Shown here in pieces: positions 1 to 64,000 of a stretch of 64,000 nt of DNA; the first letter of the stretch is position 1, and each line of letters starts with the position of its first letter. The notes below the pieces were generated by a model, which made no database searches, was not told where the DNA came from, and saw nothing but the letters and a program-made list of their open reading frames with translations. This DNA is from Zygnema circumcarinatum SAG 698-1b (taxonomy: Eukaryota; Plantae; Zygnematophyceae), in NCBI GenBank assembly GCA_037447605.1, contig CM074804.1:1426001-1490000 (forward strand), in the 5' to 3' direction. A program made the position numbers and the translations under genes.

Positions 1-217
1 TCTCCAGAACGGAACCCGGATCTGCGTCGGACACTGAAACTGGAACTGAAACTGGAACTGAAACTGGTACTGGAACTGAACTCGCAAATGGATCCTCCGA
101 TGGCACGGGCAAATATGTGCCCCCAATGTAGTAGAGCGCCCCCAGCGCGACCAGCACCAGCGCTGCCGCCCCCGCTCTGATCGCGACCTGAACCCTAAAC
201 CCTGTCTCCCCCGCCAT
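1..217 (-). CDS. 5' end of an unknown predicted type II membrane protein (truncated by window edge)
   Basis: ATG at 217, open to the edge: MAGETGFRVQVAIRAGAAALVLVALGALYYIGGTYLPVPSEDPFASSVPVPVSVPVSVPVSVSDADPGSVLE. Hydrophobic signal-anchor followed by a Pro/Ser/Val stem. No family recognised. Confidence 0.5.
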   Translation of the reverse strand, partial: MAGETGFRVQVAIRAGAAALVLVALGALYYIGGTYLPVPSEDPFASSVPVPVSVPVSVPVSVSDADPGSVLE

Positions 218-649
218 TCATGCGCAGGGACTGTACGGACGGGGCCCTTTCCCCTGAAAAACGCACGTGCTATGCCACGTGTCGCGAGGAGAATGGACTA
301 CGACAGCACGCGCGTGCATGCCCGCCACAAGGCCATCACGTGGATGCGGATGAGGCTGCCACGTGGCAGCTGCCGATGGCGAAGGAAGGGCCGTGGAGGG
401 TTCCGTCAGCCGAAGTCGTACGATCTGACGGAAATCTGTTCCACGGATCGCTGACTGATCCGTACAATAGGAACAGCAAAAAATGTCGTTTCGTACGGGA
501 AACTTGTCACATGAAACGGCTCACCCGTGATACCGTACACTCAGCTCTGAAGTCTGAATTCTAAATCCTGAAGGGGTTTAGAACGTTCAGCAAAAATCCT
601 GACGGGGCTGAAACCCTAAATTATAACGAGTGTTCGCTAAACCCAAATC

Positions 650-1200
650 CTAACTGTGCCCGAAATGAAGCAGAACCCTCGACCCAAGCTGCCTGCAGCT
701 CTAACCAAAACCTTCAAGCCTAACTGAATTTCAAACCCTAAACAAGCCGTCAACTCGACCCAAACCCTAACCCGAACCACACCTTAAACCCTACCTAAAC
801 CTTCAACCCTAACCAAACCCCAAGCCCTAAACCCAAACCCTACTGTGCCCGAAATGAAGCAGAACCCTCGACCCAAGCTGCCTGCAGCTCTAACCAAAAC
901 CTTCAAGCCTAACTGAATTCCAAACCCTAAACAATCCTTCAACTCGACCCAAACCCTAAACCCGAACCACACCTTAACCCCTACCTAAACCTTCAAACCT
1001 AACCAAACCCCAAGCCCTAGACCCAAACCCTCACCGTGCCCGAAATGAAGCAGAACCCTCAACCCAAGCTGCCTGCAGCTCTAACCAAAACCTTGAAGCC
1101 TAACTGAATTTCAAACCCTAAACAGGCCTCCAACTCTACCCAAACCCTAAACCCTAACCAAAGCTTCCAGCCCACCCAACCCCTAAACCCTGCCCAAACC
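650..1200. repeat. ~190-bp tandem repeat, about 3 copies, telobox-rich
   Basis: CGAAATGAAGCAGAACCCTC...GCTGCCTGCAGCTCTAACCAAAACC recurs at 661, 850 and 1041 (periods 189 and 191). Confidence 0.9.
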
Positions 1201-1242
1201 CTAAACTCTCAGCCCTTCTCCCTCCGCCCTTCCATCTCCTTC

Positions 1243-1893
1243 ATGACTGCTGCTTTCCCCAGCGCCGTCGCCGATCTACGGCTCGTAGCCTCCCACGTGG
1301 CAGTCTACGAGCCGTGCGATGACTCCTTCGCCCTGGCCGACGCCCTCTCCGCGGACCTCGCCCTCTTGCAGGCCCTCCGGCCCCTCCTCTGCGTGGAGGT
1401 CGGCAGCGGGAGTGGCTACGTGGCGGCCTCTCTGGCGCTCCTGCTGCGCCCCCTCCCTGTGCAAATATTCGCCACAGACATCAGCGTTCCGGCAGCCATA
1501 ACGACGCAGGCGACGCTGCGTTCACACGGCGTGAACGGAGAGGTGGTGGTGACATCACTGGTCGAAGGGATGCAGCGGCGGCTACATCACTCTGTGGATG
1601 TGATGTTGTTCAACCCTCCGTATGTGCCGACCCCCCCCGAGGAGGTGGGGAAGGAGGGGATCACGGCGGCGTGGGCGGGCGGGGAGAGGGGGAGGGAGGT
1701 GGTGGACAGAATGCTGCCACGTGTCAAGGACCTGCTGGCGGAGAAGGGCGTGTTCTACCTGGTGGCGCTGGCGGAGAACGACATCGGCGACATATCGCGG
1801 GTGATGTTGGGGGAGGGCTTCAGGGCGGCGACGGTGCTGGTGAGGAGGACGGAGGAGGAGACGCTCCATGTGCTGCGGTTCCGCCGTATTTGA
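1243..1893 (+). CDS. N6AMT1: HemK2/N6AMT1 (Mtq2-type eRF1 glutamine methyltransferase), single exon
   Basis: VYEPCDDSFALADAL N-terminus, VEVGSGSG SAM motif, LFNPPYVPTP motif, AWAGG.RGR..VDR, G.FYLV; 216 aa. Confidence 0.95.
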   Translation: MTAAFPSAVADLRLVASHVAVYEPCDDSFALADALSADLALLQALRPLLCVEVGSGSGYVAASLALLLRPLPVQIFATDISVPAAITTQATLRSHGVNGEVVVTSLVEGMQRRLHHSVDVMLFNPPYVPTPPEEVGKEGITAAWAGGERGREVVDRMLPRVKDLLAEKGVFYLVALAENDIGDISRVMLGEGFRAATVLVRRTEEETLHVLRFRRI

Positions 1894-3280
1894 GCGCATG
1901 GAGCGGCCGTAAGGCGTCCTTCCAGCACACGCTGGGGAGTGTGTATATACATTTGTTCCTTTTTTTCATGACATTTTTGACGATTGGAAAGTGGTCTGAA
2001 GAATTTATTTGGCTTCAATTTGGGACGTTTAAGTAGCTAAGCTGCAGAAATTGCATGCTTTTCTCTCCTTCTGTCGCTCTCTCTCTCTCTCTCCCTCGCT
2101 CTCCTCATCTCCCTTTCTCTCGCCTCTCTTTCTCGTCCTCCCCCCCTCTCCCCCTCCTAGCTCTCAAGTCTCAGCTATGTAAGCTGTTTATTTTTTAATG
2201 AAGTGTCAGAGCAGGTCAAGGTTGTACAGAGGGAGGAAGTCCCAATTATTGGAACGCTGAGAAATGTTGAACCCCGTTGAGGTTCGCGCTTGAGAGGATT
2301 CCACATTGATTGATCTAAGCCAGACATCAAACCATAGAAATTTAAGTTTTGAAGATCCACTCAGATGCGTTGAACTTGTCATGCTCAATTTTGTGCACTG
2401 TAGAAGCTTCCAAGCGAATCAAAAGCACTGTTTTGGTTTTCCTTGCCCCTTTCCCCTTTCCCCTTTGCCATGCCATGCCATGCGTCATGCCCACACCCCT
2501 GCAACCCTAATCTTCATGGAACATCCACATGTCCACGTCGTACATGTACGTTCCCTGCCACGTATCGACCGCTCCGTATTCCTCGAAATCGACGCTGGTA
2601 TCCACTTTTTGTCCACGTGTCGCGCTGTGGTCGATGTGGCTGGTCGGTGGCCTTGTCCAGCACAGCATAGTCCACGTCACCAGTGCTTGAAATTTTACAA
2701 GATTTTTCGCCATGTCTGCACGAAATGAAATGTCAGCCTACACTGATTGGCAGTTGTCCAGTCAGCAGCAGTCTGGGTAAGTCAATGTAAGTCAAGACGG
2801 GTCAAACCGGTACGACCTGCCGCCAACGAAACTGCCCGGCGGCAAATCCGCGGCTCATCGAAAACGACGAGAACCGCCACCGCAACCGCGGCAGCGGTTA
2901 CGGTCCCACAACTGCCGTCCGCCTTACAAATAGATCCCCAGCCCTTTCTCGGCTTCAAATTTTGGATTTCGACGACTTCGGTTTAAAGAGGGTTTTACCC
3001 TGAACCCTGAACCCGCAGTCGCACGCGCCACGTGGCACATGGATCGGATTCCCACCGACACGACTGCGATATCCGTACGTCCTCTATTTTCTAAAAACAA
3101 TACTGTAATATCCACATATAAGGACATTATTAACGTTCGCAAAGTATTGTTACATATATACATTCACAGAATCTTGCCATCACGTGGCTAACTGCCATTG
3201 GCCGATGCTCACCCTTAAATATTTATCCCCGGTGAAACTGGTCCTAGAAGCCGCCGCCGGAGTTCCAGTCCGCGAGCGCA

Positions 3281-5202
3281 ATGGCGGCTGCCACGTGGCG
3301 CGCGCTGGCGCTCCCCCACGTGGCCGCATCCAGGTCGTCGATGCCACGTGGTGCCCTGCTGACCGTCCATCGATCACTGCAGCCATGTTCGGCGCCACGT
3401 GGAGCTCGGCCTGGAGAGGGTGCAGGGCTTGTGGGAGTCGGCGAGATATTAGGGTTTGCAGGGTTCAGGAAGAACGAGGGAGGATTTAGGGTTTATGCGA
3501 GCCATGGCGGCGGCGAGGTGGCCGCGGCTGCAGGGTTCGTTTCGGGGGAAAAAATCGTCAGCATTGATGACGTGATTGCAGCCGTGAGTGCTGGCCGGGC
3601 TCCAAAGGATGGTGCGGGGTACAATTGAAATTTTTTCGGAGGAAAATGGAAAAGTGGGCGGGAGGGGAGTGAGGAACTGAAAGCAGCTTCGAGGTTTTAA
3701 AGTTTGTTTCAAAAAGGATTAAAAAATAAACAGAAAAAAATAGAAAAGGTTTAATTAAGTTAGAGTCAATTTACACCCTTTTTTTTGGCTAGATACACAC
3801 CTTTTTCGTCGGTCAGATTTTATGTTAGGGTTTTTAGGGTTTTGGGATTTTTTTAAAGGTGTGTATTTTGCCGAAAAAGGTGTGTGAAGAAATTCAAGGT
3901 AAAATAAAATTAATTAAAGGTATCGAGAGCTGCTGCCCCTTTTGGCATACCCAATGCGCCGCCCTGCATTGTACGCGTATTTATTGAGCTGTAGAGGCGC
4001 CAGCAGCGGTGGGAATTGGAGGAGGTAAAGAAGGGGGAAGAGGGGGAAGCAGGCGGATCTGTGTTCAAGTTCTGTGTCGCTCTGTTCTACGGAACGCACA
4101 TGCGCATAGAAACGGAGGTCTCGCGTTTACATTGACCTGTAACGGTAGTTTTCCCTGCATGTAGAGAGACCTTGGAGCTTCTATTAATGGCGAATCTCTA
4201 ACTCTCTCTCTCTCTCTATCGCTTTCTCTCGATCACTCCCTCCCCTCTCACTCTCACTCACTCTCTTCCGCTTTCAATCACTCTCGCCCCCTCTCGCTCT
4301 CTCACTCACTTTCTCTCTCTGGCAATCATTCTCTCTCTCTCCCTCTCAACTACTCTACCTCTCTTGTTCTCTCTCTCATTCTCTCGTCCTCCTACACTCT
4401 CTCTCCCTCTCTTTCTGTCTCTCACTTGTCCTTTTCGCCTATTTTATTTTTCTGCGTCTGTTTTTTCTCGCAGGCGAGGGAGGAGAACAGCGACTTCATA
4501 TTTGAGGACGACGGCGACGCAGCAGAGCCCTCTCTTGACCCCTTCGCGCGGAAGTCCAACGCAAACCCTAATCCCCATCGTACGGGCCCTCTGTCTCACC
4601 TGCTCTTTTTTTGAGCTGGCTGATCAATAAACTCCCAAAAACCACAGATTTCGGTTAACCCTAATAATTTTGGTGTATTGCTGTTTGGGGCCCAATTATG
4701 AACAATCTATAATGGGCCCTCTCTTTTTCCGTGTCTCTCGCCCTCTCCTCCCTCCCGTTCTCAATTTTTCCCTCTCTCTCTCTGCTCTCCAATGCAGCTT
4801 CCTCTGTCCAAGCGTTGCCCTCAGCTTCGGATATGAAGAAAGTCCTTTCTGCATATCAAGAAGCTCCGCCGGGTGAGTATTGAGCGAGAGGGAGAAGAGA
4901 GAGGGAGAGAGAGAGAGAGAGAGAGATCGAGAGAGGGAGAAAGAGCTGCCAGTAGAGCGAGGGGAGAGCGAAGGGGAGGGCTTTCACACATGTCATTACA
5001 ACTCCTCCATTCGAGGCTTTCTTCCTTCCTCACTACTTTCTCCCCACTTTTATGGCTGGTCAGAGCACAAATTTTCACAGCCATTTCAACACAGGTTTCT
5101 GGCTTACAGTTGTAGGTTTGCAGTTTTCGGAACTCCAACGTTTCAGCGTTATTGGAGGATTTAGGGTTTTAGATTTGAACGAGCGACTGATTTCCCCGCC
5201 GC

Positions 5203-5269
<67 letters not shown>

Positions 5270-6503
5270 CCCCCCCATCGGAGCAGCCCTCAAAGAGATG
5301 ACGGTGGAGGAGTTGGAAGCGGCTCTCAAGTCTCCCAATCCGCCTCTCCTATTGGATGTGCGCACTAAGGAAGAATTCGCCGAAGTGTGAGTCCACGCTC
5401 CATGAAAGCCATAACTCGCTCCAGGTTCGGGCTTTCTAGGGTTCAGGGATTTCAGGGTTCGGGGGATTTAGGGTTCAGAGGTTTTAGGGTTCAGAGGTTT
5501 TAGGGTCCTGAGTTTTGTATGTTTTCAGGAGGGTGCCGGAGGCCGTACACGTGCCGCTGCCGGAGGTCGTTGCGCGGGCGATGGACGGCTCGATCAGCCT
5601 CAGCGGCCGCCAGGTGGCGATCATCTGTCGCTCTGGTGGGTTGACTTGTCCGACTTTCTTGACTAAGTTGACTTGCGTTGACTTCGGCTGACTCTTGCTT
5701 TGGGCTTCGTTTTTTACTTGGTTGACCTGGATTGACCCCTCTCACAGTTGACGTGTGGTACTACTCAGCCCTTGTGGACCGCATGAAATCATTGAAACAA
5801 AGGCCTAAAACCCTAAACCCTGAACCCAACCCCTAAACCATAATTCTTAATCTCTAATCCTTGATCCGCACCCCTAACCTTAAACCTTAACCCCTAAACC
5901 CGAAACGCTATCCCTAAGCTCGAATCCCTAACCCCTAATCCTAACTTTGTGACCCTTTAACACTACCCCCGAACCCCTAAACCCTAAACCCTTAACCCTC
6001 TCCTCTGACTCCTTAACCCTGACCTCCCTTAAACCCTTACTTCCCTAACGCGTAAACCCTCAACCTAATCCCTAAACCCTACCCCCTAACCCCTAAGCCT
6101 AACCCCTAAACCTAATCCTTAAACCCTACCCCCTAACCCCTAAACCTAATCCTTAAACCCTACCTCCTAACCCCTAAACCTAATCCTTAAACCCTACCCT
6201 CTAACCCCTAAACCTAATCCTTAATCCCTACCCCCTATCCCCTAAACCTAATCCTTAAACACAACCCTCTAACCCCTAAACCTAACCCCTAAACCTAATC
6301 CTTGAACCCTACCCCCTAACCCCTAAACCTAACCCCTTCAAGTCTAGTGTGGGGGGGGTTGGGCCGGGGCTCAAGCAGGGAGGAGAAGTGCGCAGGCGGG
6401 GGCGGAGTTGGCGGCGGCTCTGAACCTGTCCGACCTCTACAATGTGGTTGGAGGGACGCTGGCGTGGGTAGATAAGAAATATGCTGTCAGTTCAGACCTG
6501 TAA
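3281..6503 (+). CDS. Rhodanese-like domain protein with probable organellar transit peptide (6 exons)
   Basis: Phase-consistent exons 3281-3583, 4474-4579, 4798-4872, 5287-5386, 5529-5635, 6379-6503. They give LLLDVRTKEEFAEVRVPEAVHVPL...VAIICRSGRRSAQA...LYNVVGGTLAW (active-site CRSGRRS loop). Start codon and exons 2-3 are less certain. Confidence 0.85.
5800..6345. repeat. Intronic degenerate telomere-like array (AACCCT/CCCTAA), including a 34-nt higher-order unit
   Basis: AAACCCTACCCCCTAACCCCTAAACCTAATCCTT repeated several times at about 6075-6335 inside the last rhodanese intron. Confidence 0.9.
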
Positions 6504-7188
6504 ATTTGTTAACAAAGTCAACTTAAAAAAGAAGAAGAAAAGGGGACAAAAATGCAGAAGAAAAAAAAATGTCGATTTTGGGGTTTGGTGAGTTCCCTTT
6601 GTTGTTCGACACGAGAGCATGCCAAATTGTCGTTTTTTTTGTAACGAGGATGGATGAATTTCACAAAAGTTTTAGGCTTTGTCTGCTTTCTGTCTGAACG
6701 TGCTTTTAATTTCCGTAGTTTTTTCTTTATGAGATTGAACACACTTGATTGTTTCCGAACACACTTTCATTCATTTTCACTTTCATCATCGTTCGGAAAA
6801 TGACATCACTATTGGGGCCTCGTCGCCCTCCTCCCAAATCTCAAGATGTTCGTTCTGAGCAACTGCGTCCTACAAAGTCATGTCGCAAACAAACCACAAT
6901 TGGATAGAAATTTTCCAAAACCCGAAACTGAAAAGGAAAAACAAACCATACTTTGTAAATCCTAAACCGATCAATGAGTGTTCGGCCTACCGTACCGTAC
7001 TCAGTAACTATTTCTAGCAATACTGATTAGCAATTTTTCCGCACGATTTTGTTGTGTCTGCACACAAACCATCATGGCATGGCATGAATTCTAATGTTCA
7101 ATTCCTGCCACGTGTCGCTGTCCGATTGGCGCTTGACTCAACCTGCATGGCGTGGCCACACCATGAGCCTCCCTCGACCCAAAGAAAA

Positions 7189-10100
7189 ATGTCCCACCTG
7201 CCCGCGATGTCCCCTTCCTCGTGCTGCCGCGTGGCGGTCTTGCGCCCCCTCCGCCCCTCCGCTAAAGCCCTAAACCCTGCCCCCCTCCCTGACTTGCTCA
7301 ACCCTAAACCCTCGCCGTCGCTTGTCCCTTCCGCCTCCGCCAATCGCAGACCTCGATCGCTCGCAGATGGAAACCCTAATCGCTCCTTAAACCCTAATTT
7401 TCCGAGAAACCCTAAATGGTTCTTAAACCCTAATCCTTACCGTCATTGGGGAGTCCGAGCGCTAAGTTTGGAGGGGGGCGCCATGACGGAGGGCAAGCAG
7501 AAGCACGTGAACCGCCTCGCGAAGGAGCAGAGCCCCTACTTGCTGCAGCACGCGCATAATCCGGTCAGGGTTTAGGGTTTTAGGGTTTTAGGGCTATAGC
7601 ATACTGGGTTCATGGTTTAAAAAATTTAGATAAAGCAGGGTTAGGGTTTTAGAGTTTAGGAATACAAGTGTTATAGTTTTTTTTAACATTTTTGTTTAAA
7701 AATTCTGGGATCGAAAGGCTCATTTAAGCTTCGAGGGAAAAATCTGCAGTGAACATTTATTATTGTTTTTTCTTCTTGTTTTTTCTCCACCTTAATTCCC
7801 TTCCACCCACTTTTTTTTTACTTTGGCTTTATTTCTTCAGGTCGACTGGTACCCGTGGGGCGAAGAAGCGTTTGCCAAAGCTCGGGCAGAAGGAAAACTT
7901 ATTTTTCTGTCCGTGGGCTACAGCACGTGCCATTGGTGCCATGTCATGGAGGTAATAAAAAAAAGAAAAAAAGGGGAGGGGGCAGGGAAGGGGAAGAGGA
8001 GAATGGTGGGGAGGTAAAAACGAAACCCCTTTTCGCAAAATGAATATTTTCTCGTCGACTACATCCGAATTGATGATTTTTTTATTATTTTACTATTTAT
8101 ATTATTTTTGTTCTACCTCCTTACTATGTTAGCGATTTGACACATGAATCCTTCATTTCTTGACATAAAACTCCTTACAAGCGCTTGTTGCTGATAAACC
8201 CCCTCTCCCATTTCCCCTCTCTCCCCTCCCAGGTCGAGTCCTTTGAAAACGAAGAAGTGGCGGAACTCCTGAACAAGTGGTTTGTCAGCATCAAGGTTGA
8301 TCGCGAGGAGCGCCCCGACGTCGATAAGGTACAAACCTCGTCCTCTAAATCTCTAAAACCCTAACACCCAAAGATATCCATCGCCATTGTCATCGTTCTT
8401 CATCCTTGTTGGCCACCTGTCTTTCCCCTATTCCTCCCCCTCCGCCCTCCCTTCCCCCTTCCCCTCCGCCCTCCCCAATCCCCCCTCCCCCCCTCCCACC
8501 CTTCCACCCCTCCCCCCTCCCCCCTCCCCCTCCCCCCCTTCCACCCCTCCCCCCTCCCCCCTTCCCTCCTCCCCCTCCCCTCCCCCCTCCCCTCCCTCCT
8601 CCCCTCCCCCTCCCCCTCCCCTCCCCCCTCCCCTCCCCTCCCCCTCCCCCTCCCCCTTCCCCCTCCCCTCCCCCCTCCCTCCCCCTCCCCTCCCCCTCCT
8701 CTTCCCCCTCCTCCCCCTCCCCTCCCCTCCCCCCTCCCCCTCCCCCTTCCCCCTCCCCCCCTCCCCCCCTCCCCTCCCCCTCCCCTCCCCCTCCCCCTCC
8801 CCCTCCCCTCCCCCTCCCCTCCCCCCTCCCCCTCCCCCTTCCCCCTCCCCTCCCCTCCCCCTCCCCCCTCCCCTCCCCCTCCCCTCCCCCTCCCCCTCCC
8901 CCTCCCCACTCCCCCTCCCCCTCCCCTCCCCCTCCCCTCCCCCTCCCCTCCCCCTCCCCTCCCCTCCCCTCCCCTCCCCCTCCCCCTCCCCTCCCCCTCC
9001 CCTCCCCCTCCCCCTCCCCCTCCCCCTCCCCCTCCCCCTCCCCCCTCCCCTCCCCCTCCCCCTCCCCCCTCCCCCTCCCCCCTCCCCCTCCCCTCCCCCT
9101 CCCCCCTCCCCTCCCCCCTCCCCTCCCCCCTCCCCCCTCCCTCCTCCCCCTTCCCTCCTCCCCCTCCCCCTTCCCCCTCCCCCCCTCCCCCCTCCCCTCC
9201 TCTCCTTCCCTCCCCTCCCCTCCCCCTCCCCTCCCCTCCCCCCTCCCCCTCCCCCCTCCCCCTCCCCCTCCCCTCCCCTCCCCCTCCCCCTCCCCCCTCC
9301 CCCTCCCCTCCCCTCCCCCCTCCCCCTCCCCTCCCCCCTCCCCCCTCCCCCTCCCCCTCCCCCTTCCCTCCCTCCCCTCCCTCCCTCCTCCTCCTCCCCT
9401 CCCTCTCTCCCCTCCCCTCCCCTCCCCCTCCCTCCTCCCCTCCCTCCCCCTCCCCCTTCCCCCTCTCCTCTTCCCCCTCCTCCCCTCCCCTCCCCCTCTC
9501 CTCCCCTCCCTCCTCCTCCCTCCCCTCCCTCCTCCTCCCCCTCCCCCTCCCCACCTCCCCTTCCCCATCAATCCCTCCCCACTCCCCCTCCCCTCCCCTC
9601 CCCTCTTCATCCTCCCCCTCCCCCCCGGGGCCGGCAGGTGTACACGACGCGTGCAGGCGATGGAGGCGGGGGGGGTGGCCGATGAGTGTGTCTCACTGCC
9701 GAGGCGGCCCGTCCTCTGGGGAGGGATTACTTCCCTGCTGGAGGAGGTGCACTGGCTGCATTGGCTTCTGCAGCCTGCTCAGGTGGGGGCATGGGGGCAT
9801 GGGGGCATGGGGCATGGGGCATGGGGGCATGGGGCATGGGGGCATGGGGCATGGGGGCATGGGGCATGGGGGCATGGGGCATGGGGGCATGGGGCATGGG
9901 GGCATGGGGCATGGTGGGCATGGGGGGCATGGGGCATAGTGCATGGGGCATAGTGCATGGGGGCATGGGGGCATGGGGGCATGGGGCAGGGGGGCATGGG
10001 GGCATGGGGCATGGGGCATGGGGGCATGGGGGGGGGCATGGGGCATGGGGGCATGGGGCATGGGGCATGGGGCATGGGGCATGGGGCATGGGGCATGGGG

Positions 10101-13100
10101 CATGGGGCATGGTGGGCATGGGGGGCATGGGGGCATGGGGGCATGTGAGGGTTGAGTGAATATAGTATAGCCCGCGCCACTCGTATGAACTCAAGAAACT
10201 GAAAGCAATGGACGCTAGAACAGCTGAGAAGACTTTCAAACCCTAGAAATTGCGGAACAGCAATGAAACCATAAGTATTCTGAACCCTAAGGTTTCTCAG
10301 AAGGGAGGACGGGCAGCTGAACCCTTTGTATCCCTTCAGGCGAGTGGAGGACGTTTGGCAAAATCGGAGAGAGGAGCTCGAGGAGGCCGGCCAGGACGCC
10401 CTCCGCCAGCTCACCTCCGCCACACGTGTGAGCGCCTCCGCTGATAGGCTCCGACATGGTCTCGCTGGCGGAGCAATTCAAAAGTGTGCAGAACAGGTGA
10501 ACCCTAAATGTTAATTTCAGCCTTAAACCCTAATTCTCTCATTTCTAGGGTGTATCCGCACATAGGGCACGTATTGCTCGAGCGTTCCTCATGAGGATGA
10601 GTTCGACCATCTTCTTCATCATGTAGTTTCTTCATGCTGAAACTGCGCCGGTTTCCATGTGCTTTTTTTCAGTTGACCGACCGTTACGACGCCAAGCTTG
10701 GGGGATTCGGAGGGGCCCCAAAATTTCCGCGGCCTTCAGAAATCAATCTCTTATTGAGGCATTCTAAGAGGCTGCAAGAGGAGGGAGGGGCCAAGGAGAG
10801 AGAGGCCCAAAAGGTTTTGGAAATGTCTCTGTTCACACTGACCGCTATGGCTCGCGGAGGAATCCATGACCATGTGGGCGGAGGGTTCCATCGATATTCT
10901 GTGGACGAGTATTGGCATGGTAAGGAAAAGGAAGGGGAGGTGGGCTGAAAAGAGCATAAAAGAGAAAACAAAAGAGGAGAGGGAAATAGGAATATTGTGA
11001 TGGGGGGCCAAACGAAAATAAAAGAGAAAACGAAAGGAGAGTTGAAAACTTGGAAAAATGAGCCATTGTAAGGATGGTGGGGAGGAGGGAGGCGGGAGAG
11101 GAAGTGAAAGGAGAGAAGGGAAAAGTCGAAATGGGCATTGTGAGGAACCCTAAAAGTTTGAATAGGAGAAGGGTAGGGAGGGGGGGTGCTTCATGTGTGC
11201 TTTTTGAGCTTGTAGGGTTTGCATATTGATGTAGAAATTTAGGGCTAAAGATGAAGACCCTCAAGCTCCAACAAATGTCCTACTAACTTAAAAACTTTAA
11301 ATTTTAAAACATGTAAAAACCCTAAAACCCTAAACCCCTAATCTGCCTGCCCTGCAGTCCCCCACTTCGAGAAGATGCTCTACGACCAGGCACAGCTGGC
11401 CAACACTTTCCTCAGCGCCTTTGCGATATCGCGCGTATCGCGATATGCGCGATATGCGCGCGATATCCTGGACTACCTGCGGCGTGACGTGACGCACCCT
11501 GAGGGAGGCGTGTTCTCCGCAGAGGACGCCGACAGCTTCGAAGAGGACGGGGACGCGCGGAAGAAGGAGGGGGCGTTCTATGTGTGGGCCAAAACGGAGG
11601 TCCGTAAAGCGTAACGGAAAGTTTTGGCATGGAGATGCACGGGGTCTTGGATCTCTCTCTCTCTCTCTCGCTCTCTCTCTCCCTCTCTCTCTCTCTCTCG
11701 CTCTCTCGCACTCTTTCTCTCCCTCTCTCTTTCTCCCGCTCCCTCTCGCATTTTCTCTCTCTCCCCCTCTCTCTCTCGCACTCTCTCTCGCGCCCTCTCT
11801 CTCCCCCCTCTCTCTCTCTCTGGCGCTCTGTCTCTCTCTCTCTCTCGCTCTCTCCCCCTCTCTCTGATGTTGAATCTGAAGAGATGGATGGATACTGCTC
11901 GAACTTCTCGAGGCCCGAGTGATTTGCGGGAGGGTCAAAAAATCTAAAAACGTGGCAGAAAAATCTGAAGGTTAGTAGACTTTAAGATGATGTAATAAGT
12001 GGAAACTCTGAGAACTACAATGTTCAAAAAGAAAAAAAAAAATGCACTTGGTTTCAAACTTATTCTTTGTACTTTTTTCATTTTCTGTCTCTCCTCTCTC
12101 CTCCCCCCCCAAAACAAATTAGATAGAAGAGATTCTCGGCCCCGAACGAGCGGAAATTTTCTGCTTCCATTACCATGTGAGGGAGGGCGGAAATTGCACC
12201 CTCTCAGTAATGAGCGATCCGCACGGCGAATTTCGCGGAAAAAATGTTCTGATCGAGAGGCAGTCGGATGAAGAAACTGCGGAAAAATTTGGAAAATCGA
12301 CGGAAGAAATTTCGGAACTGTTGGCGGATTGCCGAAAATTGCTCCACACGGAACGCGAGAAGAGGCCGCATCCTCATCTTGATGATAAGGTGGGGGGGAC
12401 ATTGGAACCCTAATCAGGTTACTTGAGAGTTTAGGGTTTAGGGTTTAGGGTTTAAGGATGTGGGTTAGGACCGGCAGGGTTTAAGGTGTGCGGAGGTTTT
12501 TTTAGGGGTCTGTGGAATAGGGTCAGACTTCCAAGGAAATATACTCTCTCTCTCCCTCTCTTGTTCTCCTCTCTCTCTCTCTCTCGCTCTCTCTTTCTCT
12601 CTCTCTCTCTCACACACACACAAGCCGTTAGTTAATGTATGGTTGGGGACGTTCAGGATACTTTAGGGTTATTAGAGTTTTAGGGTTTACTCGACCCCTC
12701 CCCCTTTTCTATTTTGTTTAATTTCGTTTGTTGTATTTATTTTTGCGCTGCGAAGGTGATCGTGGCGTGGAACGGCCTCGCCATATCGGCGTTTGCGCAG
12801 GCCTCGCGAATCCTCAAATCTGAGCCGTCCGATCTGCCGCACCACTTTCCAGTGGACGGCTGCGATGTGAGTCGGGGGGGACTCGGCAGTGGGAGGGAGC
12901 AACTTCTGCTTTTCCTTCTTATGTGGGAAAAAGCAGATAGCAAAAAACCCGAATTTCGTTGTAGATAGTATGAAAAGAAGCCATAGTGGAATTACCAACT
13001 TTTCAAAGCCTTCAACCCTAATTCTGATCCTTGCAACTCTAAAACCCTAAAACCTTAAAACCCTCAGTTTTAAACCCCTAAACCCTAAGGCCCTAATACC

Positions 13101-15090
13101 TCAAAACTCTAAACCCTACGATCCTAAACCCTGAAACCTTAAAACCCTTAACCCAAACTCATAAACACTAAATTCTGATCTCTGAAGTCCTTCATCTCTA
13201 AAACCCCTTAACCCTAAATCTCTAAACTTCTACCCCCCTAAAACCCTGACACCCTAAAGTCCTAAAACCTTACCATTGCCCCCCATCTCACACCTCGCCC
13301 GCCTCCCTCCCTCCCCTCTCCGTCCCTCTCCCTCCTTCTCCCTCCCCTCTCCGCCACTCTCCCTCCCACTCCCTCCCTCCCTCGCCCTCCCCTCCCTCCC
13401 TCTCTCTACCCTCACTCCCCTCTCCCTCCCTCTCCCTACCCCCTCCCTCCCTCTCCCTACCATCTCCCTCCCTCTCCCTCTCTCCCCCTCCCCTCTCCCC
13501 CTCCTCTCCCTCTCTCCCGCAGCCTGCGGAATATCTGGAAGCGGCCACCCGGGCGGCCTCCTTCATCCGCGACAAGCTGTGTGACCCGACGACTTTCCGC
13601 CTGAAGCGAAGCTTCCGGGAAGGTCCCTCGGCAGCTTCCGGGTTCATCGACGACTACGCGTTCCTGATCGCGGGCCTGCTCGACCTGTACGAGGCGGGGG
13701 GCCACGTGGCGTGGCTGGATTGGGCGCTAAAGCTGCAGGGGGTGCAGGTGGAAGGCCTTAAACCCTAAGCCCTAAAACTGAAACCCTAAACTAAACTGGA
13801 ACCCTAAACTGAAGCCCTGAAGCTTAACTGAAACCCTAAAACTGAACTGAAACTCTAAACACTGAAACCGCAGGACGAGCTGTTCCTGGACGCGGACGGC
13901 GGCGGGTATTGGAGCGCGGCGGCGGACGACCCCTCCATTCTCCTCCGCACGAAGGAGGACTACGACGGAGCGGAGCCCTCAGGGAACTCCGTTTCCGTTG
14001 CGAACCTCGTGCGCCTCGCGGCCGCCGTGGGGGGCGAACAGGGCGAGGCCTTCCGTAGAACTGCGGAGAAGACCGCGGTGAGCATGGAACAGGCTCAACA
14101 ATAGCATTAATAGCGCATTAATAGTACGACGATGAGAAGAAGAATAATGATGAAAAGGTAGAGGTTATGTTTTCCTGTTCTCTCTGGCTTCCCTTTTCAT
14201 TTTCTCTCCCTTCCCCCCTCCCCCCCTTTTTTTTTTTTTGATTATTTTTTTGGGGGATTTGGGGCAGATGGTGTTCGAGGAGCGGCTGGCGAAGATGCCG
14301 ATGGCGCTCCCGCAGATGTGCGCCTCGCTGGACCTTCTGGAAGCGCCAGCTCAGCGCCACGTCATCGTCGCCGGCCGCAAGGGCGCACAGGACACGGAGG
14401 CGCTCGTGGACGCCGCGCTCGCTCCGTTCGAGCCGCGCCGCGTGGCAAGCGCCCGCCCTGAACCCTCATCAAAACCGCGAGCCTTGCAAATCTAAAATCC
14501 CTTCAACCCTAAATCCTGAACCTCGTTAACCTTAAACCCTGCAAGAGGTTTAAATCATCCTGTGTCCTAATTTCTAAAGGTCCTTAACCCTGAACCTGAA
14601 ACCTTGAAAGCCCTGCAACACGGAAGCTTAAACCTTAAAGGTCTAAACATTAGTCCTAAACCCTAGAGCTAAGACCCTGTCAAGCCTAAACCCTAAAGAC
14701 TCTACATCTTGACCCTAAAATCCCATTAAGCCCAACCTCTACTCCCTAAACCCTAAACCGTAAACCCCAAGCTGAAACTGCAAACTGCAACTGAAACTGT
14801 AAATTGCAACTGAAACTGCTTGTTTTGCTGGTTCTCCATGTGCGCAGTTGTTCCAAGTGGACAGCGAAAACGAGGCGGACCGGCACTTTTGGGAGCGCTA
14901 CAACCCGGCCGTGCTACAGATGGCGCGGACGGGCCCCCAAGGGGCGGCGCTCGGCTACGTCTGCCAAGACTTCGCCTGCCAAGCGCCCACGGCGGACCCC
15001 GCAAAGATCGAGGAGCTGCTCCGTAAAGCGTTCAACCAGACGCCGACAGTGACGGCCTTCGATGTCAGTTCGATCCTCTCCTCCTCGTAG
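7189..15090 (+). CDS. SPATA20: SPATA20/YyaL-like thioredoxin + alpha/alpha-barrel protein (13 exons; exon 4 frameshifted as assembled)
   Basis: [142 protein letters not shown]. The start (7189 vs 7483) is uncertain. Confidence 0.93.
8415..9625. repeat. ~1.2-kb (CCCCT)n-like polypyrimidine tract in SPATA20 intron 3
   Basis: Almost pure C/T; it generates the spurious Pro- and Gly-rich ORFs in the track. Confidence 0.95.
9785..10145. repeat. (GGGGCAT)n microsatellite in SPATA20 intron 4
   Basis: GGGGCAT/GGGGGCAT units in tandem. Confidence 0.95.
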
Positions 15091-15861
15091 GGAGCGGGGA
15101 CGTGTACAGGCAGGCGGGCGGATGGCGCCGGAATTTTTAGGGTTTAGGGTTTTAGGGTGAGGGTGTAGGGATAGGGTTTAGGGTTTTGAAGTCGGTTGGA
15201 TCTCAGTGGACGGGATCGGCGGATTGTAAAAAAGATGCGCTTAGTGTGGGGACTGCCAATAAGACGGGAGCTGCGATGAAGCCCTAAAGGGTAAAGGGCG
15301 ATGCGCGATCCTTGAATCCTAGAAACTTTTTTGAAATCTTTTGGAACTTTTTAGGGTTTTGAGAGTTTGGGAAAGGGTTCAGGGCTGTGGCGGTGCGCTG
15401 TTGAAATTTGGAGGATGCGTGGTGGAACCACATGTGGGAAATCTGTGCACAGGGCCGTTGCGGATATTGCGTCTCCATGCCCCCGTGCTCCATGCAGCAC
15501 ACAGTCCGGCGGTCGTTTCCATCGCCCCGCGGGGCATTCCAGCACGTCACTCGATGATTCAGATCGAAAAGCGGAACTGCGACCCTACTGAACCGGATAT
15601 TCCACGCTATTCAGCACTGCCGTAGTCGCATAGAAACAGTTCTACGCTCATGCTCGTGCTTGCAAGTCTCACGCTGGACCATTGGATCGGCAACCGTTAG
15701 ACAATCATTGCAGAGCAATGGTTGGACGATCCAATGGTTAGGAACCATTGGCAATGGTTGGCTGGCTGACGACCCAATGGTTGGCAACCTCGGTTTGCGC
15801 ACTCATGGTTGGTCCAATGGTCCTCCCTGCAACAACGGTCCGACCTAAGCACTTCTCGCCA

Positions 15862-16038
15862 GATTGGCCACGTCAGCCAGACCTATTCTACGTGGCGGAG
15901 GGTGATTGGCCACGTTAGCCAGCTCTTTTTTTCTACGCGACGGACGGTGATTGGCCACATTATCCAACACTATCCTACGTGGTGGATGCTGATTGGCTGC
16001 TTCAGCCAACTCTAGCATACGTGGCGGGTGGTGATTGG
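15862..16038. promoter_or_regulatory. ~43-nt degenerate tandem array containing three exact ERSE-I motifs (CCAAT-N9-CCACG, minus strand)
   Basis: GATTGG at 15862, 15904, 15949, 15991 and 16033. CGTGG-N9-ATTGG exactly at 15891-15909, 15978-15996 and 16020-16038. CCACGTCA (UPRE-like TGACGTGG) at 15868-15875. Confidence 0.7.
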
Positions 16039-16556
16039 ATGACGACTGGTAATTGTCACGTCAGCCGGAGACCGTTGACATCCAAAGATTTCCAAAACGG
16101 AGAACTCGCAGCTGGTGCTGACAAAAAGGAGCTTGCAAGGACTTTCGTACGGTATGTCCGTACACTTCTGCAACGTGGCGTGTCGACATTGCGCCACGTA
16201 GGACCGTCGGCTCCCTATTCGCGTTTCCAGAATCTCTCCCGGCCAATCAGATGCGAGCAGTCTGCCGCGTGGTAGCTCCTGAGAGAAGACCCCGTCATCA
16301 TCGGCTGCGCTGATCCGACGGCCCACATTTGTACAGCTGGCAGTCTCCAGCACGTGAACCGTCGATTGATCGCCACGTGTCACCGAGACGGCCGGGTCCC
16401 AAAACCGGCCGACGGTCGCCATTGGAGGCGACAGGTGGCGATGGGGAGAGGGGTTTTGGAGGGAGCCGAGGGTTTTGGATGGGGCCGAAGGGTTTTGGAG
16501 GGCGCCGGTGAGGGCTTGAGGAAGGGTGCAGGGAGGGGGGGGAAGGTGGAGGGAAG

Positions 16557-16634
16557 ATGAGGCAGAGGGGCAGGGAGAGCAATATGCGCAGCAGGTCGTT
16601 TTCCAGGACAAGGTTCGCCATTGAAGGAGTGTAG
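16557..16634 (+). CDS. Conserved-peptide uORF of PEAMT (25 aa, MRQRGRESNMRSRSFSRTRFAIEGV)
   Basis: ATG at 16557, TAG at 16632-16634, 107 nt upstream of the PEAMT ATG. It matches the recalled land-plant PEAMT CPuORF consensus (..RGR..N.RSRSFSRSR.A.EG). It is below the length cut-off of the ORF track. Confidence 0.88.
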   Translation: MRQRGRESNMRSRSFSRTRFAIEGV

Positions 16635-16741
16635 TGAAAGGAAGGGGGGGGAAATTGGACAGTTTTCTTTATTGAGAGGATTCAGAATTAGGACCGAAAA
16701 GGAAGAGGAAAGGAAGGAGAAGGGATAAGCTGCTCTGAGCA

Positions 16742-19700
16742 ATGGCGCCGCCTCTCAATGAAGGTTTGGAAGACTGGATGCTGGCCTCGCTGTGAACTTT
16801 TTCGTATGAACTTTTGGCTTCTTGACGTGGAATTTGGATGAGAAAATTGGAATTCAGTGCTTTCATGGAATTTTGATGGCTTATGAACAGGCAATTTGGA
16901 TCGCAGAGCGTCCGAATTGCAACTGAATTTCCATTGTTGATGAAGGAATTTTGATTCTCGAGCTGAATTGCAAATGCTGGAACTCAATTGCAAACGCTGA
17001 TGTCTTAATTATTATCAATTGCTTAAGTCGAAATGAAAAAATGTTGATGCAAATTGATATTTTGCTGGAATTGTCAATTGAAACTTTAATTGAAGTTCAA
17101 ATCGTTATTGCAATTGAATTTGGAAATGTACCATTGGAACTGGCATTGTTGGAACAAATCTTGATGGCAATCTGAAGGCAGTTGATGATCTGGAATTTAA
17201 ATATTACATTTTGAATTTTAATCTTAGTTCGATTCTTGATATTGCTCTTTGACTTACTATTTCTGAAGTGGGAATCTGGATATGCAATCTGAATCGTATT
17301 TTTCAGAGAAAATCTTAGTTGAAGATTCTGTTTTCACTTCCTAGGTGGCAGTCCCAGTACTAAATCCAGGTCCATCATTCCTCAGCACTCATTCTGGCTG
17401 AATTCCAAGAAAGCTTCTAGTCAGATTTCCCTGTTCAGACACAAATGAATTTGCATAAATTCACAGAAAATCTAAGCACCTTCTTCGAGAGGTGTCTGCC
17501 AATAAGTTCCTGCAGAACATCACAGACTGAACGAAACTCTATTCCTCGATTTTTTTTGGTTTTGAGGCGTATCCAACTTTAGACCTTGCAAGGAGACTTC
17601 CTGAGCTGATTTTCGATCTTCAGATACTCAATTTCTTGAATCCTTCAACTTTCTTGACTTTCTTGACTCTCTTGACACCTTTGAATTTCTTGACTCTCCT
17701 GACTCTCACGAATTCCTTCTTGTATTGACTTCCTTGACTTGTGTGGACTTCCTTTTCCTTGCCTTTACTTGTCCGGAGTGAGGTTGCAGCGGAGCGCGAG
17801 GCGCAGGCCGCCTATTGGAGGGAGCAGAGCGCGGCGGCCGGCGCCAGCGTGGAGGCAATGATGCTGGACAGCCTGGCGGCCGCGCTAGACGCCAAGGAGC
17901 GCCCCGAGGTCAGCGAGCTTGCGGCCTTTTCTGAGTTGACTTTCAGTTAGCAAGAAAACAGTATCGTGATATCTCCCCCGAAACTGTCATTTTTAGTGTT
18001 ATGCAGTCTCCTGGTCTGGGCAGATTTTGAAGATGCTCCCTCCTGTGGCCGGCAAGACTGTGGTGGAGTTCGGCAGCGGAATCGGCCGTTTTACAGGCGA
18101 TCTGGCAGCCGAGGCGTTGCATGTGACGGCCGTTGACTTCATGGAACACCTTGTTGCCAAGGTGGGCTGCTGTTCTTCAAACCTTATCTTGATTCCTCTA
18201 TTTTACTTTACTTTAGCTTGTTTTTCTTGAAATAGTGATTTTTGCCATTTTTAATGTTTGGTAAAGCAATATGAGAAGGGCAGGTGTCCTAACTTTGTAC
18301 GCCTTTACATTTTCTATATAAGTATTGCTATATTCCCACTGCACAACTTTCTTAGTCTTCGTCTTCAGCTTTAAAAAAGTCTTCGACGATTGACACCAGG
18401 ATGACATCTGCAGAATGCAGAGAAGAACGGAAAAAGGAGCAATGTGACGCTACTATGTGCGGATGTGACGGCGCCAACAGTTCAGTTTGAACAGGAGTCC
18501 ATTGACCTCCTCTTCTCCAATTGGCTGTTCATGTACCTTTCAAATGACGAGGTCGAACCCACTATTCATCCATACTCCTGCGTCTCTCTCATCTCTTTGC
18601 TTATCTGCTCGCCCTCGCGATTCGTCCTCCTCCTTTTGCTCTTTTTATTTCTTTCGCTCTGCCTCTTCCTAGTTTCCCTCTCCTGACCGCACTACATACC
18701 GTTCCGCTCTCTTCACTCTTTCCCTCTCCTTTCCTTCTCTCCCCTCTCTCCTCCCCCCTCCCCCCTTTCCCCTCCGCCCTCCGCCCTCCGCCCTCCCCCT
18801 CCCCTCCGCCCTCCGCCCTCTGCCCTCCCCCTCCCCCTCCCCCTCTCCCTCCCCCTCCCCCTCCCCCTCCCCCTCCCCCTCCCCCTCCCCCTCCCCCTCC
18901 CCCTCCCCCTCCCCCTCCCCCTCCCCCTCCCCCTCCCCCCCTCCCCCTCCCCCTCCCCCTCCCCCTCCCCCCCTCCCTTTTTCCTGTACACATCTCTTTA
19001 ATATGGAACCTTCGGAAGCTTTAACTAATTCAAGGGGCAAGAATACACAACTTCAATCATGATATTTTCTTTCCCTGAAAGAACTCTGATTTTTCTCAAA
19101 GATGCGAATGTCTTTTTTATCCAGGTGGAAATATTGGGCCGAAAAGTTCTGGGCTGGCTTAAGCCGGGCGGAAGCCTTTTCTTCCGCGAATCGTGTTTCC
19201 ACCAATCAGGGGACAGCAAACGGAAGTCGAACCCAACGCACTACAGGGAACCTCTGTTCTACACGCAGGTGAGAGGCTCGTCACGGGCGAAAAAAAATTG
19301 ATTTCAGATTTTTTTCTGAAACTTCCTTCTTTTTTTTTTCTTACAAGGAACGGATATTTTAAGAAAGCGATATCTGTATTTTGTTACTTCTTTCTTCGAA
19401 TCTTGATTTTTTTTGTTCGGTTTTATGTTTTCGATGTTGTGAAGGCCTTCAAGAAGCTGCGGTTGAAGGATGACAATGGGGACACGTGGCAGCTCAGCCT
19501 CCAAAAGTTTTGTTGTGTCCCCGCATATGTTCGCCTGAAGCGGTCTCAAAACCAGGCACGAAAATCGAAGGAGAAAGAAGAGAAAATAATATAAAATGAT
19601 TGACAGCTTATTAACCAGTCCCTTTTCCTGTTTCCTTTCCTCGTTCTGATGATTCGTCACCTTTTTTATTTTTTATTTTTTTCCCCGGACAGTCTCAAAT

Positions 19701-21982
19701 ATTTTTCTTTTTTCTCACCTGACCGCTGCAGGTCTGTTGGCTCTGGCAAAAAATCCGTCTCGAGGACTCGCCTGAGGGCTCTGCCACCCTCGACGAGGGC
19801 CAATATTCAGTTAAAGGAATTTTGAAATACGAGCGAATTTTTGGAGCCGGATTTGTTAGCACAGGGGGCATTGGTCAGCTAACTCGCCTCGCCCACAACC
19901 TTAAAACAAAACTAAAAAACAATATGTATGAAAATAGAAAAAAAAAAATAAGAAACCGAAGGAAAGCATGAACATAAACATTAACACACGCAACTTGAAA
20001 AAGATGGGAAAACGTAACAGTAAATATGACTGATGCTATTGTGATTGGGCGGCGGCTTCAGACACTACCCGCGAGTTAGTCGCACAACTTGACTTAAAAC
20101 CGGGCGAGCGCGTTCTGGACATTGGCAGCGGCTTGGGGGGGTCGGCCCTGTACATGGCGCAGCATGACGGGGCTGACGTCACAGGCATCGACCTGTCCGT
20201 TAATATGGTAGGGACGGACTCCATGTGGGCCCCATTCCGTTTATAGTTACATTTTTATCCTGTGGGCTTACTACTATACCTTCTTCACGTGTCGATGTGC
20301 TTATTATATGGGCACTTGATTTCGAGTCTCTTTGTAGGGTGCAACCCTGTCTTATAATTCAGCACATCGTTGGAGTAAGGCTTCTAGGGAACTTGAAAAA
20401 GATGTCTATGGTGGCACCTGGAAGGTGGACGAAACATTTGCAGATCTAGACTCGCTTTTTATGCTGCGAAATTCTTCAGATATCGCTGGCAATCGAGCGA
20501 GCTATTGGCAGCCAGTGCCACGTGGAGTATGAATTGGCGGACTGTACAAAGAAGGAGTACCCCGAAGGCACCTTCGATGTCGTGTATAGTCGAGACACAA
20601 TTCTTCACATCCATGTATGTGCTGCCATTCCCGTGCTTCGTTCTATGTTAGCTTTCAGCTACAGTTTCCGTTCCATTTCCAGTTGCAGTTCCTTCTTTTT
20701 ACTTTTTTTCTTTTCTATTCATTTCATACTCTCCCTCTTTCCTTCCCCCCCAACCCTCCCCTTTCCTTTCGATTACTTTTTTTGCAATGCAGGACAAACT
20801 CGCCCTGTTCCGAAGAATTCTGAAATGGTTGAAACCGCGCGGGCGACTGCTCATCACCGACTACTGCTGCGGTGACATCACTCGAGCCTCACCCGAGTTT
20901 AGGGCTTACGTCACCCAGAGGGGTTACGACCTGCATCAAGTGGCCGACTATGGACGGGTATGGTGCACCTGTCAAGCTCAGCATGACGTCATTACTCTTT
21001 TGACTACAGTATCTCAAACAATGGCTTCACGTCTGTTCCTTCGTTTCACAAGCGAGGGGACTGCAAAAACTGGTAGTTGTCGGAGCATGCATGGGCATGC
21101 ATGGCATGATGGATGGATGGCCTGTGCATGCATGGCTTGCTCTGCAGATGTTGGAGAAAGCTGGGTTCGAGGAGGTCAAAGCTGAAGACACGACCAATCA
21201 GGTGGGAGGACGAGCCCTTTCGTTGGAACCTAACGAGTAACTGAGTCTTTATCAATTCTTGCTTTTTGGATTTGAATAAGGCCATTTTGGGTATTGAAAA
21301 ACGACGCAGCCGCTAAGTTCTCGGTCCATTTTCAGCATAGAGAACTGGACCGCCGAAATGGCACATCTTTGCTACAAATGTACAGCAGAAACTCCTTTGA
21401 GAGCCAAAGCATGTGTAAAGGAGGGAGTAAAGAGGAGAGCGTTCCTCACAGTCATAAGGGACCGACAAGAGTGAAGTTGAATTTTATTCAACCAGAAGGA
21501 AAGCTGCCCTGAAAGCCCCAGATGGAAAAATGTTTTCGAGTCTTGCTTGGTTGGTTTGGCTCAGTTTGTGGCCATTCTTGAGAACGAGCTCCGTCGAACG
21601 GAGGAGGAGAAGGACACCTTCATTGCCGAGTTCTCACAGGTCAGTTCTAAAAAAGTAAAAACCCTAAAATGCCTAAAGCACCACCTTAACTTCAAATAGA
21701 GGAGCAACGTCTTATGGGGCTGCTGGTTTCACGTGGACATCGGCGCCTATAACTTGGGAGAGGCTAACGTACGAGGGGTTGACCTAACTGAATTAATTTA
21801 AAGAGGAATTCAGGGATCTTATTAAACTGTATTTTCATCCTCTCTAGCCTCTGTTTGTTTCCTGCGCAATGTGGGCGCAGGCGGGCTATGAGGACATAGT
21901 GAGCGGATGGAAGGCCAAGCTGGCGAGGTGCGCCCAGGGAGAGCAGAAGTGGGGTCTTTTTACCGCCCGCAAACCAGCATGA
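16742..21982 (+). CDS. PEAMT: Phosphoethanolamine N-methyltransferase, bipartite plant type (13 exons)
   Basis: MAPPLNE (16742-16763) spliced to 17790 gives [22 protein letters not shown]. Further motifs: [113 protein letters not shown]. Confidence 0.97.
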
Positions 21983-23184
21983 CCTGTAGATACGTGCGTA
22001 TGGGGGGGCATGTCGTGCATGGGGTTCGATGAAGACCCATGAGACCTGCGGATGGGGCCATGCTAGCCTAGCCGTGGGCAGAGCGATTGGATATGGTCTA
22101 AACTGTAGTGTGTCGGGTATGGTTATGGGAATGGGTATGTATGGGTGTGGGTGTTGGAAGGGCAAAGATGCTGCATGCCATGGACCTGGACATATGCCAT
22201 CCACGATGCCATCGTGGGTTTAAGCTATGCATGATATGAAACGCGGAGGGGAGTGACCTTGTGAAGTGTATGGATGGGTGCCTCGGTGCGGTGCATGGCC
22301 ATGGCCGGGGCATGGTCGGAGCACTGCGTCGACACCATAGTGAAAGGGAGGGGTCAATTCGGAATATCGAATGAGTCTGCGAGTTTGTGGATATATCTGG
22401 GTACAGCAGTACAGTTGTGAAACAAATGTGGAGCCGTCCATGCATTCTCACTTGAAGCCGTTCACACAACCAAGCCCATGGTCGTTTTCTGTCAACATTT
22501 GCTCCAAATGAAGGTGCGAACGGAAAACTGGAGATGCGTTTTTTGGTACAGACGTGTGCGGTAGATACTTCTCGAATTGTAGCGCGGTTCAGAACTAAAA
22601 AAAAAAACAGGTGCAGAGGAGAAAGATGCGTGCAGAAGTCGCGACGTTGCAAAGATCACATCCGGCGGACAGTTCGTACAGTTCATATCTTGGTAGATTC
22701 TTCTGATATTGATCAAGATTCGTGCAATCCATCCCAGATTCGAGATATGATTTGTAGTTTGACTTTCAGCAATACAGTACTGTACTTTAGAATCATCCCT
22801 TTGTCATACGCATCACTCCCACAACCCTTCGCGCCCTCCCCCACTTCACTACCGGTAAACCCAACCCCCCCTCCCAGATAGCTTTACTTCGCACGATGAC
22901 CTTTAGACCTCAACCCCAAATCCTAAACCTAAACCCTAAGTCTCTAAACCTAAGCTATTGGACAGCTCATACCTTTCGACCAAATCGTTAAAGTTGAATG
23001 GTTTGCTTCGCCACTGATCTAGACAGCTTTGAGCTTCACGAAAAAAGACGTCCAATGGGTCGTAGGCAGACGACCGTTTGGGCCGTAGGCTGGCGAACGC
23101 AGTGAGCGCCGAGCTCAAACCTACACCTCAAAACCTTAACCCCTAAATCCTAAACCCTAAACCTTAAACCCTGCGCCCCGCACC

Positions 23185-25270
23185 ATGGCCGCCGACGCGT
23201 ACGAGGCGACGGTACTTTGCGCGCTCGCGGACGCGGTGGGCCCCGCGGCCCTCCTCGCCCCCCGCCCTGGCCATGGCCATGGCCCTGGCGGCGCGCAGTA
23301 CCTCCTGGCGGCCCCGCCCGCGCTGGCGCGCCTCGCGCTCGAGCACCGCGCGCGGCCCGGGGCGGCCATGGCGGCCGTCTTCCTGCCGAGCCTGCATCCG
23401 GCGAGAGCGGTAGGGGCCGCGGCTGAGAACCGGAATCCTTAAACCCTACATCCTGAACCCTAATCTAAACCCTAACCCTAACCTGAACTATAAACCCTAA
23501 AGATTAAACTCTAATCCCCTAAATTGTACTCACTGAATCTTGAAGCCTGGGTTAAAGTCTACAGCCCAAACGGTAGACCCTGAACCCTAAATTGGAACCT
23601 TAACTCCTAATTTCCTAACCCTAAACTCTAAACCCTTCAGTTCAAATTCAATCGATTGCAGTCGTCTTCAGTCCACCCCAATTCGAACTCAGTCGATTTC
23701 TGTCATTTGGATTCAGTCGAATCCAGTAGAACTTCAATTCGATTTAGTTCCAATTTAAATGAATTTAGTTTAGATTTACAAGAATTTAAGTTCAAACGTA
23801 GTCTAGTTTAGTCGACTTATGTCAAATTATGATTTTTTTTTTTGCTGGGCCGGGCAGGGCGGGCTGGGGGAGATTTTGCTGCGGCTGGCGAAGGACGGAC
23901 ACGGGCAGGTGGAGGTGATTGGGCCACGTGGCACTATCTCATTCGTCCACGCTCTCCGCCATATCTTCAGGTGGCGCCACCCCAAGGTGAGTCCAATGCG
24001 GCGGGCACAGCTGAAAGAAAAAAATAAGAAAAAAAAAAAAACCCCCGCAAAAGTCAAACTTGACACTTTATCTAAATTGAACTGAATGAAAGATTGAACG
24101 AATCGAAATAAGAGTTAAGATATATGGAAAATTCAGTTCAAACAGGTTACATTTGGAGTCTACATACTTGTAAATAATTCGAAATTTACATTTTTATTCT
24201 TTGTCTTTCAGAAATACTCATACTTTTAAACGATGAAATCTTTCAATTCCCTAAAGCTTAAAAATGCGAAGACCCTGCAGTCCAAAACCCTGAACCCTTA
24301 AAACCCTAAACAACTAAAACTTTCACAAGTCGTTCAACGTATGCATTTTTTTCCCCTATCCTTAATCTTCAAAGTTTAGGATTTTTTTCTAATTTTCTAA
24401 CCCCTTTTTTTTTTTTTTTCAAATCACAGGTCCTCGTCCGTGAGTGTTTCACGGGTTCCATGGAAAACGGAATTCCGTTCTACGAAGATTCACATATAGC
24501 CGTTTTTCCTCTCTCTCAAAATGCGGCTCCTCTCCCGCACTCCTACCACCTCCTCTCTCGTCCCTGCAAAAATATGAACTGCCCGGAAAAAAAAAAATCT
24601 TCTCGGTCAGCTCGGAAGCACCGTACTGAAGAAAAAAATGAAAGCAACAGCAGTGGAGTTTTAGCTAAAATTTTGGTTAACCGTTCAGCTAAAGGTCCGA
24701 CTGAAAGGTGCGGTAATGGAAATAAAAGGAAAAATAATAATGTTGGGGACAGAGGGAGTGTATATGAAAGAGGAAATTCTAAGCGGAAAAAAATGGGCTT
24801 AGCAAGTAATGGAGAAGGAGAAGAAGAAGTGGGAGAGGAGGAGGAGGAGGAAGGAGATGTTGGCAGGGAGGGGCCCAGAAAAGTAAATAATTTTAATATT
24901 TCTTCTACAGAAAAATTGTTCGGTGAACTGGATGTACTTTTTGGGGATAGCTCCGGAGGCGATTTGCGAGACGCGGTATTAAAAAAAATGACAACAGCTC
25001 CGGAAAAGTGTACGGAATCTAACAAATTCCGGAAATTTTCGGACATGGAACGCCGGGATTCCGTAAAAAAGCTGAACGAGTTGCATGAAAAGGGAGCCTC
25101 TTCAAAGAAAAGCGAAGAAAATGCGTTTAGCGAACTCGATAGAATTTTTGCTCAAGGGGATTTGTGGAGGAAAGAGCGCTTAAAGGATATTTTCGGACTA
25201 CTTGAGAAGACGAAGGAGACTGCGGCAGTCAGTTCCGTACTCAGCGACTCAACTGAAACTGAAAGTGAAG

Positions 25271-25309
<39 letters not shown>

Positions 25310-28300
25310 GGAGTGGGAGTAAGAGTGAGAGTGATAGTGGGAGTGGGAGTGAGAGTGGGAGTGAAATGGAGGGCGGTACAAAGAACGTCAGTTTCAGTAA
25401 AACAGTTGAAGAGCAGCAGCATGTCAACGGAACTGAAAGGATGTGTCCTTGTCCATGGAAGCACAGCGATGGGCAGTTTGCGGAAATTTTTCCGGAAGTT
25501 GGCGAGAACGAGAATCCGGTATTTGTGAGGGGGGAAGACGGGCAGATATTAACTGCAGAGTTTTTTTTAGCGTCCCGAAATGAAAAAAAATATAAAGGGG
25601 GAAGTGTTTCGTTTGGCTCCGTAGGGGAGGGGAAATTGGCTTGTAAAGAGGAGATTTTAGGGTTTTTTTTTTTTTTCAAGCAGCTGAATTCCGCTTTACT
25701 TGCAGTCGACTGTCGATCCGTTGATCACATTGAAGAGTTAAACCGGCTTACCGAAAACTGGCAGGTTTTTGAAAAAGACCCTGAAAACCCTAAAAACCCT
25801 AGAAACCCTAAACGCAGTAAGGAGCGGAGAGGAAAATTAGACGTCCTTGGAAATATTTTACATTTTTGTCCTCCGGAGGTTTTTGAGTTACAGGAACATC
25901 GCAGATTTATGGCCAGTTTTGGGGAAACCGTTCAACAGATTTTGGTGCAGCATGGAAACGAGCAGTTAGGGTTTCTGTCAACCCTGAAGTCGAACGCTAT
26001 TTTGAACCTGCTTAGCCCCAGAAATTTTCCGCTGCCCCCCTTTTTGGAGCAGCTGGAAAATGTTTCCGGCTGGGCTGGAGATAGAGTAGCGGCGGTGTGT
26101 GAGAGGGAGATAGGGAAGGGAGAGGGAGGGGGAGAGGGAGAGGGAGAGGGAGGGGGAGAGGGAGGGGGTGAGGGAGTGGGAAAGGAGACGAGGAATTGGC
26201 ATGACGGGAAACTGCTGATGAAAGTTGTGATAAGGAAAGAAAGGGAGAGTGGGGAGAGAGGAGAGGGAGAAGTGTGTGGGAAAGTGGGAGAGGGAGCAGG
26301 GAGAGCAAATAGTGAGAAGGAGAAAGAAGACAGAGGAGAGAGAGGTGAGAGAGAAGGGGAGAGAGCTGAAGGGAGAAGAGAGTGTCTAGGTTCATTGGAT
26401 CTGTCCATGTGTCCTTTAGTACCGAGTGTGAAAGACATTCAAGCAGAGATATTGCAAAACTGTCCCCATTGGATTTCTGAACCTAGGGAAGAAACTTCTT
26501 CCAAGAACATGAGCAGCGCTCAAGCGTTAAGGCAGAAATTATCGTCGAAGAACGGCAAAAAAGAAGAAAATTTTGAAATTATTTTTTTGGGTACTGGATG
26601 CGCGGAACCGAGCAAGCACCGGGCAAGCAGCGCTATTCTTCTCAAATTTCCGAAAATCGGAAATTTTTTGCTTTTGGACGTGGGCGGGGGAACGCTCGGG
26701 CAGCTGAAAAGAAGGTTGGGAGGAGAAGGGGCTAAAAATGTAATTAAAAATTTGGAGGCGATTTGGGTCTCGCACAAACACGCGGATCATGCGAGCGGAC
26801 TGGTCGAGCTCATTATGTCACGTGACGTCACATCGCCGGTTTTGATGGTGGTGGGGCCCACCGTTGTGGGGAGATGGCTGGAGGAGGTGAGATGGGGNNN
26901 NNNNNNNGAGGGAGGGGAGGGAGGGGAGGGAGGGAGGGAGAGCCAGTTTGAAAAATTTGGAGATGGGTTCTTTTTAGGGTTTGTTTTTAAGGGAGTCAAA
27001 CAAGGTTCTGCCGTTAAAAGGTTTAAGCTGTCGTATAAAGAGATGTGTTCATTCGGGGGTTACATTACTTTTACTCAGATATTTTAAACGCAATTAATTT
27101 CGATTCTTGCTCTCACTCCTATGCAGGTGTTTGAGTCCTTTGAACCAACCGGCCTGCAGATTCCTCCCTATAATTTTGTACATTGTGGCCATTTAGAAAA
27201 TATTTGCACCGGCAGCGGGAGAGCGGAAAAATTGCGACTAAGTCCTCGTGACAGGTGGAGGTACGAGAGGCTTCTGAAGGCCCTCAGCTTGGAGAGCTTA
27301 GAGGTGAGTTGCAGTGTGGGGGAGAGAGGGAGAGAGGGAGAGAGGGAGAGAGGGAGAGAGGGAGAGAGGGAGAGAGGGAGAGAGGGAGAGAGGCAGAGAG
27401 GGAGAGAGGGAGAGAGGGAGAGATGCAGAGAGGGAGAGAGGCAGAGAGGGAGAGAGGGAGAGAGGGAGAGAGGAAGAGAGGGAGAGAGGCAGAGAGGCAG
27501 AGAGGGAGAGAGGGAGAGAGGGAGAGAGGGAGAGAGGGAGAGAGGGAGAGAGGAGAGAGATAATGGTGGAAGAGGAGAGAAGGGAAGGGGGGACAGGCAA
27601 ATCTCTTTCTCACACCCTAAAAACGGTAACTGGATGACCAATCACATGTGTTTCTATGCTCAACGGAACTGACAGTCACGTCGCCGTTCCGTTCCGTCAG
27701 GCCGTACGGGCGATCCACTGCGCCGATTCTTGGAGCCTCATCGTGCGGTCGACGCAGGGGTGGAGTTTGTCGTATTCGGGGGACACGCGGCCGAGCAGAG
27801 CGCTCATAGAGGCGGGGAGGGGCTGCACCTTGCTCATACACGAGGCCACGTACATGGATCCGCAGTTTAACGGATTGGCGGAACAGAACCGACATAGCAC
27901 CCTGGAGGAGGCCTTGGCCGTCGGAGAGGCCATGGCGGCGGGAAGGATCATTCTCACTCATTTCAGTCAGCGGCACCGAAATGTGAGCTGGTTGACAAGG
28001 AGTGCTGGACCTCTACCTCACTCTCTCTCTCTCTTCCCTTTCTCCTCCTCCCTCCTCCCCTCTCCCCCCTATCTCCTCCGCCTCTCCCTCCCCTCTCCAA
28101 CTTCCATCTTCCCCTCCCCTCCCATCCCCCTCCGTCTTTCCCTCCCCTGCCCTCTTCCCGTCCCACTCAACTCCCTCGCCCTCTCCCTCACCTTTCCCCC
28201 ATCCCTCTCTCGCATCTCTCTCCCACTCTCTCCCTAACCCTATTAACCTAAAACCTTCAAAGTCCCAAGTATTGTTCCCCCTTGCAATGCTTATTGCGCG

Positions 28301-29123
28301 CGTGTTTTTGATACTTGAGATGCTCCACAGAACCCTAAACGCTTGAAGGCTTCAACGATCACAAGAATCTTCACTTTCTTTTGCCGTTTTCATCATCTCT
28401 ATAATCTCCAACTTGTATGTAATAGTGTTATGTTGCACTCTGAACATCACTTTCAAGGGGGTGATGCAGGCTGACCTTCTCCCCGCCGCATCATCGAAAG
28501 CGTGCGTCACATTTGACGGAATGACAGTTACTGAATCCGACCTTCGAAACCTTCCGGAACTTCTTCCGAAATTGGCAGAAGCTTGGAAGGGAGAGGAGGA
28601 AGCATCAGAAGCGAAGGCAAAGGGTAGAAATGTTGTTTCAAGCAAGGGAGGGGAATTGGGTATAAATGGGGATTGCGTGGAATTGGCAATTGGGGCACAG
28701 CTGGAAGTAGGGGAGAGAGGGCCTCTCTCTCGCAGACCCTCTCTCCCTCTCCCTTCCGTAGCTCTTTGTTGTGAAGAGAGGGAGGGAGAGGAGGGAGGAG
28801 AGGGTGAGGAGGGTGGGAGAGGAGAAGTGGGAGATGAGAGAAACGAAGGCTTTCTCTCTGAGGAACTGAGCTTCACTTCTGATGGAGAAGAGGAGTGTGA
28901 GAGAGAGAGAGAAAATGGTGAGAGGGGCAGGGAAGGAGAAGCTTCACACTTTAAGGAGATAGGAAAGGTTGATCAGAGCAGCACGATTGAAGATAAGCAT
29001 TTTGTTGTGAGAGACATAAAGCTCAGGGTTGGAATGGCGAAGCATATTAGGTTCATAGATTGCAGTAGTGGTAGTGGTAGTGGTAGTGGTAGTGGTAGTG
29101 GGAGTGGGAGTGATGAAGCTTAG
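23185..29123 (+). CDS. Long-form tRNase Z (ELAC2/TRZ-L-like) with large low-complexity insertions (6 exons)
   Basis: N-terminal pseudo-domain ([13 protein letters not shown]...VFL...GGLGEILL...GP). C-terminal [30 protein letters not shown] (HxHxDH), [17 protein letters not shown] and LTHFSQR motifs. Confidence 0.9.
27320..27555. repeat. (GAGAGAGG)n intronic microsatellite
   Basis: Regular 8-mer purine repeat in a tRNase Z intron. Confidence 0.95.
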
Positions 29124-29764
29124 GACGAGAGCTGGGCTTTAGATTGTAGACTTTTTGTTGATGTATAGGGAACATCTTCCTACTGCCCCCCTTGCACCAA
29201 CACATTTGGCCAATTTCCTGTACAAGCTTGAATCAGGTTTGAATGATCTGAAATTACAACGCAGTAGAATCTGAATATGGCTGAATTTGACTGCCTTGAC
29301 TCTTGCACTTGAGCTCGCGTTGACAAAGAGTAGGCTTTGTGCTGAATTTGCCTTGACTTCTTCTTAACCTTCTTTAACATAAAAAAGAATCTCAGAGACA
29401 GACTGAACTTTTGCATCACAAAGAAGTAAAGTGTCACGCCAGGTTCGCACAGTACCGCTTCTAACAAAGCCACAGCCTAAGCTTGTAAGAAATGAATACT
29501 CTAGTTAAAAGGAAAAACTTCCGCAGGCGCGTACGGCTTCTGAGGCTTCCGTGAACTGCAGGAGCGTGACGAATGTCACGCTGTCGGCGGTCGGCCCGAC
29601 AGGTCCAGTGTTCGAACCTTGACGTGTTCGAACCTTTTGGGTGGTGTCCGTACCGGATTGGGGTGTGCACGCACCGACATTCCCGATAGGGCCACAGCAG
29701 TAGTGCTTAAAACCATGTGGGCCCAAAATCCATCCATGCATAGACACCTCTTTAAAAACGCACA

Positions 29765-29975
29765 ACCCTAATTCTATCAAAAGCTCTAAACTCTAATTCT
29801 ATCATGTAATTCTGAACCCTAACCCTAATTCTATCAAAGCTCTGAACCCTAATTCTATTAGGTAACTCTGAACCCTAACCCTAATTCTATCAGGTAACTC
29901 TGAAACCTAACCCTAATTCTATCAAAGCTTTGAACCCTAATTCTATCAGGTGACTCTGAACCCTAACCCTAATTC
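29765..29975. repeat. Telobox-based minisatellite (AACCCTAATTCTATCA core)
   Basis: CCCTAATTCTATCA repeated several times with variable AAGCTCTG/GGTAACTCTG spacers, upstream of the TPR gene. Confidence 0.85.
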
Positions 29976-30313
29976 CAGGCCAATGACGTGAATGAGCTCC
30001 GTCTTCCAAACATCATCATCACATCATCCCATTCACGCGTGAGCAACGCAGAATGGCAGACGTGAGCTGAGGCACTATTCACGGTTTATGGTTTAAGATC
30101 CTGGGGCTTACACTTCAGGGTTAGGATTAAGGTTAGGGGTAAGCGTAAGGGTTCAGGAATTCTTCAGGGTCTGAACTCAGCATCTTATCGTTGAATGTCC
30201 GATTTTTAGGATCGAAATCCACTCCTTAGTTCAGGATTCATCAGTAGTTCAATATCTTTTTTTTTTTTGCTTTTTTTTCATCGAGGGTTTTAGGGTAATG
30301 TTTTAGCGAGCGT

Positions 30314-32024
30314 ATGGGGGGTAAAAGCATGCAGTTCAAGTGGAGCGATGCGGCACGGAAGCGAAAGAAGCTGCAGGCCATGGCCTCCTCCCTGAGGGAG
30401 TCTCCCGATGAGGGAGGCCCTGAACCCTCGGTGGGGGTCAGAGAGACGGAGAGCAGGAGGGAGGAGGGTTCAGGGGCGGCCGCTGGAGAAGGAGAGGATG
30501 GCGAGAAAGAGGAGCGGGAGAGGGTGAAGAGGGCAAAGCAGCTTCAGGAGGATGGAAATGAACTGGCAAAGGTAAGGGACTTGGTTGGGGTTTTAGGGTT
30601 TAGGGTTAAGAATTAGGATGTAAAAAAAGTGAGGGTTTAGGGTTTAAACATAGGGTCAAGGTTTTGGGAGGAAAGCAGTAGGGTTTTGCTGGAAGGGGGG
30701 GTTTAAGAACTCCTTGGAAAAGCTTGAGTTTGAAAACGAAGCCTAACCCTCACCCTAGATAGCCTTAAACCCTATATCCTAACCCTGAAGTTTCTATGTT
30801 CAGGGAAGCACTAAAATGCTTAAATGGTAAGTAGAGTGAACTTTTCCTTTGGTTTCTTTTATCTCTAAAATTCTTCCTCGCAGGAAGGGCGATTTTCTGC
30901 TGCGCTGCAAAAGTGGGAGGGGGCTCTCCGGCTCTCTCCAAAGAACGCAGTTTTGTACGAACAAAGGGCTCAGTTGCACATGGAACTGGGAGACACGTGG
31001 CAGGCTGTTCGAGAAGCTACTCGTAAGGAAAAGAACAAACATAAAGCTAAATGGCACTATTACGATGGGCAGTCAGTTTCATAAAGTTCATCTTTTTTTT
31101 TTTGTGTTAAAAAAAATCTATTATCTGAAGTATATCCTTGGCGGTTATTCCTTGCAGGAGCGACAGAGTTTGATCCGAACTGGCCTGAGGTGAGAGACTC
31201 CAATTCATCCGAATTGTGAATCTAAAGAAATTAAAAAATTGGAAGTAAAACCGAGACTTTCTGCGATACTATTGTAATGTCCAGCTGTCCAGAACTCGCA
31301 TTCCAGTAACTGCTCCATAGATTCTGAATCTCTTACAAATACGGAATGCAATCGCATGGCGAGGGGGCAGGCGTGGGTGACTCTTGCAAGGGCGCAGCTC
31401 AATTTTGGAGAGGCCAAATTAGCCATTGAGAGCTGCCGGACAGCCCTCCGCATATTGGTGGGTTTAGGGTTCAAGGTCTTTAGGGTTTAAGGTTTTTAGG
31501 TTAAGACTCAAAGGGTCGCATTCTAGGGTTCTTGACACTTTTGGGGTCTTCCATTGCTTTGTGTGATATAGAACAGGAGGAAGATCCTTTCTTTCAAGCT
31601 TTGAATCTTGGAAGGCCCTTGAACCCTCAACTCTAGAAAGCCAACTCTATAAGACCCCTAAACCACCCAACCCCTAAAACACCCTGAAGCTGAACCCTAA
31701 AATGGAAAACAAAGATTTTCTTTGCAGCCTCATCATGCAGAAGCCCAGGAGGAGCTTCAGCAGGCTCTGACTCTTGTGGCTAAGCAGAGTGAGAGGGAGG
31801 GGGCGGGAGACGGCCGGTTACGTGCTGCAGTTCTACGGCCGGGAAATAACGGAGAAGCGGTTTCTATGCGAGTGATAGTGAAGGATGGACCCGGTGAGAC
31901 TGAGGGAAGTGCGGGCCTTAACGGTGGTGGGGAAGAACATGGAGCTGGAAATGTCTCAGAGGGAGAGGGAGGAAAAGTGGAGCGAGAGAGAGAGGGAGAG
32001 GGAGAGGGAGAGGGAGGAAGGTAG
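30314..32024 (+). CDS. TTC33-like tetratricopeptide repeat protein (5 exons)
   Basis: MGGKSMQFKW..AKQLQEDGNELAK|EGRFSAALQKWEGALRLSPKNAVLYEQRAQLHMELGDTWQAVREAT|RATEFDPNWPE|AWVTLARAQLNFGEAKLAIESCRTALRIL|PHHAEAQEEL. Three TPR helix pairs. Confidence 0.8.
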
Positions 32025-32795
32025 GAGGGTTCTGAAGGGAGTGACAGAGAGAGCGAGAGGGAGAGAGTGGAGGGGAAGGGGGAAGGGAGAAGGGGAGGTG
32101 CATGTGGAGTCTGTCGTTTTTTTTTAAAGTGTAAAAAGTGTAGTTTTGTACATGTACATAGAGTTGTGTTCTCTGAAGGGAACACCTCCTGATGCTTTTA
32201 TTGCTACAATGGAAGCATGAGACCCTTGAAACCCTAAAAACCCTAAAACAAACTCGACCACCCCAGAATCCCTAAAACCCTAATGTCTGGAAGCCACCAC
32301 GCGAGAGCTCGAGTGTGAGAAATCGGAGACTTGAGATGACATTCTGGAAGGCGAGGTTTGGGGCACACCTGTTCGCTCTCGTACTTGGCGGTCACACAAA
32401 TCGAAATACCAAATTAGGGCAGGGCGGTTTAGGTCTGGAAAGTAACCAAGACCTTCGTGAGGGGATGAGGTGATGAGGTCAATCCTGACTAATAATCGGA
32501 AACTTTTAGTCGTGACTGGACCTTGTTGCAAGGTTTCTGGATTTTCCGGCTGGTTTTTTGGTAAAAACTGGAGCAGCATATTGCAAAACTAGCAAGTTAT
32601 TGTGATGACTACAACTTTTTCCTTCAAGAAGTAGAACTGACTTTTGTTCCAACATCGCACATCAAAGTCATCAACAAATGTTGTGCCATTCATGACATTG
32701 TGTGTCTAAGGCATGAACAAAAATGGGCATGTCAGACTTCAAATTTTGGAAGTACCCACTGAAGAAAAACCTCCCGTTTCGAAATGGCGCCATAA

Positions 32796-33100
32796 GGGGG
32801 AGTCAAACCTTGAACATCGCTTACGAAATTCCCGAATTCCTTATACTAAAAGTCACTTCTTTCGTGTACGAATTCCGGGTCGGGATCCGCGGCTCCGCCG
32901 AACCCAGCCGTGCCGAAATGCGTACCTAGCCAATGCTGAATTCGCCCGACAGGCTTACGAAATTTGATTTGGCGATGGTCAAGGTCTGACCCCACCTTCG
33001 GCGGAGCCGCGGATCCCGACCTGGAATTCGTACACGAAACTTTGACTTTTAGTATACTAAATTCGGGAATTTAGTACGCTCCAGGCTAAGTCTGACCCCC
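32796..33100. mobile_element. ~305-bp foldback / MITE-like inverted-repeat element
   Basis: 43-bp arms 32860-32902 and 32997-33039 pair with 1 mismatch. Looser pairing extends to GGGGGAGTCA (32796) and TGACCCCC (33100). No clear target-site duplication. Confidence 0.55.
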
Positions 33101-33273
33101 TCTATTGCACATGACGGCCATGAACAAAATGTTGGGCCCCTTCGCATGTCAACACGAACAAATGAACATTATCCAAAAGTTTATCCAATTCATGAAACTT
33201 TTCCCAGAACTAGGCCCCTCCGCAGCTCGCTTCTTTCTTGCCCCGAGGAGGCGGCGGGCGGAGAGCTTCCGCC

Positions 33274-35009
33274 ATGGCAGCCATGGCGTCGGCCTCCCTC
33301 TCTGTGGGCGCCGTCGCCTTGAACTGCTATGAGGAGACTTCCCTCTCTCTCTCTCGATCACCCTCTCGCTCTCTTTCCTCGCCTCCCTCCCTCTCCGTAG
33401 CCTCTGCGAGGGATGCGGCTTCTTGGAGATTCCGCGCATCGTCAAGGTGGGAAGAAATTTTAAACGAACTCTTTAATCATAGAAATGTCAGACAACTTGA
33501 ATCATCGAAGCATTTAAGTTAAGCCTTGAAATTTTAAAATAAATCTTGAAATCTCTGAAAGCCTCAGAAAATCCATTCACCTAAAAGCCACCTAACTGTA
33601 CAGGCTCAACCTTCAAGCAGTTCCAGTCATTGCTTCTATAGAAAAGAAATATGGATGTATCCAACCCTAACATTCTCAGCCCTATGTTTATCATAATATT
33701 TACCTAATCTACCTTCGTATATACCTAATATATCCTAATATTTCCCGATGTACTCTAATACTTATACTCTGATATCTCAACCATATATATATGTATATGT
33801 CTCTCGCAATGCAGCATGCGCAGGCGGATGCAGCCCACGTGTCAGAGCGTGGCGGTGGAAGACGTGGAGACGGTGGAGGCGGAGGCTCCTGCAGGGGAGT
33901 CGGCGGTGCTGCCCTTCCGGGTCGGCCATGGCTTCGACCTGCACCGCCTGGAGCCCGGCCTGCCTCTCATCATTGGCGGAGTCAACATTCCTCACGACCG
34001 AGGATGTGAAGCGCATTCAGACGGTAAGGTCGGGACCATTCCAGTCACCATTAAAGGTTATAGGATATTAGTGAAGTCTTTTAAAGCTTATAGCAGGCTG
34101 TTAAAGATTATTGAAAGGAAATTTAGGGCTATTTGGAGGCTGTCGAGGGCTGTTGAAAGCTTCTACCAGCTGTTAAAGCACGGAACGAGAGAGAGAGAGG
34201 GAGAGATTGAGGGAGGGGGAGGAGGGGGATGGAGGAGGGGGATGGAGGGGGGGGGGGGGGGTTCAAGACTATTACAGGCTATTGAAGATTATCGACTTTG
34301 GCATTGTTCAACGTGAGCATGTTTGAAGGAGAGTATCTCTCACAGCTGCTTAGTCGTGCATGCAGGCGATGTGCTCATGCACTGCGTGGTGGATGCCATC
34401 TTGGGAGCTTTAAGTCTACCTGACATCGGTCAACTTTTTCCTGACAACGATCCAAAATGGAAGGGCGCTGCATCCCATGTCTTCATGAGGGAAGCGGTGA
34501 GCGTACCCTTCAAAACCCTAAATTCAAACTTTAATCTGTTTTTGAAGTTCAAATGCTGTCCTAAGCAAAACCTTGGGAACCCTGCAAAACCTCAAGATTA
34601 TGGTAAAGCTGTGCTGCCTGAGCCCCTTTATATACCCTTCAGATCAACTGCGATGTTCAGAGAGGATGCCTTTTCATAACGTAGAGTGTTTTAGTTGAGT
34701 TTGTTTTTGAAATATAAGACCTTCAAGATGTCTTGAAGCTGACTCCTTAGAAACCCTGCATACTTCCTTCTGCAGGTGAAGCGAATGCAAGAGAGAGGGT
34801 ACACGATCGGAAACTTGGACGCAACCATCATCCTGCAGCGGCCCAAGCTGAGCCCCCACAAGGCGGCCATCATCGCCAACCTCTGCGAGCTCCTTCAGGC
34901 CCCGCCCGAAGCCGTCAATGTGAAGGCCAAAACGCACGAGAAGGTCGACAGTCTCGGGGAGAATCGCAGCGTGGCCTGCCACACAGTGGTGCTGCTCATG
35001 CGGAAGTAG
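33274..35009 (+). CDS. ispF: 2-C-methyl-D-erythritol 2,4-cyclodiphosphate synthase, plastid-targeted (4 exons)
   Basis: [79 protein letters not shown]; Ser/Ala-rich transit peptide. Confidence 0.97.
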
Positions 35010-35869
35010 CAGGGAGTTTTGCAGATATAGTGAAGATATAGTGTCTTTTTGAAAAGAAAAAATCACTTTTTTGTTGGAGTGTTGGAAGTGGTGGTGGTGA
35101 GGAGGAGTTGGGAGGGGGGGGAGGGTTTTAGGGAGGTCGATGTGGGACCCTAAAACCCTAAAGGCGAGGAGTGGTGTTGGGATGAAGGTTAGTGTTCGGA
35201 GGAAGGGGGAAAGGGGGGGGGGGGGGGCAGGCATTCAAAAATCCCTTTATATTAAAAATCTCTTTTATTATTTTTTCAATTTATTTTCATTCGCATTTTG
35301 TCTCCAAGGTTTTTTTTTTATATATATTTTTTTAAGGATAAGAATAAGAAATGTAAATGGCATTCAAAATGGGATAGGGAGGGTGCGCCTCTGAAGAAGG
35401 GGACAAGTGAAGGCGACCGCCGGTAACGGGCGGTGATGGACGGCGACCGACCGACAGTGACGGCTGTCGACCGACGGTGACCTTTACCACCGTCAAGTGA
35501 CGGCGTCTGGGTTCAGAGGCGTACGGACACGAGCCGAAACGAAGAAAACTTTTTAGGGCACCTTTTTTGGGATCCAGAATTTATTTTTCCATTGACGCTC
35601 GCTGCGTGAAAATGTTCCACTCAGCCTGGCCGAAAACATCGTGAGTCGTGTTCCCCGGAGGTGATTGGCTCCCAAACGTTTTTGTGACTGCCCGAAAAAA
35701 CATTTGAACGACCCGAAAAGGGAGTCTATTTCCCGAAAAGTCCTTGTGTCCGCGTTTAAAAATATTTTTTTCATTACCCGTCCCAGAAAAAAAATTCCAT
35801 CTCGAAAGCGCCCGCGGACGCCTGCTCCTGACGGGCTCTTTCACTGCGAAACTCTGTGGCCAAGCCCAG

Positions 35870-35888
35870 CCAATGTTAGTTCGCCACG
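35870..35888 (+). promoter_or_regulatory. ERSE-I-type composite CCAAT-N9-CCACG upstream of NDPK1
   Basis: CCAATgttagttcgCCACG, about 190 nt before the ATG. Confidence 0.5.
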
Positions 35889-36077
35889 TGTCCATGTTGT
35901 ACACATGGCGGCTTCTTAATGGTGGGAGCTTACAATGGTTATGCAAAGGTGCTCTGAGAGAGAAGGCAGCCCTCAGTTCAGTGCGAAGGCCTGCTGCTGC
36001 TTTTTAGGTCATTTGTGGCCCTCTGAAGACTCTGAAGACCAGCTCTTGGTCGGAGCGCAGCAGCACATCTCGCCGCG

Positions 36078-37901
<1,824 letters not shown>

Positions 37902-38883
37902 ACAGCCCTCTATCAATTTTGAACGAGGAGATGATTACTCCACAATTTAATGCGAACTATTTTCAGATTTGACAGCGAGCTTGATCGATGATGGAAGTGC
38001 AGTCTTATCTGATGGGCTGGAGCTTGAAATATTCCTGTGGTTTACTTGGGACTTTGGTTCACTGTTCTACTACTGGTTTCTGCTTTGGAATGTGGTCATC
38101 TCCCAATGTATTCACCATATAACGTAAAAAAAGGAGGGGAATGTGTGAGGGTAGCGTACTTCAGTGAATGGCATGCTGTGTGGCTTGGCTGAGTGCAGAT
38201 CTAAGAAAGATCATTTGATGACATGAGCTCGTAAACGTTTGCCTGATTTTGGAACACTGAGTTCCCTTAATCGAGTCAGCTAGAGCTTCAACTTCCGAGT
38301 TGCAGTGGGAAACGAACTGTTGGGGTAACCACGTGTGCCAATCCGACAAGCACATGCGAACGGGCCATGCCATGCCATGTCCATGTCCATGTCCATGTCC
38401 AGGACCACGCCCTTGGGCATGTCCCTGTCCATCAAGCATCCAGAAAGAGCTCCCTTCTCGCACACATGACCCCCGTATTGTGCCCACATGGCCGGATGGG
38501 CTCGGACGAGGCGCACCTGCACGACCCTGTGCGATGGACCATGATGGGACACACTGGGCAACAGGGAAATGGTGGACCCAAATTGTGGACCATGACGGTT
38601 AATCATTCGCCAAGAGAAAGCTTGACCTTAGCTTTTGCTGATTTTGAATTTTATATTTTCAGGAAATGTTTTTTAAAGAATTTATTTATTTATGCATATC
38701 TATATCTTTCATCGCCAATTCATTTCTCGTTTTTATCATCGGTGCCGCAACAGCGAACTGTTCGGAGCCACGCTACAGGGGACGGCTCCTCTCTCAAACC
38801 CTAAAACTGCATAGAGCCTCTCCCATTGCGAAAACTGCTCAAACACCACCAGTCGTGGCTCACCACGTTGACACTTTTGTCCA

Positions 38884-38902
38884 CGTGGCACGTCGCGATT
38901 GG
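38884..38902 (-). promoter_or_regulatory. ERSE-I-type motif upstream of p24 gene A
   Basis: CGTGGcacgtcgcgATTGG, about 130 nt before the ATG of a secretory-pathway gene. Confidence 0.55.
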
Positions 38903-39032
38903 AAGATGGTCGACTACAGTTGTCAATGGACAGCCTTCGCTTTACCAACGACCAGTGCCCTCCCTCCCCTCCATGCCCCTCCCCCTCCCCCTTGCTCTCT
39001 CCCCCTCCCTCTCCCTCCCTCCAGCCCAAGCC

Positions 39033-40943
39033 ATGGCGGGCGCGTTGCGGCCCTTGTTAGGGCTGGTGGCGGTGCTGGGCCTCCTCGCGGGGCGCGCGCA
39101 GGGGCTTATGGTGGCCGTGGACGGGCGCGAGTGCTTCTCGCAGCACGCGGACTACGGGGACCTCGTCACGGGGAGCTTCGTCGTCGTCGATGTGGACAGC
39201 TCCTGGCGGGATGAAGCCACATCCATTGACTTCTCGGTCGGCTCTCTCTCTCTCTCCCCCTCACTCTCTCTCGTTCCCTCTCTCTGTCTCTCTCATCCTC
39301 TTCCTTTATCTCGCTGTTTTTGTCTCTTTATTTATGTCGTTCGCTCTCTCTGTCTCTGTTTCCCTTCCTCTCCGTGTCTCTCTCTCTCTCTGTCTTTCAA
39401 TCTCTCCGCTCTTCTGTGTCTCCCTCTCTCTGTCCCTTCCTCTCTCGCTCGTCCTCTCCCTTTATCTCTCTTTCTTTTTTTTTCTCTCTCTCTCCCTCCA
39501 TCTATGTGTCTCTCACTGTCTGTTCTCACCCTCTCTCCCCTCCTCCCGCTCTCTCTCACTCACATTCTCTCGCTTTATTTCTCTGATCGCTCTCACAAAT
39601 TTGTACTCCCACCCTCTCACACTCTCCTTGATCGCCCTCTCGCCGTCCGCTTCGTTTACGTTTTTTCGCTGTTCGTCTATTCCTCTCGTCTCTCTCTTCT
39701 ATCCTCCCTCCTAAGCAAGCCCCAAAAACTTTCTTTGTTGCTTCCATTCTGAGAGCAGTTCTTCCTTTCTCTGAAGTTCACTGAAGCAGATTTTTTTCCC
39801 GAATTTCGTTTCCCTTTATTCACTCGTTAACCAACCTATATATGTATTCAAAGTCCATCTAAAAAACATATTTGTCACGGAAAGCGAGGTACCAATTCCC
39901 ATTATAACTTGTGCTCAGTTCCGTTGCCTTCTCTGAACTGGTTCCATGTGCGCAGATCCTTCATCCCAACGGAGAATCTATCTATCATGTAGAAGATCGT
40001 GACGAGGACTCCTTTGAATTTATGGTCATGCAATCGGGAATCTTTCAGTTCTGTTTGGAGCAACATAAGCATCATATAGTCACCGTTGAGCTCAACTTTC
40101 AAATAGGACATCTCAGTCCTCTTGACGATTTAGCTACCGACGGTAAGCCCCATTTATGCCCCTCCTTCTTAGAATAAAACAAACAAAGATAGAATACGAG
40201 AACTTTATTAAATTATCAAACGAAAGATATTGTTCTAAAGCTGGATTGAGAGGTTTTTTGGATCCTTGTGCCTTTTTTGCAGAGCACATGGCAGAAATGA
40301 TGCATCAGGTAGAGGAGATCCGCATAAATGTCGGATTAATAGCTCAAGATCAGGCTAGATTTAAGGCTCGGGACATTCGGCGCAAGAAAAGTAAGTGATG
40401 TTTTACTCCCCCGAATTTATGTCTGCATGCGTTTCTCAGTTCAACGGGACGGAACTCGGAACAGGAAGTGACTGCTGTTAAGTCTATTTTTTCAAACTCT
40501 CAGAGTTCTGTATCACTGAAGAACCGAGAAAATTTGTAAGCCGAGAGGCGCCTCGAGAACTCTGAATGCTCACAGCTTTCGGTAACTTTTAAAACTCCCA
40601 AGTGATCAAGGCTACGAGAAATGTCTTTTCAACTAGAGAAGTTCTAAATGTCGTATGGTTTGCTTGTGCGACAACTGAAACTGAAACTGAAACTGAAACT
40701 GAAACTGAAACTGAAACTGAAACTGGAACTGGAACTGAAAACGATGTTGAGATTTTCTGTGGTCCATGTGCCCCCAATGACAAGGGCGCGTTTTGCGTTG
40801 TGGCTGCAGCCAATGAGAGCACCAACCGCCGCCTGTTCCTCTACACGCTGTTGGAGGCGGCTGTGCTGGTCGGCGCCAGCGTCCTGCAGGTCTATGTCCT
40901 CAGAAGCCTCTTCGAGCGCCAGGCCAAAGCCAGCAGAGCCTAG
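39033..40943 (+). CDS. p24/TMED (emp24/gp25L) beta-subfamily protein, copy A (4 exons)
   Basis: Signal peptide; GOLD domain (ECF..GDLVTGSFVVVD, FEF..SGIFQFC); coiled coil (EHM..KARDIRR); TNESTNRR plus a TM segment LLEAAVLVGASVLQVYVLRSLF. Confidence 0.92.
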
Positions 40944-41776
40944 GGTTCAGAGTTTAGGGTTCAGGGTTCAGGGTTTAGGGTTTAAGAGTTAGGGTTTCAG
41001 GGGTTTAGGGTTGGAGGCGCTCGCTGTAAGTTAAGTGCAGGAACAGTTCTATGCGACAGTTTTGCTGAGATGGCCCGCATGTGAGTATATTTCCGTCGTG
41101 TTCCATGCTTAGGGTTTGTTCAGTTGTAGGTCCGTTTGTTGTAACTCATGGAAGGGAGCTTGTGAGAGAGGGCTGTTGCCTGTTCACACCATAAGTCTTC
41201 GACGGTTTACATGTTGTAGTTATGGTTTTCTTCCTCCATGTAGGGTTGGGATGATGTGCTCCATGACGATGCATGCGCATGCATGCACGCATGGTGTATG
41301 CAGGATGTGTTCCATGTTTGTTGAGTGATGTATGGGAATGGTCGGAGTTGTCGTTAGATTGTCGTTGCCTTACATGCGAAGGCATGTACGTGGACATACA
41401 AATGGCCATGCTCGGTCGCACATCGACATCGAACGGTCACAGTCTCCCATTAGATTGCTACAACGAGGCACTCACAGCCTCTCTATGTACGCACGCCTGT
41501 GATTCGAGAGCCAATTTATGAACAGAACGAAACTATCACAGATGCAGCGGCTAGCAGCTCTTCTTGATACTGTAGATGCACTGAGAAAAGCAGCGGGAGG
41601 GAGAGGGAGGAGAGGGAAGGGAGGGAGTGGGACGAGAGTGAGTAGGAGGGGGATTGGGGGAAGAGAGTGAGTGGGGAGGGGGGAAGGGGGAAGAGTGGGA
41701 GTCGGAGGAGAAGGGGCAGTGGGAAAGAGAGGGAATGTCGTAGGAGAGGGAGGATGCTGCGGAGCAGTCCCTTCCC

Positions 41777-43770
41777 TCAGCGTCTGCTGTCGGCGCTCCT
41801 CTCAAAGAGGCGGCGCAGGACGAGGACCTGCGCCACGCTGGCGGTTACGAGCACAGCTGCCTCCAGCAGAGCGTAGTGCGCCAACCGCCGGTGGGTGCTC
41901 GCAGTGACTGCAAAGAAGGGGGGAGCTGCGGGTTAGGCCTCACGAGGGAGGGGGAGGGGGAAAGGGAGAGGTGGGGGAGGGAGCGAGGGGGGTGGGAGGG
42001 AACAGGGGAGAGGTGGGGATGGGAGGAGAGGGGACAGGGGGGCGAGGGGAGAGGGGGATGGGAAGGGACAGGGGGGAGGGGGAGAGGGGGATGGGAGGGA
42101 ACAGGGGGGAGAGGGGAGGTGGGGAGGGAGGGAGGGGGGAAAGGGGAGGGGGAAGGGTAAGGGGGGGAGAGGGAAGGTAGGAATGGGGGAAAGGCGAGGG
42201 GGTGAGAGTGGCATCTCTCACTTTGATGGCGGCGGATGTCTCGAGCTTTGGAGTACTCTTGGTCCAATTCTATTTTCCTCAACTCCTCAATAATTGCTTC
42301 TATGCGCACAAGTACCGGTTTCAAGTGATCTGCGAAAATCCCTCAAAAAGAAAAGAAAAAAAAAGGGGGAATCAACAACATCGAAAGTTGAACAGGAGTG
42401 GACTGAAACTCAGTTCAAGTTCTAGGTTACATTTGCAATCGTGGAAATCTCTTGCTTTAGAAAAAGGACCACGCATAAAGCCCTAATTTCCCCAACTCCT
42501 ACGAGCCCCTTGAACTCTTACAAAGCCAAAAAGCTTAAAAAACCCTAAACCCTCGGAACCACCAGACTTTACGAATCTTGAGAGCCTTTCAACTCACGAG
42601 CCCTGAACCCTAAACTCTAAAATTGTTAAGCAATTTATACCCTAAACCCTGATATCCTGAAGCACTAGACCACTAAAACCCTAAACACTGAACCCTTTCA
42701 ACCTAAAGCACTGGACCTATAAAACCCTAAACCCTGCGACTTGAAACACTTAACCCTAAATCCTACGACTTGAAACACTGAGCCCTAAACCCTACGACTT
42801 GAAACACTAAACACTAAACCCTAAATGCAAAGAGCAAAGAACCCAACATCAGAAGTAAATTTTCTCACCGGAACTCAAAAGAACGCCCTCGTCTGAGTCC
42901 GACGGAACTGCAAATGGCTGCGACGCATGGATCTCGATTTCAACGGTTTCCGGCACGGGCGAATGATTATTGAAACAGAACTGGTACACACCGAACAGTT
43001 GAGCCTTGAATTCAAACCGCGCGTCCGTACTCCCGTGGACGAAGTGAACTATAGTTCCAACGGGGTCATTCACCTGCCAAAAAAAAAAAAAAAAGGGGGA
43101 GGGGGAGGGGATTGATTTTAAAATTCAAAAATAAAATTGAAGCAAAAAAGATTTTCTTTATCAGATGCTTTAAGTTTGGATTGTTTGGAGAGATTCTGAA
43201 TTTCTTTTCCTTTCCTTAAAATTACAAAATTAGCCCCTACCGTGTCTCCCTACATTTCCTGATTTTCCATGCTGCCAGTTTCTCCGTTCCGTCATCAGTT
43301 ACCTCCCTGCATGGAACAGCCACGGCAAGTCCTCAAATTTTACGATGCGAACCCTAAACCCTAAATCCCTCTTCTTTCAGGAATGTTCTATTCCCAAAAA
43401 AATTAAGCTTTCAGGTTTTTCGGCGAAAACCTCAAAAACCCAACACAGTTTTTCAAAAATTCTTCCTTTTTTTATTAATTCACGTTTAGAACCTTTTTCT
43501 GCGTTAAAAAAGAAAAATTTAAAACAAATGGAAATTTCTCCCTCCTACCACGAGGTCCAGCGTGGCGTAGTGGTCCCTCCAGGGGCTGTCCTGATCGTAA
43601 ACGACAAACGAGCCCGTCACCGTCTCCCCCGCCGCCACCTCCTCCTCCAGGCACTCGCTCCGCACAATCGTGAACCGCAGGGCTGACGTGGCACCCGCCC
43701 ATTGGCTCAGGAGGACCCCGCACGTGAGAGCCGCCAGCCGGCTAAAAGGGTTGCGCCACGTGCCGGCCAT
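41777..43770 (-). CDS. p24/TMED beta-subfamily protein, copy B (4 exons)
   Basis: MAGTWRNPF..ALRFTIVRSECLEE..GETVTGSFVVYD|VNDPVG..FEFKAQLFGVYQFCFNN..PETV|EHMKPV..KARDIRRHQ|..THRRLAHYALLEAAVLVTASVAQVLVLRRLFER. Confidence 0.92.
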
Positions 43771-44133
43771 GGCCGCGACCTCGCTCTGAAGGGCGCAGGG
43801 GGCGCAATCAGTGGTTTGAGAATGTGACAAGCTGTCCGTACGGATGGGATTCGTACGATACCTCATGTGTTCGTACATGAAAAGGACACTACCGAACTGT
43901 ACGGTCAACAGCAAACTGTGGAAACTTTGCGACTGAACGACAAACTGCCGCACGGAACCCCTCCCGCCTCCGAACGCCCCTCCCGCTCCCAGCCGCCATC
44001 GCAGCCCTCCCTTCCTCCCTCCCTCACCCCCGCCCTCCATCCCACTCTCCCTCCCATCCCACTCCGCCCTCCCCATCTCCTCCCCCCTCCCTCCCTCCCT
44101 CTCTCACCCCCTCCCTCCCTCCCNNNNNNNNNN

Positions 44134-45690
44134 CCCCCCTCCCTCCCTCCCTCTCCCCCCTATCCCTCCCTCCATGGGTGCGCGGCGCGAGCAGTTCCGA
44201 TGGGGCGACGCGGACGAGGAGGACGAGGGCGGGCTGGAGGGCGTGCTCCCGCCCCCGCAGGTGGTGGGCCCCGACGAGCGCGGCATGAAGCGCGTGGTGG
44301 AGTGGCGCCTGCAGGAGGACGGCCAGCGCGTGCGCCGCACCACCACTCTGCGCGTGCGCCGCGCGCTCGCGCGCTTGCACCCGCGCGCCGCGCGCCGCCG
44401 CCACCTCTCCAAGTTCGGGGACGCGGCGGGCCAGGTGGGGGCCAGGGTTCAGGGTTCAGGGCTCAGGGGCTTGGGGATGAGGGTAGAGGGATTCAGGATT
44501 CAGGGTTCAGGGGCTTGGGGATGGGGGTGGAGGGGTTCGGGGTTTGGGTTCAGGGCTTAGGGTTTGGAAGGGAGGGGAGGGGATGATTGGATCGTGTGGG
44601 GGGGTGGGAAGAAGAGGCTTCGGAGGTAGGGTAGGGTTTAGGCTTGAGGGGGGGGTGAGGGTTTTGGGATGAGAGGCTGGTATGGGTGGGGGGGTGAAGG
44701 GAGAGGGAATATAAGGGAGAGGGAGGGGTGGAGAGGGGAGATAGATGGGGGCAGGGGCTTAGGGCGAGGGGAAGGGTTCAGAGGAGGGTGGGATGGGGGC
44801 TTTGAAGGGGAAGGTCTGTGGAAGTAAGAGCACTTATGCTGAATTGCATGATTAGGTTCAATAAGCTTGTGCTGTTTCGACCGTTCCTTTTCGTAATAAA
44901 CTCGATTCTGTACAATTCATGAAAAGAACTGTCAATATGGGCCAAAGAATTTCAAATTTAGAAGCAGTCTACAAGCAAGGGGGAAGGGATATGACAACAG
45001 GACTTAGGATGTTAAAGCGGGTTAACTACACGTCCGGGCTACTCTTTTATTGGAATTTAACGAAAGAGAACTCTAATTTCAGCAAATGCTTCGTCTCCGT
45101 CCTCCTCTCACCCTCCTCTCCTCCATCTTTTTCCATATCTTTATCCGCTTCCTCCACTTTTTACCATTCGAATCCATCTTCCTGCTCCCTCCTTTCCCTC
45201 TCCCTCACTCTCTTCTCTACCTCACTGCCCTTGAGTCTTGCTGTTCCCCGTCCCTCCATCATCCCCACTCTCTGGCCTTCCCGTTCTCCTTTCCCCTTCC
45301 TCTCCTTCAATTAGCCTCTCCCTCTCTCTCAACAATCTCCCCCTCCCGCTTCTCCACCTCTCCCCACTCCCCTTTCCCCCCATCCTACTCCCTCTCTCCC
45401 GGCTCCCCCTCTCCCTCTCTCCCTCTCTCCCCCTCCTTCCCTTGCACCTCTCCCGCTCTCCCCTTTCCCCCTTTTCTCTCACTCCCATCTCTCCTCCCGC
45501 CAACTCTCAGCCCCTCCCCCTCTCCTTACGCCCATCACACATGCACCCTCTCACATCCTTTCCTCACTCTCGCTCTCTCTCCCTCCCTCTCTTTTTACAG
45601 CTCAGTTCCGACAACTCCACTATGGTCTCCACAGAAGAAATCTTCTTGGAACGCACGAACAAAACCACTGGGAAGACAGAGGAGGCTCCC
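44134..45690. repeat. 1557-bp apparently identical copy of 45701-47257 (eIF3g exon 1, intron, start of exon 2), flanked by N gaps
   Basis: Offset 1567, identical ORF translations in the track, both copies start right after a 10-N gap. Probable scaffolding artefact. Confidence 0.85.
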
Positions 45691-45740
45691 NNNNNNNNNN
45701 CCCCCCTCCCTCCCTCCCTCTCCCCCCTATCCCTCCCTCC

Positions 45741-48022
45741 ATGGGTGCGCGGCGCGAGCAGTTCCGATGGGGCGACGCGGACGAGGAGGACGAGGGCGGG
45801 CTGGAGGGCGTGCTCCCGCCCCCGCAGGTGGTGGGCCCCGACGAGCGCGGCATGAAGCGCGTGGTGGAGTGGCGCCTGCAGGAGGACGGCCAGCGCGTGC
45901 GCCGCACCACCACTCTGCGCGTGCGCCGCGCGCTCGCGCGCTTGCACCCGCGCGCCGCGCGCCGCCGCCACCTCTCCAAGTTCGGGGACGCGGCGGGCCA
46001 GGTGGGGGCCAGGGTTCAGGGTTCAGGGCTCAGGGGCTTGGGGATGAGGGTAGAGGGATTCAGGATTCAGGGTTCAGGGGCTTGGGGATGGGGGTGGAGG
46101 GGTTCGGGGTTTGGGTTCAGGGCTTAGGGTTTGGAAGGGAGGGGAGGGGATGATTGGATCGTGTGGGGGGGTGGGAAGAAGAGGCTTCGGAGGTAGGGTA
46201 GGGTTTAGGCTTGAGGGGGGGGTGAGGGTTTTGGGATGAGAGGCTGGTATGGGTGGGGGGGTGAAGGGAGAGGGAATATAAGGGAGAGGGAGGGGTGGAG
46301 AGGGGAGATAGATGGGGGCAGGGGCTTAGGGCGAGGGGAAGGGTTCAGAGGAGGGTGGGATGGGGGCTTTGAAGGGGAAGGTCTGTGGAAGTAAGAGCAC
46401 TTATGCTGAATTGCATGATTAGGTTCAATAAGCTTGTGCTGTTTCGACCGTTCCTTTTCGTAATAAACTCGATTCTGTACAATTCATGAAAAGAACTGTC
46501 AATATGGGCCAAAGAATTTCAAATTTAGAAGCAGTCTACAAGCAAGGGGGAAGGGATATGACAACAGGACTTAGGATGTTAAAGCGGGTTAACTACACGT
46601 CCGGGCTACTCTTTTATTGGAATTTAACGAAAGAGAACTCTAATTTCAGCAAATGCTTCGTCTCCGTCCTCCTCTCACCCTCCTCTCCTCCATCTTTTTC
46701 CATATCTTTATCCGCTTCCTCCACTTTTTACCATTCGAATCCATCTTCCTGCTCCCTCCTTTCCCTCTCCCTCACTCTCTTCTCTACCTCACTGCCCTTG
46801 AGTCTTGCTGTTCCCCGTCCCTCCATCATCCCCACTCTCTGGCCTTCCCGTTCTCCTTTCCCCTTCCTCTCCTTCAATTAGCCTCTCCCTCTCTCTCAAC
46901 AATCTCCCCCTCCCGCTTCTCCACCTCTCCCCACTCCCCTTTCCCCCCATCCTACTCCCTCTCTCCCGGCTCCCCCTCTCCCTCTCTCCCTCTCTCCCCC
47001 TCCTTCCCTTGCACCTCTCCCGCTCTCCCCTTTCCCCCTTTTCTCTCACTCCCATCTCTCCTCCCGCCAACTCTCAGCCCCTCCCCCTCTCCTTACGCCC
47101 ATCACACATGCACCCTCTCACATCCTTTCCTCACTCTCGCTCTCTCTCCCTCCCTCTCTTTTTACAGCTCAGTTCCGACAACTCCACTATGGTCTCCACA
47201 GAAGAAATCTTCTTGGAACGCACGAACAAAACCACTGGGAAGACAGAGGAGGCTCCCAAAAGTGCAGATCTCGGGGCTATCAATCCGAACGCTTCACTTA
47301 TTGTCTGCAGAATTTGTGGAAAGAAGGGAGATCACTGGACCTCAAAATGTCCCTTTAAGGATTTGGCAGCAAGTAGGGGAATGGCTATTGGAGAGAAAGC
47401 GCCCGATGACGATGCGCCAGGTGGCAGCCTCTCAACGGCCGCAGCTTCCGGAAAGGCCTCTTATGTGCCTCCTTCTATGAGAGCGGGAGCGGGAGCTCGG
47501 ATGGAGGGAGAGAGTATGAGGCAGAAAGGGAGAGATGACAACTCAATTAGGGTTACGAATCTTTCGGAGGACACGCGCGAGCAGGACTTGCAGGAGCTCT
47601 TTGGGCCCTTCGGACCGATCTCGAGGATCTATGTTGCGTTTGATCGTGAAACAGGAGCTAGCCGAGGGTTTGCTTTCATAAATTTTGTGAACAGGTGGGA
47701 CCAGTTTTGCAATATTCCTCCCTTTTTTTCTCATTTGTCTTTTTTAAGGGGGGGGGGGGGGGGGGGGNNNNNNNNNNGGGGGGGGGGGGGGGGGGGGGGG
47801 AGGATCGGATGAAGTATTGTGGGAGCTGCAATGGGAAATTTGGGCAAGTTTTGGAGTTCTGAAGTCTCTGGAAGCTCTGAACCTAAAACTGAAAAGCGGG
47901 AACTGGGTTTGTTGCTGTGCAGGGAGGACGCTGTAAGGGCTATTAACAAGCTGGACAAGTACGGATACGATAACCTCATTCTGAGAGTGGAGTGGGCCAC
48001 GCCCAGGGCAGATCGTGCGTAA
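45741..48022 (+). CDS. eIF3g: Eukaryotic translation initiation factor 3 subunit G (3 exons)
   Basis: RWGDADEED, VLPPPQV.GPD..GMKRVVEW, KFGDA, TMVSTEEIFL, CRICGKKGDHWTSKCP zinc knuckle, YVPPSMR, RRM (SIRVTNLSEDTRE..RGFAF..GYDNLILRVEWA). Confidence 0.97.
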
Positions 48023-48980
48023 AAATGGGGTGTAAGGCCCGCCAGGGTTTAGTAAATTTGGGGGTTTGGGCTCGTCTGAAAGTCGCCATGTCCACAGTGC
48101 CATGTTGGTACGGTGATTTGAATGAGATGAAAACGGCAAAAGAATGGAGCAGTCGGCGCGGAGTGTTGCCACTCACAAAGAGCATTCAAGGGAGGTTATT
48201 TGCATGTGATATGTGTCACAGTTTGTACATGAAAGAAGATGGAACCTTTTTGTTGAACTGCGTCAGCGTGTTGCTGTTCTGTGCTGATCTCTGTTCCGTT
48301 GTAAAACGAATCAGAGCGGTTGTTGCGTGATGATAGCTTCAAGTGCTTCCATCACGACTGGATTTAACAGAGAGAGAGGGGGAGGCGAGCGGAAGAGAGG
48401 GTGGGAGAGGGAGAGGGCGAGGGAGAGGAAGAGGGAAAGAGAGGGGGGGCGAGTTGGGGTTGGGAAAGGGTGATCGAGTGAGGAGAAAAGTTATCTGCTC
48501 AGGTAAAACATATCAGTTATCAGAAATACCTCTACCATGCATGATCTACAGAAATCCATAATATCACACACCAGCAAACCTTAACAATTATTTATAAAAA
48601 AGCAAAAACGTCGAACAAAACTTTTTAAACTACACCACAAAGGACCTTCAAACGTGAACAACCCAACCGAGTATTTTACGGTTTCTACAGAAAAGGTATA
48701 TTTCCTCCGCGTCCTCCCTATTCTCTCTCACTAAAGCTCCCCGCCCGAGAGACACCGAACTATAAATTTTGGACCTCCATTGGAAGGCCCCACTCAAACA
48801 ATAAGCCCTTCAGATCAAAACCCTCAATCCCGAAAAATATGATGACTCAACCTCCCGCCCTTCAAGTTCCCCCTCCGGCACGCGGCCTCAAAAATTTGTG
48901 GTCAATATACAGAAGTGCCAGAAACTGTCCCTCAAAATGATATATATATATATTTGGCTTGAAGGCTGTTCCTTGCTTCC

Positions 48981-49708
48981 TTACAAAACGGCTCCATCGG
49001 GTTCTATGGTGGATCTCAGTCCTTTCCGTGCCATCATCTGAGCATAGAACTCCGCATGCTCCTGTGGAAGGCATCACAAAAAACGCCGATTTGTTGAAAT
49101 CCTACGTCTGATGCAGCGCTGTTCTATGCTCTTCAGTGTGCATCTTCCAATATGATTTGCAAGGAAAGGAAAAGTTGAAATTTATCTCCTTGAGCATCAG
49201 TTGTGAGGCTCATCTATGTAGAATGTATAGCCAAATGGACAATCACTAGAGGAAGACGAAGCATAGGGGGGGGGGAAGAGAAAGAGAGAGAGAGAGAAGA
49301 GATAGGGAAAGGGTTGGGGAGTAGAGAGAGAGAGAATACAGGACCGACTCTCGAAATTGTAGGAAGATCCAAGATACAATCTCCTGGCCTCCTCGGAACA
49401 ACTAATTTGCAATGTCTCACATAAATAAGCATAGGAGTAAGTGCTTACCTTGACCACCACTATGACTAGTCCAGCTCCCAACTGCCGGCTCTCATGGAAC
49501 ACACCCCTCGCTTCGTTTTCAGTTATGTCTGGAACCGCAGTCGGCAGAACTTTCGCAACTGCCACAAGGAAACAAGAACACTTTAACTTTACGGAAGCTC
49601 TAATGCACGATGTACTCGTCAAGAAACTCGGAAGCACATGGCACAAGCCAAAATGGTTTTTTAATCCGAAAGGAAGAGAAAAGGAGGAAGGCGAAGGGGA
49701 AGTGGCGA

Positions 49709-49767
<59 letters not shown>

Positions 49768-50475
49768 AGAGAAAGAGAGAGAGCGAGAGAGAGAGAGAAA
49801 GATGCTTACCATATGCCTCTGTATGCCGTTCGTGGTCGAGGAGCAGAACTCGATATCGGTTTCCTCCGCTGTTGCGGATCCGTTGCCGCAATTTGCCCAT
49901 TTCTCCACCTGCAGACTCCCCTGACTGAAATTTTCGTCCTTTATTTATATTTATTTTTAAACAACTTATAACCCTGCTCGGTATGCTCTACTGCAGGTTG
50001 AAGTGCGGCGTCCTGACACGTGGCGGGCTGATCCCGACAGATGAGAACAAAAGGAAGGGTTGACAGAAGAGGTCAAACCGTGCTGGGCTTCAGACCTACG
50101 TTACGGCTGCTAAATGAGAAAACAAGAGATGTGAGAAATAGCAGAAAAACACTCTCCCTCTCTCTCTCTCCTTCCCCTCTCTCCCTCTCTTTCTCCCACC
50201 CCCTCTCTCTCACCTTCCTCTGTACTCGGGCCTCCCTCTCCGCCAGACTGCTCCAGCCCGGGCTTCTCCAGCACCCCCGCCCCTCCGCTCCCTAGCCGAG
50301 CCTCCGCCATGGCTGCCGTTCTCCCTCCCCGGCCTTCACTCCTCCGCCATAGTCCGCCGCCTCTTGCAGGGACCGCGCCTCCGCCGATCCTATCCCTCCT
50401 CAGACGCCCTGTGACGCTGCAAGCAGGCGCTGCTGACGTCAGCAACTGCGAGAGCACGGCCGTCTGAGCCGCCAT
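48981..50475 (-). CDS. Plastid ClpS-like adaptor protein (4 exons)
   Basis: Transit peptide, then GVLEKPG..GGNRYRVLLLDHERHTEAY|VAKVLPTAVPDITENEARGVFHESRQLGAGLVIVVVK|EHAEFYAQMMARKGLRSTIEPD. ClpS fold signature. Confidence 0.85.
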
Positions 50476-50731
50476 GGATTCTGTGGGCGGCCCTCCAACG
50501 CAGGGGAGCGGAAGCTGCTGGAGATGGAGAGAGAGAGCGAGGGGGGAAGGTGGGGGGGGAGAGGGAGAGGGAGGAAGGGGCAGAGAGGGAGGGAGCGAGC
50601 TCACTCCCGTTCAGGCGGCCTGCAGGCCTGGCCAAGTTTTTGAGGGAAAACTGACTTTTACGGGAAAATGGACTTTGGCCATTTTTTGGGGGCACAGGGG
50701 GAGACGGTTCTAGAAGCGGCTCAGGCGGCCA

Positions 50732-50750
50732 CGTGGAGGAATATGATTGG
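50732..50750 (-). promoter_or_regulatory. ERSE-I-type motif upstream of the ClpS-like gene
   Basis: CGTGGaggaatatgATTGG, about 260 nt upstream of ATG 50475. Confidence 0.45.
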
Positions 50751-51589
50751 CCGTTTTGAGCCTCAGTGACGTGGCAGTCCGTGAGCCGTCGATGGGCTCC
50801 GGAGGCCCTGGATCGCCAATAATTAGCCGGAAAATGACGCCACGTGGCATGCGCAACGGATTTCAAAAAAATTCAAACATGTGCCCAGTGTTGTTGCAAC
50901 GGAACTGGCAAAGAAACAGTCATGTTAATACGTTTTGAAAGTTCTTGCATAGAACCATTTTGCATGCGTGCATTCAGAACCGTTCGGTCGCTGAGATCGA
51001 CCGCTGCAAACTGCGCTATTGAAGATTTTCTTTTTTCCTCACCATGGTTCGGCCATGCACAGCGCTGGCCCGTGCGTGACAGAGTCACAGAGAGAGTGGA
51101 GCGGGAGTGGGTGGGAGTGGGTGGGAATGGGAGTGGGAGTGGGAGTGGGAGTGGGAGTGGGAGTGGGAGTGGGAGTGGGAGTGGGAGTGGGAGTGGGAGA
51201 GGGGAGAGGGAGAGGGAAAAGGGGGGGCGGCCCATCAGGGAATGAAAGTATGGAAGAGACTGAAGGGGGGGGGTTCAGGCTGTTGGATTGAATTCGCAAT
51301 CCTTTGATCCCGAGTCTCCTCTGAAACTCGATCCGTCCTGCTAACGAGAGTAAGGGGCAATGTTGTGGCATTGTCTCACGATGTTGTTGTGCCCTCAAAT
51401 GTACATGGACAAAATGATCATGGGAACCACGAGGAACTGCTCATAAAGGACAAGAACAATAGAAAAAGGATTGCGACCAGGCCTTTGTGGTTCCCCCCCT
51501 GGAAAATAAAATATATATATATATATTCTTCGAATTCCATACTTATTATACCCGCCTTTCGTACTCCACACAAACCCTAAAAATCGCAC

Positions 51590-53854
51590 TCAATTGCTTT
51601 CTCTCCTTGGAGAGAAACTAAACACCCCTCGCTTCCCTCCTCCCCCTTGCTGTCCCTCTCGCCCACTCTCTCCCTCCCTCTCCCTCCCCTCCTCTCCCGC
51701 CGCCCTGAACCCTCCCTCCCCTTGAACCCTCTGAATTCTCCCCCCCCCATAAATCTCTCCCGAGGGGGAGAGGTTTCCTGACAGCCTCCATCCCTCTCCC
51801 TGCACCCTCGGACTGACCCCCCCATATATCTCCCCCGAGGGAGAGAGGTTTCCTGACAGCCTAAATACTAACCCTAAATTCCCCTCCAGCTCTGAACCCT
51901 CCAAATCCTCCACTGGAAGTCCCGCATTTCGCATTCTCGCAATGGCCCTTGGCCCTAAGGGCTGCCTTGGACTTTTCTGCCACGTGTCATGTCTGGGAGA
52001 TCGCATTTCTGGGGAAGAAAGGAGACTTCGGGAGTCCAATCTTGGGGAGGATTGGGACAAAGGAGTACTGGACTTACTTTTGGGTTCTGCTGAACCCTGG
52101 AGAGGGTGTTCGGGAGAGGACCAATAGAGGGAGGAGGAGAGGAGGGTAGGGCTCAGATGTTTGGGTTTATGAAGGGTAAGGGGAGGGCTACTACTGTGGG
52201 GGGACTTAGGGAAAGGCAAGTCTGGGGCAGAGTGGGAGTGGGAGTGTGAGAGAGAGAGAGGTGATTTAGATTGAGAGCGGAGGGTTTCCCACTCTTCTCT
52301 CTCTCGCTCCGTATCCCGCTCAGTCTCAGTTTCCGTCTCCCTCTCCCTCTCTCTCTCCTCCTCTCCGTTGCCGTTATTAGGGTCCCGAAGCTCCACTAAG
52401 TTGCTTTCTCTCCTCTCTCCTCCTCCCTCCTCCCTCCTTGCTGTCACAGCCTGCTCAATGCTTATCCACCGACTCAAAGGGTGCTTTATTCCCTCCTCCA
52501 CCACTCTACTACCACTCCCTTCCTGTATTCTCTCGTTGAGAGGGGAATCCTCCACTTCTTGAGGGAGAGCTTCAAAGGCTTTCTCTTCCTCCTCCTTACC
52601 ATCGACAACCTTCACATCTACCCTCATTTCTTCCCTCTCTTCCTCTCCCTCCTCCGCTCCCTCCACTCCTCCCCTCTCCCTCCACCAACCACTCTCCCTC
52701 GCTCCTTTCCTCATCGACCACTCCCTTCCCTCCCTCCTCCGCCTCCCGTCTCTCTGCAAAACCTCTAACTTTCGCACCTTGGTATTTTCACCCTGGTCCA
52801 ATCCTCCCTCTCCTCCACCCCCCTCTCCCTCTCCCCTCTCTCCCTCTCCCCCCCCCTTACCATGTGCAACAGGAGGGCGTAGCCATCCGGCTACCGCACT
52901 CCTCCCACTTGTGGATGGCTGAGACGAGCCTTCACTCGAAACCATAGGCCCGGAAGATGGCCTAGGAATACCCCCCTGCCAAGAAATCAACAAAAAAAGA
53001 AAAAGAAATAATTATTGACTAAATTATTGAAGAATGCATAAGCAAATAAATGGACGAATTAAAAAGGAAAAAACATAAATGAATAAATGAAATACAATTG
53101 ACAAACGAAGGAAAAAATCTCACTCCTGCGAGGTTTCCTCCTCCTCCTCCTCCTATTCGGGAGCGAGAGAGGGAGAGGCGAGCTCCCTGCATTTTGAAGC
53201 TTCCCATAGAGCGTTGCTTTCCGTCAGGCACATCTGGCATGGAAACCGCCGTTTCCGTTCCGTCCGCCTTTTTCAGTTCCGTTGAATGTGCCGACGCTTG
53301 CGATCCGCTGAAGTTTTTCGAATCAATGGCTTGCGAGGCAGTACTTTGACTGCGAAAATAGATATGAAAAAAAGTTGAGGTTCAAGGGCTGTACCTTCCT
53401 CATTTTACTCCCAAATTTTTCCTTTGTTTATCTGTTTTTCACGTTCTGATTCGACCCAGATCGTTGAAAGAAAGTCCGAGGGAGAGAAAGAGAGAGTGAG
53501 AGAGAGAGAGAGTGGGGGGGAGAGAGAGAGTTGAACTTAGGTGGAAGCTATCTATACCTTGGAGGAAGGCTTGTTCCAAAACCCGCAAGAGCCATCCGCA
53601 GACTCATTTCCATGTCCTCGCTCTGTTCAGCCTCCAGCTGGCGGCCTGGGATTGGTGCGTCTTCTGAAGGAGAGGAGCTGAAGGAGAGGGAGGGGGAGGG
53701 AGGGCCTCCCGAGGCTAAGGGGTTGGGGACGAACACGCGAGGGGAGGAGCCTCCTTCAGAGGGAGAAGCAGGTGTAGGCAGGCAAGGGCAGAGCAGCCGC
53801 CTGTGGGAGAGAGAGAGAGAGGAAAGGGAGAGAGAGAGAGAGGAAAGAGAGAGA

Positions 53855-53895
<41 letters not shown>

Positions 53896-56457
53896 CATTC
53901 AGGGCGGGGATGTAACGGATGGGTTTGGATGGGGGCTAGGGTTAGGAGGGGCTGAGCATGGGGGATTGATTTTGAAGGTAGGGATAGGATTTCTATAGAA
54001 ACTCAGCAAAATCTACAAAAAAAAAAAATATTCAAGCTGAAGCTCTTTTTTAAAGGTTTCAAATTTGCAAACTTTCCAAGCCCTCAACAACCCTACAGAC
54101 TCCCTTAAAACCATACAATGTCCTCACATGTAGAGCAACCCTAAAAAACCGAACAACCCACAAAAATCACACAAATTCACTCATCCTGCCCCTCCCCCAT
54201 CCCCCCTCCAAACCACACACTATCCTCCAATGAACCCCTAGAATCCCCCAAAACACTCCCACACCCTCCCACTCCTCTCCCCCTCTCCCCCACTCACCCT
54301 TCCATACCCTCCCCCGTCCCCCCCCACCCTCCTCATCCTGCTAAAAACCCTTAAAACCCTAAAAACCCTTTTTTTAAATCCATCCTTACATGCAGAGCAG
54401 CCCGTCCTCCTCTCCCTCCTCCTCTCCCTCCCCCTCCCCCTCTCCCTCCCCCTCTCCCTCCCTCCCTCCCCCTCTCCCTCCCCCCCCGGGGCGGCCCATG
54501 AGGTTGGCGAAGGGCGCTGCGAGCGGCAGCATCGCCGCGAGGAGGAGCCGCGCGAGCCAGGCTGTGCCCGCAGCCACGCGGAGGGGCCGCTGGGCGCACA
54601 GCGCGGGGGGGGCCGCCTCCACGCACACCGCAAGGACCAGGCTGCCCAAGGCCACGGCAAGGGGCGCGCCCAGCAGCTCTGCGAGAAGGAGGGAGGGAGG
54701 GAGGGAGGGAGGGAGGGAGGGAGGAGAGAGAGGAAGGGAAGGGTGAGGGGGGTAGGGGGAGGGGAGGGGGGGGGAGGGGGAGGGGAGGGGTGAGGGGGGT
54801 AANNNNNNNNNNGGGGAGGGGGAGTGGAAACAAGAAAAGAGCGGGAGAGGGACGGAGAGGAGGAGGGGAGAGGAGGGGAGGGGAGGGAAGGCGAGTTGAG
54901 GAAAGTGGGAGAGAAGTGAGATGGGTAAAGGAAAGGGAAGGAAAAGGAGAAGTGGGGAGGTCGAGGAGAAAGTTAAGGGGAAAGGACGAGGGAGGGAATG
55001 GACGACGGAAGGTTGAGAGGGGAAAGGGAAAGCAAGGGTGAGGGGACGACAAAAAATTCAAAGTGTTTTGGAGCAAGGGTTCACCGGAAAGCAAAACGCA
55101 AATAGCCACATTGACGGCTGTGCTTGCTAGAAGGAGGGTGCTCAATAAGAGGCTGCCATGTGTCCTCAAAGCGGCCACTTTGGCGGCTTGCTGCCTTGCG
55201 ATTGGATCAGAACCTGCCATGGCTGCCTGCCCCCCTCCCTCCTCCCACAAGAAATGAACATATATGAAAATCCATAAGTTGCGAAGGGAAGTTTTTAGGG
55301 TTTGAAGAGAACGACAAGAGAGAGGTGAGGGAAAAGACCGCGAGAAGAGAAATTGTAGGAGGAGAAGAGAGCGAGCAGGGGGAGGGATGGTCGACAAGAT
55401 GAAAGGAGACGAGAAAAGGCGGAGGGGCAGAGAGGAGAGATAAGAAAGGAGATGAGACGAGAGTGACGAAAAAGGACAAAGGAAGCAGGTGAAGAGTGCA
55501 AGAGATGAGAAGAGAAGAGAGGAAAGAGGAAGCGAAGGCCACCTGAAGGGCGCTGAGGTCGAGAGTGAGTGTGCTGGACATCATGCAGGCGATGACGACA
55601 GAGAGGAGGAGGAGCACTACCACAGTGGGAGGGTACGCCACAGTCTCAGAGAAGGAAAGAGGAGGGAGCCATCCTTCCTTCCTGCTCTCCGCACATGCGC
55701 GGCCCGGCCTCGGAGGTTCAAGAACTCAGCTACTTTCCTCTCTTGAAAGCTACAAGGCTTTGACTTTAAGGAGGATTTAACTGAAAACGGAAAGAATCCT
55801 CATGAAATTGGTCATGGCATTGGTTACGAACTTTTTTGCAGGCACATAGCACCTGAAAAGGGCTCAAATGCTAGGGTTTTTCGGGGTTTGAGAAGGAATA
55901 AAAAAGGAAGCACCTGTAGCACGAATCATAGCACGCCACGTCACGCGGGCAGGCGGAGAGGCAGACCGGCAGACCCCCCTTTTCCGCGCAGAGGCCGAAC
56001 CGCGGCAGAACGGAGGAGATGCACATGCTGCAGTTCCGTTTTTAGGGTTTCCAAATCGTTCGCAACGCTTCAAACGTTTTGATCCTTTCGACAGCTTCAA
56101 GAGAAACTTGTCATCTCTGAGACTTCCAGATTTCCTCTAAGCACTTATTCTTGGGTTTGTAAACCTAAAAAATAAACATTATCATATTAATTAAAAGGAA
56201 CTTTGGGCCCTTTTATTACAGCCTTGTTCCTCATCAACCTGCATTCACAACTCCTCCAGCTTCAAAAAGCTTGAAGGAGAAGATCCCTCCCCATTCCCTG
56301 AAGATTCCCTGTTAAGCGGAAGCCAATAAAAGCTTCCCCCGTTTGCAGATCTGACGACGTGGCAGCATGTGATTAGCGCACCCTCGCCCGAGCCCTCTGC
56401 GTCCCCAGCGGCGCCCCCACGTGGCTGCAGGAACGACCGCCAGCTGGCGGCAGCCAT
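51590..56457 (-). CDS. DUF21/CNNM-like transmembrane protein with Cys-rich N-terminus and long disordered tail, no CBS pair (8 exons, ~915 aa)
   Basis: Phase-consistent exons 56457-56249, 56027-55914, 55681-55543, 55226-55085, 54678-54390, 53800-53558, 53349-53124, 52975-51590. DUF21-like core: LTLDLSALQ..DP.ARQQAAKV..HGSLLLSTLLLAS.AVN..VEAAPPALC..RPLRVAA..W.ARLLL..PLA.P. The two 5' exons are inferred from phase only. Confidence 0.7.
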
Positions 56458-57184
56458 GGCCGGAGGACCCGCTGAGCTGCACAGTGCGCAACGGCTCGTG
56501 GCGGCGTTCTATGGAACAGTTGCGAAATCCGTGAAGCATTTTCGTGCGTATTTACGGATCCATGTGGAACTGAACTGGCCTTGGTTAAACACAGAACCGC
56601 AGTCCTGGGATGATATTGGTACCTCGATACCTTTTCAGAATATATCGTATTGGAGTACGATACGATATGGTCCGATATCGTTCGTATCGCTATGAGCTGT
56701 AGGCCTGTAGCACTCTCGTCCCCCTTTTCGACTGCGCAATAAAGAATACCATTTTTTGAAATGGGTCAAATTTATTATTATTTATTTTAGTATTTTGAAG
56801 TCAAAATTTCCTCAGTCCAACTGCAATCAAGGCTTTCGAAACCGTTCGCAGAGTCAAATTTTTTGGAAGATTTATGTGACGGGTTCACATGGAATGATAA
56901 CTTCAATAAACATGCCAATCGAGGCCACCCTTAGACCCTAAACTCTAAACTTCAAGACAACCGCCCTAAAACCCTAAACCCTACTTTCCTCTAAATCTCG
57001 CGCGCACTGCCGCCCACTGCCTCCTCCTCTGTACACCCCCCGCCCTCCTTTACAAAACTTCGCAAACTGCCGACCGGAGTTCAATCCCGGTGCCGTGATA
57101 GTGAACAAGATAAATGATAGATAGATAGTTTCTGGCGCGAATTCCGTGGGGCCATCAATGGGGTCCCCCCCGGCGAGCCGTCCG

Positions 57185-59406
57185 TCAGGCCGTGTGCTGG
57201 CGACACCTGGCGGGCCCGTAGTGGTCCGCGCTGCTGCGCACGACGCGGCCGCAGAGCGCGCAGAAGTGGTTGCGGCACGCCCAGCACTGCATGTGGTTGT
57301 TGCGCCCCGCCTGTACCCGGGACCCACCCACCCACCCAGGCCTCAACCCTGGACCCTCAACCCTAAATCCTGAGACCTGAGCCCTGAACCCTAAACCTTA
57401 AACCCTAAATCCTGAACCCTAAATCCTCAACCCTAAATCCTCAACCCTAAATCCTCAACCCTAAACCCTGAACCCTGAACGCTGAACCCTAATAAATCCT
57501 GAATCCTGACCCTAAATCCGGAACCGTGAACCCTGAATCCTGAATCCTGAACCCTGAACCCTGAACCTAAACCCTAATTCCGGAACCGTGAACCCTGAAC
57601 CCTAAATCCTAAAACCTTACTAAAACCCTTAATCCTGAACCCTAAATCCTGAACCCTAAATCTGGAACCGTGAATCCTGAACCCTAAATTCTAAAACCCT
57701 AAATCCTGAGCCCTAAATCCTGAACCCTAAATCCTGAACCCTAAATCCTGAACCCTAACCCTAAACCTGAACCCTGAACCCAAGCCCTAATCCCTGAAAC
57801 CTAAGCCCTGAGGCCTGAACCCTAAGCTTTAAACCCTGAACCCTAGAACCTAGCTAAACAGTGAACATTTACGCTGGCCTCATACCTCTAAACCCTGAAC
57901 CCCAAAACCCCGGACCCTACATCTGGACACTAAACCCTGAACCCGAAACCCTAACTTCTAAAAGCAAGCTCAACCCTGAACCCTACACCTTGAACCCCAA
58001 ACCTAGAAACCCTGCACCCTGGACCCTAAACCCTAAACCTGCCACACTGGACCCTAAAACGGGCACGCAAGCAGAAGCCAAAACTCTACTTACAAACAAA
58101 CAAACAACGAACACCAGAACATGGAACGGATACAGAACGGAACCAAACGGAACGGAAACGGGACAGGAACTGAAACGGCAGCATGTAGCGTGCCTTGTGA
58201 TTCTCCTGGCGGCAGAGCGGGCAGAGGCGCCGCCTTTCGAGCCAGGGCGCGCCCCCCCCCGGGTCCGCCCCCGCGGGAGGAGGCCGCGCCGCCGGCTGCA
58301 TGCCATGCTGCTGCTGCATGGCACGCTCCCATCGCGCCACGTCATCAAGGTCGAACAGCTCGCACTCCCCATCCCTGCAGCCAGAATCGAAATTAAAGAA
58401 CGAAGGAAAAAGGATTCCTTTCGAATCGAAAGGAGAGGAAAGAGGACGGGGGGAGGGAGGGAGAGAGGGGGCGAGAGAGAGATAGAGAGAGAGTCTGGCG
58501 ACTCGCCTGAAGTGGTCGTATCCCTGGATGCCCTTCCCGCAGCGGTAGCAGAAGTAGGCGGAGCAGTTCGCGCAGCACATCTTGTTGCAGCCCTCCGTCT
58601 TGGAGATGGCCGCCCCGCAGGCCGGGCACCGCCGCGCCTCGCGCGCCACGTAGCTCTCGCTCTCGGCTTCCGCCAGCGCCGCGCGGAATCGCCGCACCTC
58701 CTCCTCGCCGCTCCGCCCGGCAGCACGCTCCTGGGGGGGGGAGGGAGAGGGTAGAGATAGGGTAGGGTTAGAGATAGGTTAGGGTTAGAGATAGGTTAGG
58801 GTTAGAGATAGGTTATGGTTAGAGATAGGTTAGGGTTAGTACGGGGATNNNNNNNNNNGGGGAGGTGGGAGGGTGGAGGTGGAAGGTGGGAGGGTGGAGG
58901 TGGAAGGTGGGAGGTAGGAGGTGGGAGTGGAGAGGGGAAGGTGAGGGCAGCCAAAACTAAGAGTCTTAGGGAAGAAATGATCCCCAAAATGACCTTAAAA
59001 CGCATCAACTCCCCTGCTGAACACTAAAAATGCCACGGACAACAGTACCGTGATAGTAAACCCTTCACCATTCCTTTTCCTTCCTTTTCATTCCCTTTCC
59101 CCTTCTCCTCTCGGAGCTCAACCTCCTCCTTCAGTCGCCCTCCTCACCATGAGCACTTTCCGGCGCGTCTCTGCGTCCAAGCAGGGCCTGCCCGCGTGCC
59201 ACGTGGCCCTGCAGAGGCCGCAAAAGACAAAGTAGCAGTTCGCGCACTGCGCGCAGCTGTCCCCGTCCTCCACGCAGGGGGCGGAGCAGCGCGGACAGTA
59301 GGAGAGGTCGGCCATGGCGTCCAGGGAGCGCTGGAGAGTGAGAGCATCCCACCGGGAGAAGGCTGCCTCAGGGAGGAGTTCACGCAACAGGCCTGGGAGA
59401 GTGGGG

Positions 59407-59483
<77 letters not shown>

Positions 59484-61341
59484 GAAAAGAGAGAGAGTGA
59501 GAGAGAGAGAGGAGAGAGGAGAGAGGGTGATAGTGGACTTCAGTGGGGTGGAAAACGGGGATTTTGGGGTGAAGGAGGGTGAGGTGGGGAATGGAAGGTG
59601 TAGGGAAGGGGCGTTTGGGTTCAAGGAAGGAGAAGCTCTCTTCCTTCCTTGCTCCCTCCCCCTTTTCTTCTCTTTCTCTGCCTTTCCTCTCTCTTCTCGC
59701 CCCTCTCCCTCCCTCACCCACTCCCTCTCCCATGCACACTGTCGCTCCCTCCGTTGCTCTCTCTCTCTCTCTCCCCCGCCCACTCCAAACCTCACCTGGG
59801 GGAAGGGCCCCTCTGCAGGAAGTGTCTGGGCAGACAATTTTCGCAATGCTTCCTTCTGCCACGTGGCACTCCGCAAAGGTGTGCATGCAGCCCCTGCAGA
59901 AGTTATGCCCACATGGAATTCGCACAAACTCCGAACCTGGAAATATATCTCATTAGCTCCATAAGTACAAGCCTTTAGGTGCTAAAAACCTAGAAAATGT
60001 CTTATTTCCCACCCCCTTTTTTCGCTATTTTTGTTATTTATTAATATACTGATCTATTTTACATGCACTTAATGCATGTATCAAGCTGATCAAGACTCAC
60101 CTTGAAATTCCGAAAAGCAAATGAGGCAGGTGTGCAGCTCCCTCATAAAGCACTCCTCCTCCTCCGACTTATTCCATCTCATCAGTTTCACGACATCCTC
60201 TTCAAACGACTTCATTTCTGAAACTGCTCGAAATCCCTGATTTTTCTCAACAAAATTGGGCCTATTTTCAACATAGGGTCCCAGCTCTAAATCATTTCCA
60301 ATTTTCAAAAATGTTAAACATTCTCTGCTTAACCAGTCCACCCAAGTGAAAACTATCACTTGCCCCTCTCCCTGCTCCTCCCACAGCCTCTGAAGCCTCT
60401 CACAAAGTTTCACGATTATTTCATGACTTAGCCAAAAACACGAAAGCTGAAAGCGAGGGGGCGAATGCGACGGATAATCGGACGGAAGAACGCATAGAAG
60501 GTGCATGGGAGGGAGGTGTTTAACGGTAACGGAACGGAGTTCTTGGGGCAGCATAGATTCCGGCGGCGATGTTTCCGCTGAAACGGAAGTAAGATTTGCT
60601 TCAGTATTGAGATTTGGAACCTCGTTTGGGGTTTTGGAGGGGGGGTCATCAGAGGAAGGGTTCAGGGAGGAGGAGGAGGAGGAGGAGGAGGAGAGCCTGG
60701 TCACAATTTGCAGGGGGTCAAGGACTTCTATATGTACAGAGACCTGCCGGGTATAAAGAAGAGAGAATAAGATGGTTAGTTCTATTAAACAGTAAAAAGT
60801 ATAAACGGACATTTTGAACCATTAGTTGTTAGCTGTTAGTCATTAACTGTTCGTTACTAGCCATGCTTCAAAAATACTGGCTATATTCAGCAGATTCTAT
60901 TGGGTTAAGAGTTGGAAGAACAGAAGAAGCGGCAGAATCTTCTCTACTTTTTTGAAGGGGAGAATAAATTCCTCTTACAGCAAAGACAAGGGGATAGTCG
61001 GCGGGTTGTTTCAAAAGACGGAAATCGTCAGCATATATCGCCTTTAAAGCCTCCACCTGAACCGAAAATGCAAAAATATTTTAAGAAAACTTTCTAAAAT
61101 CAATAAAAACAAGACATTAACATTAACCAATAACCTTTTTAAAAAATCATACTTTGTTTCACATTTTAAGCGCTAATACCTCGTACTCCTGCTCCTGCTC
61201 GTTCCGCTCTCTTTCCTCCGCAGAGACCAAAGCCTCTACTCCGCCCGCCACGTGTACAAGAAACGACTCCACCTCCTCCGTCATGGCCGCATCACCTTCA
61301 GCTCCGCCATGGCTTCCCGAGGCAGCCATGGACAAGGCCAT
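57185..61341 (-). CDS. RNF14: RNF14/ARA54-like RBR E3 ubiquitin ligase (RWD-RING1-IBR-RING2 plus C-terminal Cys cluster; 8 exons)
   Basis: [13 protein letters not shown]; RWD (HLPP..L..LPSDYPS..PP.F.LSC.WL); CLICF..CGHNFC..C; [21 protein letters not shown]; [26 protein letters not shown]; tail [19 protein letters not shown]. Confidence 0.92.
57345..58045. repeat. Intronic degenerate telomere-like array (GAACCCTAAATCCT)n
   Basis: About 700 bp of AACCCT/ATCCTG units filling the last RNF14 intron. Confidence 0.92.
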
Positions 61342-62284
61342 GGCCACGGCCAAGGCGGCGCCCTTCCCTCCAAAGAAAGATCACCTCGTAGAATCCCTCC
61401 TTATACTCACTTCAAAACCCTAAATCCTCCCTGAACCCTAACATCCGCGTCCTGAACCTCCCTGAGTCCCAGAACCCTGAAGGCCGCTCGGGATTCAGGG
61501 ACAACGAAAGGAGCTAAAGCGCAGCTGAAAGCGCGGCCATGGAAGCACTGCTCCTTCCTCCGATCGTCTGAAGCTCTCCCTGCTCTCTCCTGGGCTCCTC
61601 CCGGTGCCGCCATCCATGGCTGCCGCGGGACGCCTTTCGTAGGGGGAGGGGACCGCCATAGCGTGCTGAGCTCGCAGAGAGAAGCGCTTGTGGACTGCCA
61701 GGAGGAGTCCCGGACCTGTTGACTCACAGGCCGTACACTAATGGATGGTACGGCCTACGGAGGTCAACTTACAGTATGCATTGAACCGTCCGACCGTTCA
61801 CAAAACGCCAAAGGACGATTGTAAAAGCACGACTGATGGCCAAAGAATCGAAAAGTCTATTTACACACCCTTTTGGCTAGATGCACGCCTTCTTTCGCAG
61901 TTTAACTAGTTTTCAGTGTTTTTTTTAAAAGGTGCGTATCTAGCCAAAAAGGGTGTGTAGATAACAAATTCACTAATGTATCCTTTCATCATGAAAAGAT
62001 GACGTCGGCGAGTTTCAAACTTTGCGCAGAGTAGAAAACTCGGTTCGCGGGGAGGCGGCCCAGACCGTACGGACGGACAGCTGGCGCGCTGAGAGGGCTC
62101 GGGCTTCGCAGGGTTCAAGGCGTCCTTTTCAGCGTTCAGGGCCGTACGGACGGCGGGCCTCTCGCTAGTGAGACCGACCTTCCTTGGACTTTTTCTTTTT
62201 TTTGAATTGAGAGGCGCAGGGTGTGATTTTGGGGTTCAGAGCCCATTTTTTTTTTCTAATTTCAATTTAGGCCCCATCGAAGCC

Positions 62285-63870
62285 ATGGAGTACTTCTCGT
62301 CGCCGCCGGGGGAGGAAGCTTCTCTTGCGGGCTCGACCCTCATTATGGTACTGCACACGGGCTTAAAAAAAAACCAGATTTTTTAGGGTTTTAGTTTTGC
62401 TTTTTGGGCCTTTGGGGGTGGTACATCATTTCATGACCTGTTTTTAAATAAGAATTGAAATAAAAATTACTTTCACCCGCTATGTACCGTCCAATAATCA
62501 TCGGAGATTTTGTCCCTGAGCCCCAACTCTATTTTTTTTCCCATCTTTAAACCTCTGCAGACTTCACTTGTAATCTAAAAAACGCATAACCTAAAACCTC
62601 ATTTAACAATCCTCCGAACCCAAGTTAGAAATCCAAAACCAAATACCAAACCCAAAAGCCCAGAAACTAAAACCCTTGCACCCCCTTGAACCCTGTTGAT
62701 CCTGACTCCTGTTGATCCTGACTCCTGTTGAACCTGAACCCTGTTGATCCTGACCCCTGTCGATCCTGAACCCTGTTGAAATTAAAAAAAAAAAAACAAC
62801 AGGGTTCAGGATCAACAAGGTTCAGGAGCAGCCCCCTTGAAGGAAGTGGGGAGGTGCAAGGGTTTAAGTTTCTGGGCTTTCTGTTGATCCTGAACCCTGT
62901 TGAGCGTGAACCCTGTTGATCCTGAACCCTGTTGATCTCTTTCGGTGGATCCAGCCGGCCGTGTCGATCGGTAATGTGGGACAGCTGGCGGTGGACCTGT
63001 TGGTGGAATCGCTTCAACTCCCCCGGATCGGTTTTTTGGAAGAGTCCCACGTGCTTCCATGTGTCGGCAACGATCCGTTCAGTTACACGGAACGGGGCAG
63101 TATGACGACGGCAATGGAAGGTCGGTAGGCTCGAAAATCTCCCTCTTTTTAATGGTCGAATGACCCTTTCAAGCTTTGAAAAAGAAGCAATTGTGGAAAT
63201 TGTGGTTCAATGCAGAAACCCTATTTTTTTTTAAACGTGGGACTCCTTTTTTCTTCTCCTTTTGAAATGCCGATTGGGGAGCAATGGCTTCTAAAGAGGA
63301 GGAGACTGAGGTTCCATGTGTCAGTTGGGGCGCAGTTTTCCGTAGTACGGAACACGGAATAGCGGTGATGCAGCAGAGAGCACCAATAGCGCAGGTAAGA
63401 CCCTCCCCTCCTTTAATGTCCTTTTTACGTCTTCTTATAGTTCAATATAATTCAATATAGCTGTTTTCTTTTGGGGGGGGGGGGGCTTTTTGAATTTAGG
63501 ATGAAAAGGGTTTTGTTTTTGAAAGTAAAACGAATAGAACTCGGTTCTTAGCTTTTCAGTTTTTAGGGCTTTTGGGTTCGAAGAGAATTTAGGGTTCTTT
63601 TTTGGAGCTCAGTGCAGTTACGTTTTCAGGATTCCTCCAATTTTGAGAAGTTGAGGGCTGACTAAAATATTTAGGTTATATCAGTACTATTATTTTGCAC
63701 TTGATTTTTTAATCAGAAATTGACGGAAAGACATTCCGGAGGGAGCCGCAGGGAAAGCTTGACGATTTTGCCAAAAATTTAGCGAAATGGGTGAAAGCGG
63801 CAGGGCCCAAAAAAGTAATTATTTTGTCGGGAGCGGATGCTGGGAAGAGAAAAGCTTCGCAAATGGAAGG
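62285..63870 (+). CDS. PSMG2: Proteasome assembly chaperone 2 (PAC2/PSMG2), 3' end beyond window
   Basis: MEYF..STLIM|PAVSIGNVGQLAVDLL..GFLEESHVLPCVGNDPF..TAME|VFRS..IAVMQQRAP|GKLDDFAKNLAKWV..KKVIILSGADA. Confidence 0.93.
62685..62935. repeat. GAACCCTGTTGATCCT minisatellite with one inverted unit, PAC2 intron 1
   Basis: About 16-nt units. Perfect 17-bp inverted pair at 62762-62778 and 62797-62813. Confidence 0.85.
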
Positions 63871-63908
63871 GTGGGTGGACACAATCACAGGCACAGAGAG
63901 GGAGGGGG

Positions 63909-63939
<31 letters not shown>

Positions 63940-64000
63940 AGAGAAGGGGATGGGAAGGGGGGGGGGGGGGGGGAAGGGGCGTTTGGGGAGATTTGATGAT

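Follow-up and report, generated by a model that had tools for sequence, protein, structure and literature searches.

An HG13-type conserved-peptide uORF upstream of PEAMT in a probable streptophyte alga

The PEAMT locus and its leader

The stretch of DNA analysed here (hereafter the window) comprises 64,000 nucleotides and carries a PEAMT gene that is preceded by a short upstream open reading frame (uORF; Table 1). The gene model has 13 exons and yields a protein of 496 amino acids (aa) with two tandem SAM-dependent methyltransferase domains. A length of approximately 490 aa, the paired domains, and the motif ...NPTHYR are those of plant-type PEAMTs. Furthermore, the exon at 19122-19271 matches the Arabidopsis PMT structures 5wp5 (E 7e-27) and 5wp4 (E 3e-25). 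Together with the two-domain model, these matches bear out the identification of the main ORF as PEAMT that had been made in an earlier, sequence-only reading of this DNA. Exon 1 has an alternative in-frame donor at 16791, and intron 4 contains a low-complexity tract at 18732-18775.

Over its full length, the window PEAMT is 62.7% identical to that of Mesotaenium and 58-60% identical to angiosperm PEAMTs. In the PEAMT tree, it falls outside land plants and clusters with Mesotaenium and Closterium, which agrees with the streptophyte-alga host suspected earlier; this placement makes a streptophyte alga, and not an embryophyte, the most likely host. Searches of the protein collection with a Nelumbo fragment, with the Mesotaenium protein, and with a scaffold/exon profile did not return the window's own PEAMT, and angiosperms dominated the matches listed for the Nelumbo-fragment and Mesotaenium queries. 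Offline, the protein scores approximately 766 bits against a profile of three scaffolds plus the window exon pieces. It thus seems to be absent from that collection. For the Tubulanus, Physcomitrium, and Mya proteins, exact look-ups turned up no gene record.

Table 1. Features of the PEAMT locus and its upstream region (positions within the window).
Feature	Position	Strand	Remarks
Three CCAAT-N9-CCACG (ERSE-I-like) elements	15891-15909, 15978-15996, 16020-16038	-	Motif scan
Possible upstream ORF, 39 codons	16441-16560	+	TGA overlaps the CPuORF start as ATGA
Small upstream ORF, 10 codons	16479-16511	+	Uncertain relevance
HG13-type conserved-peptide uORF	16557-16634	+	25 codons plus TAG; translation, profile match
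In-frame internal ATG (Met10) within the uORF	16584-16586	+	
Intercistronic spacer, 107 nt, purine-rich	16635-16741	+	ATG count 0
PEAMT exon 1	16742-16763	+	ATG context tgagcaATGg; donor AAG/GTTTGG
PEAMT exons 2-5	17790-17908, 18024-18161, 18414-18551, 19125-19268	+	
PEAMT exons 6-9	19445-19555, 19732-19873, 20062-20207, 20480-20614	+	
PEAMT exons 10-13	20793-20957, 21148-21201, 21565-21639, 21881-21982	+	Stop included

Direct translation of the uORF from the ATG at 16557 to the TAG at 16634 gives the 25-residue peptide MRQRGRESNMRSRSFSRTRFAIEGV. Its start codon stands in the context gggaagATGa (with A at position -3). Re-translation and inspection of the spacer agree with the sequence-only reading on the start, the stop, and an intron-free distance of 107 nt to the PEAMT ATG at 16742: neither an ATG nor a plausible intron was found in those 107 nt. 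The uORF has the layout of HG13 members, being on the sense strand, initiated by AUG, and located 5' of the main PEAMT AUG. Position 10 of the peptide is Met10, where the published peptides usually have R; initiation at this internal codon would still give the conserved core MRSRSFSRTRFAIEGV. The leader is G/A-rich, with purines accounting for 224 of its 311 bases.

The motif CCAAT-N9-CCACG occurs nine times in the window (versus 0.05 matches expected by chance), and three of these elements form an array 500-650 nt upstream of the uORF that probably marks the PEAMT promoter. Were transcription to start near 16200, the AUGs at 16251, 16441, and 16479 would precede the CPuORF and could change the number of ribosomes that arrive at it. 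The ORF at 16441-16560 is relevant only if transcription begins upstream of 16441.

Family and distribution of the peptide

The published HG13 members listed in the ESUCA supplement are peptides of 25 aa, and we built a position matrix exclusively from 19 of them, all from land plants. Against this profile, the uORF peptide scores 64 bits, which is 11.4 SD above the mean of all 58,515 stop-free 25-mers in the six frames of the whole window; the next best of these scores -12.5. It agrees with each of the 19 at 15-18 of 25 residues, over the whole length (class II), and has the core ...RSR(S/T)FSR.R.A(I/V)EG-x-stop. Twenty-two of its 25 residues occur in the published set at their positions, the unseen ones being E7, M10, and V25. 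Judged by identity and profile score, the uORF is clearly a homologue of the PEAMT/NMT conserved-peptide uORF (HG13, CPuORF30-32), as the sequence-only reading had suggested from a consensus that turns out to be near to the real published sequences. The same reading had taken the changes S>T and L>F as newly mapped tolerated positions, which they are not: T18 is known from mosses and Ambrosia, and F20 from Euonymus.

The resemblance lies in the peptide. Compared with AtNMT1, 17 of the 25 residues are identical, and 13 of these 17 are encoded by different codons: it is the peptide that is conserved, not the DNA. Five Ser/Arg codon-family switches are found in the same comparison, and the NG86 estimate of dS is saturated. 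Codon differences and saturation together rule out conservation at the nucleotide or RNA level as the cause of the similarity. Comparisons with NMT2, NMT3, and the animal uORFs had a similar outcome.

Members of this family outside land plants have been noted before. Hayden and Jorgensen (2007) reported the group 13 uORF in Xenopus and suggested a role possibly 'widespread in eukaryotes' (PMC2075485), and the taxonomic table of ESUCA (2020) has no HG13 matches in streptophyte algae or chlorophytes. In our survey, the uORF was seen before PEAMT in Spea (frog), Lampetra (lamprey), and Branchiostoma (amphioxus), and also in invertebrate-like metatranscripts, a marine protist (P0056), and a Logan algal-type transcript. 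Of 80 metagenome PEAMT loci, at least 25 have it, and many of these are cDNA-like contigs in which a single molecule holds both uORF and full ORF. When the fetched loci were scanned with an 11-residue core, the uORFs scored 31-38 bits, and the top other Arg/Ser-rich stretches scored at most 19. The arrangement recurs in land plants, the algal-type transcript, chordates, and the protist, with 25-32 codons and a spacer of roughly 100-170 nt. A length of about 25 codons, a spacing of about 100-170 nt, and the core SR(S/T)FSR.R.AI are common to streptophyte algae and land plants, to chordates and other, invertebrate-like animals, and to at least one protist. The C-terminus takes two forms, the green lineage having AIEG-x-stop and the other groups AIH....

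Scans that covered 10 kb upstream in Closterium and 6 kb upstream in Selaginella, and those of the Oscarella (sponge) locus and the Logan transcript of P0064, found no HG13-like ORF. We attribute these absences to a uORF that was lost or has strongly diverged, or to leaders that are incomplete, none of which tells against the family. Given that the element is missing from the examined flanks of Closterium, Selaginella, and Oscarella, an HG13 uORF can evidently be lost.

The sequence-only reading had regarded the uORF as a land-plant feature that would be new if found in an alga, and had concluded that, should the host be a streptophyte alga, the peptide predates land plants. The second of these statements is correct. 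The claim of novelty is not supported: group 13 had been reported from Xenopus in 2007. Since frogs, lamprey, amphioxus, and protists have the same peptide before PEAMT, the uORF at this locus is an expected, ancient feature and no surprise. What the window adds is a streptophyte-alga entry that fills a gap in the published HG13 taxonomic table: both the AIEG-x-stop C-terminus and the length of 25 codons are already present in a lineage outside land plants, which suggests that the green C-terminal form was fixed before land plants. The survey also supports the animal remark of 2007 and widens the range well past Xenopus, to amphioxus, lamprey, another frog, invertebrate-like sequences, and a protist. 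With somewhat less than even confidence, we propose that the PEAMT uORF is not a plant invention but a nascent-peptide phosphocholine sensor that dates from the plant-animal ancestor or earlier, or that has spread together with PEAMT.

A putative translational brake on PEAMT

In Arabidopsis, the CPuORF is reported to mediate repression that depends on choline or phosphocholine (Tabuchi 2006; Alatorre-Cobos 2012; both as cited in PMC11062462 and PMC7503886). By analogy, we consider it likely (with a probability of roughly 0.8) that the uORF described here is an HG13 cis-acting translational brake on PEAMT that serves phosphocholine feedback. As in Arabidopsis, it would be translated by scanning ribosomes. 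At high levels of choline or phosphocholine, the uORF would become more repressive through the nascent Arg/Ser-rich peptide and its C-terminus ...SFSR.R.A(I/V)EG, probably because the ribosome stalls or terminates slowly, so that fewer ribosomes would arrive at the PEAMT AUG or reinitiate there. At low phosphocholine, repression would ease and more PEAMT enzyme would be made. The net effect would be end-product feedback on phosphocholine synthesis, exerted at translation. That the window organism senses phosphocholine is inferred from this analogy.

Among the alternatives, the one that survives best, although we hold it to be unlikely, is that the uORF is translated but acts as a constitutive damper or answers a signal other than phosphocholine. 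In the accounts cited above, the assays of metabolite dependence of the PEAMT CPuORF are from Arabidopsis only (PMC11062462, PMC7503886); E7, M10, and V25 depart from all published peptides used; and the further AUGs upstream may contribute repression that is independent of sequence. Against this stands the strict conservation of the whole 25-residue peptide between plants, algae, and animals, in every case together with PEAMT; a conserved function that depends on the peptide and belongs to this pathway accounts for it best.

Slightly less probable still is that the element is a homologous relic that exerts no control and lies outside the main PEAMT mRNA, either because transcription starts downstream of 16557 or because of an intron in the 5'-UTR. 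The presence of the uORF in the mature PEAMT mRNA is only indirectly supported, and run X1 (labelled 'RNA?') contains just 7% of the sampled words of 16100-16740, versus 0.49 of those of 16300-19300; moreover, some lineages no longer have the element near PEAMT. However, thirteen other runs, of undeclared type and with contig sets of transcriptome rather than DNA size, carry 34-87% of the leader words, and the promoter-like ERSE array is situated upstream of the uORF. An untranslated relic would also have decayed, yet the frame, the 25-codon length, the AUG, the stop, and the AUG-free spacer are all intact, with synonymous divergence saturated against every relative.

It is considerably more doubtful that the peptide works in trans, in the manner of a small RS-like RNA-binding protein, instead of (or in addition to) acting in cis as a nascent peptide. 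Hayden and Jorgensen speculated along these lines from its 5-7 arginines and RS-like composition (PMC2075485), but a trans factor would not need the linkage to PEAMT across a short AUG-free spacer that is always seen, in distant lineages, and neither the present analysis nor the literature examined lends the idea support. A chance ORF that owes its likeness to low-complexity Arg/Ser composition, for which the purine-rich leader and the Arg/Ser-rich peptide might speak, is effectively refuted by the profile scan of the window and the core scan of the fetched loci, and length, SFSR register, C-terminal AIEG-x-stop, and place before PEAMT are all identical to those of the family.

For the locus itself, the gain is one of annotation (a PEAMT gene model, its uORF, and a probable promoter) and is not surprising. 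Its wide occurrence makes the element well suited to testing metabolite sensing by nascent peptides across kingdoms. If its function is conserved, it would be among the oldest metabolite-sensing uORFs known and would offer a handle on how the eukaryotic ribosome senses a small head-group metabolite.

Comparison with known systems

The closest named counterparts are Arabidopsis CPuORF30, CPuORF31, and CPuORF32 (of NMT1/XPL1, NMT2, and NMT3, respectively), which likewise have 25 codons and an AUG start and are identical to the window peptide at 16-17 of 25 residues. They share with it the core N-x-R-S-R-S-F-S-R-x-R-x-A-(I/V)-E-G-x-stop, and in both cases the uORF lies within the PEAMT leader and is followed by a short AUG-free spacer. 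This spacer is 107 nt long in the window versus 66-69 nt in Arabidopsis; in land-plant cDNA-like contigs, it ranges from 63 to 128 nt. The window uORF differs in E7, in M10 (which creates the internal in-frame AUG), in V25, and in the further AUGs that may lie upstream; its host is probably a non-embryophyte alga.

The HG13 uORFs of mosses (Pohlia, Physcomitrella, and metagenome contig L014) have in common with the window 25 codons, T18 (in SRTR), and AIEG, at an identity of 17/25, and the spacer of L014 measures 105 nt. Mosses have K6 and T14, whereas the window has the angiosperm-like R6 and S14. The algal-type transcript L091 (Logan run ERR12684112, PEAMT P0006) also encodes 25 codons that end in AVEG-x-stop, with PEAMT on the same transcript, and its PEAMT clusters with those of the window, Mesotaenium, and Closterium, albeit on a long branch. 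L091 is identical to the window uORF at 15 of 25 residues and has a spacer of 172 nt and a GC content of 67%.

The animal uORFs (Xenopus in Hayden and Jorgensen 2007; Spea, Lampetra, and Branchiostoma in our survey) follow the window in register, with an M-x-x-R-G N-terminus, N9, and the core S-R-(S/T)-F-S-R-T-R-x-A-I; identity is 16/25, and spacers are 102-163 nt. They differ at the C-terminus, where A-I-H plus 2-10 residues takes the place of A-I-E-G-x. The amphioxus uORF, with a spacer of 102 nt, has 25 codons like that of the window.

The upstream ORF and its PEAMT gene

Translation and an ATG scan of the strand bore out what the sequence-only reading had described: a 25-codon upstream ORF (uORF) at 16557-16634 ends in TAG and is separated by an ATG-free spacer of 107 nt from the start codon of the phosphoethanolamine N-methyltransferase (PEAMT) gene at 16742, the next ATG on the strand. 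The uORF start (gggaagATGa) has A at -3; the PEAMT start (tgagcaATGg) has G at both -3 and +4. Three ORFs farther upstream would come into play if transcription begins near 16200; with a transcription start upstream of 16441, the ATGA overlap between the 39-codon ORF and the uORF would resemble a termination-reinitiation arrangement.

Features of the window and uORFs at other PEAMT loci (PEAMT exons from the Nelumbo-guided model)
Feature	Coordinates	Strand	Details
CCAAT-N9-CCACG (ERSE-I-like) elements	15891-15909, 15978-15996, 16020-16038	-	three, perfect, tandem
Upstream ORF	ATG 16251	+	20 codons
Upstream ORF	16441-16560	+	39 codons, TGA stop
Upstream ORF	ATG 16479	+	10 codons
uORF	16557-16634	+	MRQRGRESNMRSRSFSRTRFAIEGV
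PEAMT exon 1	16742-16763	+	
PEAMT exon 2	17790-17908	+	
PEAMT exon 3	18024-18161	+	
PEAMT exon 4	18414-18551	+	
PEAMT exon 5	19125-19268	+	
PEAMT exon 6	19445-19555	+	
PEAMT exon 7	19732-19873	+	
PEAMT exon 8	20062-20207	+	
PEAMT exon 9	20480-20614	+	
PEAMT exon 10	20793-20957	+	
PEAMT exon 11	21148-21201	+	
PEAMT exon 12	21565-21639	+	
PEAMT exon 13	21881-21982	+	
Spea bombifrons (spadefoot toad) uORF	L007:9759-9842		MRPRGKGYNKYSRSFSRTRVAIHTVIY; spacer 158 nt
Branchiostoma (amphioxus) uORF	L009:9821-9898		MTQRGQERNRRSRTFSRTRVAIHST; exactly 25 codons; spacer 102 nt
Lampetra (lamprey) uORF	L010:9739-9837		MLPRGRIHNRSSRSFSRTRAAIHAV...; 32 codons; spacer 163 nt
Marine eukaryote (P0056) uORF	L003:2175-2258, L004:2368-2451		MSMVPNARSLKSQSFSRARVAIHAIQA; 27 codons; spacer 124 nt
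Logan transcript contig (L091) uORF			MAQRGSTNNKRSRTFSRTRLAVEGC; 25 codons; spacer 172 nt

The exon at 19122-19271 matches 5wp5 (E 7e-27) and 5wp4 (3e-25), solved Arabidopsis phosphoethanolamine/phosphomethylethanolamine N-methyltransferases. With Nelumbo PEAMT as guide and in-frame GT/GC-AG junctions enumerated, the gene was modelled as 13 exons with a CDS of 1491 nt and a two-domain product of 496 aa. Exon 2 holds no in-frame ATG, so translation starts at 16742; a second in-frame exon 1 donor is possible at 16791 and leaves this start unaffected. Intron 4 contains a low-complexity tract at 18732-18775. Provided that the model holds, intron 6 is of the GC-AG type, its best-fitting donor being GC (CAG/GCACGA, 19555/19556). 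Downstream lies a long-exon gene (24460-28237, +), tRNase Z/ELAC-like in its metallo-beta-lactamase motifs, which also contains large low-complexity inserts (acidic and Gly/Glu) and an assembly N-gap.

The product is 62.7% identical to PEAMT of Mesotaenium endlicherianum, 58-60% to angiosperm, 58% to Selaginella, 55.5% to fern, about 52% to frog and 42% to Closterium proteins. In a maximum-likelihood tree (green clade 97/99), it clusters with Mesotaenium, Closterium and the Logan sequence P0006 (89/93), outside the embryophyte clade (89/94), and the placement recurs in a second tree that includes metagenome sequences. The position fits a streptophyte alga, with moderate support and long branches in Closterium and P0006.

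Homology and constraint of the peptide

As reference we used 19 published peptides of homology group 13 (HG13), the PEAMT/NMT group of conserved-peptide uORFs (CPuORFs), from the ESUCA supplement (PMC7106846), among them those of AtNMT1 (MQQRGRSVNRRSRSFSRSRLAVEGH), AtNMT2 (MNQRGRSTNRRSRSFSRSRLAVEGH), AtNMT3 (MQSKGRLHNFRSRSFSRSRLAIEGS), rice Os01g50030 (MQPRGRSFNRRSRSFSRARLAIEGS), the moss Pohlia (MYQRGKSINRRSRTFSRTRIAIEGH) and Euonymus (MQQKGRLHNRRSTSFSRSRFAIEGC). The window peptide is as long as each of them and has 15-18 of 25 residues in common with each; 22 of its residues occur at the same position in the set, the exceptions being E7, M10 and V25. On a log-odds matrix built from these peptides alone it scores 64 bits, against -12.5 for the next best stop-free 25-mer (n=58,515, six frames of the window). 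The proposed kinship with plant CPuORF30-32 is thereby upheld, and the uORF is almost certainly a true HG13 homologue. The S>T and L>F changes, previously read as newly tolerated, are not new, since mosses and Ambrosia already have T18 and Euonymus has F20.

Of the 17 residues identical to the AtNMT1 peptide, 13 are encoded by different codons, five of these differences being switches between the two codon families of Ser or Arg; the nucleotides match at 37/75 positions and Nei-Gojobori dS is saturated. Comparisons with the NMT2, NMT3, amphioxus, frog and lamprey uORFs give the same picture, so constraint acts on the peptide.

Expression and proposed regulation

Words sampled from the region 16100-16740 are 100% present in same-organism DNA-type runs, whose contig sets of 69-252 Mb in total point to a genome size of roughly 70-100 Mb. 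In thirteen runs of undeclared type, with smaller contig sets (34-48 Mb), 34-87% of these words are present, and in the sole run labelled 'RNA?' 7%. Assuming that the matching words are anchored on the 3' side, a share above about 0.29 would indicate contigs that extend past the uORF AUG. CCAAT-N9-CCACG occurs nine times in the window against 0.05 expected by chance, and its tandem array, located 500-650 nt upstream of the uORF, probably marks the PEAMT promoter. Although synonymous divergence from every relative is saturated, the uORF retains its start, stop, length and AUG-free spacer, and this is the strongest argument for translation.

In Arabidopsis, choline and phosphocholine make CPuORF30 of XPL1/NMT1 repress main-ORF translation (Tabuchi 2006; Alatorre-Cobos 2012; as cited in PMC11062462 and PMC7503886), and ESUCA lists HG13 among sequence-dependent regulatory CPuORFs (PMC7106846). 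By analogy, ribosomes would translate the 25 codons and, when phosphocholine is ample, the nascent peptide would slow or arrest them near the uORF stop, blocking scanning and reinitiation across the 107-nt spacer; when it is low, more ribosomes would reach the strong PEAMT AUG, the outcome being end-product feedback. We put the probability that the uORF is a translated repressor in this organism at about 0.8; that it responds to phosphocholine here is a reasonable expectation, held less firmly. Constitutive repression, or a signal other than phosphocholine, is unlikely. It is rather improbable that the uORF is a relic absent from PEAMT mRNA, against which its intactness speaks, and quite improbable that an RS-like peptide acts in trans, given the invariable physical linkage to PEAMT. 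A chance ORF is excluded by the matrix scores.

Distribution of the uORF across PEAMT loci

Group 13 was reported from Physcomitrella, Cycas, Xenopus laevis and X. tropicalis by Hayden and Jorgensen (2007; PMC2075485), who suggested that its role may be widespread among eukaryotes. ESUCA, which searched Viridiplantae transcripts only, has its deepest HG13 records in non-euphyllophyte embryophytes (mosses), and its count of orders is zero both for 'Streptophyta other than Embryophyta' and for chlorophytes (PMC7106846); our literature search found no published mention of an HG13 uORF in streptophyte algae. The window uORF fills this gap in the published tables.

We fetched genomic and transcript loci for PEAMT proteins and scanned them with the matrix core. 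The four animal and marine eukaryote uORFs in the table have ATG-free spacers. That of P0056, a 592-aa PEAMT branching outside the green clade, carries an SFSR.R.AI core in the plant register on intronless, gene-dense metagenomic contigs; the Logan contig encodes P0006, grouped with the window PEAMT. Of the 80 loci that a scan for PEAMT recovered from JGI metagenome contigs, at least 25 bear the uORF (angiosperm, gymnosperm- or fern-like, moss and invertebrate-like contigs, the last being L022, L024, L027 and L028, and also L068-L070). Many are cDNA-like, with uORF and complete PEAMT ORF on one molecule, and the land-plant ones have spacers of 63-128 nt. No HG13-like ORF was found in the 10 kb upstream of PEAMT in Closterium sp. 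Naga37s-1 (L001, CANJKZ010000839.1), in the 6 kb upstream of the Selaginella gene, or around the sponge Oscarella's two tandem PEAMT genes. The element is thus ancient and widespread but losable.

The Closterium model CAI5525706.1 begins MMLDAQ..., without the conserved N-terminal ~25 residues. A 27-codon uORF (L021:54-137, MPHRRGSNNKKFQSTTNDRCRRAQKSK) precedes, by 49 nt, the main ATG of a metatranscriptome PEAMT that branches at the base of the green clade; HG13-like in its N-terminal half (RG..N.KK) and unlike HG13 in its core, this uORF may be a diverged relative. In an arthropod-like PEAMT transcript (L028:49-147), the peptide ...RRGQPHNKHSRSFSRARNAIESQ is conserved in an open frame without AUG; either a non-AUG start or an error in the contig may account for this.

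That the peptide predates land plants, as the sequence-only reading proposed, is correct as evolutionary inference, but it was anticipated in 2007 (PMC2075485) and is unsurprising after this survey. Of greater interest as a lead is that the uORF-spacer-PEAMT unit as a whole is conserved across kingdoms: like that of the window, the Spea, Branchiostoma and Lampetra uORFs precede the (annotated) PEAMT start by a short spacer (102-163 nt). The lineages differ at the C-terminus, which reads A(I/V)EG-x-stop in the green lineage, the window included, and AIH plus 2-10 residues in animals and the protist P0056; the window uORF places the fixation of the green type before land plants.
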